Assembly: GCF_004010195.1 (NCBI RefSeq)
Contig: NC_057723.1
Coordinates: forward strand, 49,917,940 to 49,981,939
From: Chiloscyllium plagiosum
Taxonomy: Eukaryota
Direction of reading: 5' to 3'
DNA length: 64,000 nucleotides
A program made the translations under genes and the position numbers. Shown in pieces: positions 1 to 64,000 of the stretch (position 1 is its first letter; every line of letters starts with the position of its first letter). Under the pieces are notes generated by a model. It saw only the letters and a program-made list of their open reading frames with translations, did no database searches and was not told the origin of the DNA.

Positions 1-1344
1 CTCATTAATAAAATAATTACCAAATAAAACACAACCACACATGCTATCTTCTGCATAATCCTGACAAATTCAGAGGGAATCTCAACAAATTAGTAATGCC
101 ACATTATGCAGCATTACAGCTTTTAAACCATACCTGTAAGATAATGCTCTTGTTCTGTCATATCTGAAATACAGTATTTTTGCTCTATTTAGCTTTATAA
201 GTGTCAAGTAGAATATTAAATATGTAACATGATTATTAAACATTTTGGAATTATTAGCCCATCTAAAACTTTTCTTTTATGTAAGTTGACTGGAAAGTGT
301 AATTAAAATACTTCAGACAAATCAAAGTTCAAAAATTGGATCACTTTAAAGACTTAGATAATACTTTATGGGTCACAAAGATGGGATAAGCTGTTAACTT
401 TCTGGCTAAATGGATGATACTGTGGTTTATAACTTAACTTTTCCTCTGTGATATGGCCTCTCCTACTGTGTTAATTTTGTTTTTATGTCTGAACCATTAA
501 CTCTGGGATTTTGCTTCTCCAGGCCAATTATATTGAACAGTGGGCTCATGATGTTTTGAGTGAAGGAAATCCAAGGAAGTTGTTTTTTTTTTAATTCATT
601 GGTTGGGTTTCTTGGCAATTTACTGAGAAGTTTTGTGAATTTGCAAGCCTGTGAATGGCAGCAGTCCAAAAAGCATTGTGTGTGTACAACTATTGAGCAT
701 TCATTGCTCGATAGACGAAGTGGTTCTTTTGAGAAACTGGCAGCAAATGAGGCAGCAATTTAAAATAATTCCCTTAGCTTTTATTGGTATTTTGATGTCT
801 GTTTAAAGTGTCTAGCGATAAGGGCCTCCACTCGCTTCATCTGTTGGTTCAGACTGAAATTTGAGTTCCAGTTGTATCTGCAAAGTGTTACAAGGTTTGC
901 AAGTGTTTAAGTGAATTTTGTTTCTTAATTGCACTATTTGAGCTAGGTGTTATCATCTTCATGTGACACTGTTGCAATTGTACAGTATATTAGTAACATG
1001 TATTTTCCATAGCTCTGAGGCATCACATTAACTTTGATAATATATATGGAGTTCAAAATATGGATCAACTTCTGAGCTGTGCAGTAAAATGTCTGACTGT
1101 ACTTTCAACCCATAAAGGTTTTGCAATAATTCCAAAGATTGCAAGTGTTTTTTTACATTTATCTTCAGTGGAAACACAAAGCAGAGAAATTGGATTAGGA
1201 AAAAAAGATAGAAACAATTCAATTACTAAATGTATCTTTTTTGCCATTTTAAAGCCTTACTTAGAGTTTATAATTATTTTCTCAAGTATGTTAATTAGAA
1301 GGATTAGAGAAATGATCATATGTTTATTAAACTGCATGAGGAGG

Positions 1345-1578
1345 TGAAGTAACTCCACTGAGGCCAGTATCCTGTCACCATGACACCCTCTATTTATATA
1401 TGGAGAGTCCTTGATCCTGATCCAGCTCCTTCAGAGCCAGTTCTGGGACTGAAAAGGATATCGGAGACTCTTGTGCTCACCTGTCAGCCAGGGCTGTCTG
1501 ATGGAGGCTGCTATTCTGGTCCAATCACAGAACTCATTCTATGAGGTTCACCTGGCTGACCTCATTATAATCATTACA
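1345..1578 (-). mobile_element. Solo LTR (234 bp)
   Basis: TG...CA termini (tgaagt...attaca) flanked by a 4-bp direct repeat GAGG (1341-1344 and 1579-1582); TATATAAATA on the minus strand. Confidence 0.6.
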
Positions 1579-2429
1579 GAGGAACACAGGAACCTTTGAA
1601 TGAAACCAAACAAAGCAGATCCCTCCTTTAACTAAAGTTGCAGCAGTCAACTTTTACCCTTCAAATTGTATTATATCTGCTAAACGTATATTGTGTGAAT
1701 TACCAAGTGGGAGAATACAGTGGAATACTAAGGAAATTAAAGATAACAAAGGACAGGCCATCTGTTATTAGGATATTTCTAAACAGGAGAGTCGAAAGCC
1801 TGACTTGTTTTTGTATGTAAACTTTTTAGCATGGTCACTGTAGAGGTCCCTGAAATCTGCATCACAGTACTTCTGGCCTATCAGTGTTCAGTCTCAGTGA
1901 TCTGGTATCCAGTTGTTTGTTGTTGTTTTACTTGTGCTTGCATTATCATAATATTCTCACTATTTCAATGATGAGAATCATGGAACATTCCATTTGTTTG
2001 ATTACCAGCTTTATTGAAGAGTTAATGTAAAAGTACACCTCATTGTAAGATTGTTTTTCTACTGATGATGCACAGTCATTTTCTAGCATAGTTAAAATAA
2101 AGATCAACATTAAATTGTTATCACAGTGTTTTTGATAAAGGTGGCAGCTGCTGTGAAAGTTATTGTCGCAGCAGCAACATGCATTCCTGCTGCATTGGGA
2201 AAACGGTGTGACCCTGGCTTAGAAATGAAATGCAGAGTTGATTGGTCATGGAGCTAGAACCTGTTGGTGGAAAAGTACAAAAATAGCACAGGGAAAATGG
2301 ATGTGTGAAACAAAAATATAAACTGGGTTGATGGATGACAATATTTTGTTTTAGCCAGCAATCAAAAATAACAGTTATTAAACCATGAGAAAGAGCCAAT
2401 TGTTAGAAACATTTAACAATAAAATCGTG

Positions 2430-2778
2430 AGGAGCATGGATAGGATAAATAGACAAGGTCTTTTCCCTGGGCTGGGGGAGTCCGAAATAGAGAGCATAGA
2501 TTTAGGGTAAGAGGGGAAAGATTTAAAGGGACCTAAAGGGCACCTTTTCCATGCAAAGGATGGTGCATGTATGGAATGAGCTGCCAGAGGAAATGGCGGA
2601 GGCTGGTACAATTGCAATATTTAAAATACATCTGGATAGGTACATGAATAAGATGTGTTTGGAGAGATATAGGCCTGGTGCTGGCAAATGGGGCTGGATT
2701 AATTTAGGATATCTGGTTGGCATGGGCGAGTTGGACCGAAGGGTCTCTTTCTGTGCTGTACATCTCTATGACTCTATG
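2430..2778 (+). mobile_element. CR1/HER1-type LINE 3' fragment
   Basis: Similar to the copies at 22.1, 43.4 and 54.4 kb; RT C-terminal remnant (RMVHVWNELPEE...FKIHLDRYM); ends in a ctctatgactctatg tail. Confidence 0.85.
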
Positions 2779-2999
2779 TGGATAGAAGCAGGAATCCAGA
2801 AAGGTTGTTAAATCACAGCAGTAGGTCTAATAGGTATTAGTGAGAGATGTTAATGTTTGGATAGTGCTGTGGTACTGTATAAATAAATAGTAACAAATCG
2901 ACTAGTAAATAGGCAAATGTTGGTGACAGGAATAGTACCCAGTAATATTTATTAATTGTTTCATATGTAACCAATGACTTTGAAACACTGTATGCAAGG

Positions 3000-3500
3000 G
3001 AACATAAGATTATATGGAATAGATGCAGCAGTGAGTTATATGGCTTATAAATAAGATCATGGTTGATCTACAACAACTCCAACTTACCACTCTCTCTCAA
3101 TTATCCCTCAATTCTCTCAGTGCCCAAAACTCTATCAATTTCCATCTTGAACATACTCATCTACTCAGTGTTCTCAGGGCTTTGGGGAAAGGGAATGTGA
3201 GAATAATTCCTAAAGATCCACGTTTTATCTGAGTTGAGAGCATTCTCTTCGTTTCAGTTCTAACTGGCGAAGCCCTCACCAGCTAGCCAGGAGAAACAGG
3301 TTGTAAGCTAGAATCTTATTTGTTTCATTGAAATCAACACAGCATTTTAAACCTCTGAGAGTACAAGCTCATTCTACTCCATCCCTGTTCATACAACAAA
3401 CCTCTCATCCTAGGAATCAATCTAGTGAGCCATAGTTCCATCCCCGTGAAGGAAATGTTTCCTTGCTCAGGTGAGCAGACAAAGATGTGTACAGCACAGA
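3000..3500 (-). mobile_element. Decayed CR1-like LINE 3' fragment
   Basis: Begins with an aacataaga-type tail; diverged similarity to the 12.2-13.4 and 38.1-39.2 kb copies. Confidence 0.55.
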
Positions 3501-3539
3501 TGTGATCCAGCTAAAATACATTATAATTGCAGTTAAAAA

Positions 3540-4105
3540 AATTGCAACAATATTGCACCTGTCATGATGACAAGACATCCCAAAACATCTTATAGTCAGT
3601 GAGATACTTTTTGAACTGTGATTACATGAAATGTAGGAAAGACTAGAGAATCTGCACATAACACAAATGTGGTAATGACCAGATGTGGGAATGATTCCTG
3701 AAGAAGGGCTCATGCCCGAAACGTCGATTCTCCTGCTCCTTGGATGCTGCCTCGATTCTCCTGCTCCTTGGATGCTGCCTGACCTGCTGCGCTTTTCCAG
3801 CAACACATTTTTGGCAATGACCAGATGTAACCTATTTTTGTGATGTTATTTGAGGATACACCCTTTTAGGAGAGTGAGAATAACTCCCCTCCTTTTCTTT
3901 GAAACAGAATCATGCAATCTCCACCTGAGTGGGTAAACAAGACCTTGGTTTAAATACTCAATTAAAATTCACCATCTTCAACAGTTAGCATTTCTTCATT
4001 GATGTATCAGCCTTGATTTGTGGGTGTGTGTCCTTGGAATGGCATTTGAACCCCTAACTTTCAGACTGAGTGCATGAGTAGGATCAAGTGAGCCAGCGGC
4101 TGACA
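3540..4105 (-). mobile_element. Deu-domain (SacSINE1/AmnSINE-like) tRNA SINE, interrupted by a Penelope-type insert
   Basis: ccacctgag...ccttggtttaa...ccatcttcaacag resembles the reverse complement of the Deu core; tRNA-like head at the right end; related decayed copies near 10.8, 16.2, 21.5 and 46.0 kb. Confidence 0.6.
3687..3815 (+). mobile_element. Penelope-like pLTR fragment with a minimal hammerhead motif
   Basis: 13-bp TSD aatgaccagatgt (3674-3686 and 3816-3828); CTGAAGA-a-GGGC-tcat-GCCC-GAAA-CG-TC at 3698-3725; internal 28-bp tandem duplication (3724-3751 and 3752-3779). Confidence 0.75.
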
Positions 4106-5229
4106 TAGCTGACGAAGACCTCCATGCCTCCAAGACCTCCATCTTAGAATAAAGACCAGCATACTGTTTACTTTCCTAATTCTTTGGTACACCAACATGT
4201 TAATTTTATTATCAGTGCCAAACATCTACTGCATCCTCCTTTCACCATTCCATTTTGCATATTTTTATAAAAGTTAGACTGTTTTCAGTGCTATTGATTG
4301 GACATGTTGGATCTATCTGTTATATTATTTCAGAGTAAGTTAGGTATGAAGAGTCTAAATAAAATAGATAAGGAGAATTAAATAAATAAGGAGAAACCTC
4401 CTATTGGTTGAAGGCCAATAACCAGACTACACAAATACAAGGTGATCGGCAAAACATGTAACCATGACAAGAGAGTATACTTTTCAGTCACAAGGATTTC
4501 AAAAGCACTATCTAAGAGTTGTGAAGACAAATTCAGTTCTGGCCTTTGCAGTAACCTTAAAGCAGGATCTGAAGAGGAATAATTGGCACGGCTGTGTGGA
4601 AAAGGTAAGGAATTGACCCTAAGTGCATGGCCTCCTGTGCTCTGCATGATCCTGACCATTACCATCTGCACATGTAAATGTGTATCCAGAATTCCACCTC
4701 ACTTACTATTATATTAAAGTCTGTTCCCAAGTGCAAATTTATCATCATTCCACCACACACGGGGAGCAATGTGAAAAGTATTCTCGATGCTTATGTTAAA
4801 TCGTGCAATTATTTCAGACTTTGGGATACCATTAGATCATGTGATGGCAGCAGATGTTTATGAATGAAGCTAAAATGTTCTAATAAAATACACTTACCTG
4901 AGCACGTTGATTAGGAAAATATCTATAATGAAATACATGCTAAATTCAATCAAGAAAAATCAACCTGAATTAGTGCCTGAAAGAGAGAAAACAACTGAGT
5001 GAAGGAAATGGCTCCCAGCACAGCAGTGAATGTGTAGCTACAGCTCAGACTGACGTTGGAGACCAATGATGTTTTGGAGGAATTTGAGAAATTTTAAGAC
5101 TATCGACACATAAGGCTATGAGTAGCCAAATGATGTGACTGGCTACTGATATGACTAGTTGATCAATAAAGAAGATGGCAAAGGTGTTATCAGAAGCAGA
5201 GAAATCAAAACATACTCTGGAGGATAATG

Positions 5230-8200
5230 TCTTGTACCATCAAGCTGAAGTTTGATGCTGGAGCACTGAATTATATCATCCCAATTATACTGAACAAAAT
5301 TTTGCATGAACATTTGAAGAGAATGTTTATCCAATGTAAAATGATGCCTGTTAGAACTATATTTGATAGCTGAGAAACACCCAAATCAGAGGGACGCACA
5401 AAGCGAAAAGGAATTGACTGTATATTGCAGATCACTGCAACAGTTGTACTTTGATGGATTTGAACTTCACAAAAAGCTGCAGCTGTAAGCCATAGAAAGA
5501 TGGAGGTGGCACTGAGGATTGAAGGTTGAAACTATTGAAAAACATCCTCCAATCAAAGGCAAGAAAGATCAGGTCCAAGTGCTTCCCTTGAGAGCAGCTA
5601 TCCCTTGATTTGAGAATGATGTCTATGCAATCACCTATGACATCTTGTAATGAACAAGCCAATTTTTTGACAGTCAAATCTTTGGATACATGAAGATAGG
5701 ATGTCCATGAGGTTATGTAATGCAGAGTGAAGGTTTAGCTTCCCTTTTTTCCCCTTCTTCTATCATTAAAATGTGGCCCTTGATGCCTGTGCATGACTTT
5801 TTTAAACATAGGTACTTGAAATGTCTTCGCTGTCCACACATTCTTGGTGGCATTGTGTTCGGATGTCACGGGTAAGATGATTGGTATCACCTTAACTCTG
5901 AACCTGCCTTTTGTCTTTGCAGCCAGTGATATTTGTGGTCATCCATGAGCTGTTCTGCTGTTGTGGAATTTACTTTTTCAAAACAAGATGTCCTGCCAAG
6001 AATGGTAACACCTGCAGCAAGGAGTTTCTGGTGGCTTTGCTCAGGTTGTTCTAAGAATCGTTGATGTTGTTGAAAATCTTGTGCTTTTCAATATGACCAT
6101 CTACAAAGAGAGAAAGCTGCAAGAAACAAGTTTGTCATACTACAACAGAGAAACCTGTCACTCTGTGAGTGAAGAAGCAGAAGTGTTAATGGAATTTGCA
6201 TCCAAAAACTCTTAACATCAGCTGAGGTCAACTGTGCTGAAATAGAAAGAGAGTTTTTGTCTTTGGTGCATAGATTCAAGCAAATGTTCAAGAAAGTTCA
6301 TTGGAAAGAATAATAGTCATCCAATAGAGAAGTCTTTAAAGAAAATGCTGTGTCAAGCACTGGCAATAGTGCAGTGGTTACTCTTGAGGTTTCACAGTAT
6401 GATTTCCTTCTAGGAAGCAGAAATAGCACTAACAGGTGTCATATTGCATCTGAGGTCTCATGAGAAACATGAGATTAAACATCTAGGTATAAAGATCTGT
6501 CATCTAGTGAACATAACACCACTGAAACAGAGTCAAATTATAAATGAGACTGGAAAGACAAAGAGCTGCAAATGCTCTCTCAGCAACTGATCCAGAGATG
6601 GTTTGGTGAGTTACAGCAAATACAGCCAACAGTACATCAGTATTGGTCTATCAGAAATGCCATCTCATTAGAAGATAGAGTTCTGCTGGCAAGATCTAGA
6701 ATCATTGGACCCAAAATAAACAGAATCTCCAGAAAATACTGTTTTGTCCAAGTGAAGAGGGTGATTCGATTCCCCTCTCTTTATCCTCTTCTTGTTTGGG
6801 CGTGGCAATTGTTAAAAATGTTTTGGCATGTATCTATTGCACTTCAGTTGAAATGTAGTTTCCTAGAAAATGAAGGAGCCAATTACCAAGTTTTACTTGA
6901 GTGAAAGAAAAAAGAATTCTTCTATCTACTTGAATAAAAACAGTAAAAATGCATACACACACTCTCAGACACAGGTGAAAAGTTTAAAAACTGGAGTTTC
7001 TGGAGTGCTACAAGCAAGTAGAACAAAGTTTGTCCAATTACAAAGTCTTTAGAATCCTTGAGGTATTGAATTCTTCATCTCATTCCTTTGGAATCTATAG
7101 GTACCTTTGAGCTTTTGCAGAATGGTTATGATCCTGGTTTGCTTTAATGCCGATTGTTGTATTCTGACATGATGAGGAAAGCAGACGGCGAGAGAGAGTT
7201 CCAGCTCACAAATTCACAAATTCACTTTCCATCTCTTTGTTCAGCTGTTCAGAAGCAACTATTAAAATATAATTCAGTGTGTATTATAGAATCTAGCTCA
7301 ATTTGTCTTTCCAAGCTGGCTAACTGGCAAGTGAGCCTTTCATTGCAATTGAAATTACCCTACAAGTGTGAATTAAACAAATGTGAATTTCTTCATATGA
7401 CTGAATTGCCTCATTTTTATGGCTTTAGATAAAAAGGGTAAATTAAATACAGCTACATTCATTACACATGTATATCATGAAACTTGAATGAATCTGTGGT
7501 TGGGTGATCACTGCAGTCATTTTTGGTTCATGTTTCTACCATTTTTTAAAAATTGTTTTTGTCCCTGGAAGTTTTTATGTTTAACAATCAAATGATGGAA
7601 ATATAAAATTTAATAGTGCCACGGCAATAATAATACATGAATCTCACATGGAAAGTGAGAAGAGTAAGCTCAGAGCCAGATCAGCTGTGCCTTGGATAAG
7701 CCTTTAAAAAGCCATTGAAAGAATGGTATCTGAGTGTGTGGTTTGCTAGAGGTGATGACTACTGAGGTAGCATCCAAATCATAGAATGTGGGTACAGTAG
7801 GAGCCACCTTATTTCTACAGTTTTGAGCAGTACATTAAGCATTACAACAGTACAATGTCTGTTTGCTGAGCAAGGAATTCTTAAAATAGTAATATGTGAT
7901 AATTATACTCAATTCATACCCACGAAATTTAATGATAGATTTAACATCATAACTTCATCCCACATTGCACAAGTGCACACTATTTCTTCGAAAGCCATGG
8001 ACCACGTTAAACACAGAGATGATAAAAGACCTTGCTTTATTATTCCTCCGAATTATGATTATGAAGATTAAAATTAAATTACCTGCAGAGCTACTTAATA
8101 TGGGAGGTGTATGACAACTTTACCAAGTACTGTAAGACAAGTAACCAAGAGGAATTAAGCATCAACTCATTGTTGCACAGGTAGAAGAAAGTCAACACTT

Positions 8201-8300
8201 CAGCAAACAAATAACTCATGTTTATACACATATAAGATATATATTTTTAAAATCTGGAACAAATATTGTTGGTAAAATTGAGAGTTCAAGATCGCACATC
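5230..8300 (+). mobile_element. Highly decayed Ty3/Gypsy LTR-retrotransposon pol relic
   Basis: Colinear remnants: protease-like KLKFDAGA (~5242); DKELQMLSQQLIQRW..P.VHQYWSIRNAISLEDRVLL..SRII.P (6560-6712); integrase HHCC IHESHM..KSKLRARSAVPW..AIERMVSECVVC (7632-7746); rve core LFAEQGILKIVICDNYTQF (7860-7916); PAELL (~8082). Many frameshifts and stops; boundaries approximate. Confidence 0.75.
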
Positions 8301-8669
8301 ACCGGGATTGAAACTGACAAGCAGATGAGAAGGAACAGAGACCATGTTCCACTTAAACCAGAACTGGTGAAGCAGAAGCAGTCAGCAACCTCACCAAGAA
8401 TGTCACCAACAACAAACAAACAAACATCACTGTATTGTAACAGCATCATCATTTTAAGACACAAACAGCAGCAACATAAAACACTGCTTTTGCAACACTA
8501 GAGACAACATTGCTAGTACAGCTAACCAACTCATCACAGAGCAGTGGCAGCTGAATCCATGCAATGGAGGCACAACAGCTTACTATCTGAGTGGATTCAC
8601 GAACAATTTGGTATCCTTTTTAGATTTACAAGTCAAGTGTAAATGTTCATTGGTGTAGACATGATGGCA

Positions 8670-9368
8670 ATAGATTGAGAGATGCAATGAGACCTGCCTG
8701 TTCTCATAACACCAGTTGCTGAAATTAAGTGTGCAGGTGCAGTAGGCAATGAAGAAGGTAAATGGTATCTTGGTCTTCATAGCAAGAGGATTTGAAGCAA
8801 AGATGTCTTGTTGTGATTGTGCAGGGCCTTGGTGAGACCACAGCTGCAGTATTGTGTGCAATCCTGGTCTCTTTATCTGAGGATAGATGTTTGGACTATG
8901 GAGGGAATGCAGCAAAGGTTTACCAAACTGATTCCTGAGTTGACAAGACTGGCAAATGAAGAGAGATTGGTTCGGTTAAGACTATATCCACTAGAGTTTG
9001 GAAGAATGAGGGGGGATTTCATAGAAATCTATAAAATTCTAACTGGATTAGACAGGTACATGCAGTTCTCTGATGACTGAGAAATCTAGAACCAGGTATC
9101 ACAGTCTAGCGATTCAGGGTAGGCCATATTGGACTGAGATGGGGAGAAATTCCTTTATCCAGAGAATGGTGAGCGTGTAGAATTCTATGCTACAAAAAGA
9201 GGTTGAGACTGAAACAGTAAATTTCTTGTGGCTGAAGGAATCAAAGGGCAAGCAGAAAAAGTGGGAACATGGTTCTGAGTTGGATGATCAGCCATGATCA
9301 TATTGAGTGGTGCAGAAGGTTTGAAGGGCTGATTAGCACCTACTCCTGTCCTATTTTCTGTGTTTCTA
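8670..9368 (+). mobile_element. CR1-like LINE 3' fragment
   Basis: ORF 8817..9080 (RALVRPQLQYCVQSWS..QQRFTKLIP..RMRGDFIEIYKIL) is a CR1 RT C-terminus; ends in a tttctgtgtttcta tail. Confidence 0.88.
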
Positions 9369-12199
9369 AAATGCAAAAATAATTGGAAAAGATAATGTTT
9401 ATATCAGAAAAATTTTAAAGTGAGTATAATATTACATTCGATACTATAATGAAATAATATGGAAACAGTATTACCATATGCATGTATACATGTATATTCA
9501 GGATCTGGATCACTCACCGTTGCTGTGCAGCATCATTTTGCGCATTTGTGGAGAGATGTGAAAAATATACTTTACATGAGGTGCATTTCCTACGGTAAAT
9601 AGTGTGATTATGTCAGATTTCTGGGATCCCACGGCATAGCATTATTTATATTAAAGGACATATTAACCTTGATCCTAACAATTTAAGGCCACAAATTCTG
9701 TCCTCCATTTTATTACCCACCTCCCTCCAAGCTCAGTGTCTTGTTTCCATGCTGTCACGGTGTGTAGGGATGACATAATTTCTGTGATCAACACCTACTA
9801 TTAACACCTAATTTTCATCCATATCATTTGTCTACTACCATCAGCACTCCATTTACCTTTTGCTGAGGACATTTTCACCATCACAATCTGGGCCTGTTCA
9901 TCTTTATGTATGAAATTATTCATCAATGTCATTTGAATCTTTTGTGCATATCGACACAGTAAACCCTGACCATTCACAAAGTTTATGTTCCCGGAAAACC
10001 TCTCAAATAACAAGCATGATTTTCTAATTGAAGTCAGTTGCATAGGTTACAACTATCCAAAATTTTATACATACATTACACAGAAGATAACATTTAATAT
10101 AAGCTATTTTTATATAAATTAAAGTATTCTACTGGATGAAGTTAAAATAAGCTATTTAGATTAAATTTATCAGACCAGCTCTTCTTATAAAGCTTCACTG
10201 CATTTTAAATCATGACAATAATGTGAGGCTGAGGTACAACACAGCTGACATGCAGCGCTCACTTTCCAGTCCCATAAATACAGTTTCAGATCATTACCTG
10301 AAAATCTTAGCCCATTTATTTGTCTTGGTTTTTTTTCCCTTTCCCTGATGACTCTTTCAATTTTTCTTCTATCTTTTGTTCCTGAGAATTGTGGATAAGT
10401 GAACATTTGTCCTGTAATAGGCGAAATGGTGTATCGAGCACCATGTCCCGATAGGTACATTTGTGAATGCCAAAGACAGGAATGACAGGACTTTACTGAA
10501 TAGTGCCTTTAATTTTAGCTGTGGTCTAATTTTCCCTAATACGCTCTTAGCTCATGCTCTGTTAGGCTTAATTGTACTCTTTGTCTCTTCGTGATGCATG
10601 CTGCTTGGTTTCATCCAGACAACTGCAATGCTGTGCAATTTTGATTTTTCTCTTTAGACTTTTAAATTTTCCTTTACATGAACCTTGCTTCTGTGTTATG
10701 ATCTATCTTTTGCTTGGGTATCGGACAGCCAGTTTTCACACAGCAAGATAGCAGAACCAACCAACGAGAAGAATGGTCAGTTAAACTAATTTTGGTGACG
10801 TTGCTTACAGTTGAATGTTCAATGTAAATTTCCTGGTTTTCAAATTGTATAATGGAATTCCTAAGGTCTACATGAAAAATTCATTTTAACAACTCTACTG
10901 AAGGGCAGCACCTCCAGCAATGCAAAGCTTGTGCTCAATAAATTCAAATCTTGACCTGACACGGGACTTCAAGATGAAAGCCAAATATGATTACTTAAAA
11001 AGCGATATCTGTACTCTTTCCATTAATAAGTTTTAAATAATCCTTTACCTGTAATGACTGTAGGTAATGTTATTTTAGAATTTTAAAAAAATGTGAGTGT
11101 AACATTCTGCGAAGACATTCATACTTCTTTTATCTCCTCCTCCTCCCCCTTCCCACTGTCCTCTCCACTTCACATTTCTCGTCCCCATCATGTATCTTTA
11201 TTTAATCTTCCCTTTCTTTACTTAATTCCACTTTTCCTCCTCCTCTTTTCCATTATGTTTTCTTTTTCCCCTCACGCTACCCTTCCATTGTGACTTATAT
11301 TAATAATTCAAAAGATCCAGTCTTGTCCACCCAACCATAACTGTCCTACGCAGTAAATCAACTCAGTTATTTATTTAATAATTTTGCATTAATATGTTAT
11401 ATTTGTACTCTATTATATCAATTCATTCTAACATAACCATAATGCAATAACTCAAAAATATACTTAAACAGGCTGATGACATTTATGTCACCAGGCTAAC
11501 AATTAAATTGCACAATCTACCACGAATTTCAATTGTTTTTCTTGTAAAATCCCTTTGAGGTTTGTTAAAATGTGTATTTTGCATTGTAGTTAATTGGTCA
11601 CATGCATCCTGCAAATGATCAATTTGTAAGAATAATGAGAATGCTTTGACCCTATTCAAAGGGGGCAAGTTTGAATGAATGTTCTTGCAGAAGTCTGCCC
11701 ACATAATAATAAGTATATTTGATTAGAGTTAAATTAGGGTTATATCCAGACATAGGCCTGGCGTTCTACTCACTGTACTGCACTCAAATAAAATAAACTG
11801 TTTATAATGCCATGGTTCTGAAGAGATTAATATTTATGGTCCATTAGCTCCTCTTATTCAACTGTACACACACACAATTCTAGGTGCAGACAGAAAGTTC
11901 TATTCTAGTTCTTTGGAGGGAGAAGATGTATTTGTACCAGCACCCTAAGATCCTAGCAATTACACTTTACCAAATATACTTACTGTTTTCATGCAATAAA
12001 CCTTGAGCTCAGAACTTTTGTAGATTGTCTATTCCAATGTATCATATGCTATTGATCAATTGACAGACCCAAGACAAAACAAAGCCAAGGAGGATTGTTA
12101 GCAGCAAATTACCTTACTCTGTACGACACACTGGCAAATTCTACAAGGTGTTCATGGCGGTCATCTGGGAAAGTACCACAGAAACCAATTCTTATAAGA

Positions 12200-13390
12200 C
12201 AATAAGATGTAGGAGTAGAAGTTGGACAGTCAACCCATTGAGTTTGTGTGCTGCCACTCAGATCACGGCTGATGGGTTAATCCTCAACTCCACTTTCCTG
12301 TCCATTCCCCAGAGCACTTGATTCACTTTTGATTACAGTAGAGTCAATTCTACTATAACGCAGTACTTCCATTCTTGTTTTATAAGAAAGTTGAGTAATA
12401 ACAGCAGTGTTTAAACTAATGGGTCTGGTATCGTGTTATAACCAATACATGCTTTAAAAGTTCACTCTTTAGAAGCAGTGTTTCCAATTTGTTATGAAAC
12501 ACGCTTTATAGCAGAACAACCTGTATGTGTATCTCAGTCCTGAACATAATTAATGACTCAGCCTCAGCAGCCCTCTGTGATAAAGATATCCACAGATTCT
12601 CCCCCCAAGGGAAGAGATTCCTTTCTATCTCTGTCTTAAACGTGTGACTCCTTATTCTGACAATATGTCCTCTAGTCTTAAACTCTCCCACAAAGGTAAA
12701 CAACCTCTGTGCATCCACCTTGCTAAGTCCTCTATGAATCTTTTACGTTTCTGTAATGTTGCCTCTCATTCTTCAAAATTGCACGCGTACAGCCGAACCT
12801 ACTTAACTTCAATTCATAAGTCAGTCCATCCACTCCTGGCATCAGCCGAGGGATCCTTCTCCAGACTGCCTCTGAAACCAGTAAATCTTTCCTTGGGTAA
12901 GGGGCACAAAACTGCTCACAGTATTCCAATTTTCGCGTCTGACTGCTATAATCTGACTACTTTAGCCTTGTAGTATTTTAGCAAAACCTTCCTACATTTA
13001 TACTCCATTGCCTTTGAAATAAAGGTGAACGTTCCATATGCTTTCCTTATTACCTACGGAACTCGGACACTAGCTTTTAGTTATTCATGGATGAGGACCT
13101 CCAAATCTCTCTGTTTTTTCTGCATTTTTTTCTCCATTTCAATAATATTCTGCTGCACTATTCTTCCTGCCAAAGCACATTACTTCACATTTTGCTACAT
13201 TATATTCCATCTGCCAAGTTTTCACCTATTCGTTTAACCAGTCTACATCCCTCTCCAGATTCTTTGTGTCATTCTCCACCACTTACCTTCCCACCTACGT
13301 TTATGTTCACTTTCCTCAGCCAAGTCATCAATATATATTGCAAATAATGTGGCCCCCTGTGGCACACCACTAGTTACAGGTTATAATCCT
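12200..13390 (-). mobile_element. CR1-like LINE 3' fragment with a nested MITE
   Basis: ORF 12732..12929 (EYCEQFCAPY.RKD...RRIPRLMPG) is an RT remnant; cataaga tail at the left end. Confidence 0.8.
12336..12523. mobile_element. Tigger/pogo-like (Tc1-mariner) MITE, 188 bp
   Basis: TA|CAG...CTG|TA ends; imperfect TIRs (ttctactataacgc versus gctttatagcagaa); splits the surrounding LINE. Confidence 0.65.
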
Positions 13391-13864
13391 GAAACTCCAG
13401 TGAGTAAAATTTCAAAAGAGGCTACTTATGTTATCGCAGAATTATCAGTGATGTCTGATTCAGCTGGAATTAACCAGCCATGTTTTAAGCTATTTCAAAA
13501 GGACAGGGATTGTCAGACACATTGTCAGCAATGCGTAATGGGATTTTGACAAGTGGTCTTGGTAAATACAGGATTAGACAATGTATTTTGTATGACAGCA
13601 GTTGCATTACTGATGGGATTGAACTTTATGCAACTATTGTAGACCAGTCATAAAACTGCCAGAGGCATTTCCAGGTGGAGTTGTTAAAATTTGTCTTCTT
13701 TAATAAAATGTAAGGTGCACAATAAGTGACAGAATGAATATTGACAGCAATTTCTCTGTTTCCTCTTCTAATTGTTAACCTAGCAGTGATTTGGTGGCTG
13801 CCAAATAAGAGCACTGCTTTCCAACTTAGTTGAAATTCAACCTATTATTTAATTGAAAACAAAA

Positions 13865-13990
13865 TAAATACTGTAAATGGTAGAAATCTGAAACATCACA
13901 GGGAATTCTGGAGAAACTCAGCAGGTCTGGCAGCTTCTGTGGAGAGAGAAATAAAAGTAGTATTTTGAGTCTGGTATGATTTCTTCAGAA
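13865..13990 (-). mobile_element. Old Penelope-type pLTR fragment
   Basis: ctggagaaactcagcaggtctggcagc..ctgtggagaga motif shared with the 20.3, 25.9, 41.6 and 63.9 kb copies; ends at tcttcag (CTGAAGA on the minus strand). Confidence 0.55.
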
Positions 13991-15364
13991 TTAGTCTGAT
14001 TTCTGATGCAATTCTTTACTGTCTTAAAATAGTTATACAGTGAAAGAAAGACACCATTTGAAACAAACTGATACTTATGTTTGAATGTCGAGAATCTGTT
14101 AAAAGGAATTTTAATCCTTTTCTGATCAAGTTCAATTCTTCAGGTAACAGACACTGAATAGACTCATGGGGCCGAATGGCCTGTTGTATATTTGTTCTTG
14201 TGGTTATACTAACCCTTGCTGCACAAACTGATATATTGTGCGTAGATTTAGAAGTGATTGTGTAACAAGTCTGTAAAATCTCCAGTTAGTATACTAATGT
14301 TTCCTCAAACAGTGAAAACAATTAGAGTTTTTTCTTTGTTCTCCTCTCCACCCCACGTGGAGCAGACTTAAGGAGGTAGGTTGCACTTAAATGCAAGATT
14401 TGCCCCTCAATGTTGGATAATGGAATATTGTTTTCTTTTTGGCATTTTTGTTCACAAAAGATGCTTTCAGGTCCGGTTAGTTTATTTAGACTCTATTCTG
14501 ACATCAGTATTGTACCAATTTTAGGACATGACTCCCTCTGACATCCATGTGACATTTCCTGAGTAGCATTACCAATGAAATATTGAAATAGGGGACACTA
14601 TTATGCTTCGGTACATGGTCACTAGGCAGGGGATGAAGACTGTTTCAGATCATTTGATATAAGCTTGTCAGAGTGAGCTAGGAGGCCTGGATTCAAGTCA
14701 CACCTGCTCCAGAGTATATAATAACATCTCTAAACAGATTGATTAGAAAATGTTAATTAGCAAGTGGTGGTTGCATCTTATCAGTCAGTTTGGATTCAAA
14801 TCCATGTACTAGATGTGAAAGGGCTAAAGCCATGCCATTGTTTTTAATCAACAACCATTTTTAACCAAGTGCACAAATTAATTGATAAACATTAGGAATG
14901 CTTAAAAATCTGAATTAAAAGCAGAGAAAGCTGGAAATATTCTGAATAACGGTTTGTTAATTTGAAAAATCTATTACATTTTTACTCCTGATGTACTAAT
15001 TTTTTCTGGATTTTCAGTTTCTAGTGCAACTTAAGTATTTCTGTGCCCAATTAAACTTTGACTATGAATTTTATAGTGGTTTCATTTTGGCTGTTCCTTC
15101 CTTTTCTGTGTAACCTATCTAGATTAATGATAAAATGGATAGATTACAAACTGATAAACCAATTCTTTACCTAATTGGTGTTGTGTGCGTAATGCCATCT
15201 CCAACCAAGAAAGAGTGCTAATTGACAGTGCCATTACAGAATCAGATGAACATTTATGAAGAGAGGTAGTATTTTCTACTGGATGCAAATTCAAGGCAGA
15301 TCACCTGAAATGTTGCTAGTTTTCCTAAAGTTTGACCACTGATTTCAGCTGCGAAATTATGGGG

Positions 15365-15525
15365 TACAATTACAACATTTAAAAGGCATTTGGAAAGGTT
15401 TATGACTGGAAGGGTTTAGAGGGCTATGGGCCAAATGCTAGAAAATGGCACTAGATCAGTTCGGGAATGTCTGATTGGTGCGGTTGAGTCGAACCGAAGG
15501 TTCTGTTTCTGTGCTGTATGACTCT
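15365..15525 (+). mobile_element. CR1/HER1-type LINE 3' tip
   Basis: acaattacaacatttaaaaggcatttgg...gtgctgtatgactcta, similar to the 2.6 and 43.7 kb copies. Confidence 0.8.
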
Positions 15526-16179
15526 AGAGAAGATGCCACCAAAAGGATGTCTCCTTCAATGGGGTAACATTTGGGCTGTTGTTTCCTCTGATCTTTTACC
15601 ACCTTCCCTACCAGCAGCTTCAAGAAGTTCCAGCAACACACAAGAGGAAATCCTATCAAAACCTAGTCCCAGTTATCATTTACAATGGAGGGCAGAACAA
15701 AATGGGAAAAGGTTATTGGGGTAGTCGTAATATGCATTTGAGATTACATTCAAATTAGCCAGGATCCTATTAAATGGTGGAACAGGTTGAGGTGCTGAAC
15801 AGCCTGCTCCTCCTTCATATGTAACATTAACAGTTGGAATGGGAGTAGGGGGAATACAGTACATTTACTGAGGCTATATTTGGCCTCACCATTGTGTTTT
15901 CCTCCATTATCTACTGCTATCTTAACTTGATATTTAATGAATCTTATTCAATTGATCTATTAAGCAACCAACAGCATTCACTTTCTTTGTCACCACAGAT
16001 AATGTAGCTGGTAACATCTAAGATTATCAGTCTCAAATGGCCATTGTTTGATGTCTTCATTTCTTGATCACTGAAGGAACAATAACAGGTCAAAATAAAA
16101 CTTCCCCCAATAGAAGCTTTATATATCTTTTGCCACATCTGTTGCACACCAACCAGTGTGTTAAACCCTTATCTTTACA

Positions 16180-16640
16180 AAGCTGAATTTAAGAGTGAAA
16201 TCTGGGATGACACTCAAGTCTGTATTTATGCAGTGAAGGTCTCCGAGATGATTTGATATGAAAAGTTGCAGTGCACCGAGTCAGAGGATTGTGGATTCTA
16301 GCACCACCTTGGGATACAATCAAAGTTGGCATTTTATTGTCTTATTGGAGATATCATGTTTCATGGCCAACACTGTACCAAGAATCATGTGGACATCCAT
16401 TCCATGGTATTCTTTTAAAGGAGAGAAAGGAAGTTATTTTGCATCCTTGGTCTATATTTTGTTTTGAACCACATTACCAAAACAAATTATCTGGTCATTT
16501 ACTTTCTTTGCTATTTGTGGGAGTCTGACAGACAAAACTGACTCTGTTATTGATATAACAGCAAATACATTTCAACTTAGCTTAATGGCTATGAGCATCC
16601 TTCATACTGAGGATTGAAAGACATTAAGTAAATGAAAATG
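16180..16640 (+). mobile_element. Decayed Deu-domain SINE
   Basis: tccatggtattctttt..aggaagtt..tccttggtc..aaacaaattatctggtcatt..ttgctatttgtgggagtct matches the reverse complement of the 3.5-4.1 kb copy. Confidence 0.5.
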
Positions 16641-17571
16641 GAAGTATTAAGTGTTCTTAACAACATCATGTCCACAACACGGGAATCTTTAGAAAACAGT
16701 AATATTTTCCTGAGTGTGCATGTAGTTCATATGATGTAATAATTGCTCCAGCACTTTTTTAAACATTTGATGAAGCGGGTAAGCTTAAAACCCACAATAT
16801 TTTGAGATAAAGATTTTATTTCTTTAGTTATCTACATTGATCAACCACATTTTTTTATTTTTGTGCTGTCCTCACCTTCACATAATTTTATATTCAAGCT
16901 CTTTGCTTGAGAAACTGATGTGATTGTTGTTCCAGCCTCTTAGAACAGGGAAAAAGCAAGTCCCTATGATCAAATGAATAGAAATGATGAAGCCACATCT
17001 CCCAGTTAAAAGACAAATTGTGTATTTAATCAATTTCTGTAATGCAAAGGGATTACATGAACCAAAATATCTGGAGACATACCAGTTATGACATTATCAT
17101 GCTCTTTCATTTCCTGCTTCAATACAATCTCCATTCTGCAGCCTTGTCATAAAATAAGTTTTGTTAACAACCAGTGCAACACAAAGCACATTGATGAAAG
17201 TTTGCTGGACAATGCTATATGTGAGCAGTCTATTCAACATTGAAGGTTGCCAGAGTTTTAATCTGAAATCGGACATTCTACTGAGAGAGTCAGTGGTCAC
17301 TTTTTACTGTTTACGGATTGTCAAAATGACAGCTTTAAGATTGTTGTAAAGGAATTGGGTCATAATGTCATTAGAATTCCATTGCTGTGGACTATAGTAA
17401 TAATGAAGTAGTCAATGAAAGTAACTTTGGACTGCTCAGAATGACACATACCAATAAAACAACAGTAAATTGTGCAATGGTATGGCAGAACTCCAGCATT
17501 TGTGTTCAGTAATTTCCATGGAGACATATTTCTCTTGTTACTTTGGCCAGATGTTATATATTGAACCATAT

Positions 17572-17918
17572 CATACAATCCCTACAGTGTGGAAGTAGGC
17601 CTTTTGGCCAAACGAGTCCACACCGACCCTCCAAAGAGTATCCCATCCATACCCAACCCATTCTGACACCCTGCATTTGCCCATGGCTATTCCACCTAGC
17701 CTGCACCACCCTGGACACTATGGGCAACTTAGCATGGCCAACTCACCTAACCTGCACAACTTTCGACTGTGGGAGGGAACTGGAGCACTCAGAGGAAACC
17801 CACATAGACACCAAGAGAACGTGCAAACTCCACACAGACAATCACCTGAGGATGGAATTGAACTCAGGTCCCTGTCACTGTGAGGCAGCAGCACTAACCA
17901 CTGAGCTATTGTGCCACC
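17572..17918 (-). mobile_element. HE1-type tRNA-derived SINE, full length
   Basis: Minus strand: A box TAGCTCAGTGG, B box GAGTTCAATTCC, central gtgtggagtttgcac, LINE-like tail ccacactgtagggat; flanked by an accatat repeat. Confidence 0.88.
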
Positions 17919-18689
17919 ATATTTTCTGATCTATGTGCCAATTCTGTGTAGTTCAGTGATTGAAGTTGAATGTTTTCAAATATAAATTACGAGTCACTAG
18001 TGGCTCTCTCAGCTAAAATGTCAGGGGGAAGGGAAGGGAAGGACAAAACTATCCAAAAGAAGAACTGCATTTGGCTGTTAAAAGGAAGGAGGTGGGATTT
18101 CCCTCATAAGCTCTTTGAAACATGAGTTCCTGTCTATCAGATATTGGCTGCTCCTGATGTAGCAGTGGTGCCAGAAATGAGCAGTGACACAATAGTATTG
18201 CCCTCACGTAGCAAGGAGGCAAACTTATGGATTGGAACTTTGTAACAGTTTGGGCATCAGCAAGTGGAATGATGCCTAGGTTTTACGAGACCAATGGGGA
18301 AGAAAGGTCCAGGAGCATTAGACGTGATGGGGCCAGGAGGCTTGTTAGGAAGGGTCCCTATCTACCACCACCATCCACCCCAGTCTGCACTGCAAAATAC
18401 ATTGGACTGGCTCTGTACATTGGCCTATCCCATCACTGGTTAAATGTCAGCAATGATGGGATAGAGTCCTGTGAAATGCCAGTCCTGCAGGAAATTAATT
18501 ATCCATGTAAGGGCCTCAGTTAGTCTACTGGTGGCCAGGCTGCTGAGGGCAGTGCTGCTGATGTAACTGTGATGGGAGTAAGGGTGGTAGGCAGGTGGCA
18601 GGCAGGCACTGTGAAAGTTAATGTGGCCTCACTTTCAAACCCATTGGCAGAGTATGTTGAATCCAATCAATAGACTCATTATGGCTCAG

Positions 18690-19740
18690 CAAGTGCACTT
18701 TTATTCCATGTCAGCTTTTCATAGAGCAAGACAGTCAGTCTCATTCCCGGCAATGTTCCATATCTCAAATGGCTATCCAATTTCTTTTTGAAATCATTCA
18801 CAAATTCCACTACTCTTAACTCCAAGCCTTAATCTCTCATTGCTTAAAAAAAATTCTTCTCCACATTCCCCTGCATGTCCCCAATCTTTATGCAATCAGC
18901 TTATTTTTGTATATTGAATTTAAACCTGTCATAATCCAGTCCATGAAATTTATCCATCAAAATTTTCTTTGTTCTCCATTGCTCCAAGGAATTCCAACTT
19001 ATCTAACCCAACTTTGTTACATAATTCACTTACTCCTGGATCCTTTCTGGTAAATCACCTTGAACCTGTCAAGGATCTTCACATCTCCTGAAGTCTGATG
19101 CCCCGAAGTGGAAACAAAATTCTGTTTGTGATGTAACAAGACCTTTTTAATGATTCAGCATAGTCAAATTCTTATAATCAAAATTTCTATTTAAGACACC
19201 CAAGATCCCATATGAATTGCTAAGTACTCTGTCTACGTGTCCTGCCACTGTCAAGCCCCCAAGTCCCTTTGATGCTGTACATTCTTTAGATCTGTCATTA
19301 AGTCTACACTGCATCTCTCAAACCCTTCTGTCAAAATGAATCATCTTGCTCTCTGTATTAAATTACATCTGCCACTTGTCTGCCAATTCTACTCTACCAT
19401 CTATGTCCTGCTACTGTTGATTGATATCATACTCATCGTCAGTCACGGCACCAAGTTTGGAATCACTGTTGACTTCATAACTTTTACTCTCTATTCCAAT
19501 GTCCAAATGACTTAATTGTTTTGTATGTAAAAGAGTGGCCCAATCACTCAACCTTCGGAACACCATTGTTTATTGTCCTCCAATCTGAAAAATAGCCATT
19601 TACTACAACCCTTGTTTTCTGACCTTAAATCATTATTTTATTCTGAACTGATGCTGGCAGTCCAATTGCATTAACCACCCTTTTATGTGGTTCTTTGCCA
19701 AATGCTTTCCTTCCATTATCTCTGTCACATCCCAGAATGC
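18690..19740 (-). mobile_element. Old CR1-like LINE fragment
   Basis: Diverged colinear similarity to the other minus-strand CR1 copies (aaattacatctgccac, ccttcggaacaccatt, ccaaatgctttc). Confidence 0.55.
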
Positions 19741-20257
19741 AAGTGCAGTTGAGCCAGGTGATTTATCTTACCTAAGCAAAGCACTAGGCCTACGAACATG
19801 TATCATCCTCTTTGCCCTAACTTGGCTGCAGCCCTTAATAAAACATGTTCACCATAAGTCTTTTGACCATATGCAATGCGGTCCGGGAAGATAATCTCCA
19901 TAGATGGAGAGAGTTTACTGTCTTGAATTAAATTTTTCAGTTTTAGATCTTTTCTAATTTAGTTTATTTTTGACGAGAATACTAGTAGGGATGAAAGGTT
20001 GGTTTCAGGATTAAAGTTTCATGGAAGGGGAAAGTTCCAGATTCTTTACTTCTGTTCACTTTTTGTGAACTACTGTTGCACAGTGTATGCAAATGGTTTT
20101 CAGATGGGGACAGGATTTGGTTTATCAGCTACAAGTGTTCGTTATCTGGACTCAAACTAAAATCATTAGTGAAGTGTGTTCTGTTTTTAAAGCAAAAGTT
20201 TAATTAATTACGTCATACAGAACACAAATTAAAAAGCTCTATAAATAAAATACAAAG

Positions 20258-20472
20258 GTGAAATACTGCAGATGCAGAAACTCCAAAATTGAAAATATAG
20301 TTAATATGGTAGTATTTGTGGAAGGAAACAGAGTTAATGGCTTGGGTTGAGATGAGCTTTCATTGGAGCTGATGTTATGACCAGCCATCTTGACTTGAGA
20401 CATTAACTGTTTTGCTTCACAGATGATGCCTAACTCTTTGAGTATTTCTAGCATTGTTTTCATTTTATTCCT
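20258..20472. mobile_element. Old palindromic Penelope-type insertion
   Basis: Left arm aaatactgcagatgc...gtggaaggaaacagagttaatg and right arm cattaactgttttgcttcacagatgatgcc...tttctagcatt are diverged inverted copies. Confidence 0.5.
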
Positions 20473-22098
20473 GTCAATTAAGTATTGGCTGGATATATAA
20501 AGGCTACTCAAATCTAACACTGTAAATTGGATAATCCATGTCTGAGTTTTATTATATATTTTATTTTTCTCTGTATTCATTTTAGGATATTACTCATGAG
20601 ACAACCTCCACCCCCTGACCATTGTCCCAGCTTAATCTAATGTTAACAATAATGTTCTGTTAATTGGAAGCTGGCTTGGAATTGGCCTGTTCTAATTAAA
20701 TTTTATTGAGATTTCTGATTGACACTCTAGTTGACTTTTGTGTTTTTGGTTTGGATTGTTTCTCATTATACCATTGACGCCAGACCTTGGTGTGACCAGT
20801 CACAAGACATGTAATCTTTCCTACATTGCAAAGGTTGCATTTCATTTCAATAAAAGGAGTCACTCCATTTGGATTGCTCAACTTTTATCAGGAAAACATT
20901 TCCTTATTAGCCTTATAGAGCAATATGCAGCAAGTCAGAAATATATTAATCTTTATCATTACATTGCAATGTCTCACATGAGGCCCAGTAATGATTAAAT
21001 TATAGATATGCATATAGAGTTCCATATCCAAGTCCAAAAGGCCATATTTATTCATCAATAATGTGGCATAGTTCGAGCTAAAGACTGGAGATAACCCACA
21101 TAAGTGAATAGCAGTGATAGGTCAGTAACTGTACCTTAAACGTTTGTAATGATCTGAGACACATTCAGAATTAATGAAATAGAATCTGAGAAACCTACAG
21201 CAAGACATTTACAGTTATAAAAATTTAAACAATTAAAGGACCATTTGCAAAATAGTACCCAGAATTGTTGCTTTTCTTAATGTTGCAATGATGAAAACTT
21301 TGATATTGTGCCATAACTACTAAAAATATATGTCTATTATAATAATTAACTACACCATATACTTTGTCTGAGATTAGCTACATTCATTCACAGAACTTTA
21401 TGGGTCACCAGAATTATTAACTCTGTGGTCAGTACTTCAGTGACTGCTATCGAACACCCAAGTTATTTATCATTATTTATTATTAACAAGAAGATTATGA
21501 GTTAAAAAGAAAGGATTTGAATTTAAATAGTACCCTTTGTGCCCTCAATATCTCAGTGCACTTCACAGCTAACAAATTATTTTAAAGCATAATCACCCTT
21601 TGCTATAGAAATGGGACCACCAACATGCGCACAGTAGGATCCCTTGAATAGTAGCTTTGGACAAGGAGTAAATGTCAGTTACAATCAAGAGAATACCTTA
21701 CTTTCCTTAGAAAGCATGTATGAGTTCTGCTGCAACAATTAGGGTCTTAGTTTAAAGTTTCTTCCAGTAATGGAATGTCAGTCTAGATTGCATGCTCAAA
21801 TGCTGAAGTCCTGGGGCACAGCTTGTTCCTGCAACACTGGAACTTGTTTTCTGGAATCGAGAAAATTATCACTGATTCTCTCAGCATTAGTATTACTTTC
21901 AATAATTATAGCTCTTTATTGTTATTATTATTGGTGGTCTGAAAGGAAACATTTAAATCATGGGTCACCAGACTAGGTAGTGCAAAACGTCCCTGACAAT
22001 GAAGACACTTACTATCGTTTGATTTCTCACTCGCAGATCCCAGCTCAGGGTTATCCCTACATGTCTTGGAGGACAGATTGGAACAGGGATCTGCAGAT

Positions 22099-22807
22099 AG
22101 TCATAGAGATGTACAGCATCGAAGCACATTCTTCGGTCCAACTCGTCCATGCCGACCAGATATCCCAACCCAATCTAGTCCCACCTGCCAGCATGTCTCC
22201 AAACCCTTCCTATTCATATACCCATCTACAAGCCTTTTAAATGTTGCATTTGTACTCACCTCCACCACTTTCTCTGGCAGCTCATTCCATACACTACCAC
22301 CTTCTGCATGAAAAAGTTGCCCCTTAGGTCTCTCTTATATCTAGCCCCTCTCACCCTAAACTTATGTCCCTGGACTCCCCGACCCCAGGGAAAAGACTTT
22401 GTCTATTTATCCTATCCATGCCCCTCATGATTTTATAAACCTCTATAAGGTCACCCCTCAGCCTCCGACGCTCCAGGGAAAACAGTCCTAGCCTATTCAA
22501 CCTCTCCCTATAATTCAAATCCTCCAACCCTGGAAACATCCTAGTAAATCTTTTCTGAATCCTTTCAAGTTTCACAACATCCTTACGATCGGAAGACCAG
22601 AAATGCATGCAATATTCCAACAGTGGCCTAACCAATGTCCTGTACAGCCGCAACATGACTTCTCAACTCATGTACTCAATACTCTGACCAAATGCCTTCT
22701 TCACTGTCCTATCTACCTGCGACTCCACTTTCAAGGAGCTATATACCTGCACTCCAAGGTCTCATTGTTCCGTAACACTCCCTCGGACCTTACCATTAAG
22801 TGTATAA
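22099..22807 (-). mobile_element. CR1/HER1-type LINE 3' fragment (relatively young)
   Basis: ORF 22351..22656 (LYRTLVRPLLEYC..W..KLERIQKRFTRM.PGL..LGLFSLERRRLRGDLIEVYKI); agtcatagag tail. Confidence 0.92.
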
Positions 22808-25800
22808 ATGTTGATTCTCTGGCCACTGGTGGCATAGAACCAGGGCAGAAGGCAGGCTTAGCACAGTTGCCAATGCTTGAGATTGCACACAAGTTCACTT
22901 GCGGAGAACTCAAATGACTATTTCAATTGGGAAACATTTTGAAGAAAACTCATGGGTATGAACAAACGATGATTTGGTTGTTACAATCTCCAAGGAGACA
23001 ACCTTGAGAAAAAATAGTCAGATTTCCAGTGACATGATCAAATGACATGATTTTAAGTTTAAGACTTTTGATGTAACAAAGTAAAAGCCATATTGATGTT
23101 ACTGTAATTCAGTAAGGAATTTATACTGCTAAATGAAGAATCATTTCTACAATTTACTTAAAAATGACCAAAAATCCCCTTCCATACATGTACTTTATTC
23201 TGTCCCTTCGTGGGGCCGGTTCAAAGAATTCTCAGCTGATGGTGGCTCGTTTCCTTTTTCCAGTCAGGTAACTTGTAATCCCTGATCCATGAATGTTGTG
23301 TTTAGTGGGCAATAGAGAGTGGCTGACGCAGACACACACAGACACATACACACCTGTCTGCAACACCCAGCTGGCAGGCTTGCATATTTTGTACCGTTGT
23401 CCAATTAAAACGATCTGCGTCCTCACTTAAACTGTAACAGCCAAGCCATTCACTTGTTTTTGTCAAGCAGAAGTCAGACCATATTACACCTTCCCAACTT
23501 CATATGACCATTTTATCTGGCATTAAAGAGACTGTCACAAAGTATAACAAACTCTTAAAAACTTGTATTTGTGACATTATGTTATGGAAAACTTGTCAGA
23601 ATGCCTGTAATTAATGTCAGGAAGTAGGTGAAGTGCTGCATCAAGTTGACATACGGCTTCATTCAGCTTTTGAAGCCTCTCTTTTCAGGCATACAAGTGA
23701 TACCGCGATGCTCAGGTGTGGAATTCTTTGTGAATGTAGAATCGGAAGTGTGGACATTGGACAGTGGCATTGCAATCAGGTTGGATGTTCATGGACTGCC
23801 TGGCCAGGTAGATGCTGTCAATGTTACCTTCTCTCTTCCTTTCCCTTTACTGACTCTATTCTGTACTTCCGTATCATTTAGCTACTGATAAGGCCAGTAA
23901 GGATGGTAGAAACGTGAAGCATGCAGCAGAATCTTGACACCTGCTTTATTGAGGATTGAAAGGCTACTTCAGAATGGTTCAGATAACAGAAGTTCTGTTT
24001 CTTGAATTTTATAGTACATCATGTGTATTTCAGATGCACACAGTACTCATCAGCCATGTTGTCAGTGGATAGGTTTTATGACCCATTAGTGACACTCCAG
24101 TTTCTTTTTTGTTGCATTGATATACATTTGCAGAATGAATTGCTATGGAAGTAATTGCTGTCAGGATGCCAGACATTGATCTGTATAATTGACTACATAT
24201 GGGTGTATACCAGCTAGATACCAAAGGAGTAGAACTCTCTCAGTTGTAGCATAGGGTAGCATTGAAATATGTTGCCCATAAAGTTATAAACATGTAGTAA
24301 ATTGTGACTTGACGAAGCCTGCAACCTTACAAAAACCGTGTTCTCACTCCTCTTGTTTGTCTCAGATTAGGGAGAAGGAAATGTGCTTCGTTGTCAATGG
24401 ATTGTGTGTGTCAGTGGGCTTTCAGCAAATTGAAAGGCCAACAGTATTGACAGTCCTGTCTGATTGACGCCAGATGCATGGTTTCATGGTAATTTTCATG
24501 GCAATTGGGTTTTATCCTGTCTGTGATTATAGCTCTGGCTTTGGCAGGTGGAAGATTTTATTGAGAATGTTCTTCCTGAAACAGAGAGAGCACATAGATT
24601 GTTACTGGCTCAGATTAAGCTAATGGGAATTGCTCCCTGAGCATCCTGGATATATTTATAACCCTACTCTCATTCGTTCTTTCTTACTGAATCAAGGAGA
24701 ATCTACTGTGTCAGGTTTTCCCAGAAACTGGACCTCCTTTGATACCAGATTCGGACAAGTTATTGACCTTCAAGATAAAGTAAAACTGTACTGGTCTTAA
24801 TTGTAGGACTTCTTGATAGGGCATTAGCAAAGGCTATAGATTTTTACGCAGGTAGTGACAGCGATGAACGATATCAATTATTCCCATCATCTAAGAGAGT
24901 TTGGCATCTGCTATGCTTTGTTAGGCACTGTGACCCACTTGGATATTAATAGCATAGATATCTCTACAAGCAGACAGGCTGCTTTATTTGCGTGCAAACA
25001 TTCAGGATAAAAACATGAGGGCTGCTGACCACTTTACATATTTTCCCAATTAACCAGCCTTTCTCAGAAACCAGGCAATGCTTATCCTATAAAAATTGCC
25101 ACTTTAGCAAGTTGAAAAGTATAATAAATAAAGCAAAATGGACCTTTAGGTCCATCACAAGTACAACATCACAAATCTGGCTGGTTGGCTGAAAACTAGA
25201 CACCATGCATCAATTTTAATTGTGATTAAATGAGTAAGAAAGCTGGAGTGGAATTCAGCAAGGTGATGCTTTAGCACGGTGGTTTACCAAACTAGTTATC
25301 ACCAATCTTTTTTCATTCTTTAAGTGTCTGTGTGACTTTTGATCCGACCCAACTTGACTTGACACACATTTACTTTGAATCCAGTGCAGCGTACGAGTCA
25401 ACCTTGCTTTCGTTTTTCAAATGTTGCCTCTTCACAACTATGTTTCCTGTTTAATGAGAAGAAATTAGTCAATTGATTTCATGTTTCTCCTATCAATTGA
25501 ATTAATGTTCTCATTTCTTTTCCTGCGAATACTGGCAACATCCAAAATCCAGGACAGCTAGGCTGCCAGTTTTGAAACATTGTTTGGAATTATTCCTGAT
25601 AACTTGAAAATTGTGCGGAGAATGCACCTCAGAAGACGTTGGGGTGAATTTTAGTTCCTGGCAGTGAGCCAATGGGATATACAGGCCATTAGGTCAACTG
25701 TTGCAGGAGAAAACTTTTCCATTTTAATGGCCTGACCTCATTGGCATACTGCTGGCCAGCTGCACCTGAAATCATCAGATCTGCCTTGAGAAAGATCTGA

Positions 25801-25914
25801 GATCATGGAGACCATCAGCTGTTTGGTTCAAAGAGGATTTTGCAGATCAGAAGGAAGGAGCCTGAACATTAGCACCATGAGTTTTCTTTGAGTTTCATAT
25901 CAGACCTCCACGCA

Positions 25915-26047
25915 GCTCTGAGAAAGAGTCATAACTGGCTCAATTGTTAACTCTGTTCCTCTCTCTCCACAGATGCTGCCAGATCTGAGTTTCTCCAGTA
26001 TTTCGTGTTTTAATTTCAAACTTCTAGAGTAACAATATTTTGCTTTC
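25915..26047 (+). mobile_element. Old Penelope-type pLTR fragment
   Basis: gttaactctgtt..ctctccacagatgctgccaga..tgagtttctccag family motif. Confidence 0.55.
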
Positions 26048-29000
26048 ACCTCACACATTGTTTACTAGGTTTGGCTTTTCATCTTTGAGGATACCCCTGC
26101 TCACTTGTCTTAAATATTTCATTGAAATCCTTCATGCGAGTATTAGGCGCAAACTTACAAAGTGTAAGAGGCTCCCACCTGAGTCAGGCCAATGCCCAAG
26201 CTCCGAAAACGGTCAGTAAAATGTCTGGGAAGACGGCATCTACTAGAAAATTTATCGCTCCCATTTTGATTGATTCCATCTTGCAAATTTCCTTTATATC
26301 ATTAAAGGTCACATAAATGGTCCATGGAATGTAGAACATTTCCAGCTCTCAAGGGGGCTTTCGCTCCATTGTCTTTTTGAAAGAACTGTCCAATTCATTC
26401 CATTCTCTTTGCCCATGTCCATGCAATCTTCTCCTTTTCAAATAGATATCCAATTTCCTTTGTGTCATAACCAGAGGTCAGGACCCTGAAATACTGTGGA
26501 TAATTTTAACTTACAATTCCAAGATTTTTTTTGTTTTAGAAGAGGGCTGAAGCATCCAAACATGGCTGCAAATGTAAATTAAATGACTGCCTGGAGAGAG
26601 GGACCAGGTCATATTACCTACGCATAGGGAATTCTACCAACAGCCCTACAAAGGGTGATGAGGCAAATCAAAACAGACTGGACTGTGATTCTTTTTTGTG
26701 ACTGCTGATGACCCTTTGCATGCTAGCGAGACATCCCTTGTGGTTTATTTCCCAAACTACGGATGCATTTTGCATTTTCTCCCTTTTGACGAATGCACAA
26801 CGGCAAAGGTTAAAAAGCCAGTCTCAGCTCCACTAGTGTGTGGTAATGGGACTGAACACTTGCATGTGTACCAGCCTGCAATAATCATAGTTGAATAGCA
26901 ATTCACCAGTCACCCCTGTGTTGCAGATAACAGGAATCTCTTAGTTTAAGAGGCAGCTAGCAGCCATAAAAAGAAACAGAATAAAACTACAGAATTTCAG
27001 CCAATCTGCAAAACTAAAGATTGTGATATCAACTATTCAACTATCAATGTCAATGCTAACAATTACCTCCATTGTAACAGTCACACGGTTCAACTATCAA
27101 TTCTTCATGAACAATTGAGACTGATCTGTATTATCATTTATTAACTTTTATCATTAATCCCTCATCACCTGAGAGCTTGAAGATTTGAAGTATCACATCT
27201 GAAACTTTAACAAATTAGTGAATCTTGCTTGGCGTCTTAGCGTAACATTGGGCAAATAACTCCGAAATCATCCTCCTCCACATTTTCAGGGAGTGGATTT
27301 CACATCATCTAACGACATGTTGTGTGGAGAAAAAATGCCTTTTAGTTCATTTCTTTTAAGGTATTCCACAAAAGATGTGGCTTTCCAAATTAATAGAACT
27401 GACTGTCTATGTGTCCAATGTGAAATGTGCACATTTTAAATCTATAGTTTATAATAGGGCAAATTTCCGTGGTACGAGGTTAAATTAAAAACATGTAGAA
27501 AACTACATTCACATGTTTGACACTTCATGTCCCGTATACATTGTGAAGGGGATTTCTCTGTGGAAATAGCTTCCCAGTACAGTTTTGACATTCTATATTT
27601 GTCCTGTTAAAAGGTGTTGAATTTGGTTCTCAGTGGCAAGATTGAAATAATGATGTATGCTGATTTGGAAGGCTGGATTGTACAGATGACTATTGTGAAA
27701 ATTGGATTGCCTGCTCAATTTGGCAATGTCAATGCTCAATTCTTCTGTGACCAAAATAAAGTGTCATCTGCCATACTCCATGCCTTCAGCAATGGAAATT
27801 TGCATTTGCTGCCATAATGCCTGTGAGCAAGAAATAATGCTTGTGAGAGGATGCGCTTTGCTTTCACAGGCATGAATGCTGCCTTCTAATAATAAAACCA
27901 AGAGTATATATAAATAACACTCCATGATCATGGGACCCTACTGGGAATTGTTTGCTGGCTAGCCGATTGGATCATTCCAGTTTAATTAGCTATCTACTGA
28001 ACTGTTCAAGTATATAAATGTCAGCATGATACTGGATTGGAAGGCTGCATATGTGTTGAAATACACTCTCAGTTGTTTTTACACTCCTGCTTGTGGTGTA
28101 AAATAGGTCCCTTCACTTCAATTAAAATAAATGAATTGTAATGCAGAAGAGCTGCTCAATTATGGGAAATAAAACTACCTGGTATTCATAGTTCAATACA
28201 CTGAAATACTCATTATAGCAATAAAACACTGAAACTGTTGCGGAGAAACATGTTTTTGGTGAACAATATGAAAAAAACCACACAAGATGACCCTTTTAGT
28301 ACATTGAATTAAAGCTAAATGCTTGCAGTCAGAGAATAGCTGTATTGGAAGCAAATGCTCTTATATTCAGGTTGACATCCAATTTAGAAAACCTGACAAT
28401 TCTCATTTTGCCAATTTTATTGAATGAATCATATTGGCAGGGAGTACCACTAGATAATTTGTCTGTTTTGGTTGCAATTATAGTTTTCATTTCACTGTAA
28501 AGCAGAAGCACAAAAGACAGGTGAGCAAATGTCTTGCATTTTGTTTTCTAATAACAAGCTCTTGCATCATACTGCTTTGGAGAATTGGATTGAAGAGCAT
28601 TTTACTTCAGGTCAGACCTGGGCTGATGACCTTAACAATGAGAAAGAGTTTGAATTATAAGCAGAATGTTTTACACCCAAGAGAATTAGTGTAGAGGCTG
28701 TTGGCAAGCATTGCAGTAAGCAGGAAACAAGACTGCATTTATCTAGTACCTTACATGAACTCAGGACAGCTCAAAGTGCTTTTCAGCCATGAATGCAGCC
28801 AATTTGCAATTGACCAGTGGATCTGATCGAAATTTTTCAGTCCTGCTACATCCTCTTGTGAATGCTGAGGGCAAAACTAAACAACTAAGGAAGAGGAAGT
28901 TCTACAACTTTTCCCAATCATCAATGATGGGTGAACCCTGCATGTGACGACAAAAGTTAAGGCTGAATCATTCACAGCCATTTTCAACCAGTGTTACTGA

Positions 29001-29053
29001 GTTAATGATCAATCTCAGCCTTGTCCTGTGAGCAAAACAGCTGCCAATCTTCA

Positions 29054-29220
29054 CCATTCTGCTACTATCCCTAAACCGCCCCTTTATCTGTAGTCCTGAA
29101 GAAGGATTATAACTGAAATGTTGACTTCTCCACCTCCTGATGCTGACTGGTTTGCTGTGTTCTTCCCACCTCTTGTCTGTCTACTTTGGTTTCAAGCTGT
29201 GCAGTTTTTTTTTGTTTCTA
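29054..29220 (+). mobile_element. Penelope-like pLTR fragment with a decayed hammerhead motif
   Basis: 11-bp TSD gccaatcttca (29043-29053 and 29221-29231); CTGAAGA at 29096-29102 followed by a mutated stem II and GAAATGTT; same family as the 35.6 and 43.5 kb copies. Confidence 0.7.
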
Positions 29221-29280
29221 GCCAATCTTCAGCCAATTCAATTCACTCAACAAATGGCCAAGGGCACCGGGTACACCAAA

Positions 29281-29585
29281 GATTAGATTAAATTCCCTAC
29301 AGTGTGGAAACAGGCCATTTGGCCCAACAAGTACACACCGACCCTCTGACGAGTAACCCACCCAAACCCATTTCCCTCTGACTAATGCACCTAACACAAT
29401 GGGCAATTTAGTATGGCCAATTCACCTAACCGCACATTTTTTGGATTGTGGGAGGAAACGGGAGCACCCGGAGGAAACCCACGCAGACATGGGGAGAATG
29501 TGCAAACTCCACACAGTCTCCCAAGGCTGGAATTGAACCTGAGTGCCTGGCACTGTGAGGCTGTAGTGCTAACCACTGTGCCACC
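29281..29585 (-). mobile_element. HE1-type tRNA-derived SINE
   Basis: Minus strand ggtggcacagtggttagc..caggttcaattcc..gtgtggagtttgcacattctcccc; similar to the 17.6 kb copy; short repeat tail. Confidence 0.88.
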
Positions 29586-31099
29586 TGGATCTGAAACATT
29601 CTAGAAATAATGCTCCAGAATGACTTCTCTGTGCGACACACCAAACTGTTCCATTGAAACTGTAAAACTGACATCTCCTTACAGTGTGGAAAAGTGTCCA
29701 GGTATGTCCTTTATAAGAAGTGGACAAATCCTTTTATGGCCATTCATCACACCACCCACCTCCCTCATCTCATCAGTCTCCTCTCAATCATTCACAAAAT
29801 ATGGGAGGTGTCATGCAAAATGTGGCACTCACACAGCAATAACTGCTTACCATTAAATTTGGGTTCCATTAGGGCCAGCCCTGCATTTTCTATAGCTTTG
29901 ACTCAAACTTGACAAAATAACTCAACTTGAGGTTAGGTGAGATGGACTGACATTGAGGCAGCATTTGACTAAGTGTGGTGTCAACGAGCCCTAATAAAAC
30001 TGATGTCAATGAAAAACATGAGAAAAACATGCCACTCTTTTGAGTCACATCTAACACCAAGAAGAGGACAAGAGTGTTTTGCAAGAGAGCATCCTACACT
30101 CAACCATCTTCAGCTGCTCTGTCATGACCTCTCCTCCAACTTAAGGTTGGAAGTGGAGATTTTATTATATTCCTTTACAGGACTCTGACATTGCTGGCTA
30201 AGGTAACATTTCTTGCCCATCCCCAGGAGACAATTAAGAATCAGCCACAAGTAGAGTCACATGTAGGCCAGACCAGGTAAGGATCCTTCCAACATTTCAA
30301 TTAATGAGTAGGTCAACCCATCAAGATATTTTCATCTTTCAGTCATTCAAGGAAAAATCCTATTAAGATCCTAATAAGTTGAAGTTTGAGTGCATTAAAG
30401 TTATGGATGCTACATTTCTTATTCATAACTCTACCCCTGAATGGGATTACTGATAAACACCAAACGTAAAATTAGCCAATGCTTGCATTTGACTGTTCTG
30501 TACCTTCGAGTAGAGACTTTTCAAATTTTTTGATGCTTATTCAAATTACATTACAAGAGTGCTAGACCATTTAGATAATTGAACTTTTTTTTAAGGCTTT
30601 TTTTTTAAAAATCAAGCTAAATATTTTTTAAAAAATTGTTCTGAACCTTACAAAAGCAAGATGTTGGCTATTTTAGGTTGGCTAGCTTATCTCCTAAATA
30701 GCTCATGTCAGTGCATCCAGATACTTAAATGTATCTTCAAATGAATCACCTGGCTCTGTGTTAACATGGCATCAGTACAGATCTGTGTTGGCTAAGCATT
30801 CCAAAATGACTGATTAAATTTAATAATTAATGGTAAAATTGCCAGCGAAGAATTTTTCAATCTTCTATGGATTACTGCTTGCTCACTAACTCAAGAGTCT
30901 CAGCATTTTTTTTACCAGTTTTCTACATGACTCAAATCTTGTGACATTTAGTTTAAATCACCAAGCAAGCTGATTATTACCAAGGTGAAAGACTTACTTC
31001 TACTCAGCTTATGCTGAAAGCATTTGTGACAGTCATCAGCCAATTACTGGAAGGCATGCTGTTAATAGCCAATCCCATGGCTTTGAGGGACTGACATGG

Positions 31100-32240
31100 C
31101 TTATTGCTGTATCACCAACTTGTCACAGAACAGCGTAACACAGTCGTAGTTATGGAATTACATCTTATGCACAATGTTCCAAATAACACCATCCTTGGGT
31201 GGATTCTGCAAATCTGGAAGAACAGACCCAGCAGGGATGGTAGCACAGTGGTATGCAATCAGGAAAGAGTTGGTCTGGTAGCACTTGATGTTTACTCTGG
31301 ATCCCTTGAAATGTCATAACATCAGGTTAAATATGGCGAGGAAACCTCCTGCTGATTGCCACCTACCGCTCCCTCCTTGGCTGGTGAATCAGTATGTGTC
31401 CAGGTTGGACACTTGAAGAAAGCACTTAGGGTGGCAGCAGTGCAGACTGCACTCCTAGGTAGGGATACCTCAATGTCCATCACCAAATATTGGCAGCGCC
31501 ACTACTTACCATGCAGATTGAGTCCAAAAGGACATTGCAGCTAGCCTAGATCTCCAGCAGGTGAAGAAAGCAACTAGAAGGTAGAGCAACATACATGATC
31601 TCTCCCTCACCAACTTGTCTGCCACAAATTCATCTGTCCATGATAGTAGTAGTAAAAATGACCATTGCACAGTCCTCGTGGAAACGCTGTCCAATCTTCA
31701 TTCATAATGACGATATATCCATCGTGTCATTTGACTTTATCACCCTGTTAAATGCAATAGACTTCAAACATATTTAACAGCTCAAGAGTTAGCATCCATT
31801 AAGTACTGTGGGCCATCAGCAACACCAGAACTGTACACGAACAGAATCTATAACGTTATGACCCAACATATCCCCAACATTGCCATTACCATCATTCAAG
31901 GGATCAACCCTCATTCAATGGAGAGTGCAAGAGGGCCTGTTAGGCATACCTAAAATAAGATGTCAACCTGGTGAAGCTACAAAATGGGCTACCTGCAAGC
32001 CAAACAGCATAAGCAACAAATTTTAGTTAGGGCTAAGTGATTCCATTATCAACAGATAATGAATTAAGCTCATGAATGGTGATGGCCAATTAAACAATTA
32101 AGTGGGAGAGGAGGCTTCACAAACATCCCCATCCTCAATGATTGGAAAGCCTAATACATCAGTCCAAAAGAATTTGTAACAATCTTCAGCCAGAAGTGCT
32201 GAGTAGATGATCCGTCTCGGCCTCCTCTGAGGGCCCCAGC
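31100..32240 (+). mobile_element. Decayed LINE (CR1/L2-clade) endonuclease region
   Basis: Frameshifted APE-like remnants GNLLLIATYRS..., HLKKALRVA and NVHHQ (YRPP/GDFN-type context); boundaries approximate. Confidence 0.55.
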
Positions 32241-33045
32241 TTCACATCTACATCAAGTTTTTCACCTCAAGATGTTACAAAGCACTTTAAAACTGAGGAA
32301 GTATTTTTTGTAATGTAGTCGCCATCATAACACAGGAAGCAAATTAGCATCACTGTAAAACTGAACAGCTTTAATTTGCTTTTAATGTGTCTTGCTGGCC
32401 TTCATTGTGCAACATATAAAGCACCAGCGCTTCAATAAAGATGAATCTGGCTGACTCCCAACATAAGTGCACTAAAAAAGTATTTGTGCTGCAACAGTTG
32501 AAGACGTTGGTGACCTTCTCTACTAGTGAACTCTCGATGTTAAGATCAAAGGATTGTCATTGCCAACACTTTGCTAAAACAATCCAAAACTAATTGCACT
32601 GTCCCAGGCTCCCATGTGCCCTGCTTCTAACCTTAAAAAATGCAATTGTTTCTACCTCCCCCATTGGACATTTTTAAACATTTCATGTTTCAACAACCTA
32701 TTGGTGCCTTGTCGATGGTGGACAGGCTTTGAGGAGTCACATGCTGAGGAATTTCCAGCCTTTGACATACTCTTGAAGCCACAGTATTTGTAATATCACT
32801 CCAGTTTGAAATCATTAGTGAATTTAGCAATTGCTGTTCCATTGAATATCAAAGAGAGAGTTTTAGATTCTGTCATGTTAGAGATGTTCATTGCTTGAAA
32901 CTTGTGTAGTTTGAATGTCACGTGCCATTTAGTAGCGTGAGGCTGAATGTTTCCATGTCTTGCAGTATCTGGACACAGACTGCTTCAGTATCTGAACACT
33001 TATGAATGATATGAACATCACCACTTTTCACCTTATGTTGGAGGA

Positions 33046-33145
33046 CCTGATTTGGAGAACCACCTGATGAAGGAGCAGCGCTCTGAAAGCTAGTGCTTCC
33101 AAATAAACCTGTTGGACTATAACCTGGTGTTGTGTGATTTTTAAA
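33046..33145 (+). mobile_element. Penelope-like pLTR fragment with an intact minimal hammerhead motif
   Basis: 12-bp TSD tatgttggagga (33034-33045 and 33146-33157); CAC-CTGATGA-a-GGAGC-agc-GCTCT-GAAA-GC-TA-GTG at 33061-33095; near-identical to the 51.6-51.8 kb arms. Confidence 0.8.
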
Positions 33146-34980
33146 TATGTTGGAGGAAAGGTCAATGATAAAGGAGCTAAAGATGGTTGGGCCAGGAACA
33201 TTTTCCTGCCTGTAGATATCTTGCAGCGATATCCTGGCATTGAGATAATTGGCCTCCAATAGCCATGTACTCAGACCAGTACTTACCCCTGGATAGCCAG
33301 TGATTTCAATTTTACCAGAACTTCTTAATATTACAATTGATTAACTGCTGCCTTGATGTCATGAGCAGTTATACTCATCACTCCATAGAGAACTTTCAAT
33401 TTCTTTAAGGGGCATTGCTTTTCATTTCATGTGCTGTTTGGAATGTATTCATTTTCTCATGGATATGCAACAATTAAAAGTTGATAATCAGCATTGAAAA
33501 AAAACTAGAAAGTAACATTGGAAATAAAAGCGAACTGGGAAGAAATTATAAAAAGGTTAGATAAAATGAAAATAAATTTTGGACACTGAATAATGTATTA
33601 GGAGTGCAGTGAAATCAGAAAATAAGTATATATTTCTGATTTCACGCCACATCTCCAGTGAGGATACTGGAGTAAATGAAAAAAACACACTTGCACTTTT
33701 GGTGCAGCAGACAGAAGTCACCTTGCATTGCAGTGAAGGAAAGTGCTATCATTAGAACAGAGATTCAGTATTGAGAAACAGATGGGATTTTAAGTGCATT
33801 TACCTGTCAACAGCATCTAGTGTAAACCTGCAGTGTGACATCAAGATTGTTGCCAGACGCTGGAAGGAAACTCACTCAGATTGATTGTTCCTCCTCAGAA
33901 CTACCAAAATGTGACTTTCAGCAACCATTTAAAATTGATTACCTCAGCACCACATACTCTAGAAGACCTTCAAAGACTGATTGGAAGAACTGAGTTAGAC
34001 AAGTAAAATTAATTTAAATTGATTAGACCAGGGCTTGTTCATTTATTTATTTATTTTTTAAAAAATCACTGAGCATACAAGTCCTTCAAGCAGGTGTGAC
34101 TAGACTCTTTCCTTGAGGTTTTAATACAAGACAGACCTTGTGAGTAATAGCTTTATTCAAAACAGCAGGGTATGATATGGCTATCTTTGCTATTGAAATT
34201 CTTTGTCATTTAAAGATTATCTGATGCACTTGTGAGGAGGGAATTCAATCTTATTGTGATTGGAATCATACAAGATAGTGTATTTTCTTAAAGTTATTTT
34301 CTTAAAGTGTCTTTATCTGTTACATCAGTTGACAAATAGAATTTAAATGCAGGTAAATATTTTAAAACCGAGACAATAGTTCACATTAACATGGTGATCA
34401 CTCTGCCATATCAAAAATTGTGATTAACCACAACAAATTGTCACCGGTCATTTGTACCGATGGCATTGCATTGCAAAAGTTGTTTCAAACCCACTTTGAA
34501 CCTTCTTATCAAACATTGTAGAATAAATTAAAATTGCCTAATTGCATTGTGTGTTATTGCAGTTATTCAAGAGGTTTCTGGAACTCATGAGATAATAATG
34601 ATACTGAATTTTATTGGTTTTTAAATCATAAAATCCTTTCGTCCTTCATTTGCTGGAAATGTGCCGATTCTAATTGCTCAGCTGAATAGTTGGTGTATGA
34701 TTTTAATGCTGTTATGGACAGTCAGGCTGCTACAAATTGAGTAGGTCCTTGGACCCAGAAATTGGATCAGGCCCAAATTGGAGTGTGCTTGAGGCACAGA
34801 ATACATTGCAAGTGCTTATTAAGGTTGGCAGTATGATTAGAAGTGAGGTGATAGCAAATTGGAAGCGTAATGTAGATTTTGGGCAGAATGATGAAAGGAA
34901 ATGGGAAGAAATTGAAAGGAAGCTAGTAGTGGCCCACAGTTTGAACATGGAGTGCTTCTGACCAACATTAAGCTAATTTT

Positions 34981-35158
34981 TAGAACATAGAACATTACAG
35001 CGCAGTACAGGCCCTTCAGTCCTCGATGTTGCGCCTCCCTGTCATACTAATCTGAAGCCTAGCCCTATTCCAGGTATGTCCATATGCCTGTTCAATGATG
35101 ACCTAAATGCACTTAAACTTGGCGAATCTACTACCGTTGCAGGCAAAGCATTCCATAG
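34981..35158 (-). mobile_element. CR1-like LINE 3' tip
   Basis: tagaacatagaaca tandem tail followed by aggccctt..ccctcgatgttgcg..gcattcca. Confidence 0.7.
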
Positions 35159-35561
35159 TGTTTTCTAGTGTTGGCATCCAGTAACGTGGCAGATATGACA
35201 AGTCAATTTTTATATATAATTCTATGGAAGTACTTAAGAGATCTTATTTTCATCATCAAGGCAAATAGTGGAAATCAGGAAAATTCGCAGCTCAGCTTGC
35301 CAGCCTTGGGAGAAAGTACCAACAAAAGTATCCTAATGACTTGGGAGAAGAGTTCAGATGTGGCCCTAGAGGCAGCCAGATACCTCTATGAATAAAGCTG
35401 GCAACATGATTAGAGATAGGGTGGTGGCAAATTGGGAGCCTAATGTAACTCACAGGTGCAGGAATTTGTCCCAGTTGCGAAACAAGCAGTGAAAGCCAAA
35501 CCATACCACTTTACCCTTCACACACTAATAATTCATCATCTATGCTAGGTCATGTCTCCAG

Positions 35562-35753
35562 AAACTAAAAAAACTGCAGATGCTGGAATCTAAAGTAGAC
35601 AGTCAGGAGGCTGGAAGAACACAGCAACCAGGCAGCATCAGGAGGTGGAGATGATGACATTTTGGGTGTTACCTGAAGCAGGGTTACTTCTCCACCTCCT
35701 GATGCTGCCTGGCTTGTTGGGTTCTTTCAGCCTTCCTGCCTGTCTACTTTAAC
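35562..35753. mobile_element. Palindromic Penelope-type insertion
   Basis: 12-bp TSD tcatgtctccag (35550-35561 and 35754-35765); ~60-bp inverted arms at 35592-35651 and 35689-35750. Confidence 0.75.
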
Positions 35754-36944
35754 TCATGTCTCCAGGCCAGGCTGTGATCCCCATCCATCAGGAATGTTTT
35801 CACCAGAATTCAGGTGCTTCAACAGGGCAATTGATGTTTGGGTTCTCAGCCACAACACTATGTGTTCTTATGTGATGGCACAAATGTCTATTTCTCCAAA
35901 TGTTGAAACATCCAAGCCCCTGCTTGTTTGACAGCTTTAGCTTGTTGTCAATTTCGCAATGTTTGTTTACACAAGTTTTTAAGAAGTTTCAAATGGTTGT
36001 AATTTATATTATTGATATTTTAAAGGGCCTGGGTTATTGATATGTTTATTGATCTGTAATGAAACAAGTATGTTTTTAATATAGTACAAAATATTGAATG
36101 AAATTACATTTTAGAAAGCTTTATTTTACACATCATATTGCCACTTGAGGATTCCCTATCTCTATATAGTGTGTAGTGGGCAATTCTGAATAGAAGTGCC
36201 ATAGTTTGACATGGGGCATGAGGGACCATGATGGGACAATTTCAAAAGTGCTCCCTAGTCAACCTGACACAGCTCAGGCCCTGATGTTTGCTTTAGGTCA
36301 TCATCAGATGCAAATCAAAATACTATTGGATGTTTCCCTAAAGTTGTTCATGTGAACTTCTTTGCAATTGTTTCCTGACTGGAAAAAAATGATATCTACA
36401 GAGCCAATTTCACCCTCTTGATATTAAACATAGTAACTTGCATACTGTGCAGAGTATGAAATTAACATTGGTTAACCTGAAAAACTAGGACACAATCACT
36501 GCACCGCAAGAGTCTCTGTTCAGCACAAATTATATGCTTGCAAAGTGTTGATCATAAAATTGAACTGGCTGGTATATCCATAAACTATGCTTGCAAGAAC
36601 CAAATTCCTGTTAACAAAAGACATATATATGTCTCTTTTAGTCTTGGATTCACTTCATATTAGTGACCTTATTAGAGTTAGTGTGTGGTAGTAATTCCAT
36701 ACAGTACTTTACCATGCAGAATTTTTGAAAAATTAAAAGCACCTAATATGATAAGTATATAGTCAATGGGAAATATTAGTTGGTTTGTACGCTTACTTTG
36801 GCATCAAATTTGCACTGTGTCACAACGATCATCATAAAGTTATTTCTGTAGACGCAATGTTAAAGGGTTAATTTTATCTAGATTGTTCCCTCATTCTGTG
36901 ACTGAGGTTTATAGCAGACTAACTCTAATTATTCTCTTTCGCAG

Positions 36945-37121
36945 TATGGTTCAGTGGCCGGTGATGACCGTCTATATTCAGACTTTCCTGAAATTGACCT
37001 TTCCCAGCTGGATGTGAATGATCTTGATTCAGTTAGCTGCCTTAGTGAACTTCAGTGGGACAATGACCAAACAGAAATAACTTCCAGCCAGTATAATACA
37101 GATGATTCTGAACTTTTTGAA
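36945..37121 (+). CDS. PPARGC1B: PPARGC1B exon 2 (177 nt, phase 0-0), acidic activation domain
   Basis: ttctctttcgcag|TAT...GAA|gtaagt; encodes YGSVAGDDRLYSDFPEIDLSQLDVNDLDSVSCLSELQWDNDQTEITSSQYNTDDSELFE. Confidence 0.95.
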
Positions 37122-37996
37122 GTAAGTATGCATTTCAGATCTAGTACTCCATTCTGCAAATGCTAAATAAGCTAAAACATGGTAGAAATTAAACCTTTGC
37201 ATTCTTTTGGAGCTAAAACATTTTGTTATGGTAATCACGTGCTATTTCCACATATTCAGTAAAGGAAGGAGAAAATGAGGACATTATGGTTTTGCAGGCA
37301 AGCTACTAAACACCATACCATGGTAGTTTGATATAAATGGACATTGTGCGTTATTTAAATGTTTATTACATTAACAACCATTCCTGAAAATATGTTTAAA
37401 TATGCATTTTATTAATTTTAATTAAAATTATGAGTTCCCCATTCCTCCTGTATTACAAGTCATGAAGGCCTACAGTCTTCAGTTAATCTAAGACATCAAG
37501 TATACTGAATGTTATCAGCCAGTCATCTGTATACTGAAGCTCAAAGACTGAGGTTGATTTCAGTATTGGATTGGAGATGGACTAGCTCAACAGTTTCTTG
37601 TCTGTGCTTTAGCTTATCTTCACACTTGTAGGTAAATTGCTGGAAGTGAGGTGTGATAAAGTAGTGGTATGACTCGAGAAGAGGATTGATATAACCTTAT
37701 TCGACCTTAGTCTTCCTTGAGATAAGTGTGGATCATGGTTTGCACATTATTATGGATTAGACAGGAGTTGCTGACAAACATCTAAGGGCATGTCCAGCAG
37801 TTGCTTCTGTACCTTACACTTTTCTTGAAGTTTCTGCAAGTTGGCCCTCAGGGCTGTGGCACCTCTGAATGGCAAAAACTGCACTGCAACTCTGAGAGGA
37901 GTTCCGCCGCTACTGGGAGGAGGCACTTGGGGAGGAATGTTTAATTATTTTCCCTGCAGTAGACAGGAGGGAGACTCCTCCCATAGTGACCCCAAT

Positions 37997-39160
37997 CATG
38001 GAATCATAGAATCCTTACAATGCGAAAAGAGGCTATTCATCCTATTAAGTCAGCACCAACTGTCCAAAGAGTGTCAGAGCCACATTCACCTTTCTTGAAT
38101 CACTCCCTTCCTGAATAAGAATGATAAGAGATGTGCAAGATTCCTGGAATGCAGTGCTCTTCCCAGATGTGATTTCCCTCATACCTGCTTCCCTTTTGCC
38201 ATAACCCTTTATTCCCCAGCTGATCAAGGATCTATCTACCTCAGCCTTATATATATACAAGAACTCTACCCCCATACCTTCTGTGGCAAGGAGTTTCAAA
38301 GATACTTAAGTCTGTAAGAGAAGAGACCTTTCCTAATCTCAGTCTTATCAGATACTCCTTTATTCTGAGACTAATCCCTCTAGACCTAGGCTCTCCCATG
38401 AGGAAAAGCATCCTCCCAGCATTTACCATGTCAAGCCTGTTAAGAATCCTATATTTTTCAGTGAGATTACCTCTCATTCTTCTAAAGTCAAGTGAGTAGA
38501 GACCCAATCTGTTTAGCCTTTGCTCGTAAGACAACCCCTCCACACCAGGGATCATCCTCATGAACCTTTTCTAAACTGCCTCTATTGAAATTATATCTTT
38601 CATTAAATAAAGGGACCAGCACTCCTAGAACTCCAGATGTGGTTTCACCAGTACCTTGTACAGTTCAAGTAAGATTTTCCTCCTCTTATACTCCAAACCA
38701 CTTATAATAAGGGCCGACATTGCATTAGCTGCTGCACCAATGGGCTAGTCTTCTGTGCCTAATGCACATGTATCCTCCAATCCCTTTTGTGTTGCAGCTT
38801 TCTGCAGTTTTTCTCCATTCAAAAATATTGTATTCTTTTGTTCTTCCTTTCAAAATGAACAACTTTGTATTTTCCCACATTATACAGTACTCCATTCGCC
38901 AACTTTTTGCCCACTTACTTTACCTATCAACATCTCTCTGTAAACTGTTTGTATCCCTCTCACAATCATCTTTCCACCTATTTTTATCATGTCGGCAAAT
39001 GTGGCTACAGTCCATTCACTTCCTTCCTCCAAGACATTACTGTAGACTGTAAACAGTTGCGGTCCCAGTACTGGTCTCTGCGAAACCCCACTGCTTACAG
39101 GTCGCCAGCCTGAAAAGAATCCCTTATTCCCCACTTGCTGTTTCCTGCCCATGAGCCAAT
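37997..39160 (-). mobile_element. CR1-like LINE 3' fragment(s)
   Basis: ORFs 38880..39152 (SGWRPVSSGVSQRPVLGPQLFTVY...FAD, RT GVPQG/FADD remnants) and 38247..38561 (LSYEQRLNRLGLYSL..RRMRG). Confidence 0.9.
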
Positions 39161-39924
39161 TAGGTGAAGCAGTTAAGAGCCATCCTCTGGTGTCTTATAT
39201 AGGCCAGTATGGATAGGGCTGCCTCTTGAAGGGCATGGAACCAATTGAGTTTTTGGATTTGATATTACTTTAGCTGGTGCTAATCTTTTACTTTCAGATT
39301 AAAATTCCCAAACTAGAAATCATTCTCTAGTTAATTAGCCCTGGTCTCCAGGTTAGTAGGCAGTTAAAGTAACCACCATGCTGAAACAGAGGAACTGCTC
39401 AGTATTGTCCTGAATATTGATGCTATAAAGAGCAATACTAATGAAAAGTTTCTTTCAGTGGTTTACACTTTTGAAAATAAATCACAACCTATGTAATTGT
39501 CTCATACTTGCTCCTGTGCAGAAGTACAATCAGAGTAAAATGTTTTGCTGTAGTATACTTTCAACATCATGAACCTTATGAATTTTGGCCTTCCAGTTGG
39601 TTGTGCAAATTCTTTAAGCCTTATGCTCTTAGCAACTGCCAAAGTGATTTTTATTGAACACAACCTCTTTTACAGTTATTTTTCAATCTCCATTAATGTA
39701 TTTATAATATATAGAGAGAGGCTGATATAAAAAATTGTAGTTTTCCTAATTCAAATCTCAGACGGTCGGCTAGATAAATAGAAGCACATTTCTCTGTGTT
39801 GCTTGGTTTATACAGAATGGATTAAAATTGAATGTAAATTTCTATGTTCCTCATAGTTAGAAAGGTAAACATTGTGCAACTGTGTCAGATCCTGTTATCT
39901 AACTCCTTTGCTTCAATATTCTAG

Positions 39925-40116
39925 ATCATAGAGGAAGAAAATGAGGCCTTGCTGGCTGCTCTCACTGAGACACTGGACGACATCCAAGTAGATGATGTGA
40001 GCCTGTCTGCGTTCAAGGAACTTGCAGATGGAGTTGTGACTGATTCGTTGGAAACTGCCTCATTATCAACACCAGATGGCAGCCCTTCTACCACAAAGGC
40101 TGATGAACCATCTCTA
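39925..40116 (+). CDS. PPARGC1B: PPARGC1B exon 3 (192 nt, phase 0-0), L1 leucine motif
   Basis: ttctag|ATC...CTA|gtaaga; encodes [24 protein letters not shown]...[16 protein letters not shown]. Confidence 0.95.
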
Positions 40117-41082
40117 GTAAGAATCCTTCCTACTGTTTAAAAGGAATTGGATGAGCCTCTGGGTACCCGCTGCATGGGTATAATGTAGGCAAAATAAGGT
40201 CTGAATTTTTTAAATTTTCAGGTTTAAAAATAGTAAAATAAGTTTTTTTGTTTCGTTTCCTGTTAAGTTGCATGTACCATTAATCATTTCTGTTAATAAA
40301 TAGGTTACTGAAATCAAAATGTATGAATAGGCTAAGATTTGATATATTTTACCATTAATTTTAAAATGTTCCAAACAGATGTGGAATTTTCCTTAAATAG
40401 GACTTTCACTTGGCAACTTGTTCTGTCTTTCCAAATGCCCCTACTAGCTTATGTGAATTTGGATTAAGGTGGTCAGCTTTCAATTCAGTCACATTCATCT
40501 ACTCCCTTCCCTCCACTGACAGCTCCCTCTCCAGAGAAAGTGTGAAAGTTTTGTTGGGCTGCTTCTGCAGGACCTTCAAGCTCACTGCAACCAAACATTT
40601 GCCTGGAAGGTTATCACAAAATGCAACTTTGCCAATTTGGGAGGATATGCGAATGTGGAATTTGAAACATAAACAGATCAGCTACAATCTTATTGAATGG
40701 CAGAGCAGGCCCAGGGACTGAATGGTCTCTTGCTGAACTTATTTTGGATGTTCATGGTATGATTTGATGGAAGGTCATTTTCATTTGCCCCAAACTATGT
40801 ATCTTGCACCCTCTCTCAGTATCCTAGTTTTGAATGAATATTAATTTATAGGTCAGAAATAGAACAGAACGCATCTTAATTAATTCAATCGTACTGTTAT
40901 CAAGTGTGTAGTGGATTGAAACAAGTATAAAATCACTTGGCATAGCTAATCACATCAATCCTTTCATTGTAACATTGAACTATGAAATCACTATGACATA
41001 CTTGACCACAAAAGATGCATGTACATTTTATTTATATTATGCCATCTACAGCTTTCTTCTAGTTTTTCTTTTGATTGGCTAC

Positions 41083-41418
41083 GGTGGCAATGGCCTATTG
41101 GTATTATCACTAAACTATTAATCCAGTGATCCAGCTTCCAATCGGCCTTAGCAGATGGTGGAATCTGAATTCAATAAAAATCTGGAATGATAAGTCTAAT
41201 GATGATTGGGAAACCGTTGTCAAGTGTCAGGAAAACCCCCATTTGGTTTGCTAATGTTTCTTCAAGAGGGAAACTGCTCTCCTCAACTGGCCTGGCCAAC
41301 ATGCTGCTCCAGATCCACAGCAATGTGGTGGATTCTTAACTGCTGTCTGAGGAAATTCTATGGGATTTGAACTGGTCTGACCAATGACACCTACATGCTG
41401 TGAATGAATTAACAAAAA
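41083..41418 (+). mobile_element. tRNA-derived SINE with an L2-like tail
   Basis: Reverse-complement similarity to 57150-57475 and to partial copies at ~30.2 and ~39.2 kb; ends in gtgaatgaattaacaaaaaa. Confidence 0.65.
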
Positions 41419-41631
41419 AGAAAAATGGGACCATTCAACTTTATTTCATAAGGGTGAATTTTTCTGCCAACTTTGTTAAACCAGAAGCCTCTCTTGTATA
41501 AAAACAGGACTTATTGGTTGTATTTTTTTAATTGAATAAATCTTTTGCTCATTTTGTTTTAAAATAGTTCCTGAGAAAAAGATTCAGAATTTTGAAAGAA
41601 GTTGTGGATGCCAAAAATAGTAAATGTCTGG

Positions 41632-41795
41632 ACATAATAAAATATGTTGGAAAAACTCAGCAGGTCAAGCAGCATCTGTGTGGAGGTTCAGGGTTAACAT
41701 TTCGTTTGACAATCTTTGAGAGCAGTTCTGATGCTGAGTTTTTCCAGCATTTTTCATTCTTGTTTCAAATTTTATGCATTCGCAGTATTTGCTTT
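41632..41795. mobile_element. Old palindromic Penelope-type insertion
   Basis: atgttggaaaaactcagca (left) and tgctgagtttttccagcat (right) form inverted arms. Confidence 0.55.
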
Positions 41796-42277
41796 TGAAA
41801 TACTTGGGCATACTGGCTGTGCAGTAGGCTAATCAGAGGATTCAGGTGATTCCATTAATCATGTCAATGCATGAACAATTTATAATCTATCTTTTGAAAC
41901 ATGAGATTAAATTATAGTTTTTTTTATATTGCTCCCTGGTGACTATTATTATTTATAATATATACTGTTTCAATTTCTTTCTGGTTTTGGTCAGGTTTTA
42001 TGTCATCAGCAGCTGTCAGTACAGTCAGCAAATGTCAGTGTATTCCCTGTCTTTGATGTGCTTTGACATTCATACAAGAGGATTAGCGATTATGCCATAA
42101 TTACTGCAGGTTTATTAAGACCTAATCTGCAGTCAATCTCTGTCCAGTATATATTATAAAAATCTAACACGAAGAAAGTAGAAATTCTATAATATACATT
42201 TCTATTACAGTTTTTGTTTGTAAGTGGAATTTATATTAAACTTGTAATGTAATATTTTGACATATACTTTTTGATAG

Positions 42278-42400
42278 TTAAGGAAACTCCTTCTGGCTCC
42301 ACAAAATGTGCAGTTAAGCTATGAACGACAAAAGGGAACCAGTTCTACACAAAACGCATCCAGTAACCACAAGCCAAAAGCACATCGCCCTTCTATCAAG
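42278..42400 (+). CDS. PPARGC1B: PPARGC1B exon 4 (123 nt, phase 0-0), LXXLL nuclear-receptor box
   Basis: ttttgatag|TTA...AAG|gtatta; encodes LRKLLLAPQNVQLSYERQKGTSSTQNASSNHKPKAHRPSIK. Confidence 0.95.
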
Positions 42401-43350
42401 GTATTATTCTCTTATACTGCATTGCGTGTATCTTTACTTTTTACAGATATAGCTCGTTTTTGGTTTGTATTGTTTAATTATTATTTGCAACTTCTTCTGA
42501 GTTCCGTGAAATATTACTGATCTAATGTAATGGATTTTTAATGCATTCTCGCACTTTCAGTCATGGCAGAATATTTTTACCACTGCTTTAATTCATAATT
42601 TTTAGCGGTGGTGAGTCACAGAAGTGGCTCCAGTAGAGGAATATTTCACTGAAGCAAAAAGATACAAAATTTCCTTTGGTGTCTCAGTTGATTCAAATAT
42701 TGTCTAACTGATATTTGCAGAGTTGCAAATAAACCCAGAAGCTTCCAGCTTTGATTTCTGGTCTGTTTGCAGCGAGGACAATGATATCGATACCATATCC
42801 ATGGGTTAGGGAGGGGAAAAATCTGCTAAAATTCTATTGGACTGCTTACCCCTGTTAGATTGTTATGAAAGTGTGGACATCGAGTGAGAAAAAGCTGTGA
42901 AGACCCCATGGACAGAATGTCTTGTGTCCTGCCGGCAGGTTAACAGATGTGGGGGGTTTCCACCTGAGTTTGTGCCCTACTAACCTCAACTGATAGCCCC
43001 AAAATGGCTAATTCTTAGCTGTTTCCTTGCCCAGCCTCAATTTTGAGATTGACGGGAAGGGTTCAGGGACAGCAGGGAATCCTAGCTAGTTAACCTGCGG
43101 GAATCTCAAACAGGACATTACTGGGGTAGTGAAGTGCCTACCTCATGGCCCTCCTTCCACTTTGGCTGCTTCAAAAGTCAACCCCCCAGTGCATGCTCAC
43201 TCCCCTCAACACTAAACCTGGCCCATGGAGTCAAAGATTCCGAATCTGACGGCTCCTTGTTGAGTCACAGCCTTAACCAGTAGCACTACTAAGACTACAG
43301 GACTGCTGACCAATGTGATTGGCTGGCAGTGGAGGCAGATCTCTTACACG

Positions 43351-43842
43351 GGTTTATAAAATCATGAGGGGTATTTAAAAGGTAAATAGACAAGGTTGGT
43401 TCCCTGGGTTTGGAATCCAGAACTAGAGGACATAGGTTTAGTGTGAGAGGGGAAAGATTTAAAAGGGACATAAGGGACAACGTTTTCACGCAAGGGGTGA
43501 TATGGAATGTGCTGCTAGAGGAAGTGGTAGTAGACCGGCAGGAGGCTGGAAGGATACAGCAAGCCAGGCAGCATCAGGAGGTGGAGAAGTCAACGTTTCA
43601 GGTGGTGACCCTGAAGAATTGGATTCCACTATCTGCATTTTTTTTTTGTCTCTGAGGAAGTGGTGGAGGCTGATACAATTACAACTTTTAAAAGGTATCT
43701 GGATGGATATATGAACAGGAAGGATTCAGAGGGATATGGGCCAACTGCTGGCAAATGGGACGAGATTAATTTAGGATACCTGGTTGACATGGACAAATTA
43801 GACAATAGCATCTGTTTCCATGCTGTACATCTCTATGACTCT
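43351..43842 (+). mobile_element. CR1/HER1-type LINE 3' fragment interrupted by a Penelope-type insert
   Basis: ESRTRGHRFSVRGERFK..WN.L.EEVV|EADTITTFKRYLDGYM is continuous once 43529-43664 is removed; ctctatgactct tail. Confidence 0.88.
43529..43653 (-). mobile_element. Penelope-type insert nested in a LINE
   Basis: 11-bp TSD gaggaagtggt (43518-43528 and 43654-43664); same family as the 29.1 and 35.6 kb copies; orientation switches at ccctgaagaa (~43610). Confidence 0.78.
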
Positions 43843-44216
43843 CCGACCTTAAGTGAGGGATGGAACTCCAGACTGCAACCAACAAATAAAATTTATAAAA
43901 ATATTACTGTAATCATATAATAAATAAATTACATTGGTGTCGTGCTGTCACCCACTATCTCTTCAGATGGCAGAACAAAAAGTCTTGACCTATGAGGAAA
44001 TAGTATGTGGAATCTCCATTGCCATATAGATGAGGTCTTTAGATAAAGCTTTACTGTTATTATTATTGTACTGTATTATTGCTTTTGAATTACTAAAATG
44101 AAGAGAGGTGAAAATTGTTTTGGCAAAGTGAAGTTTATGAAGTCTCAGTTTTAATGAATTGATCTCTTTGGCCTTTATCATACTCTGATCCTCTTTTTGT
44201 TTTGTTTGATAAAAAG

Positions 44217-45588
44217 GTTGAAGGCCCACAGGGCAGTAAACCACACAGCACCTGTCAACGTCATCATCGAACATTCACAGAGTTACACAAGCACCTGACA
44301 TCAACTACCTGTCCTTCCCCGTTTAAAACAGATGATTCCAAACTCACTAAAAAAGACCAAAGCAGTCCAGTGTGGACTTCACAGTATCACCAGTCACATC
44401 ACCCACAAGGTGAGAGTGAGGATGATGGTGATGTTGATGACAATTGTGTTAATGATGGTGCTAACAAAGAATTGGATTGCTTCAATGATAGGAATGGGGA
44501 ACACAAACAAGGACAAAACATTCTACAAAATGGCACGTCTTGCCTTGCAGCCAATAAGTCCAAAGATGTGGTGGCATCAGCAAAATGCAGTTGGACTAAA
44601 AGCACTCAGTTTCCCACAGAAGCAGAATTGCGTTCAGTAATTGAGCTTATCAAGTACATGCACTCGTATTGTCTTCCACCTAGGAAATATCTGGTAGACA
44701 TGACTGAACAGGGTGGTAGCTGCAATGCTAATTGTAAAAAGCCAAACAGTGACTGCTCTTTGCAGGACCTTATAAAACCCAGCATAGACAATCAGAAACT
44801 CTCCAATTCCTTAAAGTCAAATGTCAGACCAGGGCTGGGAAGGACCACTCCAAATATTTGCAAATGGAATATGAGAGAGCATTCCAAGTGTTCCATACTA
44901 AGGGAGCTATTGGAAAATAATATTGCTCTAGATGTGAGCAAACCTTATAGACTTCATAATCCTTTGTATCCAGTTTACACTCACTCACCTAGTAAAGTTG
45001 AGGCTGCTGTACCTATGGTAGTGCCCCGGAATGAATGTGATCGTACTTATTATACTGAAACCATCAAATGTACACTGGAAAAGCACAGAAAGAAATGTAG
45101 TAAGAGCAGGGCTGCTAAAACATGGGACACAACAAGGAAACCAGGAAGTACATGCCTTGCGGTTAGACGCTCATTAAGGTTGAACCCTCAGGCTAATGAG
45201 GTCTTGAAATTTAATTTAGACTCAGCTTCAAGTGGAAGTTTGACGAGAGTAGATTTGAAGAAAACTCTAAAGGAGTCTGGGTCTGTGAATGTGCAGATGA
45301 TGTTCAATGAGGAAGAGAAGGAGCAGGTAGCAGAAATTGAGATAGATTGTTGTGGACAGCAACTCTGTGACAGTGGTGCAAGCATTGTGCTAGATGACCA
45401 GCGGCATCTACAATCCTGTAATCAAGTGCGATGGACTGAGGAGAACAACAATGAAGAAAGTTCGTTTATTCCTGACCTTTCCATGGTTCCATGCTCTAAT
45501 ATAGTTGAGGACCATCAAGCCGTTACTGCACAGGACTTCCTATTTAATGAAACCAAGATGCAAGAAACCAGGACTAGCAGAAAGCTAG
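44217..45588 (+). CDS. PPARGC1B: PPARGC1B exon 5 (1372 nt, phase 0-1), large beta-type exon
   Basis: Lies within ORF 44202..45602; gataaaaag|GTT...CTAG|gtaatc; contains TELHKHLTS, LIKYMHSYCLP, SILRELLE (LXXLL), DVSKPYRL and VRRSLRLNP. Confidence 0.92.
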
Positions 45589-46958
45589 GTAATCCTGTTT
45601 AGCCTATCTGCTTAATTCTGTGCAATAATTAAACAAAACTATGCCCCTGAGCCTCTTTCAAAGCTTATTATAACATTACTGCAGTCTTTTGGAAAATTGC
45701 AATCATTTTCATTAACACAAAAGTTAACTCCTGTAACCGTGTTCAGGTCTGTTTATTCTTACTATTGTTTTACCATTCTGTGGAGACAATTCTCTGCTGG
45801 TTGCTTCTTCCAATGATCCGATTTGCTTTTTCACTTTCTTTATGTAGACAGAATACCAAGAAATAGCATCTTATTTCAAGATGTTAATTTTCTTCATCTC
45901 TTTAATACTTAACTGGATCAGCTGAGATTATTTTTAAATAAACTATTTAGTGTTGATGCTGTAATTTTAAAAAAAACTCAGATTGGCCGTACTGGATGTT
46001 TTACCCACATCTCACATCTTGCACCTATGTCTGTATAGGGACATTTTGAAGATGACCCTTCTGTCTATCCTCAGACTCCTGTGGCTCCCTGATTGAAATT
46101 CTTCCAGTACCTGCTTTCACCCTTGAAATTACTTTTTTCTTCCATTATGTTGCTTGAAATTGAAGAAGTACCAACTGATAATTACCATTTCAGTAGAACA
46201 GTTTACAAACCCTATTTCTATTTGTCTCTTAAAGAAATGGTCAGCTAAGTATAGAGTATGAAGTGCAGCAACGTAAAGAAATCAGGGAAGTAATCAAGGC
46301 AAAGCACAAAACAGGTCTTAAAGATGTGGTAGCCATTTTAAATGTTGTAGGTAGAAAATCTTAATCTTTCCATCTGCCCATTCATTCATTGGCAGAAAAT
46401 GATAAGTAAACAGCAACTTTAGGTACCTCCAATTTTAAAATCGCAAAGCAGCATCAAAATAAACTATTCTTGATCACATTATAAGCCACGTGTGTAGAAA
46501 GTGCCAGTTTCCAGAGTAAATTGGAGTGCAAGGTTTACGGTACTCAACGTGATGCATTTATGCACTACGACAAAGTCTCCTACTTAAAAGGGACTGTCTT
46601 AAGTTAGATTAATGTTTTCCAATAAAACTTTGATCATATCACCCTTCAAACATTACTCATTCTATACAACGGAGAAACAATTCGGATCTGTAGTTCTTTT
46701 GCTACAAATGAATGATTCCAATTGGTGCATAATATCTTGTTTTCATTCTGTCTTAAAATCTTACCGATTTCCTCTTTACTATTGTGTACTTTTATTTTTA
46801 TTAAAGCTTGTATTTTAATTATGATCTGATATAAAACTTAGAGGTTGAAAATTATTGCCTAAAAATATCTTAATTCTCTATAACAAACAGTCAAATGATT
46901 TACAGAATAGCACCAGGTTACTCCATCGTTGACATTTCTTCAACATTTATTTTTGCAG

Positions 46959-46998
46959 CTAAACCTACAAGCTTGTTACTGAGTCCAGAGTCTGAAAG
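46959..46998 (+). CDS. PPARGC1B: PPARGC1B exon 6 (40-nt micro-exon, phase 1-2)
   Basis: ttttgcag|CTAAACCT...TGAAAG|gtaggt; encodes (A)KPTSLLLSPESE(S); restores the frame between exons 5 and 7; absent from the ORF track. Confidence 0.88.
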
Positions 46999-47199
46999 GT
47001 AGGTGACACTCAGGATGGAGTTAGGATTCAGCAGATGCAAAACCCAATCTGGCTCTTACAGTTTGAATTCTTGGATTAGAATTTCATCATTTCCAAACCA
47101 GTGCTTAGTTGTGTGATTTCAAGATCTTGCATTTTGCATTTTTAATATGTCATTTTAAGTATATTATAGTTTCATCGATCTTATTTTTCCTATTTTCAG

Positions 47200-47273
47200 T
47201 GACTCCAAAGATTCCCCTCTTGAGAGCAAACCCTTTGAACAAACTCTGAGTGTAGAACTGTGTGGAACTGCTG
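47200..47273 (+). CDS. PPARGC1B: PPARGC1B exon 7 (74 nt, phase 2-1)
   Basis: cctattttcag|TGAC...GCTG|gtaagg; encodes DSKDSPLESKPFEQTLSVELCGTA(G). Confidence 0.95.
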
Positions 47274-48159
47274 GTAAGGATACAGACTTACAACTGACAC
47301 CATTACTAATTCAGATAAGATCCTGTTGCTCTCAGACTGGTTCAGAAGAGAGAAGAATTTTATGAAAGATTGAAATTTCTTTAATGACTCTTGTTTTCAG
47401 CCAAGACAAATGTACTGTTTAGGCATTTTTCAAAGTAAGACAAATCAAAGACAATTTCTAATTTTCACACAAATATATGTTTGTTTGGAAGTGCCGTCAC
47501 CTTTTATTTTGTATCCTTCTCATTACTCCATGCACCAGTTGAAGAGGTTTTATGCTGACACAGATAGCTTCAGAATGTCTTGGTTTCATTTAAATACCCG
47601 CATCACCTTTACTGAGAAAAATATAACAAAAACGTTGAGTCAGTCTTACAGTACTCCTTTCATAGCTTTCTGAGATCTGTAATGCATTTGTGCTGTCAGC
47701 AGAATGTTAGCACATAGACTGCATCTATTTTATCGATAGACACAAGCAGAATATTAAATGTTATGAGCGAAGATGCCAGTTCACTCTGGCTCCGGGCTTT
47801 TATGTGTTTTTTTGACATTGAGTCAATATGAATGAGATAATTTAGATGCATTTCTGATGTGCTTTCAAATCTGAGAAGCAGAATTCCAGAGGTGCACTGG
47901 GGAATACTATGAAAGTGCATAGCAATGAATTTATTTCTAACTTGATGTAGTAATGTGGAAAACAAAAACTTTATTTTTGTCTGATCCCCATATTTTACTT
48001 TGGAACATTATACAGTGTGGTGGTTATATATTTAAAAATAAAATTTCAAGCATCTCAATGCTATATTGATGAATTGAAACACTTTCCTTTATGTCACACA
48101 AAATAGTGACAATTATTTTGTATTATTGAGTACCAATGTTAGATTTTTTTGTTCTCCAG

Positions 48160-49012
48160 GACTTACACCTCCAACTACTCCACCACACAAAACAACTCGA
48201 GATGATCCTTTCAAGACATCAATAAAGACTGAATCACCTGTTGACAACAGAATTAACCAGTTACCATCAAAAAATCATTGGAGTTCTTTGTCAAAACGTC
48301 TTGTTAATAAACACCCTGAGCAAACTGAGCTCTATGCTTACCTTAGCAAAGCCACAGTTACCCCCATTCAAATGGAAGGCAAAAAAGTTAAAAGGTCATA
48401 CACTAGATGCTTTGGTGATCATGATTACTGCCAATTGTATAGGTCAGAGACTGAAACTGAAAGAAATATTTTGAGACTTTATGAACTTCCAAACTCCAAT
48501 GGTCAACAGAATTTAAAGGAAAAACATGACAGTTATTCACTTTACAATGAAAAGAGACAGAAGATGTCTCCCATTCCAAATCATGGACTTAATTGTGAGA
48601 AAGTAGAGATGAGCAAAGAGCTTCCAGTTCAAAGCAGCAATAAGAAATCAATGAAAGACCAAGAGATAAGAGCCAAATTATTCAAGCACTTTGGTTATCC
48701 AAAAGAAGCCATCACTGATGAGGAGAAGCAGCATATGCTTGAAGACACTGATTGTGATCTTAAGAAACACTGCTGTTATTCAGATATAAAGCTACAAACT
48801 TGGGTGAAGAAGCCTGACACCAGTTCTTGGGCTTTGTCACCAACCATTGCCTTGCATAAACAATCCAAGTCACTGCCAAAGGACCCTTTGCATCCTCAAG
48901 AACGTCAATTAGACAGGGAACGAACAAAGACCTACTCTAACCAACAGCGCAAAGCATCTTTTGGATCTTCACGCACACAATCCAGGTTTGCAGTGAAAAG
49001 GGAATCTGCCAG
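48160..49012 (+). CDS. PPARGC1B: PPARGC1B exon 8 (853 nt, phase 1-2), TPPTTPP motif and HCF-binding DHDY
   Basis: ttctccag|GACTT...GCCAG|gtagga; lies within ORF 48126..49016; GLTPPTTPPHK, DHDY at 48417-48428, DQEIRAKLFKHFG. Confidence 0.93.
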
Positions 49013-51018
49013 GTAGGATATGCAAAGTCTGCACTTGGAAAAAAGTAAGACTATGAAATCTGAACCAAGAACAGGTCATTCAGTTCATCAAGTACACAAC
49101 ATCACAGCATTATTGGCTCTTCTACCCCAATCCTTATGAGCTGATCTCCTACTCTGAAAAGTGCTATTCCATTCCACCTGCACGTAAAAGAAAATTAAAT
49201 AATACTGTTGACATCTGTATCTAAACTAACCCACTAGTGCAAACCTGAAAATTGACCCATTCATCATTCTGTGGGGTTGTGGTGGTTGTTGGAGGGAGAT
49301 GGTAAGTGGGTGGGAATGGGAACGGGTCTGGAAGGAAGATCATTTACTTGAGTCCTTGATTTCAATTAATCCTCATCTCCAGATTTCCTTTACCCAGATT
49401 CCCTATCTTCTCTAGTTCTCAGTGTCCCTCTGTCCCTTAATACCAAGTGCATGATTAGTCTTTTGGATTGATCTGAACCTAATCCCATAATTGCTGTCAC
49501 TGTACACCCAAATCTACATACGTCTCTCTGCTGTGCCCTTTGCTATTCCCCAAACATCTAGCAGCTAGCTAAACCTGTATCCAGGCACACCTTAGCTTGG
49601 ACTGGCACGCTGATTACAAGAGGCCAATGTTGCAAAGCCAAAGCTGCTTCATGGTGGCAGATAGTGAAATCACAAAGAGTGGTAACCTTGATTGCAGCAG
49701 GAAATCTACAGGAATGCAGAATTCTCCCAGCTGCCAGCAGCAGTCCCTAGGAAATCCACAACCCATTCTGTGAGACATTTGAAAATTCCAAATGGTTGCT
49801 AATCTATATCCATATTGTAAAGTCACAATCTACATCAAATGTGATTGACATTCAGAGTTTTGTGTTTGCCATTTATTACTGATCTGTCATTTGGAAAGAA
49901 CATTCCAGTATTTGCTTGAGAGATATGAGCAAATATACATTGGCTACTGTATTGTGGAATTTTACAGCATAGAGAGAGAGAGCGTATTAAGCCCACAATA
50001 TTTGCCTCCGCTCTCCCCTGCCATATTCCTATATTCCGGCTATATTCCTACCCTGCATCTATACTTTTTATACCCTGTTTAGTTTTGTATTGCAAGTCAC
50101 TACTCTTCCATAAGCTATTATTGATCCTGTTTCCATCACTATTTTAGACAGGGCTTCCCATGCTTAGCCACTCTCTTTTTCTCACAGTAACATTATGCCT
50201 CCTTGCTGTTGCTGATATTACATTTATGCCCTGCTATTAAGTCACCAACTCATGAAAAATGTTTCTCTCTGATTTAATTTATTAAAACAGTTCTAATATA
50301 TTTTCTTCATGCTAATGCTCTGTTGTAGCCTTTCGAGCTGAACTTCTAACAATACTGTTCCAAACTTTTATTCTGAAAGCAGGTGTGCAAAACTTAAAAA
50401 GAAACATTTAAAAAGTTGTCCATCTTCTAAGCACCAACCTGTTTGGGCATGTTGGCATACACTACTGGACCTGGTGAGGCTTGAACTTGGATTGTTGGGC
50501 TTAGAAGTAAGGACATTACCACTATACCACTAAAAAGTGGGAACTTGAGCTCCATTTAATATTAATTATTTGTTTAAAAATCTTCAGCAGAAGAATTGGA
50601 GCCTGATTTGAATTTGATATAATGACTGAATAGTGTTATAGAGCTGACATCAGCAAAGTACAGTGTATTCTTTTTATGGAAAATATGTTTCTGGATCATC
50701 AAATAAACTAGAAGAATCATGTCCAACACAACCATGTATGGCAACTTACTTATTTTTCTTTGGCTTCTATGGCAGTTTTTTTATTCATACCCATTTCATC
50801 CATCATTTTCTAAGACTGTCTAATCCCCGATACTTCAGATGTAAGCCCCACCGTCAGGTTTCTTCACTCCCACTTTGAATATTTTTTGTGCAAAGTTAAA
50901 TGGAAAGTGAAACAGAAAGCTGATTTCAGCCCCATGCATTCTCCACCCCACCTCTGGAAGCTTTGAACTAGGCCTGTTGATTGGGAAATCATGGAATAAT
51001 GTTAACAAAAGGGTGTTG

Positions 51019-51093
51019 TCATAGAGTCATAGAGATGTACAGAATGGAAACAGACCCTTTTGTCCAACCCGTCCATGCCGACCAGATATCCCA
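51019..51093 (-). mobile_element. CR1/HER1 LINE extreme 3' tip
   Basis: catagagtcatagagatgtacag...gtccatgccgaccagatatccc, near-identical to the end of the 22.1 kb copy. Confidence 0.8.
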
Positions 51094-51572
51094 ATAAGGA
51101 AGTTACTTGGTGCTATTGCCTTTTTCGGATCTCAAGTTCTTTCCACTCTCATGATCTGTGTTCTCAGTCTCTCCTCATAATATATGTTCTGTCCTCGGTT
51201 TCTCTAAGGCTCTGATGTTTTATGCTGCTGGATAGTCCATCCTGGTCCATCCTGTTAGTGTTTATTCACTTGCTGGTAATCTGCACACATGGCCTTGCTC
51301 ATTCTGCTGTGTCTGATACTCTTTGCCATTTGGTAGTTGATCTCTCTAAACTGCATTTGATGTATTGACTTTTGAATACAATCATAATGGTAATTACTTA
51401 CATGTAATTTAATGTTTTATTTGGCTCATTAGTTTTATTGCTATTAACACAGTAGATGCTTGTCATATAAACTCATAAACTTTTTATTCAGTTGCAGCTG
51501 ACTGCCATTCTTACATTCACCTTGCTTAGATTGAAGCCTGACTTTGATGCATCAAATCATAATTGAAGTTTT

Positions 51573-51784
51573 GATTTGGAGATGCCGGTGTTGGACTGGG
51601 GTGTACAAAGTTAAAAATCACACAACACCAGGTTATAGTCCAACAGGTTTAATTGGAAGCACTAGCTTTCGGAGCAATGCTCCTTCATCAGGTGATCACC
51701 TGATGAAGCAGCGTCGCTCCGAAAGCTAGTGTGCTTCCAATTAAACCTGTTGGACTATAACCTGGTGTTGTGTGATTTTTAACT
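51573..51784. mobile_element. Young palindromic Penelope-type insertion with two hammerhead motifs
   Basis: Arms 51609-51695 and 51696-51784 with no spacer (centre ggtga|tcacc); 12-bp TSD with one mismatch (aattgaagtttt 51561-51572, aagtgaagtttt 51785-51796). Confidence 0.85.
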
Positions 51785-53502
51785 AAGTGAAGTTTTATTG
51801 CATTAAAGAGTTCAGATCAGTCATTACCATACACAAAAGAAAAGTAGTTCATATTTCTCTTTTTTTTTCATTTTGCCATTTGTCAAACTTCTGTGGTGCT
51901 GCACACAGGTTAGTAAGACCTGATGCAAAATTCATGTTAGAATTAGTGGGCATGCACAGAATTGAATCAAGGTATGCACGGAGGAGACGGATAGGAGGGG
52001 AAGAGATGGAGGAGAGAATGGGAGAGGTGGAAGTTAGAGAAGAAGATCTGCGACAAGTGAGTAAGAGACATGTTAGAGGAGCATGGGTTAGAGAAATAGG
52101 GAACCATAAATGAGAGACTGGTAAGATGGAAATGCAGAAGAGAGAAATTTGTGGAATAAGGGAAGACATGGGAAGCCAAAAAAAGTGCTTTAGTGACTGC
52201 CAAAGGAGTGTAATAGGTGCAACAGATAAATGGAGAGGGAAGGCAGCATAGACCAGAAGAACTAGTCACGGTGAGAGAAGTTGGAGCATGTTTTTCAGGT
52301 GAAATTCATGCAGCTAAAATTATATGTAACCCTGCAGGTATAGGATGGTGAAATGTGATGTTTATAACCAAATCAAATCTCAAAGTTGATGGCATCGTGG
52401 AATATTTAGACACTGCCTCAGCTGTCCTGTTTGAGTATTTACGTATGTTTTCTTTTGCTGGAAGAGAGATGAGTGGGTATCCTTACTGATGCCTCTGAGG
52501 TAGTAATGCCATTGATGAAATTAACCTTGTGTTGTAATAATTTGTGGTTGTAAACATGTAAACAGGATCAGCTGAAAATAAAACAACTCTAAGTATTTAA
52601 GACAAAAAAACCTACAGGCATCAGTTGAATTAGTCACATTTTTCAATGTCTTTTGAAATAACTGTTGTGAGCCACATTACTTTTATCCTTTCTATGTGTA
52701 AAAAAATTAACACCTGAATGTGTGGATAAGCTTTCATGTTATAAGATATACTAAATAACTTTTTCAAGACTTCACAACATTCTATTTTTCCTTCTTTCTC
52801 CCTTTCGAAGGCTATGACTGCTCATGATGTAGTGTCCCAAGGGCCCTGATGACCTTAGAAGATCTGACCAAATCATTTGCACAATCTTTTGTGTGAGCTA
52901 AGATGGTGGCTGTTGTCAGGTTACTCAACCATAACAAACATTATAATGAAAGCTAATTGTACCCTCACTTGATATTGGAACACACACACACTTTGCACTA
53001 ACACACGAGAAGAAAAGGAAGCAAAAACCCTCATCATCCTCCCACATCGCTGGTTGTAAGTGAGCAGAAGCAAAATGTAGGAATTGGTTAATGTTGTGTC
53101 TGTCACTGGCTCCAAGTCATGCATCAAACCCAATTGCCTTTGTGTCTTTAGCTGTAAGCTAAATTCGCACAATTTTCTTGCCGAATTTTTTGAGTACAAC
53201 ATCCAGTACTATTATCATTTGTGCTAATCCAGTTAAGTGTCTATGTTTGTCATCCTATTTGAATAGTTTACAACATAGAACTGTGCTTGATGAACTATGT
53301 TTATTAAACAGATTTAGAAACTACAGCTGTACAAAATGGCCATTCAGCATTTGTACCATTTTTAACAATTCCAAAAGGAGCTATGTACTGCTCCTAAAAT
53401 TTATCAATATATTTCGATTCATGTACAAGTTTTTTTTTTTAAAAAATACTATTTTAAAGTTATTGTTGATTAGAAGTTATGGCTTTACTTAAATTTCCAC
53501 AG

Positions 53503-53599
53503 AAATGGCAGTCAGGACAAATATTCATACAAGAAACAAATTTGGAAGGAAGAGAACTTTGAAAAAGCAAACCAAATGAACAAAAAGAACAAAGCCATA
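53503..53599 (+). CDS. PPARGC1B: PPARGC1B exon 9 (97 nt, phase 2-0)
   Basis: tttccacag|AAATGG...GCCATA|gtaagt; encodes (R)NGSQDKYSYKKQIWKEENFEKANQMNKKNKAI, ending in the family-conserved KAI just before the RRM. Confidence 0.88.
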
Positions 53600-54384
53600 G
53601 TAAGTATTGAAGATAGAGCACATGGAGTTGAACGTTGACTGTTTTTACACATGGATGGGAACTTTCTCAACTCTTGAGCTCAGTGGGCAACAGCAAGAAT
53701 TGTGGGAACATGTGGTGAGTTTGAAACAAGGTTGAAGAATCTTGCTGTTGAGAAAAATAGCTCCAATTTTCCCCTCACTTAAGGTTTCAATGGCAAGTTC
53801 TGAGTCTCACTAATAAGTAGCAACTACCTTATTTCAATGCATTTGCATCTAATTAATATTCAAAATCAGCTCAGCTTTATGCAACTTGCAATTCTCCCCT
53901 TCTCTGCCAAGAAACTAGACAACAACTGTTCCTGACTTAAACGTCAGAGTGGTTACTGCTGCTTCCTTCTTCCCTGAAGATGGTATTGGAGAAGGCCGCT
54001 ATCTGTTTTCAGGCCCTTGATATCTGGTGCCTTGGCTTCCTCTTTGTAGAGGATGGCCCTCCTCTTGAACACCACCATCCACCAGAACCTCTGGGTATCT
54101 GTCTGGAAAGTGGGCTGCCAGCTTCACTTTCTGAGTATGTCAGAATGTTCCTGTAGCAGTGGCAAATTTTCTCTCTCCTGCATCATGATTGCATGAGAAG
54201 GATGTCAAAGAGGCCAGTTGCATAAATTAATAAGGGAAGGTGTGAGATATAGTGTGTAGAACGTGGCTGAGTCATGATGGGATACCTGCCTGAAAATAGC
54301 ACTTAACCTAAAAATGAGAAAATTCAGCCCATTTACTTTAGACGTGGGCTAGTGGGTGCTTTAAAGCTATCATTACTTAGAGGC

Positions 54385-55355
54385 ATACGATCATAGAGAG
54401 AGACAGCATGGAAACAGACATTTCAATCCAACTTGCCCAAGCTGAGCATATATCGAAAATAAATCTCATACCATTTGCAAGCATTTTGCCCATATCCCTC
54501 TAAACCCTTCCTATTCACATACCCATCTAGATGCTTTTTAAATGTTGTAATTGTACCAACTCCACTACTCCCTCTGGCAGCTTGTTCCAAACATGCACTA
54601 CCCGCTGCATGTAAAAGCTGCCCTTTAGGTTCCTTTTATATCTTTCTCCTCTCACCTTAAACCAATGCCCTCTAGCTTTGGATGTGCCCACCCTGGAAAA
54701 ATGACCTCATCTATTTACCCTATTCATGCCCCGCATGACTTTATAAACCTCCATAAGGTCACCCCTTAGCCTCCGACACTTCAGGGAAAATAGCCCCAGC
54801 CTGCTCAGCCTTTCCCTATAGCTCAAACCCTCAAACCCTGGCAACATGCTTGTAAATCATTTCTAAACCTTTTCAAGTTTCACAACATCCTTCCCATTGC
54901 AAGAAGACCAGAATTACATGCAGTATTTGAGTAGGGGCCTAACCAATGTTCTGTACAGCCGCAAAATGACTTCCCAATTCCTATACTCAGTCACTGACCA
55001 AGAAAGGCAAGCATACCAAATGTCTTCTTCACTATCCTATCTACCTGTGATTCCTCTTTCTAGGATTTATGAACCTGCATTCCAAGGTCACTTTGTTCTG
55101 CGACATGCGCCAGGACCTTACCATTAAGTGTATAAGTTCTCCCCTGATTTGCCTTTCCAAAACACAGCACCTCACATTTATCTAAATGAAACTTTATCTG
55201 CCACTCCTCAACCCATTGGCCCATTTGATCAAGATCCTGTTTTACTCTGAGGTAACTTTCTTGGCTGTCCACTGCACCTCTAGTTTTGGTGTCATCTACA
55301 AACTTACTAACCATACCTCCTACAGTCACATCCAAATCATTTATACAAAGGACTA
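54385..55355 (-). mobile_element. CR1/HER1-type LINE 3' fragment
   Basis: ORF 55060..55335 (SKFVDDTK...QDLDQMGQWVEEWQIKF..DKCEVL.FG) is RT (FADD-like); colinear with the 22.1 kb copy. Confidence 0.92.
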
Positions 55356-57149
55356 AAACAGTTATATTTATTAATTATTGCTTCACTAAACCTACAGATG
55401 GGAGAGCAACACAAAAGGTTAAAAAAAAGTTGGCAAAACTCCCCGGCTCCATTTTCCTTCACCCAGACCTAATCAGAAAGGCCACCAACTTGTTCTTCAC
55501 AGGCCGCTAGTTGCCCTCAATAATTCTGCCAGAATATCTGACCTGGCCTCCTCTCCCCTACACCAATACTATCCAAGGTCCTAAAGAAAATTGCCTTTGA
55601 ATCTTTGGAGCTCATGCCCATTCAACTTGGCTCCTCTTCTTCAAATGCAACCAACTCCTTCTTGGTGGCAGTGATGCCATGGCTCTGCTTAATTACCCAG
55701 GCCTACTCAGAAAAATGGTACAGTAGCACCAGCAGGACTGGGTGGAAGTCCTGTCCTGCCTCAATATTACCAATAAAACGAAAATCCAGCCCATGTCTGA
55801 AACCAATATGACCCTTAATTTTCCGAACTGTTACATTTTCCAAATGCAAGACTATCTACTGGAAGGGCTACTGAAAGGAATTGATGGTACCCTTCATCAG
55901 AATCAGAAAAAAGGAAAGTCAAAATTGACATTTACTTGACTCATTTTAGCAAAATTTTATTATTGTAGTAGGAATTTGATTTTGCTTTACACAACAATTT
56001 TATGATAAAACAAAATATGAATATTTATAGATTCCGATTTTCCCAATACCTCAACCCATTGTAATACATTAGTTTTAGTGATACTGATTAAACCTAGATT
56101 ACTATATCTACTGACAATAAGAAGGGTCACATTCCTCTCCTTTGCCCAAGTAGGATTTGTGTTTGGGTCTCTAACGTTTAAATCCTTTGCGTCAATGGTG
56201 CCCAGCTTTAATCTCAGCACCAACAAGAGACACAGGCTGCATTTAGATAGTAATTGGCTGTGACACTGATCTCGTTCAATGCACATTCATTATTAATTTA
56301 TGAGCACTTAACAAATCCATTCGTGTCAGTTAAGGACGGTGTTAGCATTACTAATTCTGGATTTTCCAAAATTTATTTTAATTATGTTTCTCTGAAGTGC
56401 AGGTGTTTTATGCGAGCATTTTAAAAATATTTAATCATTTTTTTTAAAGCTCTCACCAGTACTCTGTGCTGCAGAGTTCCATATAATGGACATAACTCTC
56501 TCAGAAATCAGCTACACATAATTTTTGGGTAAATCTGCAATGATTCATTTATGCCAACTAGATTAATAGCTTTAAATAGTACATTCTGGCAAAGGTGATC
56601 CTTCAAAAATGGCATGGATGATGAGCTGGGACATAACAGATTTGCAAATTAAGGAAAAACCTATACACAGTTCCTTTATTTGTACAAGTAATAAATGTTC
56701 AAAAGACTGAAAGAAGAAATGCAGATGTTGGTGGCTGTAGATAATCTTGTGTTTCAGGAGAATTCAGGGTTTTGCCAGCCAGGAATAAGATTGTTACTTA
56801 AAACGTAGCTGTAATTACAGTACTTATTTTAAAAATAATATAACTTAAATGAAGTAGACAACATTTTATAATTTCAACAGACTAAACAAGCCTTCGCAGC
56901 AAAAATTTGCATTTATATATTATATACAATTTATTAAAATGTTTCAAATGCTTCACAAAAATGCTTTCAAATAAAGTTTGGCCTCAGATTACATAAGGAA
57001 CTGTTAGGACAGATCATTTGACTTAAAGAGGTAAATTTTAAGGAAGGTCTGAAGAGAGAGGGAGGCCATTTCAGACATTCCGTTTTCAGCAGTGAAATCA
57101 CAACTGCTAATCATGCATGATTAAAGTTTGGGATACACAAGTTTTTTAA

Positions 57150-57475
57150 AATTTATTCATGGGATGAAGGTGTCCCTGGCGAGACCAGCATTTATTGCCC
57201 ATCCCTAATTGCCCAGGGAGTACATAAGAATCATCATATTGCAAGGGATCTGGATTCACATGTAGTCCAGATCAGGTAAGGGTGGCAGTTCCCTTACCTA
57301 ATTGACATTAGTGAACCAGATGGATTTTTCTGACAATTGACAAAGGATAATAGACTCTTAAATTCCAGATTCTTATTGAATTTAAATTCCACTGCCGTGG
57401 TATGATTCAAACCCTGGTCCCTGGGTTTCTGGATTAACAGTGCGGCCATTGTATCACTAGGTGATTGCCTCCCCT
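57150..57475 (-). mobile_element. tRNA-derived SINE with an L2-like tail
   Basis: tttattcatgggat...ccagcatttattgcccatccctaattgccc...ttcaaaccc...gcctcccc; reverse complement of the 41.1 kb family. Confidence 0.7.
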
Positions 57476-59085
57476 AAGTGACTAGAATTGAAGGACTGCA
57501 GAGATGTGTAAGGATTGTAGGTTTGACGATGGTACAGAAATGTGGAGCAGGACCATGAAGGGATTTGATGAGTTTTCAAATCAAGGAGCAGCCAACTTGG
57601 GTTTCAGTGATGGCTGGCAAGCATATGGTGATGGGTGAATAGGACTTTTGGCGGGATCTTTCCTTCTATGGAAGTGGCCGGCTCAATGGTAGCAAGGGCA
57701 AAGAACTGGGCAGTTTGGCACTGGGGCAGTAACCAACCCCTTCCCATCTCCCACTTCATCAATTAAATACTGGACAGGAAGGTCCATAATAAATTAATGA
57801 CCAATTAAAGGATCTCTGTCCATCTCTAGTCCAGTTACCAGCTTTTCAGACAGGAAAAACAAAAATGACCTGCTGACTAAGGTTGGATTGGCAGCCTAAT
57901 TTACCCCTATCAGAGTTTGCAAAGGCATTTTTTCCCTTTATCAGCCAGTTCCAAAGACATACCCAACTGAGTTTACCACTTGTTTTCACACAGTTGCTCT
58001 CTCCTCCATTGTTCCAACTCACTCATGACCCTTCTCCCTTCCTCCATTAATTCAATCTTGACCCCTTTCAAGCAGTCTCACAATTCCAGCACCTCTCTCC
58101 TCCAAGGTTGCACACATTTTTCCATACAATTTCATTTGGTTTCCTTCACTGCGCTTGCTCCCCAAACACCTTGTTTGATACTTCTTGACTCACAATTATA
58201 ATTTAAATATGCCACTTTTAAAATAACTTGGCTAAAATAGACAGAGGAATGCCATATTAGAAACATTCATGTGCTAATACAAACAGTAATTTCTAGCCTG
58301 ACAATCACCCAAATAACAGGTATCAATATGTGACATAAAGCCTGTGATGTAATCATTGAAGGTTCAGTGATGATTGTAAGCAGCTCAGTCTTTGGTGCTC
58401 TGGTTCAGGATCTAATCTGAAACTTTTCATTAGATTACTCCTCTGTATTAACCAATATTTTATAAAACAGTAATGGTAAGAAAAAATTGTTCCAGTCACT
58501 ACTCTTTTATATAAGCAGTTCATTATATTAACTTTGAAATTTAATTAAAATAATATTTTTTCACTTGGTATCAGTGTTTTTAATCATTTGCAAAAGTAAA
58601 GAAATTATCAATGTTTTGTGAGTCAACCTGGAAATTACCTGGAATTGCTGACTACTGTTTATTATCTTTTGTTATGACTATCCAAATTCATTTCATATAG
58701 GTCAACACCAATCTGCTTTCATATAAATCCTTTAAACAAAGCAAAATGTTCCAGGTAATTGCATGCAACAGAAAGAGGATTTTGAAAACCATCATCATGA
58801 ACTAATTTCCAATTAAGTTTCTGAAATGAAACCTATTCTAGTTCCCAGTCCCTATGCAGCCCTTATTTTTAAAAATGTGTCTAGCCTATAATCTTATGCA
58901 GGTCAATCATAATTTTAGATGCTAAAGACAGCATGAACATGTCGATCACGTACACTAACAGGAAAACAATCTGTTATTTGCTGACCAAAAAAAAACAAAA
59001 AATTTTAATGAATTAACACATGTCAGGGAAGTGCTGAACTGAACGAGATTTTACAAACAGCACCAAATTGTTTTTGCTTGTTCAG

Positions 59086-59207
59086 GATGAATGTCGTATT
59101 ATCTACGTTGGAAAGCTAGCATGCAATATAACTCAAGCAGAACTAAAGCGTCGCTTTGAAGTCTTTGGAGAGATTGAAGAATGCAAACTACTTGGTCAAG
59201 ACAGAGG
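59086..59207 (+). CDS. PPARGC1B: PPARGC1B exon 10 (122 nt, phase 0-2), RRM N-terminal half (RNP2)
   Basis: gcttgttcag|GAT...AGAGG|gtaaga; encodes DECRIIYVGKLACNITQAELKRRFEVFGEIEECKLLGQDR(G). Confidence 0.96.
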
Positions 59208-59334
59208 GTAAGAATTTATTAATCAGTTCTGCATATTTCTATGCATGTCTTTTTTATGCTAATAGAAGATGGTGCATGTTTTAAATTGCAACATTATTTT
59301 CTGTTTTAATACAATCATATATTTTCAAATGTAG

Positions 59335-59486
59335 CGACATGTATGGATACATCGCTTATCGCTACAATGAGGATGCTGCTTTTGCTCTCAAGAATGGACA
59401 CAATTTGCAGAAGCAGAATGAACCTGCCTTGCAATTGTGCTATGGAGGACTCAGACGATTCCGGAAAGCCAGTTACACTGACCTGG
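59335..59486 (+). CDS. PPARGC1B: PPARGC1B exon 11 (152 nt, phase 2-1), RRM C-terminal half (RNP1)
   Basis: aatgtag|CGAC...CCTGG|gtaagg; encodes DMYGYIAYRYNEDAAFALKNGHNLQKQNEPALQLCYGGLRRFRKASYTDL. Confidence 0.95.
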
Positions 59487-60366
59487 GTAAGGGGACAAAG
59501 CAGTCCTTGTACTTTTCTGAATATAATCAATGAGGAACATTGCTCTATGTTTTGAGGTGTTGATTAGAAAACAAAATGCCAAATATATTCTGGCTGAAGG
59601 ATATTTAATTTAGAACCGTTCATTTCAAACTATAATATATGAAAAGTAAAATTAGCATTTGTACTTTGTCCCTCTCCTCCATTACCAAAATTCAAGATTT
59701 TCCCAATGTTTTCCATAATTTTGGTTTAATTGTTCAGGTGCTATTCTCCAGAAGATAGTTCAGATCTGATGGAAATAGTTCTGACCTACATTTTCAGTGA
59801 TATTTGATCTATCTCTATTCTCTTTATTTGTCTGCATTGTTTCTAAGTGAAAGAGTTCTGCTTCCAAACCTCTGCCATTTTGATGTTATGGCATTTTAAT
59901 ATTTGCATTTTCATGAAAGTGTATAAAGTAATCCCTTTAATTATAAAAAGTGTTCACCAGAATACAAATTCCTTACCAATGGATTTTGCTCATGGTTCAG
60001 TAAATATTATGTGTACTCTTTACGAAAAGATCGGTAAATGCGTACATAGATGAGTTTAATCTGCATTTATTGAGTCTTAATGAGTAACATTAACAAACTC
60101 CAGGATAGTTGAAAGAATGATCTTAATCAGTAGGCTGCTGAAAGACATTGGAATATGCAATGGAAATTTGTATGTAGCAGATTAACCTTGTATTAACATT
60201 CTGATATTTTCTGTCTCAAAGATTACACTTTGGTCAGTAGGTAAAGTGCTGGAACTAGAAACATAAGCAAAAATTGTCATCTTTAAATTCTTTTGGACTT
60301 CAATTAAATCTGCCTTAGTTTATGAAGCAGAAGTAAGAGAACTAAAAATAACTTGTTTAATTTTAG

Positions 60367-60470
60367 ATTCCAGCGCAGAAGACCTGGAGCCTGCTCCAAT
60401 TAAAAGCAAATATGACACTATGGATTTTGACAGCTTGCTGAAAGAGGCACAGAAAAGCCTGACTAGGTAA
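60367..60470 (+). CDS. PPARGC1B: PPARGC1B last coding exon (exon 12), through the TAA stop
   Basis: ttttag|ATTCC; encodes (D)SSAEDLEPAPIKSKYDTMDFDSLLKEAQKSLTR*. Confidence 0.96.
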
Positions 60471-61710
60471 CGGCCTTATATCTACTGCCTACAGAGGATG
60501 CCACAATACCTCAATCAAGGCACTTTTCATTTGTTTACCTCTGTCCAGTAGAACGGGACATTGTCCTTTTACAGTGAAACAAAAATGAAGTTTACATGAA
60601 CCAAGCTGCTTCTGTCTGTGATTCTTTGGGTAGATGTCAAATGTCACAAGTTTGGGCAGTTTAGTAGAACTACTGCTCTTTGGTTGTTGTGTTCCCATAA
60701 GTATACATTCAATAATAGTGGAGTTGCAGCTGTGTTCACCAATTTTAATGTCTGTAGTTTGGGATACCGTGTTAGCATAATGGGAATTGGGGTTAAACAC
60801 TCGGGTGTTTTACATGTTTTATGTGCTGCATTTTAAAATGTAATAGTTTACATGTATTGAAGCGTTTTCTGTTGTAATTTATTGTGTGCTTCCATTGTTT
60901 CAACTATGCACTGTAACTGTAGCCTTGCCTTTTCAGTCCTGAAATTTCCTAACCAGAAATGTTTACATGTAATATTATAGACCTTACTATCATTATAGTG
61001 AATTAACATATCTAGGTTGACAAAGCTGTACTGTAAGTCATTGATTAGGTGCATATCAAGAACAATTTATACCTGGGTGCATGAGTGATAATTCCATTAA
61101 TTGGTGGGATCATCAGAATGTTATAGCTATAGCTGATGAATTAATCTAAGATCATATACTGACAAAAAAAAGAAGAAATTATGGTTTATTATTGTTTCAG
61201 TATGTGTGCAATTCATTTAAAATGTGAGTGGGAAGGTATGGGGAGTTCAGATTAAGAAGCATGATTTTTCTTTCAATTTTTTAATTTTTGGAACGCCTTA
61301 CTTGTTTAATTACTGTTTTATAATTAGATTTTTCCAAGCAGTTAAAATATAGTCCATTTTTGGTAATCTAATGTATTTTATTTATGATCTTAAGATTAAA
61401 ACTTTGGAACCTTATACCTTTCCACGTCAGCTTTAAGTGTGATTAAATAAGTCTCTAGCTTCTAAGCAAATGGCATATTATGTATTTTTTAAATCATATC
61501 TTATAGTTTCCTAGAGAAGTAATTCAAATCACAAACTGTATTAAACATTATATTTTAATGTCTTGTAAATATGTTTAAACCTTCTGAAAGCCCCTTTAAT
61601 GCACTTGTTTACATTAATAAAAATCGCAGAATGTAACCACACTCTTTTAACAATTGTATTTTATTTTTCAATATTTCAATGATTTGCTACTAAATATAAA
61701 TAGCAATAAA
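60471..61710 (+). promoter_or_regulatory. PPARGC1B 3' UTR with candidate poly(A) signals
   Basis: AT-rich stretch with no recognisable TE after the stop. AATAAA at 61616-61621 and 61705-61710 with T-rich sequence downstream; Pumilio-type TGTAAATA at 61564-61571. The true 3' end is not determined. Confidence 0.6.
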
Positions 61711-61867
61711 ATAATGTAGGAATTGATTTTTTGTACTAGTTCAATTCTATCTACTGACCTATCAAACTTAATCATAAACATAGTAGTTGTTTACTCTTGC
61801 ACAATTTAGCATTCTATCATGGTTTAAAGACACATTCAAAAGTATATTTAATATGGTCGCTTATATG

Positions 61868-63855
61868 CATATGAACATACAAATTAGGAATAGGAGCAGA
61901 CCACTCATCCCTTGGACCTGCTCCACCATTCATCAAGATCATGATGTATCTGATTATACCACATTGCTGCCTTTCCTTGTTAAGATTTCATCCCATTGCT
62001 CATCAAGAATCTTTCTACCTATGCCGTAAAAATATTTGATAAATTAATGATGAAATTAATACACTCAGATCCATCTACATTTCGAGGCTCTGCAATCTCT
62101 CACCATTTAAGTAAGTTTTTTTTTTATTCTTCTTGCCAACATGGACAATTTCATATTTTTCTACATTCTACTCCATTTGCTAAAACGTTGCCAACTCAGT
62201 AAACCTATCAATGTCACTTTGCAACCTTTTGTTTTCTTCACAACTTACTTTCTGACCTACTTTGTGACATCAGTCAATTTAGGAACCATACCTTCCATAC
62301 CTTCATTCACATCAGATATATAAACTATAACCGTTGTGAGTAAGTGCTGATCCCTGTGGTACATCATTCATTACAACTTGCCAACCAGAAAATAACCCAT
62401 TTATGCTGACTGTGTTTTCTACTCTGTTTGCTAGCTAATGTTCTATTCCTGCCAATTTATTACCCCCTACATCATTAGCATATATTTTCTGAATTAAACT
62501 TTTACATGACACTTTATCAACTGCCTTCTGGAAATGGAAATACAATGTATCCACTCGTTTGCTTTCATTCACAGTGCATGCTGCTTCCTCAAAGAACTTT
62601 CTCACATAAATTGGTTAAACAGGATACATAAAACTATGTTAACTCTGCTTGTTTACCTTCAATATTTATAAGTATCTTGTTATAATATCTTTAATAATAG
62701 GTTTTAACATTTTCTGTATATTAAGCTAACAGGCCTATAGTTTCCTGCTTTCTATCTCTCTCCCTTTTTGAAGAAAGGAACTATTTTTTTACTATCTGCT
62801 CCTTTCCCAACCTAATGGAACCTTTCCTAAAATCTAGAGAATTTTGGAATATAAAGCCAATGCATCCGTCATTTTACTAGCCATTTCTGTTAAGACCAAG
62901 GGTGAAGTCCATTAGAATCCAGGGACTTGTTTGTATAGTTCCAACAATTTGCTCAGTACAACTTTTCTGGTGATACTAATTTTCTTGAGTTGCTCCCCCC
63001 CCCCCCCTTCTATTTCCTGATTTACTGCTATTTTGGGGATTTTACTTTTAACTTATTCAGTGAGAACCAATGTAAAATGATATATTCAATTCATTGACTA
63101 TCTCCTTATCTTCCGTTGTAATGCTCTGGACTCACTTTCCATAGGACAATCATTTACTTTGTTCTCCTTTTTTAAAAAAGTAGTATCGATAGACACTCTT
63201 ATTACCTGTTTTTATATTTTTGTGTAGCTTCCTTTTCACTCTATTTTTTTCTCTCCATGTTTTAGTTATTCTTTGCTGATTGTTATATTCTATCTAACCT
63301 TCTGGCCCATCATCCACCTTCATGCAGTTAACTGCCTTTTTTAAAAGTTTGAAACCAGCTTTAACTTTTTTAGTTAAGTATAGATGATGTGTACTCTGTT
63401 TTTATTCTTTCTTTTTGAGATTGAACTATTTTGCATGTTCTGAAATGTGTGTTAAATATCTGCCACTGCATCTCTATTGACCTATCCCTTAAGCTCATTT
63501 GTCTGTTTACATCAGCTAGCTGTATTTTCATTGTCTTCATAAATGTCCTGATTTACATTTAGAATACTAATCATGGATCGACTCTTCTTTCCCTTAAAGT
63601 GAATATAAAATTCAATCATGTTATAATTGTTACTGCTTTGGGGTGCCTGCACTATTAAGTCAAAAACTAATGTTCTCTGATTGTACAATACCAGTGATAT
63701 TATGGCCTCCTCTCTGGTGAACTCCAGAACATGCTGCTCGAAGAATCTACCCTGAAAATATTCTATGCATTTCCCACCTAAGTGACATTTGCTCATTTGA
63801 TTTTTGCAGTATACATATATATTTAAATCCACTGTGATTGTTGCCATATATTTCT
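61868..63855 (-). mobile_element. Long decayed CR1-like LINE
   Basis: aacata-type tail at the left end; gatccctgtggtac (GVPQG remnant); ORF 63512..63847 (FFEQHVLEFTREEAIISLVL..N..MIEF) resembles a CR1 endonuclease C-terminus. Confidence 0.75.
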
Positions 63856-63879
63856 GACAAGCTCGATTTGTTTCTTAGG

Positions 63880-63990
63880 TCTAATAAAGGACCATTGGAC
63901 CTGAAATGTTGACTCTACTTTTTCTCTATAGATGGTGCTGGACCTGCTGAATTTCTCCAGCAATTTCTGTTTTGTTTTAGATTTCCAGTT
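63880..63990 (+). mobile_element. Old Penelope-type pLTR fragment
   Basis: gacctgaaatgttgactct..agatggtgctggacctgctgaatttctccagc family motif. Confidence 0.55.
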
Positions 63991-64000
63991 TTTTTTTGAT

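What the first reader, a model, noticed from the sequence alone, without database searches (positions are those of the whole stretch)
51573..51784. Spacer-less ~176-bp palindrome carrying back-to-back hammerhead ribozyme cores in PPARGC1B intron 8
Seen: arms of 87 and 89 bp meet at ggtga|tcacc. The minus strand (51694-51660) reads CAC-CUGAUGA-A-GGAGC-auu-GCUCC-GAAA-GC-UA-GUG. This is the CUGANGA/GAAA/NUH core with a perfect 5-bp stem II, a 3-bp stem I, one extra A before stem II and only a palindromic AGCU in place of stem III. The plus strand (51697-51731) has the same motif with one C-C mismatch in stem II. Established: Penelope-like retroelements carry minimal type I hammerheads in their pseudo-LTRs and often insert with an inverted pLTR; such minimal motifs generally need to dimerise. 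Inference: in the pre-mRNA the long hairpin would sequester the sense ribozyme, so the unit may be self-silenced, and it is also a likely ADAR/Dicer substrate and DNA cruciform.
Basis: partly seen in the sequence, partly recalled or inferred. Interest (0 to 1): 0.7.

Follow-up and report, generated by a model that had tools for sequence, protein, structure and literature searches.

The report
Twin-primed Penelope leader stub, shark intron
This mirror-image stretch in a shark PGC-1beta intron is one insertion of two back-to-back end pieces of a very abundant Penelope-type jumping gene, a known layout with a known small ribozyme motif; it likely formed when each cut DNA strand copied the front end of the element's RNA, so it records how these elements copy themselves rather than being a new ribozyme device.

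Summary
The palindrome and both hammerhead motifs are real. It is one insertion (13-bp target duplication, 36-bp one-sided tail) of two head-to-head end pieces of a Neptune-type Penelope-like element. The genome holds 34,326 exact copies of a 28-mer from the arm, and 56 loci share this exact centre. The layout and the minimal hammerhead are published. The copies constrain the mechanism. 66 of 69 joined pairs have one long and one short arm. In 33 of those 66 neither arm lies within the other, which excludes simple fold-back. 46 of 100 arms start just upstream of the hammerhead, about 30 nt behind a TATA box. RNA reads show poly(A) 12-15 nt behind the arm's A(A/T)TAAA. Single insertions record run-off at that start, an added G, and a jump into the ORF. 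Best reading: both cut strands prime cDNA on capped leader RNA; the two cDNAs join at a shared AT. No trace of cleavage was found, and there is no RNA coverage of this locus, so self-silencing and editing are untested. The scan noted twin priming, run-off, the poly(A) site and jumps before on other DNA.

The parts
51560..51572 (.). Left copy of the 13-bp target-site duplication
   Evidence: 12 of 13 identical to 51784-51796; most directly joined pairs show 9-14 bp duplications
51573..51608 (-). 36-bp one-sided 'tail': the part between the short (+84) and long (+121) 3' ends; in the parent it runs up to the ORF's ATG
   Evidence: tail described in PMC3846280, PMC8557442, PMC11167929
51609..51695 (-). 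Left arm (with the tail: the long arm, -5 to about +121 counted from hammerhead C3); lacks the TG of the younger subfamily
51660..51694 (-). Intact minimal type I hammerhead motif (CAC/GUG stem I, 5-bp stem II, palindromic AGCU); antisense to the host pre-mRNA
51648..51653 (-). Poly(A) signal ATTAAA of the left arm; family reads carry poly(A) at 51636/51633
   Evidence: 201 and 247 reads, from any family copy
51695..51696 (.). Shared self-complementary AT: 2-nt overlap at which the two arms join
   Evidence: parent reads ...CCAC(A/T)ATCACCTGATGA; overlap -2; 56 loci share the exact 26-nt centre
51696..51784 (+). Right arm (short arm, -5 to +84), sense to the host pre-mRNA
51697..51731 (+). Minimal hammerhead motif with a G-to-C change at 51709 that breaks stem II; predicted cut after 51728
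51740..51745 (+). Poly(A) signal ATTAAA (AATAAA in older copies), followed by family poly(A) sites 51757/51760 and a GU/U-rich stretch to 51780
51784..51796 (.). Right copy of the target-site duplication; its first T is shared with the arm

Best explanation
This is a single insertion of two head-to-head end pieces of a Neptune-type Penelope-like retrotransposon, likely made when both strands of a staggered cut primed reverse transcription on the element's leader RNA and the two short cDNAs likely joined at a shared AT. Shown: target duplication, parent element, one long plus one short arm, varied junctions, pile-up of starts, used poly(A) site, same-strand chimeras inside one duplication. Inferred: (1) the endonuclease leaves about 13-nt 3' overhangs; (2) one strand starts at about +121 and the other at about +84 of an AC-rich stem-loop just before the ATG; (3) both run to or near the capped 5' end at about -8, 30 nt behind a TATA box and just before the hammerhead; (4) most such run-off cDNAs are joined by microhomology or a few added bases, giving stubs like this one, and some jump to a downstream part of an RNA and go on; (5) the two arms often come from two RNA molecules. 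The hammerhead is a passenger at this locus and is predicted to be locked in the hairpin, as is the poly(A) signal.
For: Parent: RT (Pfam RVT_1, E 1.9e-8), C-terminal GIY-YIG-like region with CX4CxxC linker; leader runs into the ATG. Copy number 9,887 (33-mer) and 34,326 (28-mer). 57 of 100 consecutive arms on contig C1 have a joined inverted partner; 3' ends split 44 short, 56 long. 66 of 69 joined pairs are long+short (p = 9e-17 against 0.5). In 33 of the 66 the short arm starts 4 or more nt upstream of the long arm, so neither contains the other. 46 of 100 arms start at -12..-1, only 3 at -30..-13. Poly(A) at +57/+60: 499 and 408 reads of 3,680 laid. 17 chimeras join ORF sequence to a leader starting at -14..0; 9 of the 14 with added bases have G next to the leader (p = 0.004 against 0.27); most of those with a traced partner lie in one 10-16 bp duplication. 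Arms differ at family markers: the TG indel in 13 of 62 pairs, +41 T/A in 6 of 63. In vitro, a Poseidon protein cuts and extends both strands from two internal starts that bracket the tail, is predicted to be a dimer, and does not need hammerhead cleavage (PMC11167929).
Against: All mechanism steps are read from genomic fossils; none was assayed. In vitro the start site did not differ between strands (PMC11167929), whereas the copies demand one long and one short. The TSS is predicted, not mapped; no read-start pile-up was seen ('-type library). In inverted junctions the G before -8 (13 of 17) is confounded by the G-rich partner, and G is also common at 0, -4 and -5. The 17 chimeras were picked by eye. 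The TG indel lies in a GT repeat and could slip after insertion; marker discordance is lower than for independent draws. 21 of 100 arms extend beyond -30 and need read-through RNA or a jump, which I cannot tell apart. Only 1 genomic copy shows an A-run at the poly(A) site.
Confidence: 0.75

Rival explanations
1. Self-priming or fold-back: one cDNA (or an antisense template) folds back and is copied, so the second arm is a copy of the first (the reading of PMC3846280).
For: Perfect centres recur (56 loci); 18 of 66 pairs start within 3 nt of each other and 15 have the long arm containing the short one; this locus alone fits it.
Against: 33 of 66 pairs are not nested; arms differ at family markers, also at this locus; perfect centres fall on self-complementary dinucleotides, as microhomology joining predicts; poly(A) reads show sense transcripts.
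Confidence: 0.1
2. Twin priming on one long tandem transcript, the arms coming from its two pseudo-LTRs.
For: Explains long+short pairing and marker differences with one RNA; partial tandems exist (18 of 88 ORF-start copies extend beyond -30); PMC11167929 assumes a multi-copy mRNA.
Against: Both arms usually stop near -8, also in 6 of the 13 TG-discordant pairs (both within -12..+8); an arm from a downstream pseudo-LTR has no reason to stop there, unless the hammerhead fold itself blocks the enzyme.
Confidence: 0.1
3. The palindrome is a non-autonomous, self-silenced ribozyme element that spreads as a unit, or has been kept for a role in the host gene.
For: 40 close whole-unit matches at 93-98% identity; shared with a second organism label.
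Against: The 56 exact centres are a small class among thousands of different junctions; copies sit in different flanks with their own duplications; the sense motif is broken; sharing with a relative about 2-3% divergent shows age only.
Confidence: 0.04
4. Assembly artefact.
For: No contig spans the centre; one similar locus (L013) has mirrored flanks too.
Against: Arms differ at 5 bases, the tail is one-sided, a target duplication frames the unit, and both outer junctions occur in two independent DNA runs.
Confidence: 0.01

Closest known systems
EN+ Penelope-like element insertions with inverted pLTR, one-sided tail and TSD (Pen2a_Av, PMC3846280, passages and Discussion read; general scheme in PMC8557442, passages read)
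   Same: Head-to-head inverted ends, 30-40 bp tail at one end, 8-13 bp duplication, palindromic junction, TATA and initiator-like motif in the end repeat
   Different: No ORF between the ends; 212 bp; tens of thousands of arms; junction statistics argue against the self-priming explanation given there
Minimal hammerheads of metazoan PLEs (PMC4209133, results and discussion read; Lunse et al. known only through passages of PMC6765202)
   Same: Core CUGANGA/GAAA/UH, extra base before stem II, G-C first pair, palindrome in place of stem III; opposite-strand pairs 100-700 bp apart were already noted there
   Different: Stem I is only 3 bp; the two motifs here are on opposite strands and cannot form the tandem dimer in one RNA
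Poseidon of Anolis carolinensis in vitro (PMC11167929, main text read)
   Same: Two internal starts in an AC-rich stem-loop that bracket the tail; both strands cut and extended; uncleaved RNA as template
   Different: Here the starts lie before the ATG, not in the ORF; the parent has the CX4CxxC linker of Neptune/Nematis; copies show strict long+short pairing
L1 twin priming, and the U3-R-U5 layout with strong-stop cDNA of LTR elements (both recalled; search listings only)
   Same: Second strand primes its own cDNA, head-to-head joint by microhomology; start site upstream of the poly(A) site within the end repeat, priming just downstream of it
   Different: Both arms copy the same stretch; priming is by target DNA, not tRNA; no poly(A) tails on inserts; no RNase H or integrase seen

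Membership tests
EN+ Penelope-like elements | [quoted passage not shown] | tested here: met
   Parent copies L061, L062, L287, L309: RVT_1 hit; VYLIRCRQGCPEAWYIGET read by eye; Pfam gave no hit on that piece; all copies seen are broken
EN+ Penelope-like elements | Pseudo-LTR organisation, inverted 5' copy, one-sided 30-40 bp tail, TSD | tested here: met
Neptune/Nematis clade | CX2-5CxxC motif in the RT-EN linker | tested here: met
   PCHGGRCKTC in L309; definition from PMC8557442
Neptune/Nematis clade | Placement in an RT tree | not tested
   No tree built; Neptune versus Nematis not resolved
Minimal type I hammerhead (min-HHR) | Conserved core, extra base before stem II, palindromic stem III remnant | tested here: met
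   Met on the minus arm; stem II broken on the plus arm
Minimal type I hammerhead (min-HHR) | Covariation of stems | tested here: met
   Between repeat families in 1.1 Mb of fetched DNA: stem I CAC/GTG, TAC/GTA, TTC/GAA, ATC/GAT, GTT/AAC, CCA/TGG; stem II GGAGC/GCTCC, GGGC/GCCC, GGGTC/GACCC; AGCT or ACGT kept in most. The scan demands pairing, so this shows variety of paired forms, not a frequency
Minimal type I hammerhead (min-HHR) | Self-cleavage as a dimer or with protein help | not testable with these tools
   Indirect only: 2 of 100 arms start at +27..+31, one beside a gap; 0 of 2 leader re-starts follow +28; no read pile-up
Rfam hammerhead families | Covariance-model hit | tested here: not met
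   No hammerhead family at E <= 10
Non-LTR retrozymes | Head-to-tail tandem units each with a hammerhead | tested here: not met
   Arms are inverted; definition from bioRxiv 10.64898/2026.07.22.740005, part 1 of 5 read

The most novel reading that the evidence does not exclude
Penelope elements replicate like a target-primed retrovirus: the end repeat is U3-R-U5 (TATA; cap at -8 to poly(A) at +60; two RT starts before the ATG), a protein dimer holds two leader RNAs, possibly paired through the hammerhead's palindromic AGCU as a dimerisation signal, each cut strand makes a strong-stop cDNA from its own fixed start, and jumps from the cap back to the RNA's 3' part rebuild the pseudo-LTR. Stubs like this one are failed jumps.
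Probability: 0.3. Interest if true: 0.7.

Novelty: new member of a known kind. Interest (0 to 1): 0.3.

Why it matters
The locus itself is ordinary. The family is useful because how Penelope elements make inverted ends, one-sided tails and pseudo-LTRs is stated to be open (PMC8557442, PMC2377424, PMC11167929). Its short copies give sharp predictions for an existing in vitro system: strand-specific start sites, run-off at a cap, two RNAs per event, and jumps. Tens of thousands of arms also carry a working poly(A) signal, which could cut host transcripts short when inserted in sense; the hairpin form would be predicted to mask it.

Tried and rejected
Rfam scan: no hammerhead hit; miRNA hits are generic hairpin matches below threshold. 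A cluster of ORF-copy 5' ends near the poly(A) site seen in 30 loci vanished in 88 copies, which spread evenly over +33..+118 with a pile near -8: rejected. Cap G at inverted junctions: confounded by the partner arm; only the jump junctions were used. End-to-end jumps onto poly(A): 1 locus genome-wide by exact pattern, so not the usual route. Genomic trace of hammerhead cleavage: none; both tests are insensitive. Locus-specific expression or editing: no RNA holder listed on record; run X22 laid no reads, and X21 reads come from other copies. MAFFT misaligned the short hammerhead set (one row also mis-specified), so no formal pair count was run. Pfam and PDB gave nothing useful for the host exons. 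The Lunse paper was not held. Seven literature searches listed no paper that proposes twin priming, cap run-off or an R-like region for Penelope elements; subscription journals are not covered and no supplements were read (those of PMC11167929 may bear on this).

Full report
Observation. The palindrome is as described: arms 51609-51695 and 51696-51784, differing by 3 substitutions and a 2-bp indel, z = -19.7. Both hammerhead readings are right, including the C-C mismatch on the plus arm. A paired-stem scan finds 2 motifs in the window and none in 30 shuffles. Rfam has no hammerhead hit. The host gene is a PPARGC1B orthologue: the best hit is a Chiloscyllium protein at 99%, and most bony-vertebrate hits are named PGC-1beta. 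Exon mapping puts the site in intron 8 on the + strand, if the missing first 25 residues are one exon. The whole unit is 51573-51784, with a 36-bp tail on the left only and a 13-bp target duplication.

What it is. The arm is the end piece of an abundant repeat: 9,887 exact 33-mers and 34,326 exact 28-mers. The exact 26-nt centre occurs at 56 loci; the 30 closest whole-unit matches sit in different flanks, nearly all with their own duplication. [quoted passage not shown] In L062 the arm and tail run straight into the ATG. Inverted ends, a one-sided tail and a duplication are the published layout (PMC3846280, PMC8557442), and the motif is the published minimal hammerhead (PMC4209133). Other repeat families in the fetched DNA carry the same core with different paired stems.

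Copy statistics. Positions count from hammerhead C3 (window 51700). I took the first 100 matches on contig C1 for each of two patterns (the samples overlap in part). For the pattern downstream of the cut site, 57 of 100 arms have a joined inverted partner, 3' ends are 44 short (+79..98) and 56 long (+110 or more), and 5' ends are 46 at -12..-1, 3 at -30..-13, 21 further up, 2 at +27..+31. Of 69 joined pairs from both samples, 66 are long+short, 2 short+short, 1 long+long. In 33 of the 66 neither arm contains the other, which a fold-back copy cannot give. Arms disagree at family markers in 13 of 62 (TG indel) and 6 of 63 (+41) pairs; this locus is itself discordant for the indel. Slippage could explain part of that. 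The parent has TATAAAT with its first T at -38 and an initiator-like A at -8 (motif names from general knowledge).

RNA. Run X21 shows long A-runs joined at +57 and +60, 12-15 nt behind A(A/T)TAAA, where the genome has a GU/U-rich stretch (499 and 408 of 3,680 reads). These reads come from any copy and may be host transcripts that use the signal. The poly(A) site lies downstream of the predicted start and upstream of both RT starts, so a polyadenylated mRNA holds the RT starts only near its 5' end. No read-start or read-end pile-up was reported, and this locus's unique flanks are almost uncovered, so editing and small RNAs are untested.

Jumps. Among 91 copies that hold the ORF start (70 of the 80 exact matches fetched or already held as new loci, 8 more already held, 2 small contigs skipped), many end inside the ORF and continue on the same strand into a fresh leader. 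In 17 picked from that list the leader starts at -14..0; 14 have added bases, and 9 of these have G next to the leader, as expected from copying a cap (recalled from L1 work). Most with a traced partner lie inside one 10-16 bp duplication, so run-off and jump happened within one event. One locus, L316, has an A-run at the poly(A) site joined to a downstream piece. An apparent cluster of 5' ends at the poly(A) site did not survive the larger sample.

Mechanism. Best reading: a staggered cut; each 3' end primes cDNA on leader RNA, one at about +121 and one at about +84, in a predicted stem-loop (weak z-scores of -0.5 to -2.5); both run to or near the cap; they join at a shared AT. This fits the in vitro behaviour of a Poseidon protein (PMC11167929), except that start sites there did not differ by strand. 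The published alternative, self-priming on an antisense template (PMC3846280), fails for the non-nested pairs. Whether long copies come from seamless jumps or read-through RNA is open. At this locus the sense hammerhead is damaged, and it and the poly(A) signal are predicted to be fully paired; no function is shown.

Novelty. Layout and motif are known. Seven searches listed no paper with the twin-priming, run-off and R-like reading; coverage is limited to open papers and no supplements were read. Papers seen: PMC11167929 and PMC4209133 parts 1-2 of 4; PMC3846280 passages and Discussion; PMC8557442, PMC2377424, PMC6765202 passages; the retrozyme preprint part 1 of 5. Earlier notes of this scan had reached twin priming, run-off, the poly(A) site and jumps on other DNA; I saw them after forming the twin-priming, run-off and poly(A) readings, and they are not independent support. 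Two notes report junctions at the ribozyme cut site in other genomes; my test here found none (0 of 2). Verdict: real, a new member of a known kind, modest interest as a mechanistic fossil.

Noticed in passing
window 33061-33145 (+): Solo arm of the older subfamily upstream of the first mapped exon, sense to the gene, with canonical AATAAA, an intact motif (G-U in stem II), a short tail remnant on the left and a duplication of about 12 bp (TATGTTGGAGGA): a candidate unmasked intronic poly(A) site
   Followed up: partly
window 35591-35751: Older, 79% palindrome of a different repeat family with a decayed hammerhead-like centre
   Followed up: no
window 3695-3812 (+): Hammerhead-like motif of another family (GGGC/GCCC, ACGT palindrome) followed by a short internal duplication
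   Followed up: no
L316 1500-1545: Copy with an 8-A run at the poly(A) site joined to a piece starting at +39: possible fossil of a jump onto a polyadenylated end
   Followed up: partly
L013/L022: Palindrome with tails on both arms whose flanks are mirrored as well: rearrangement or assembly artefact
   Followed up: no
L045, L078: Partner arms that both end at +34 instead of +84 or +121; unexplained
   Followed up: no
L223-L310: Chimeras whose leader starts near -8 mostly end at the short site, while those with upstream sequence mostly end at the long site; not counted formally
   Followed up: partly
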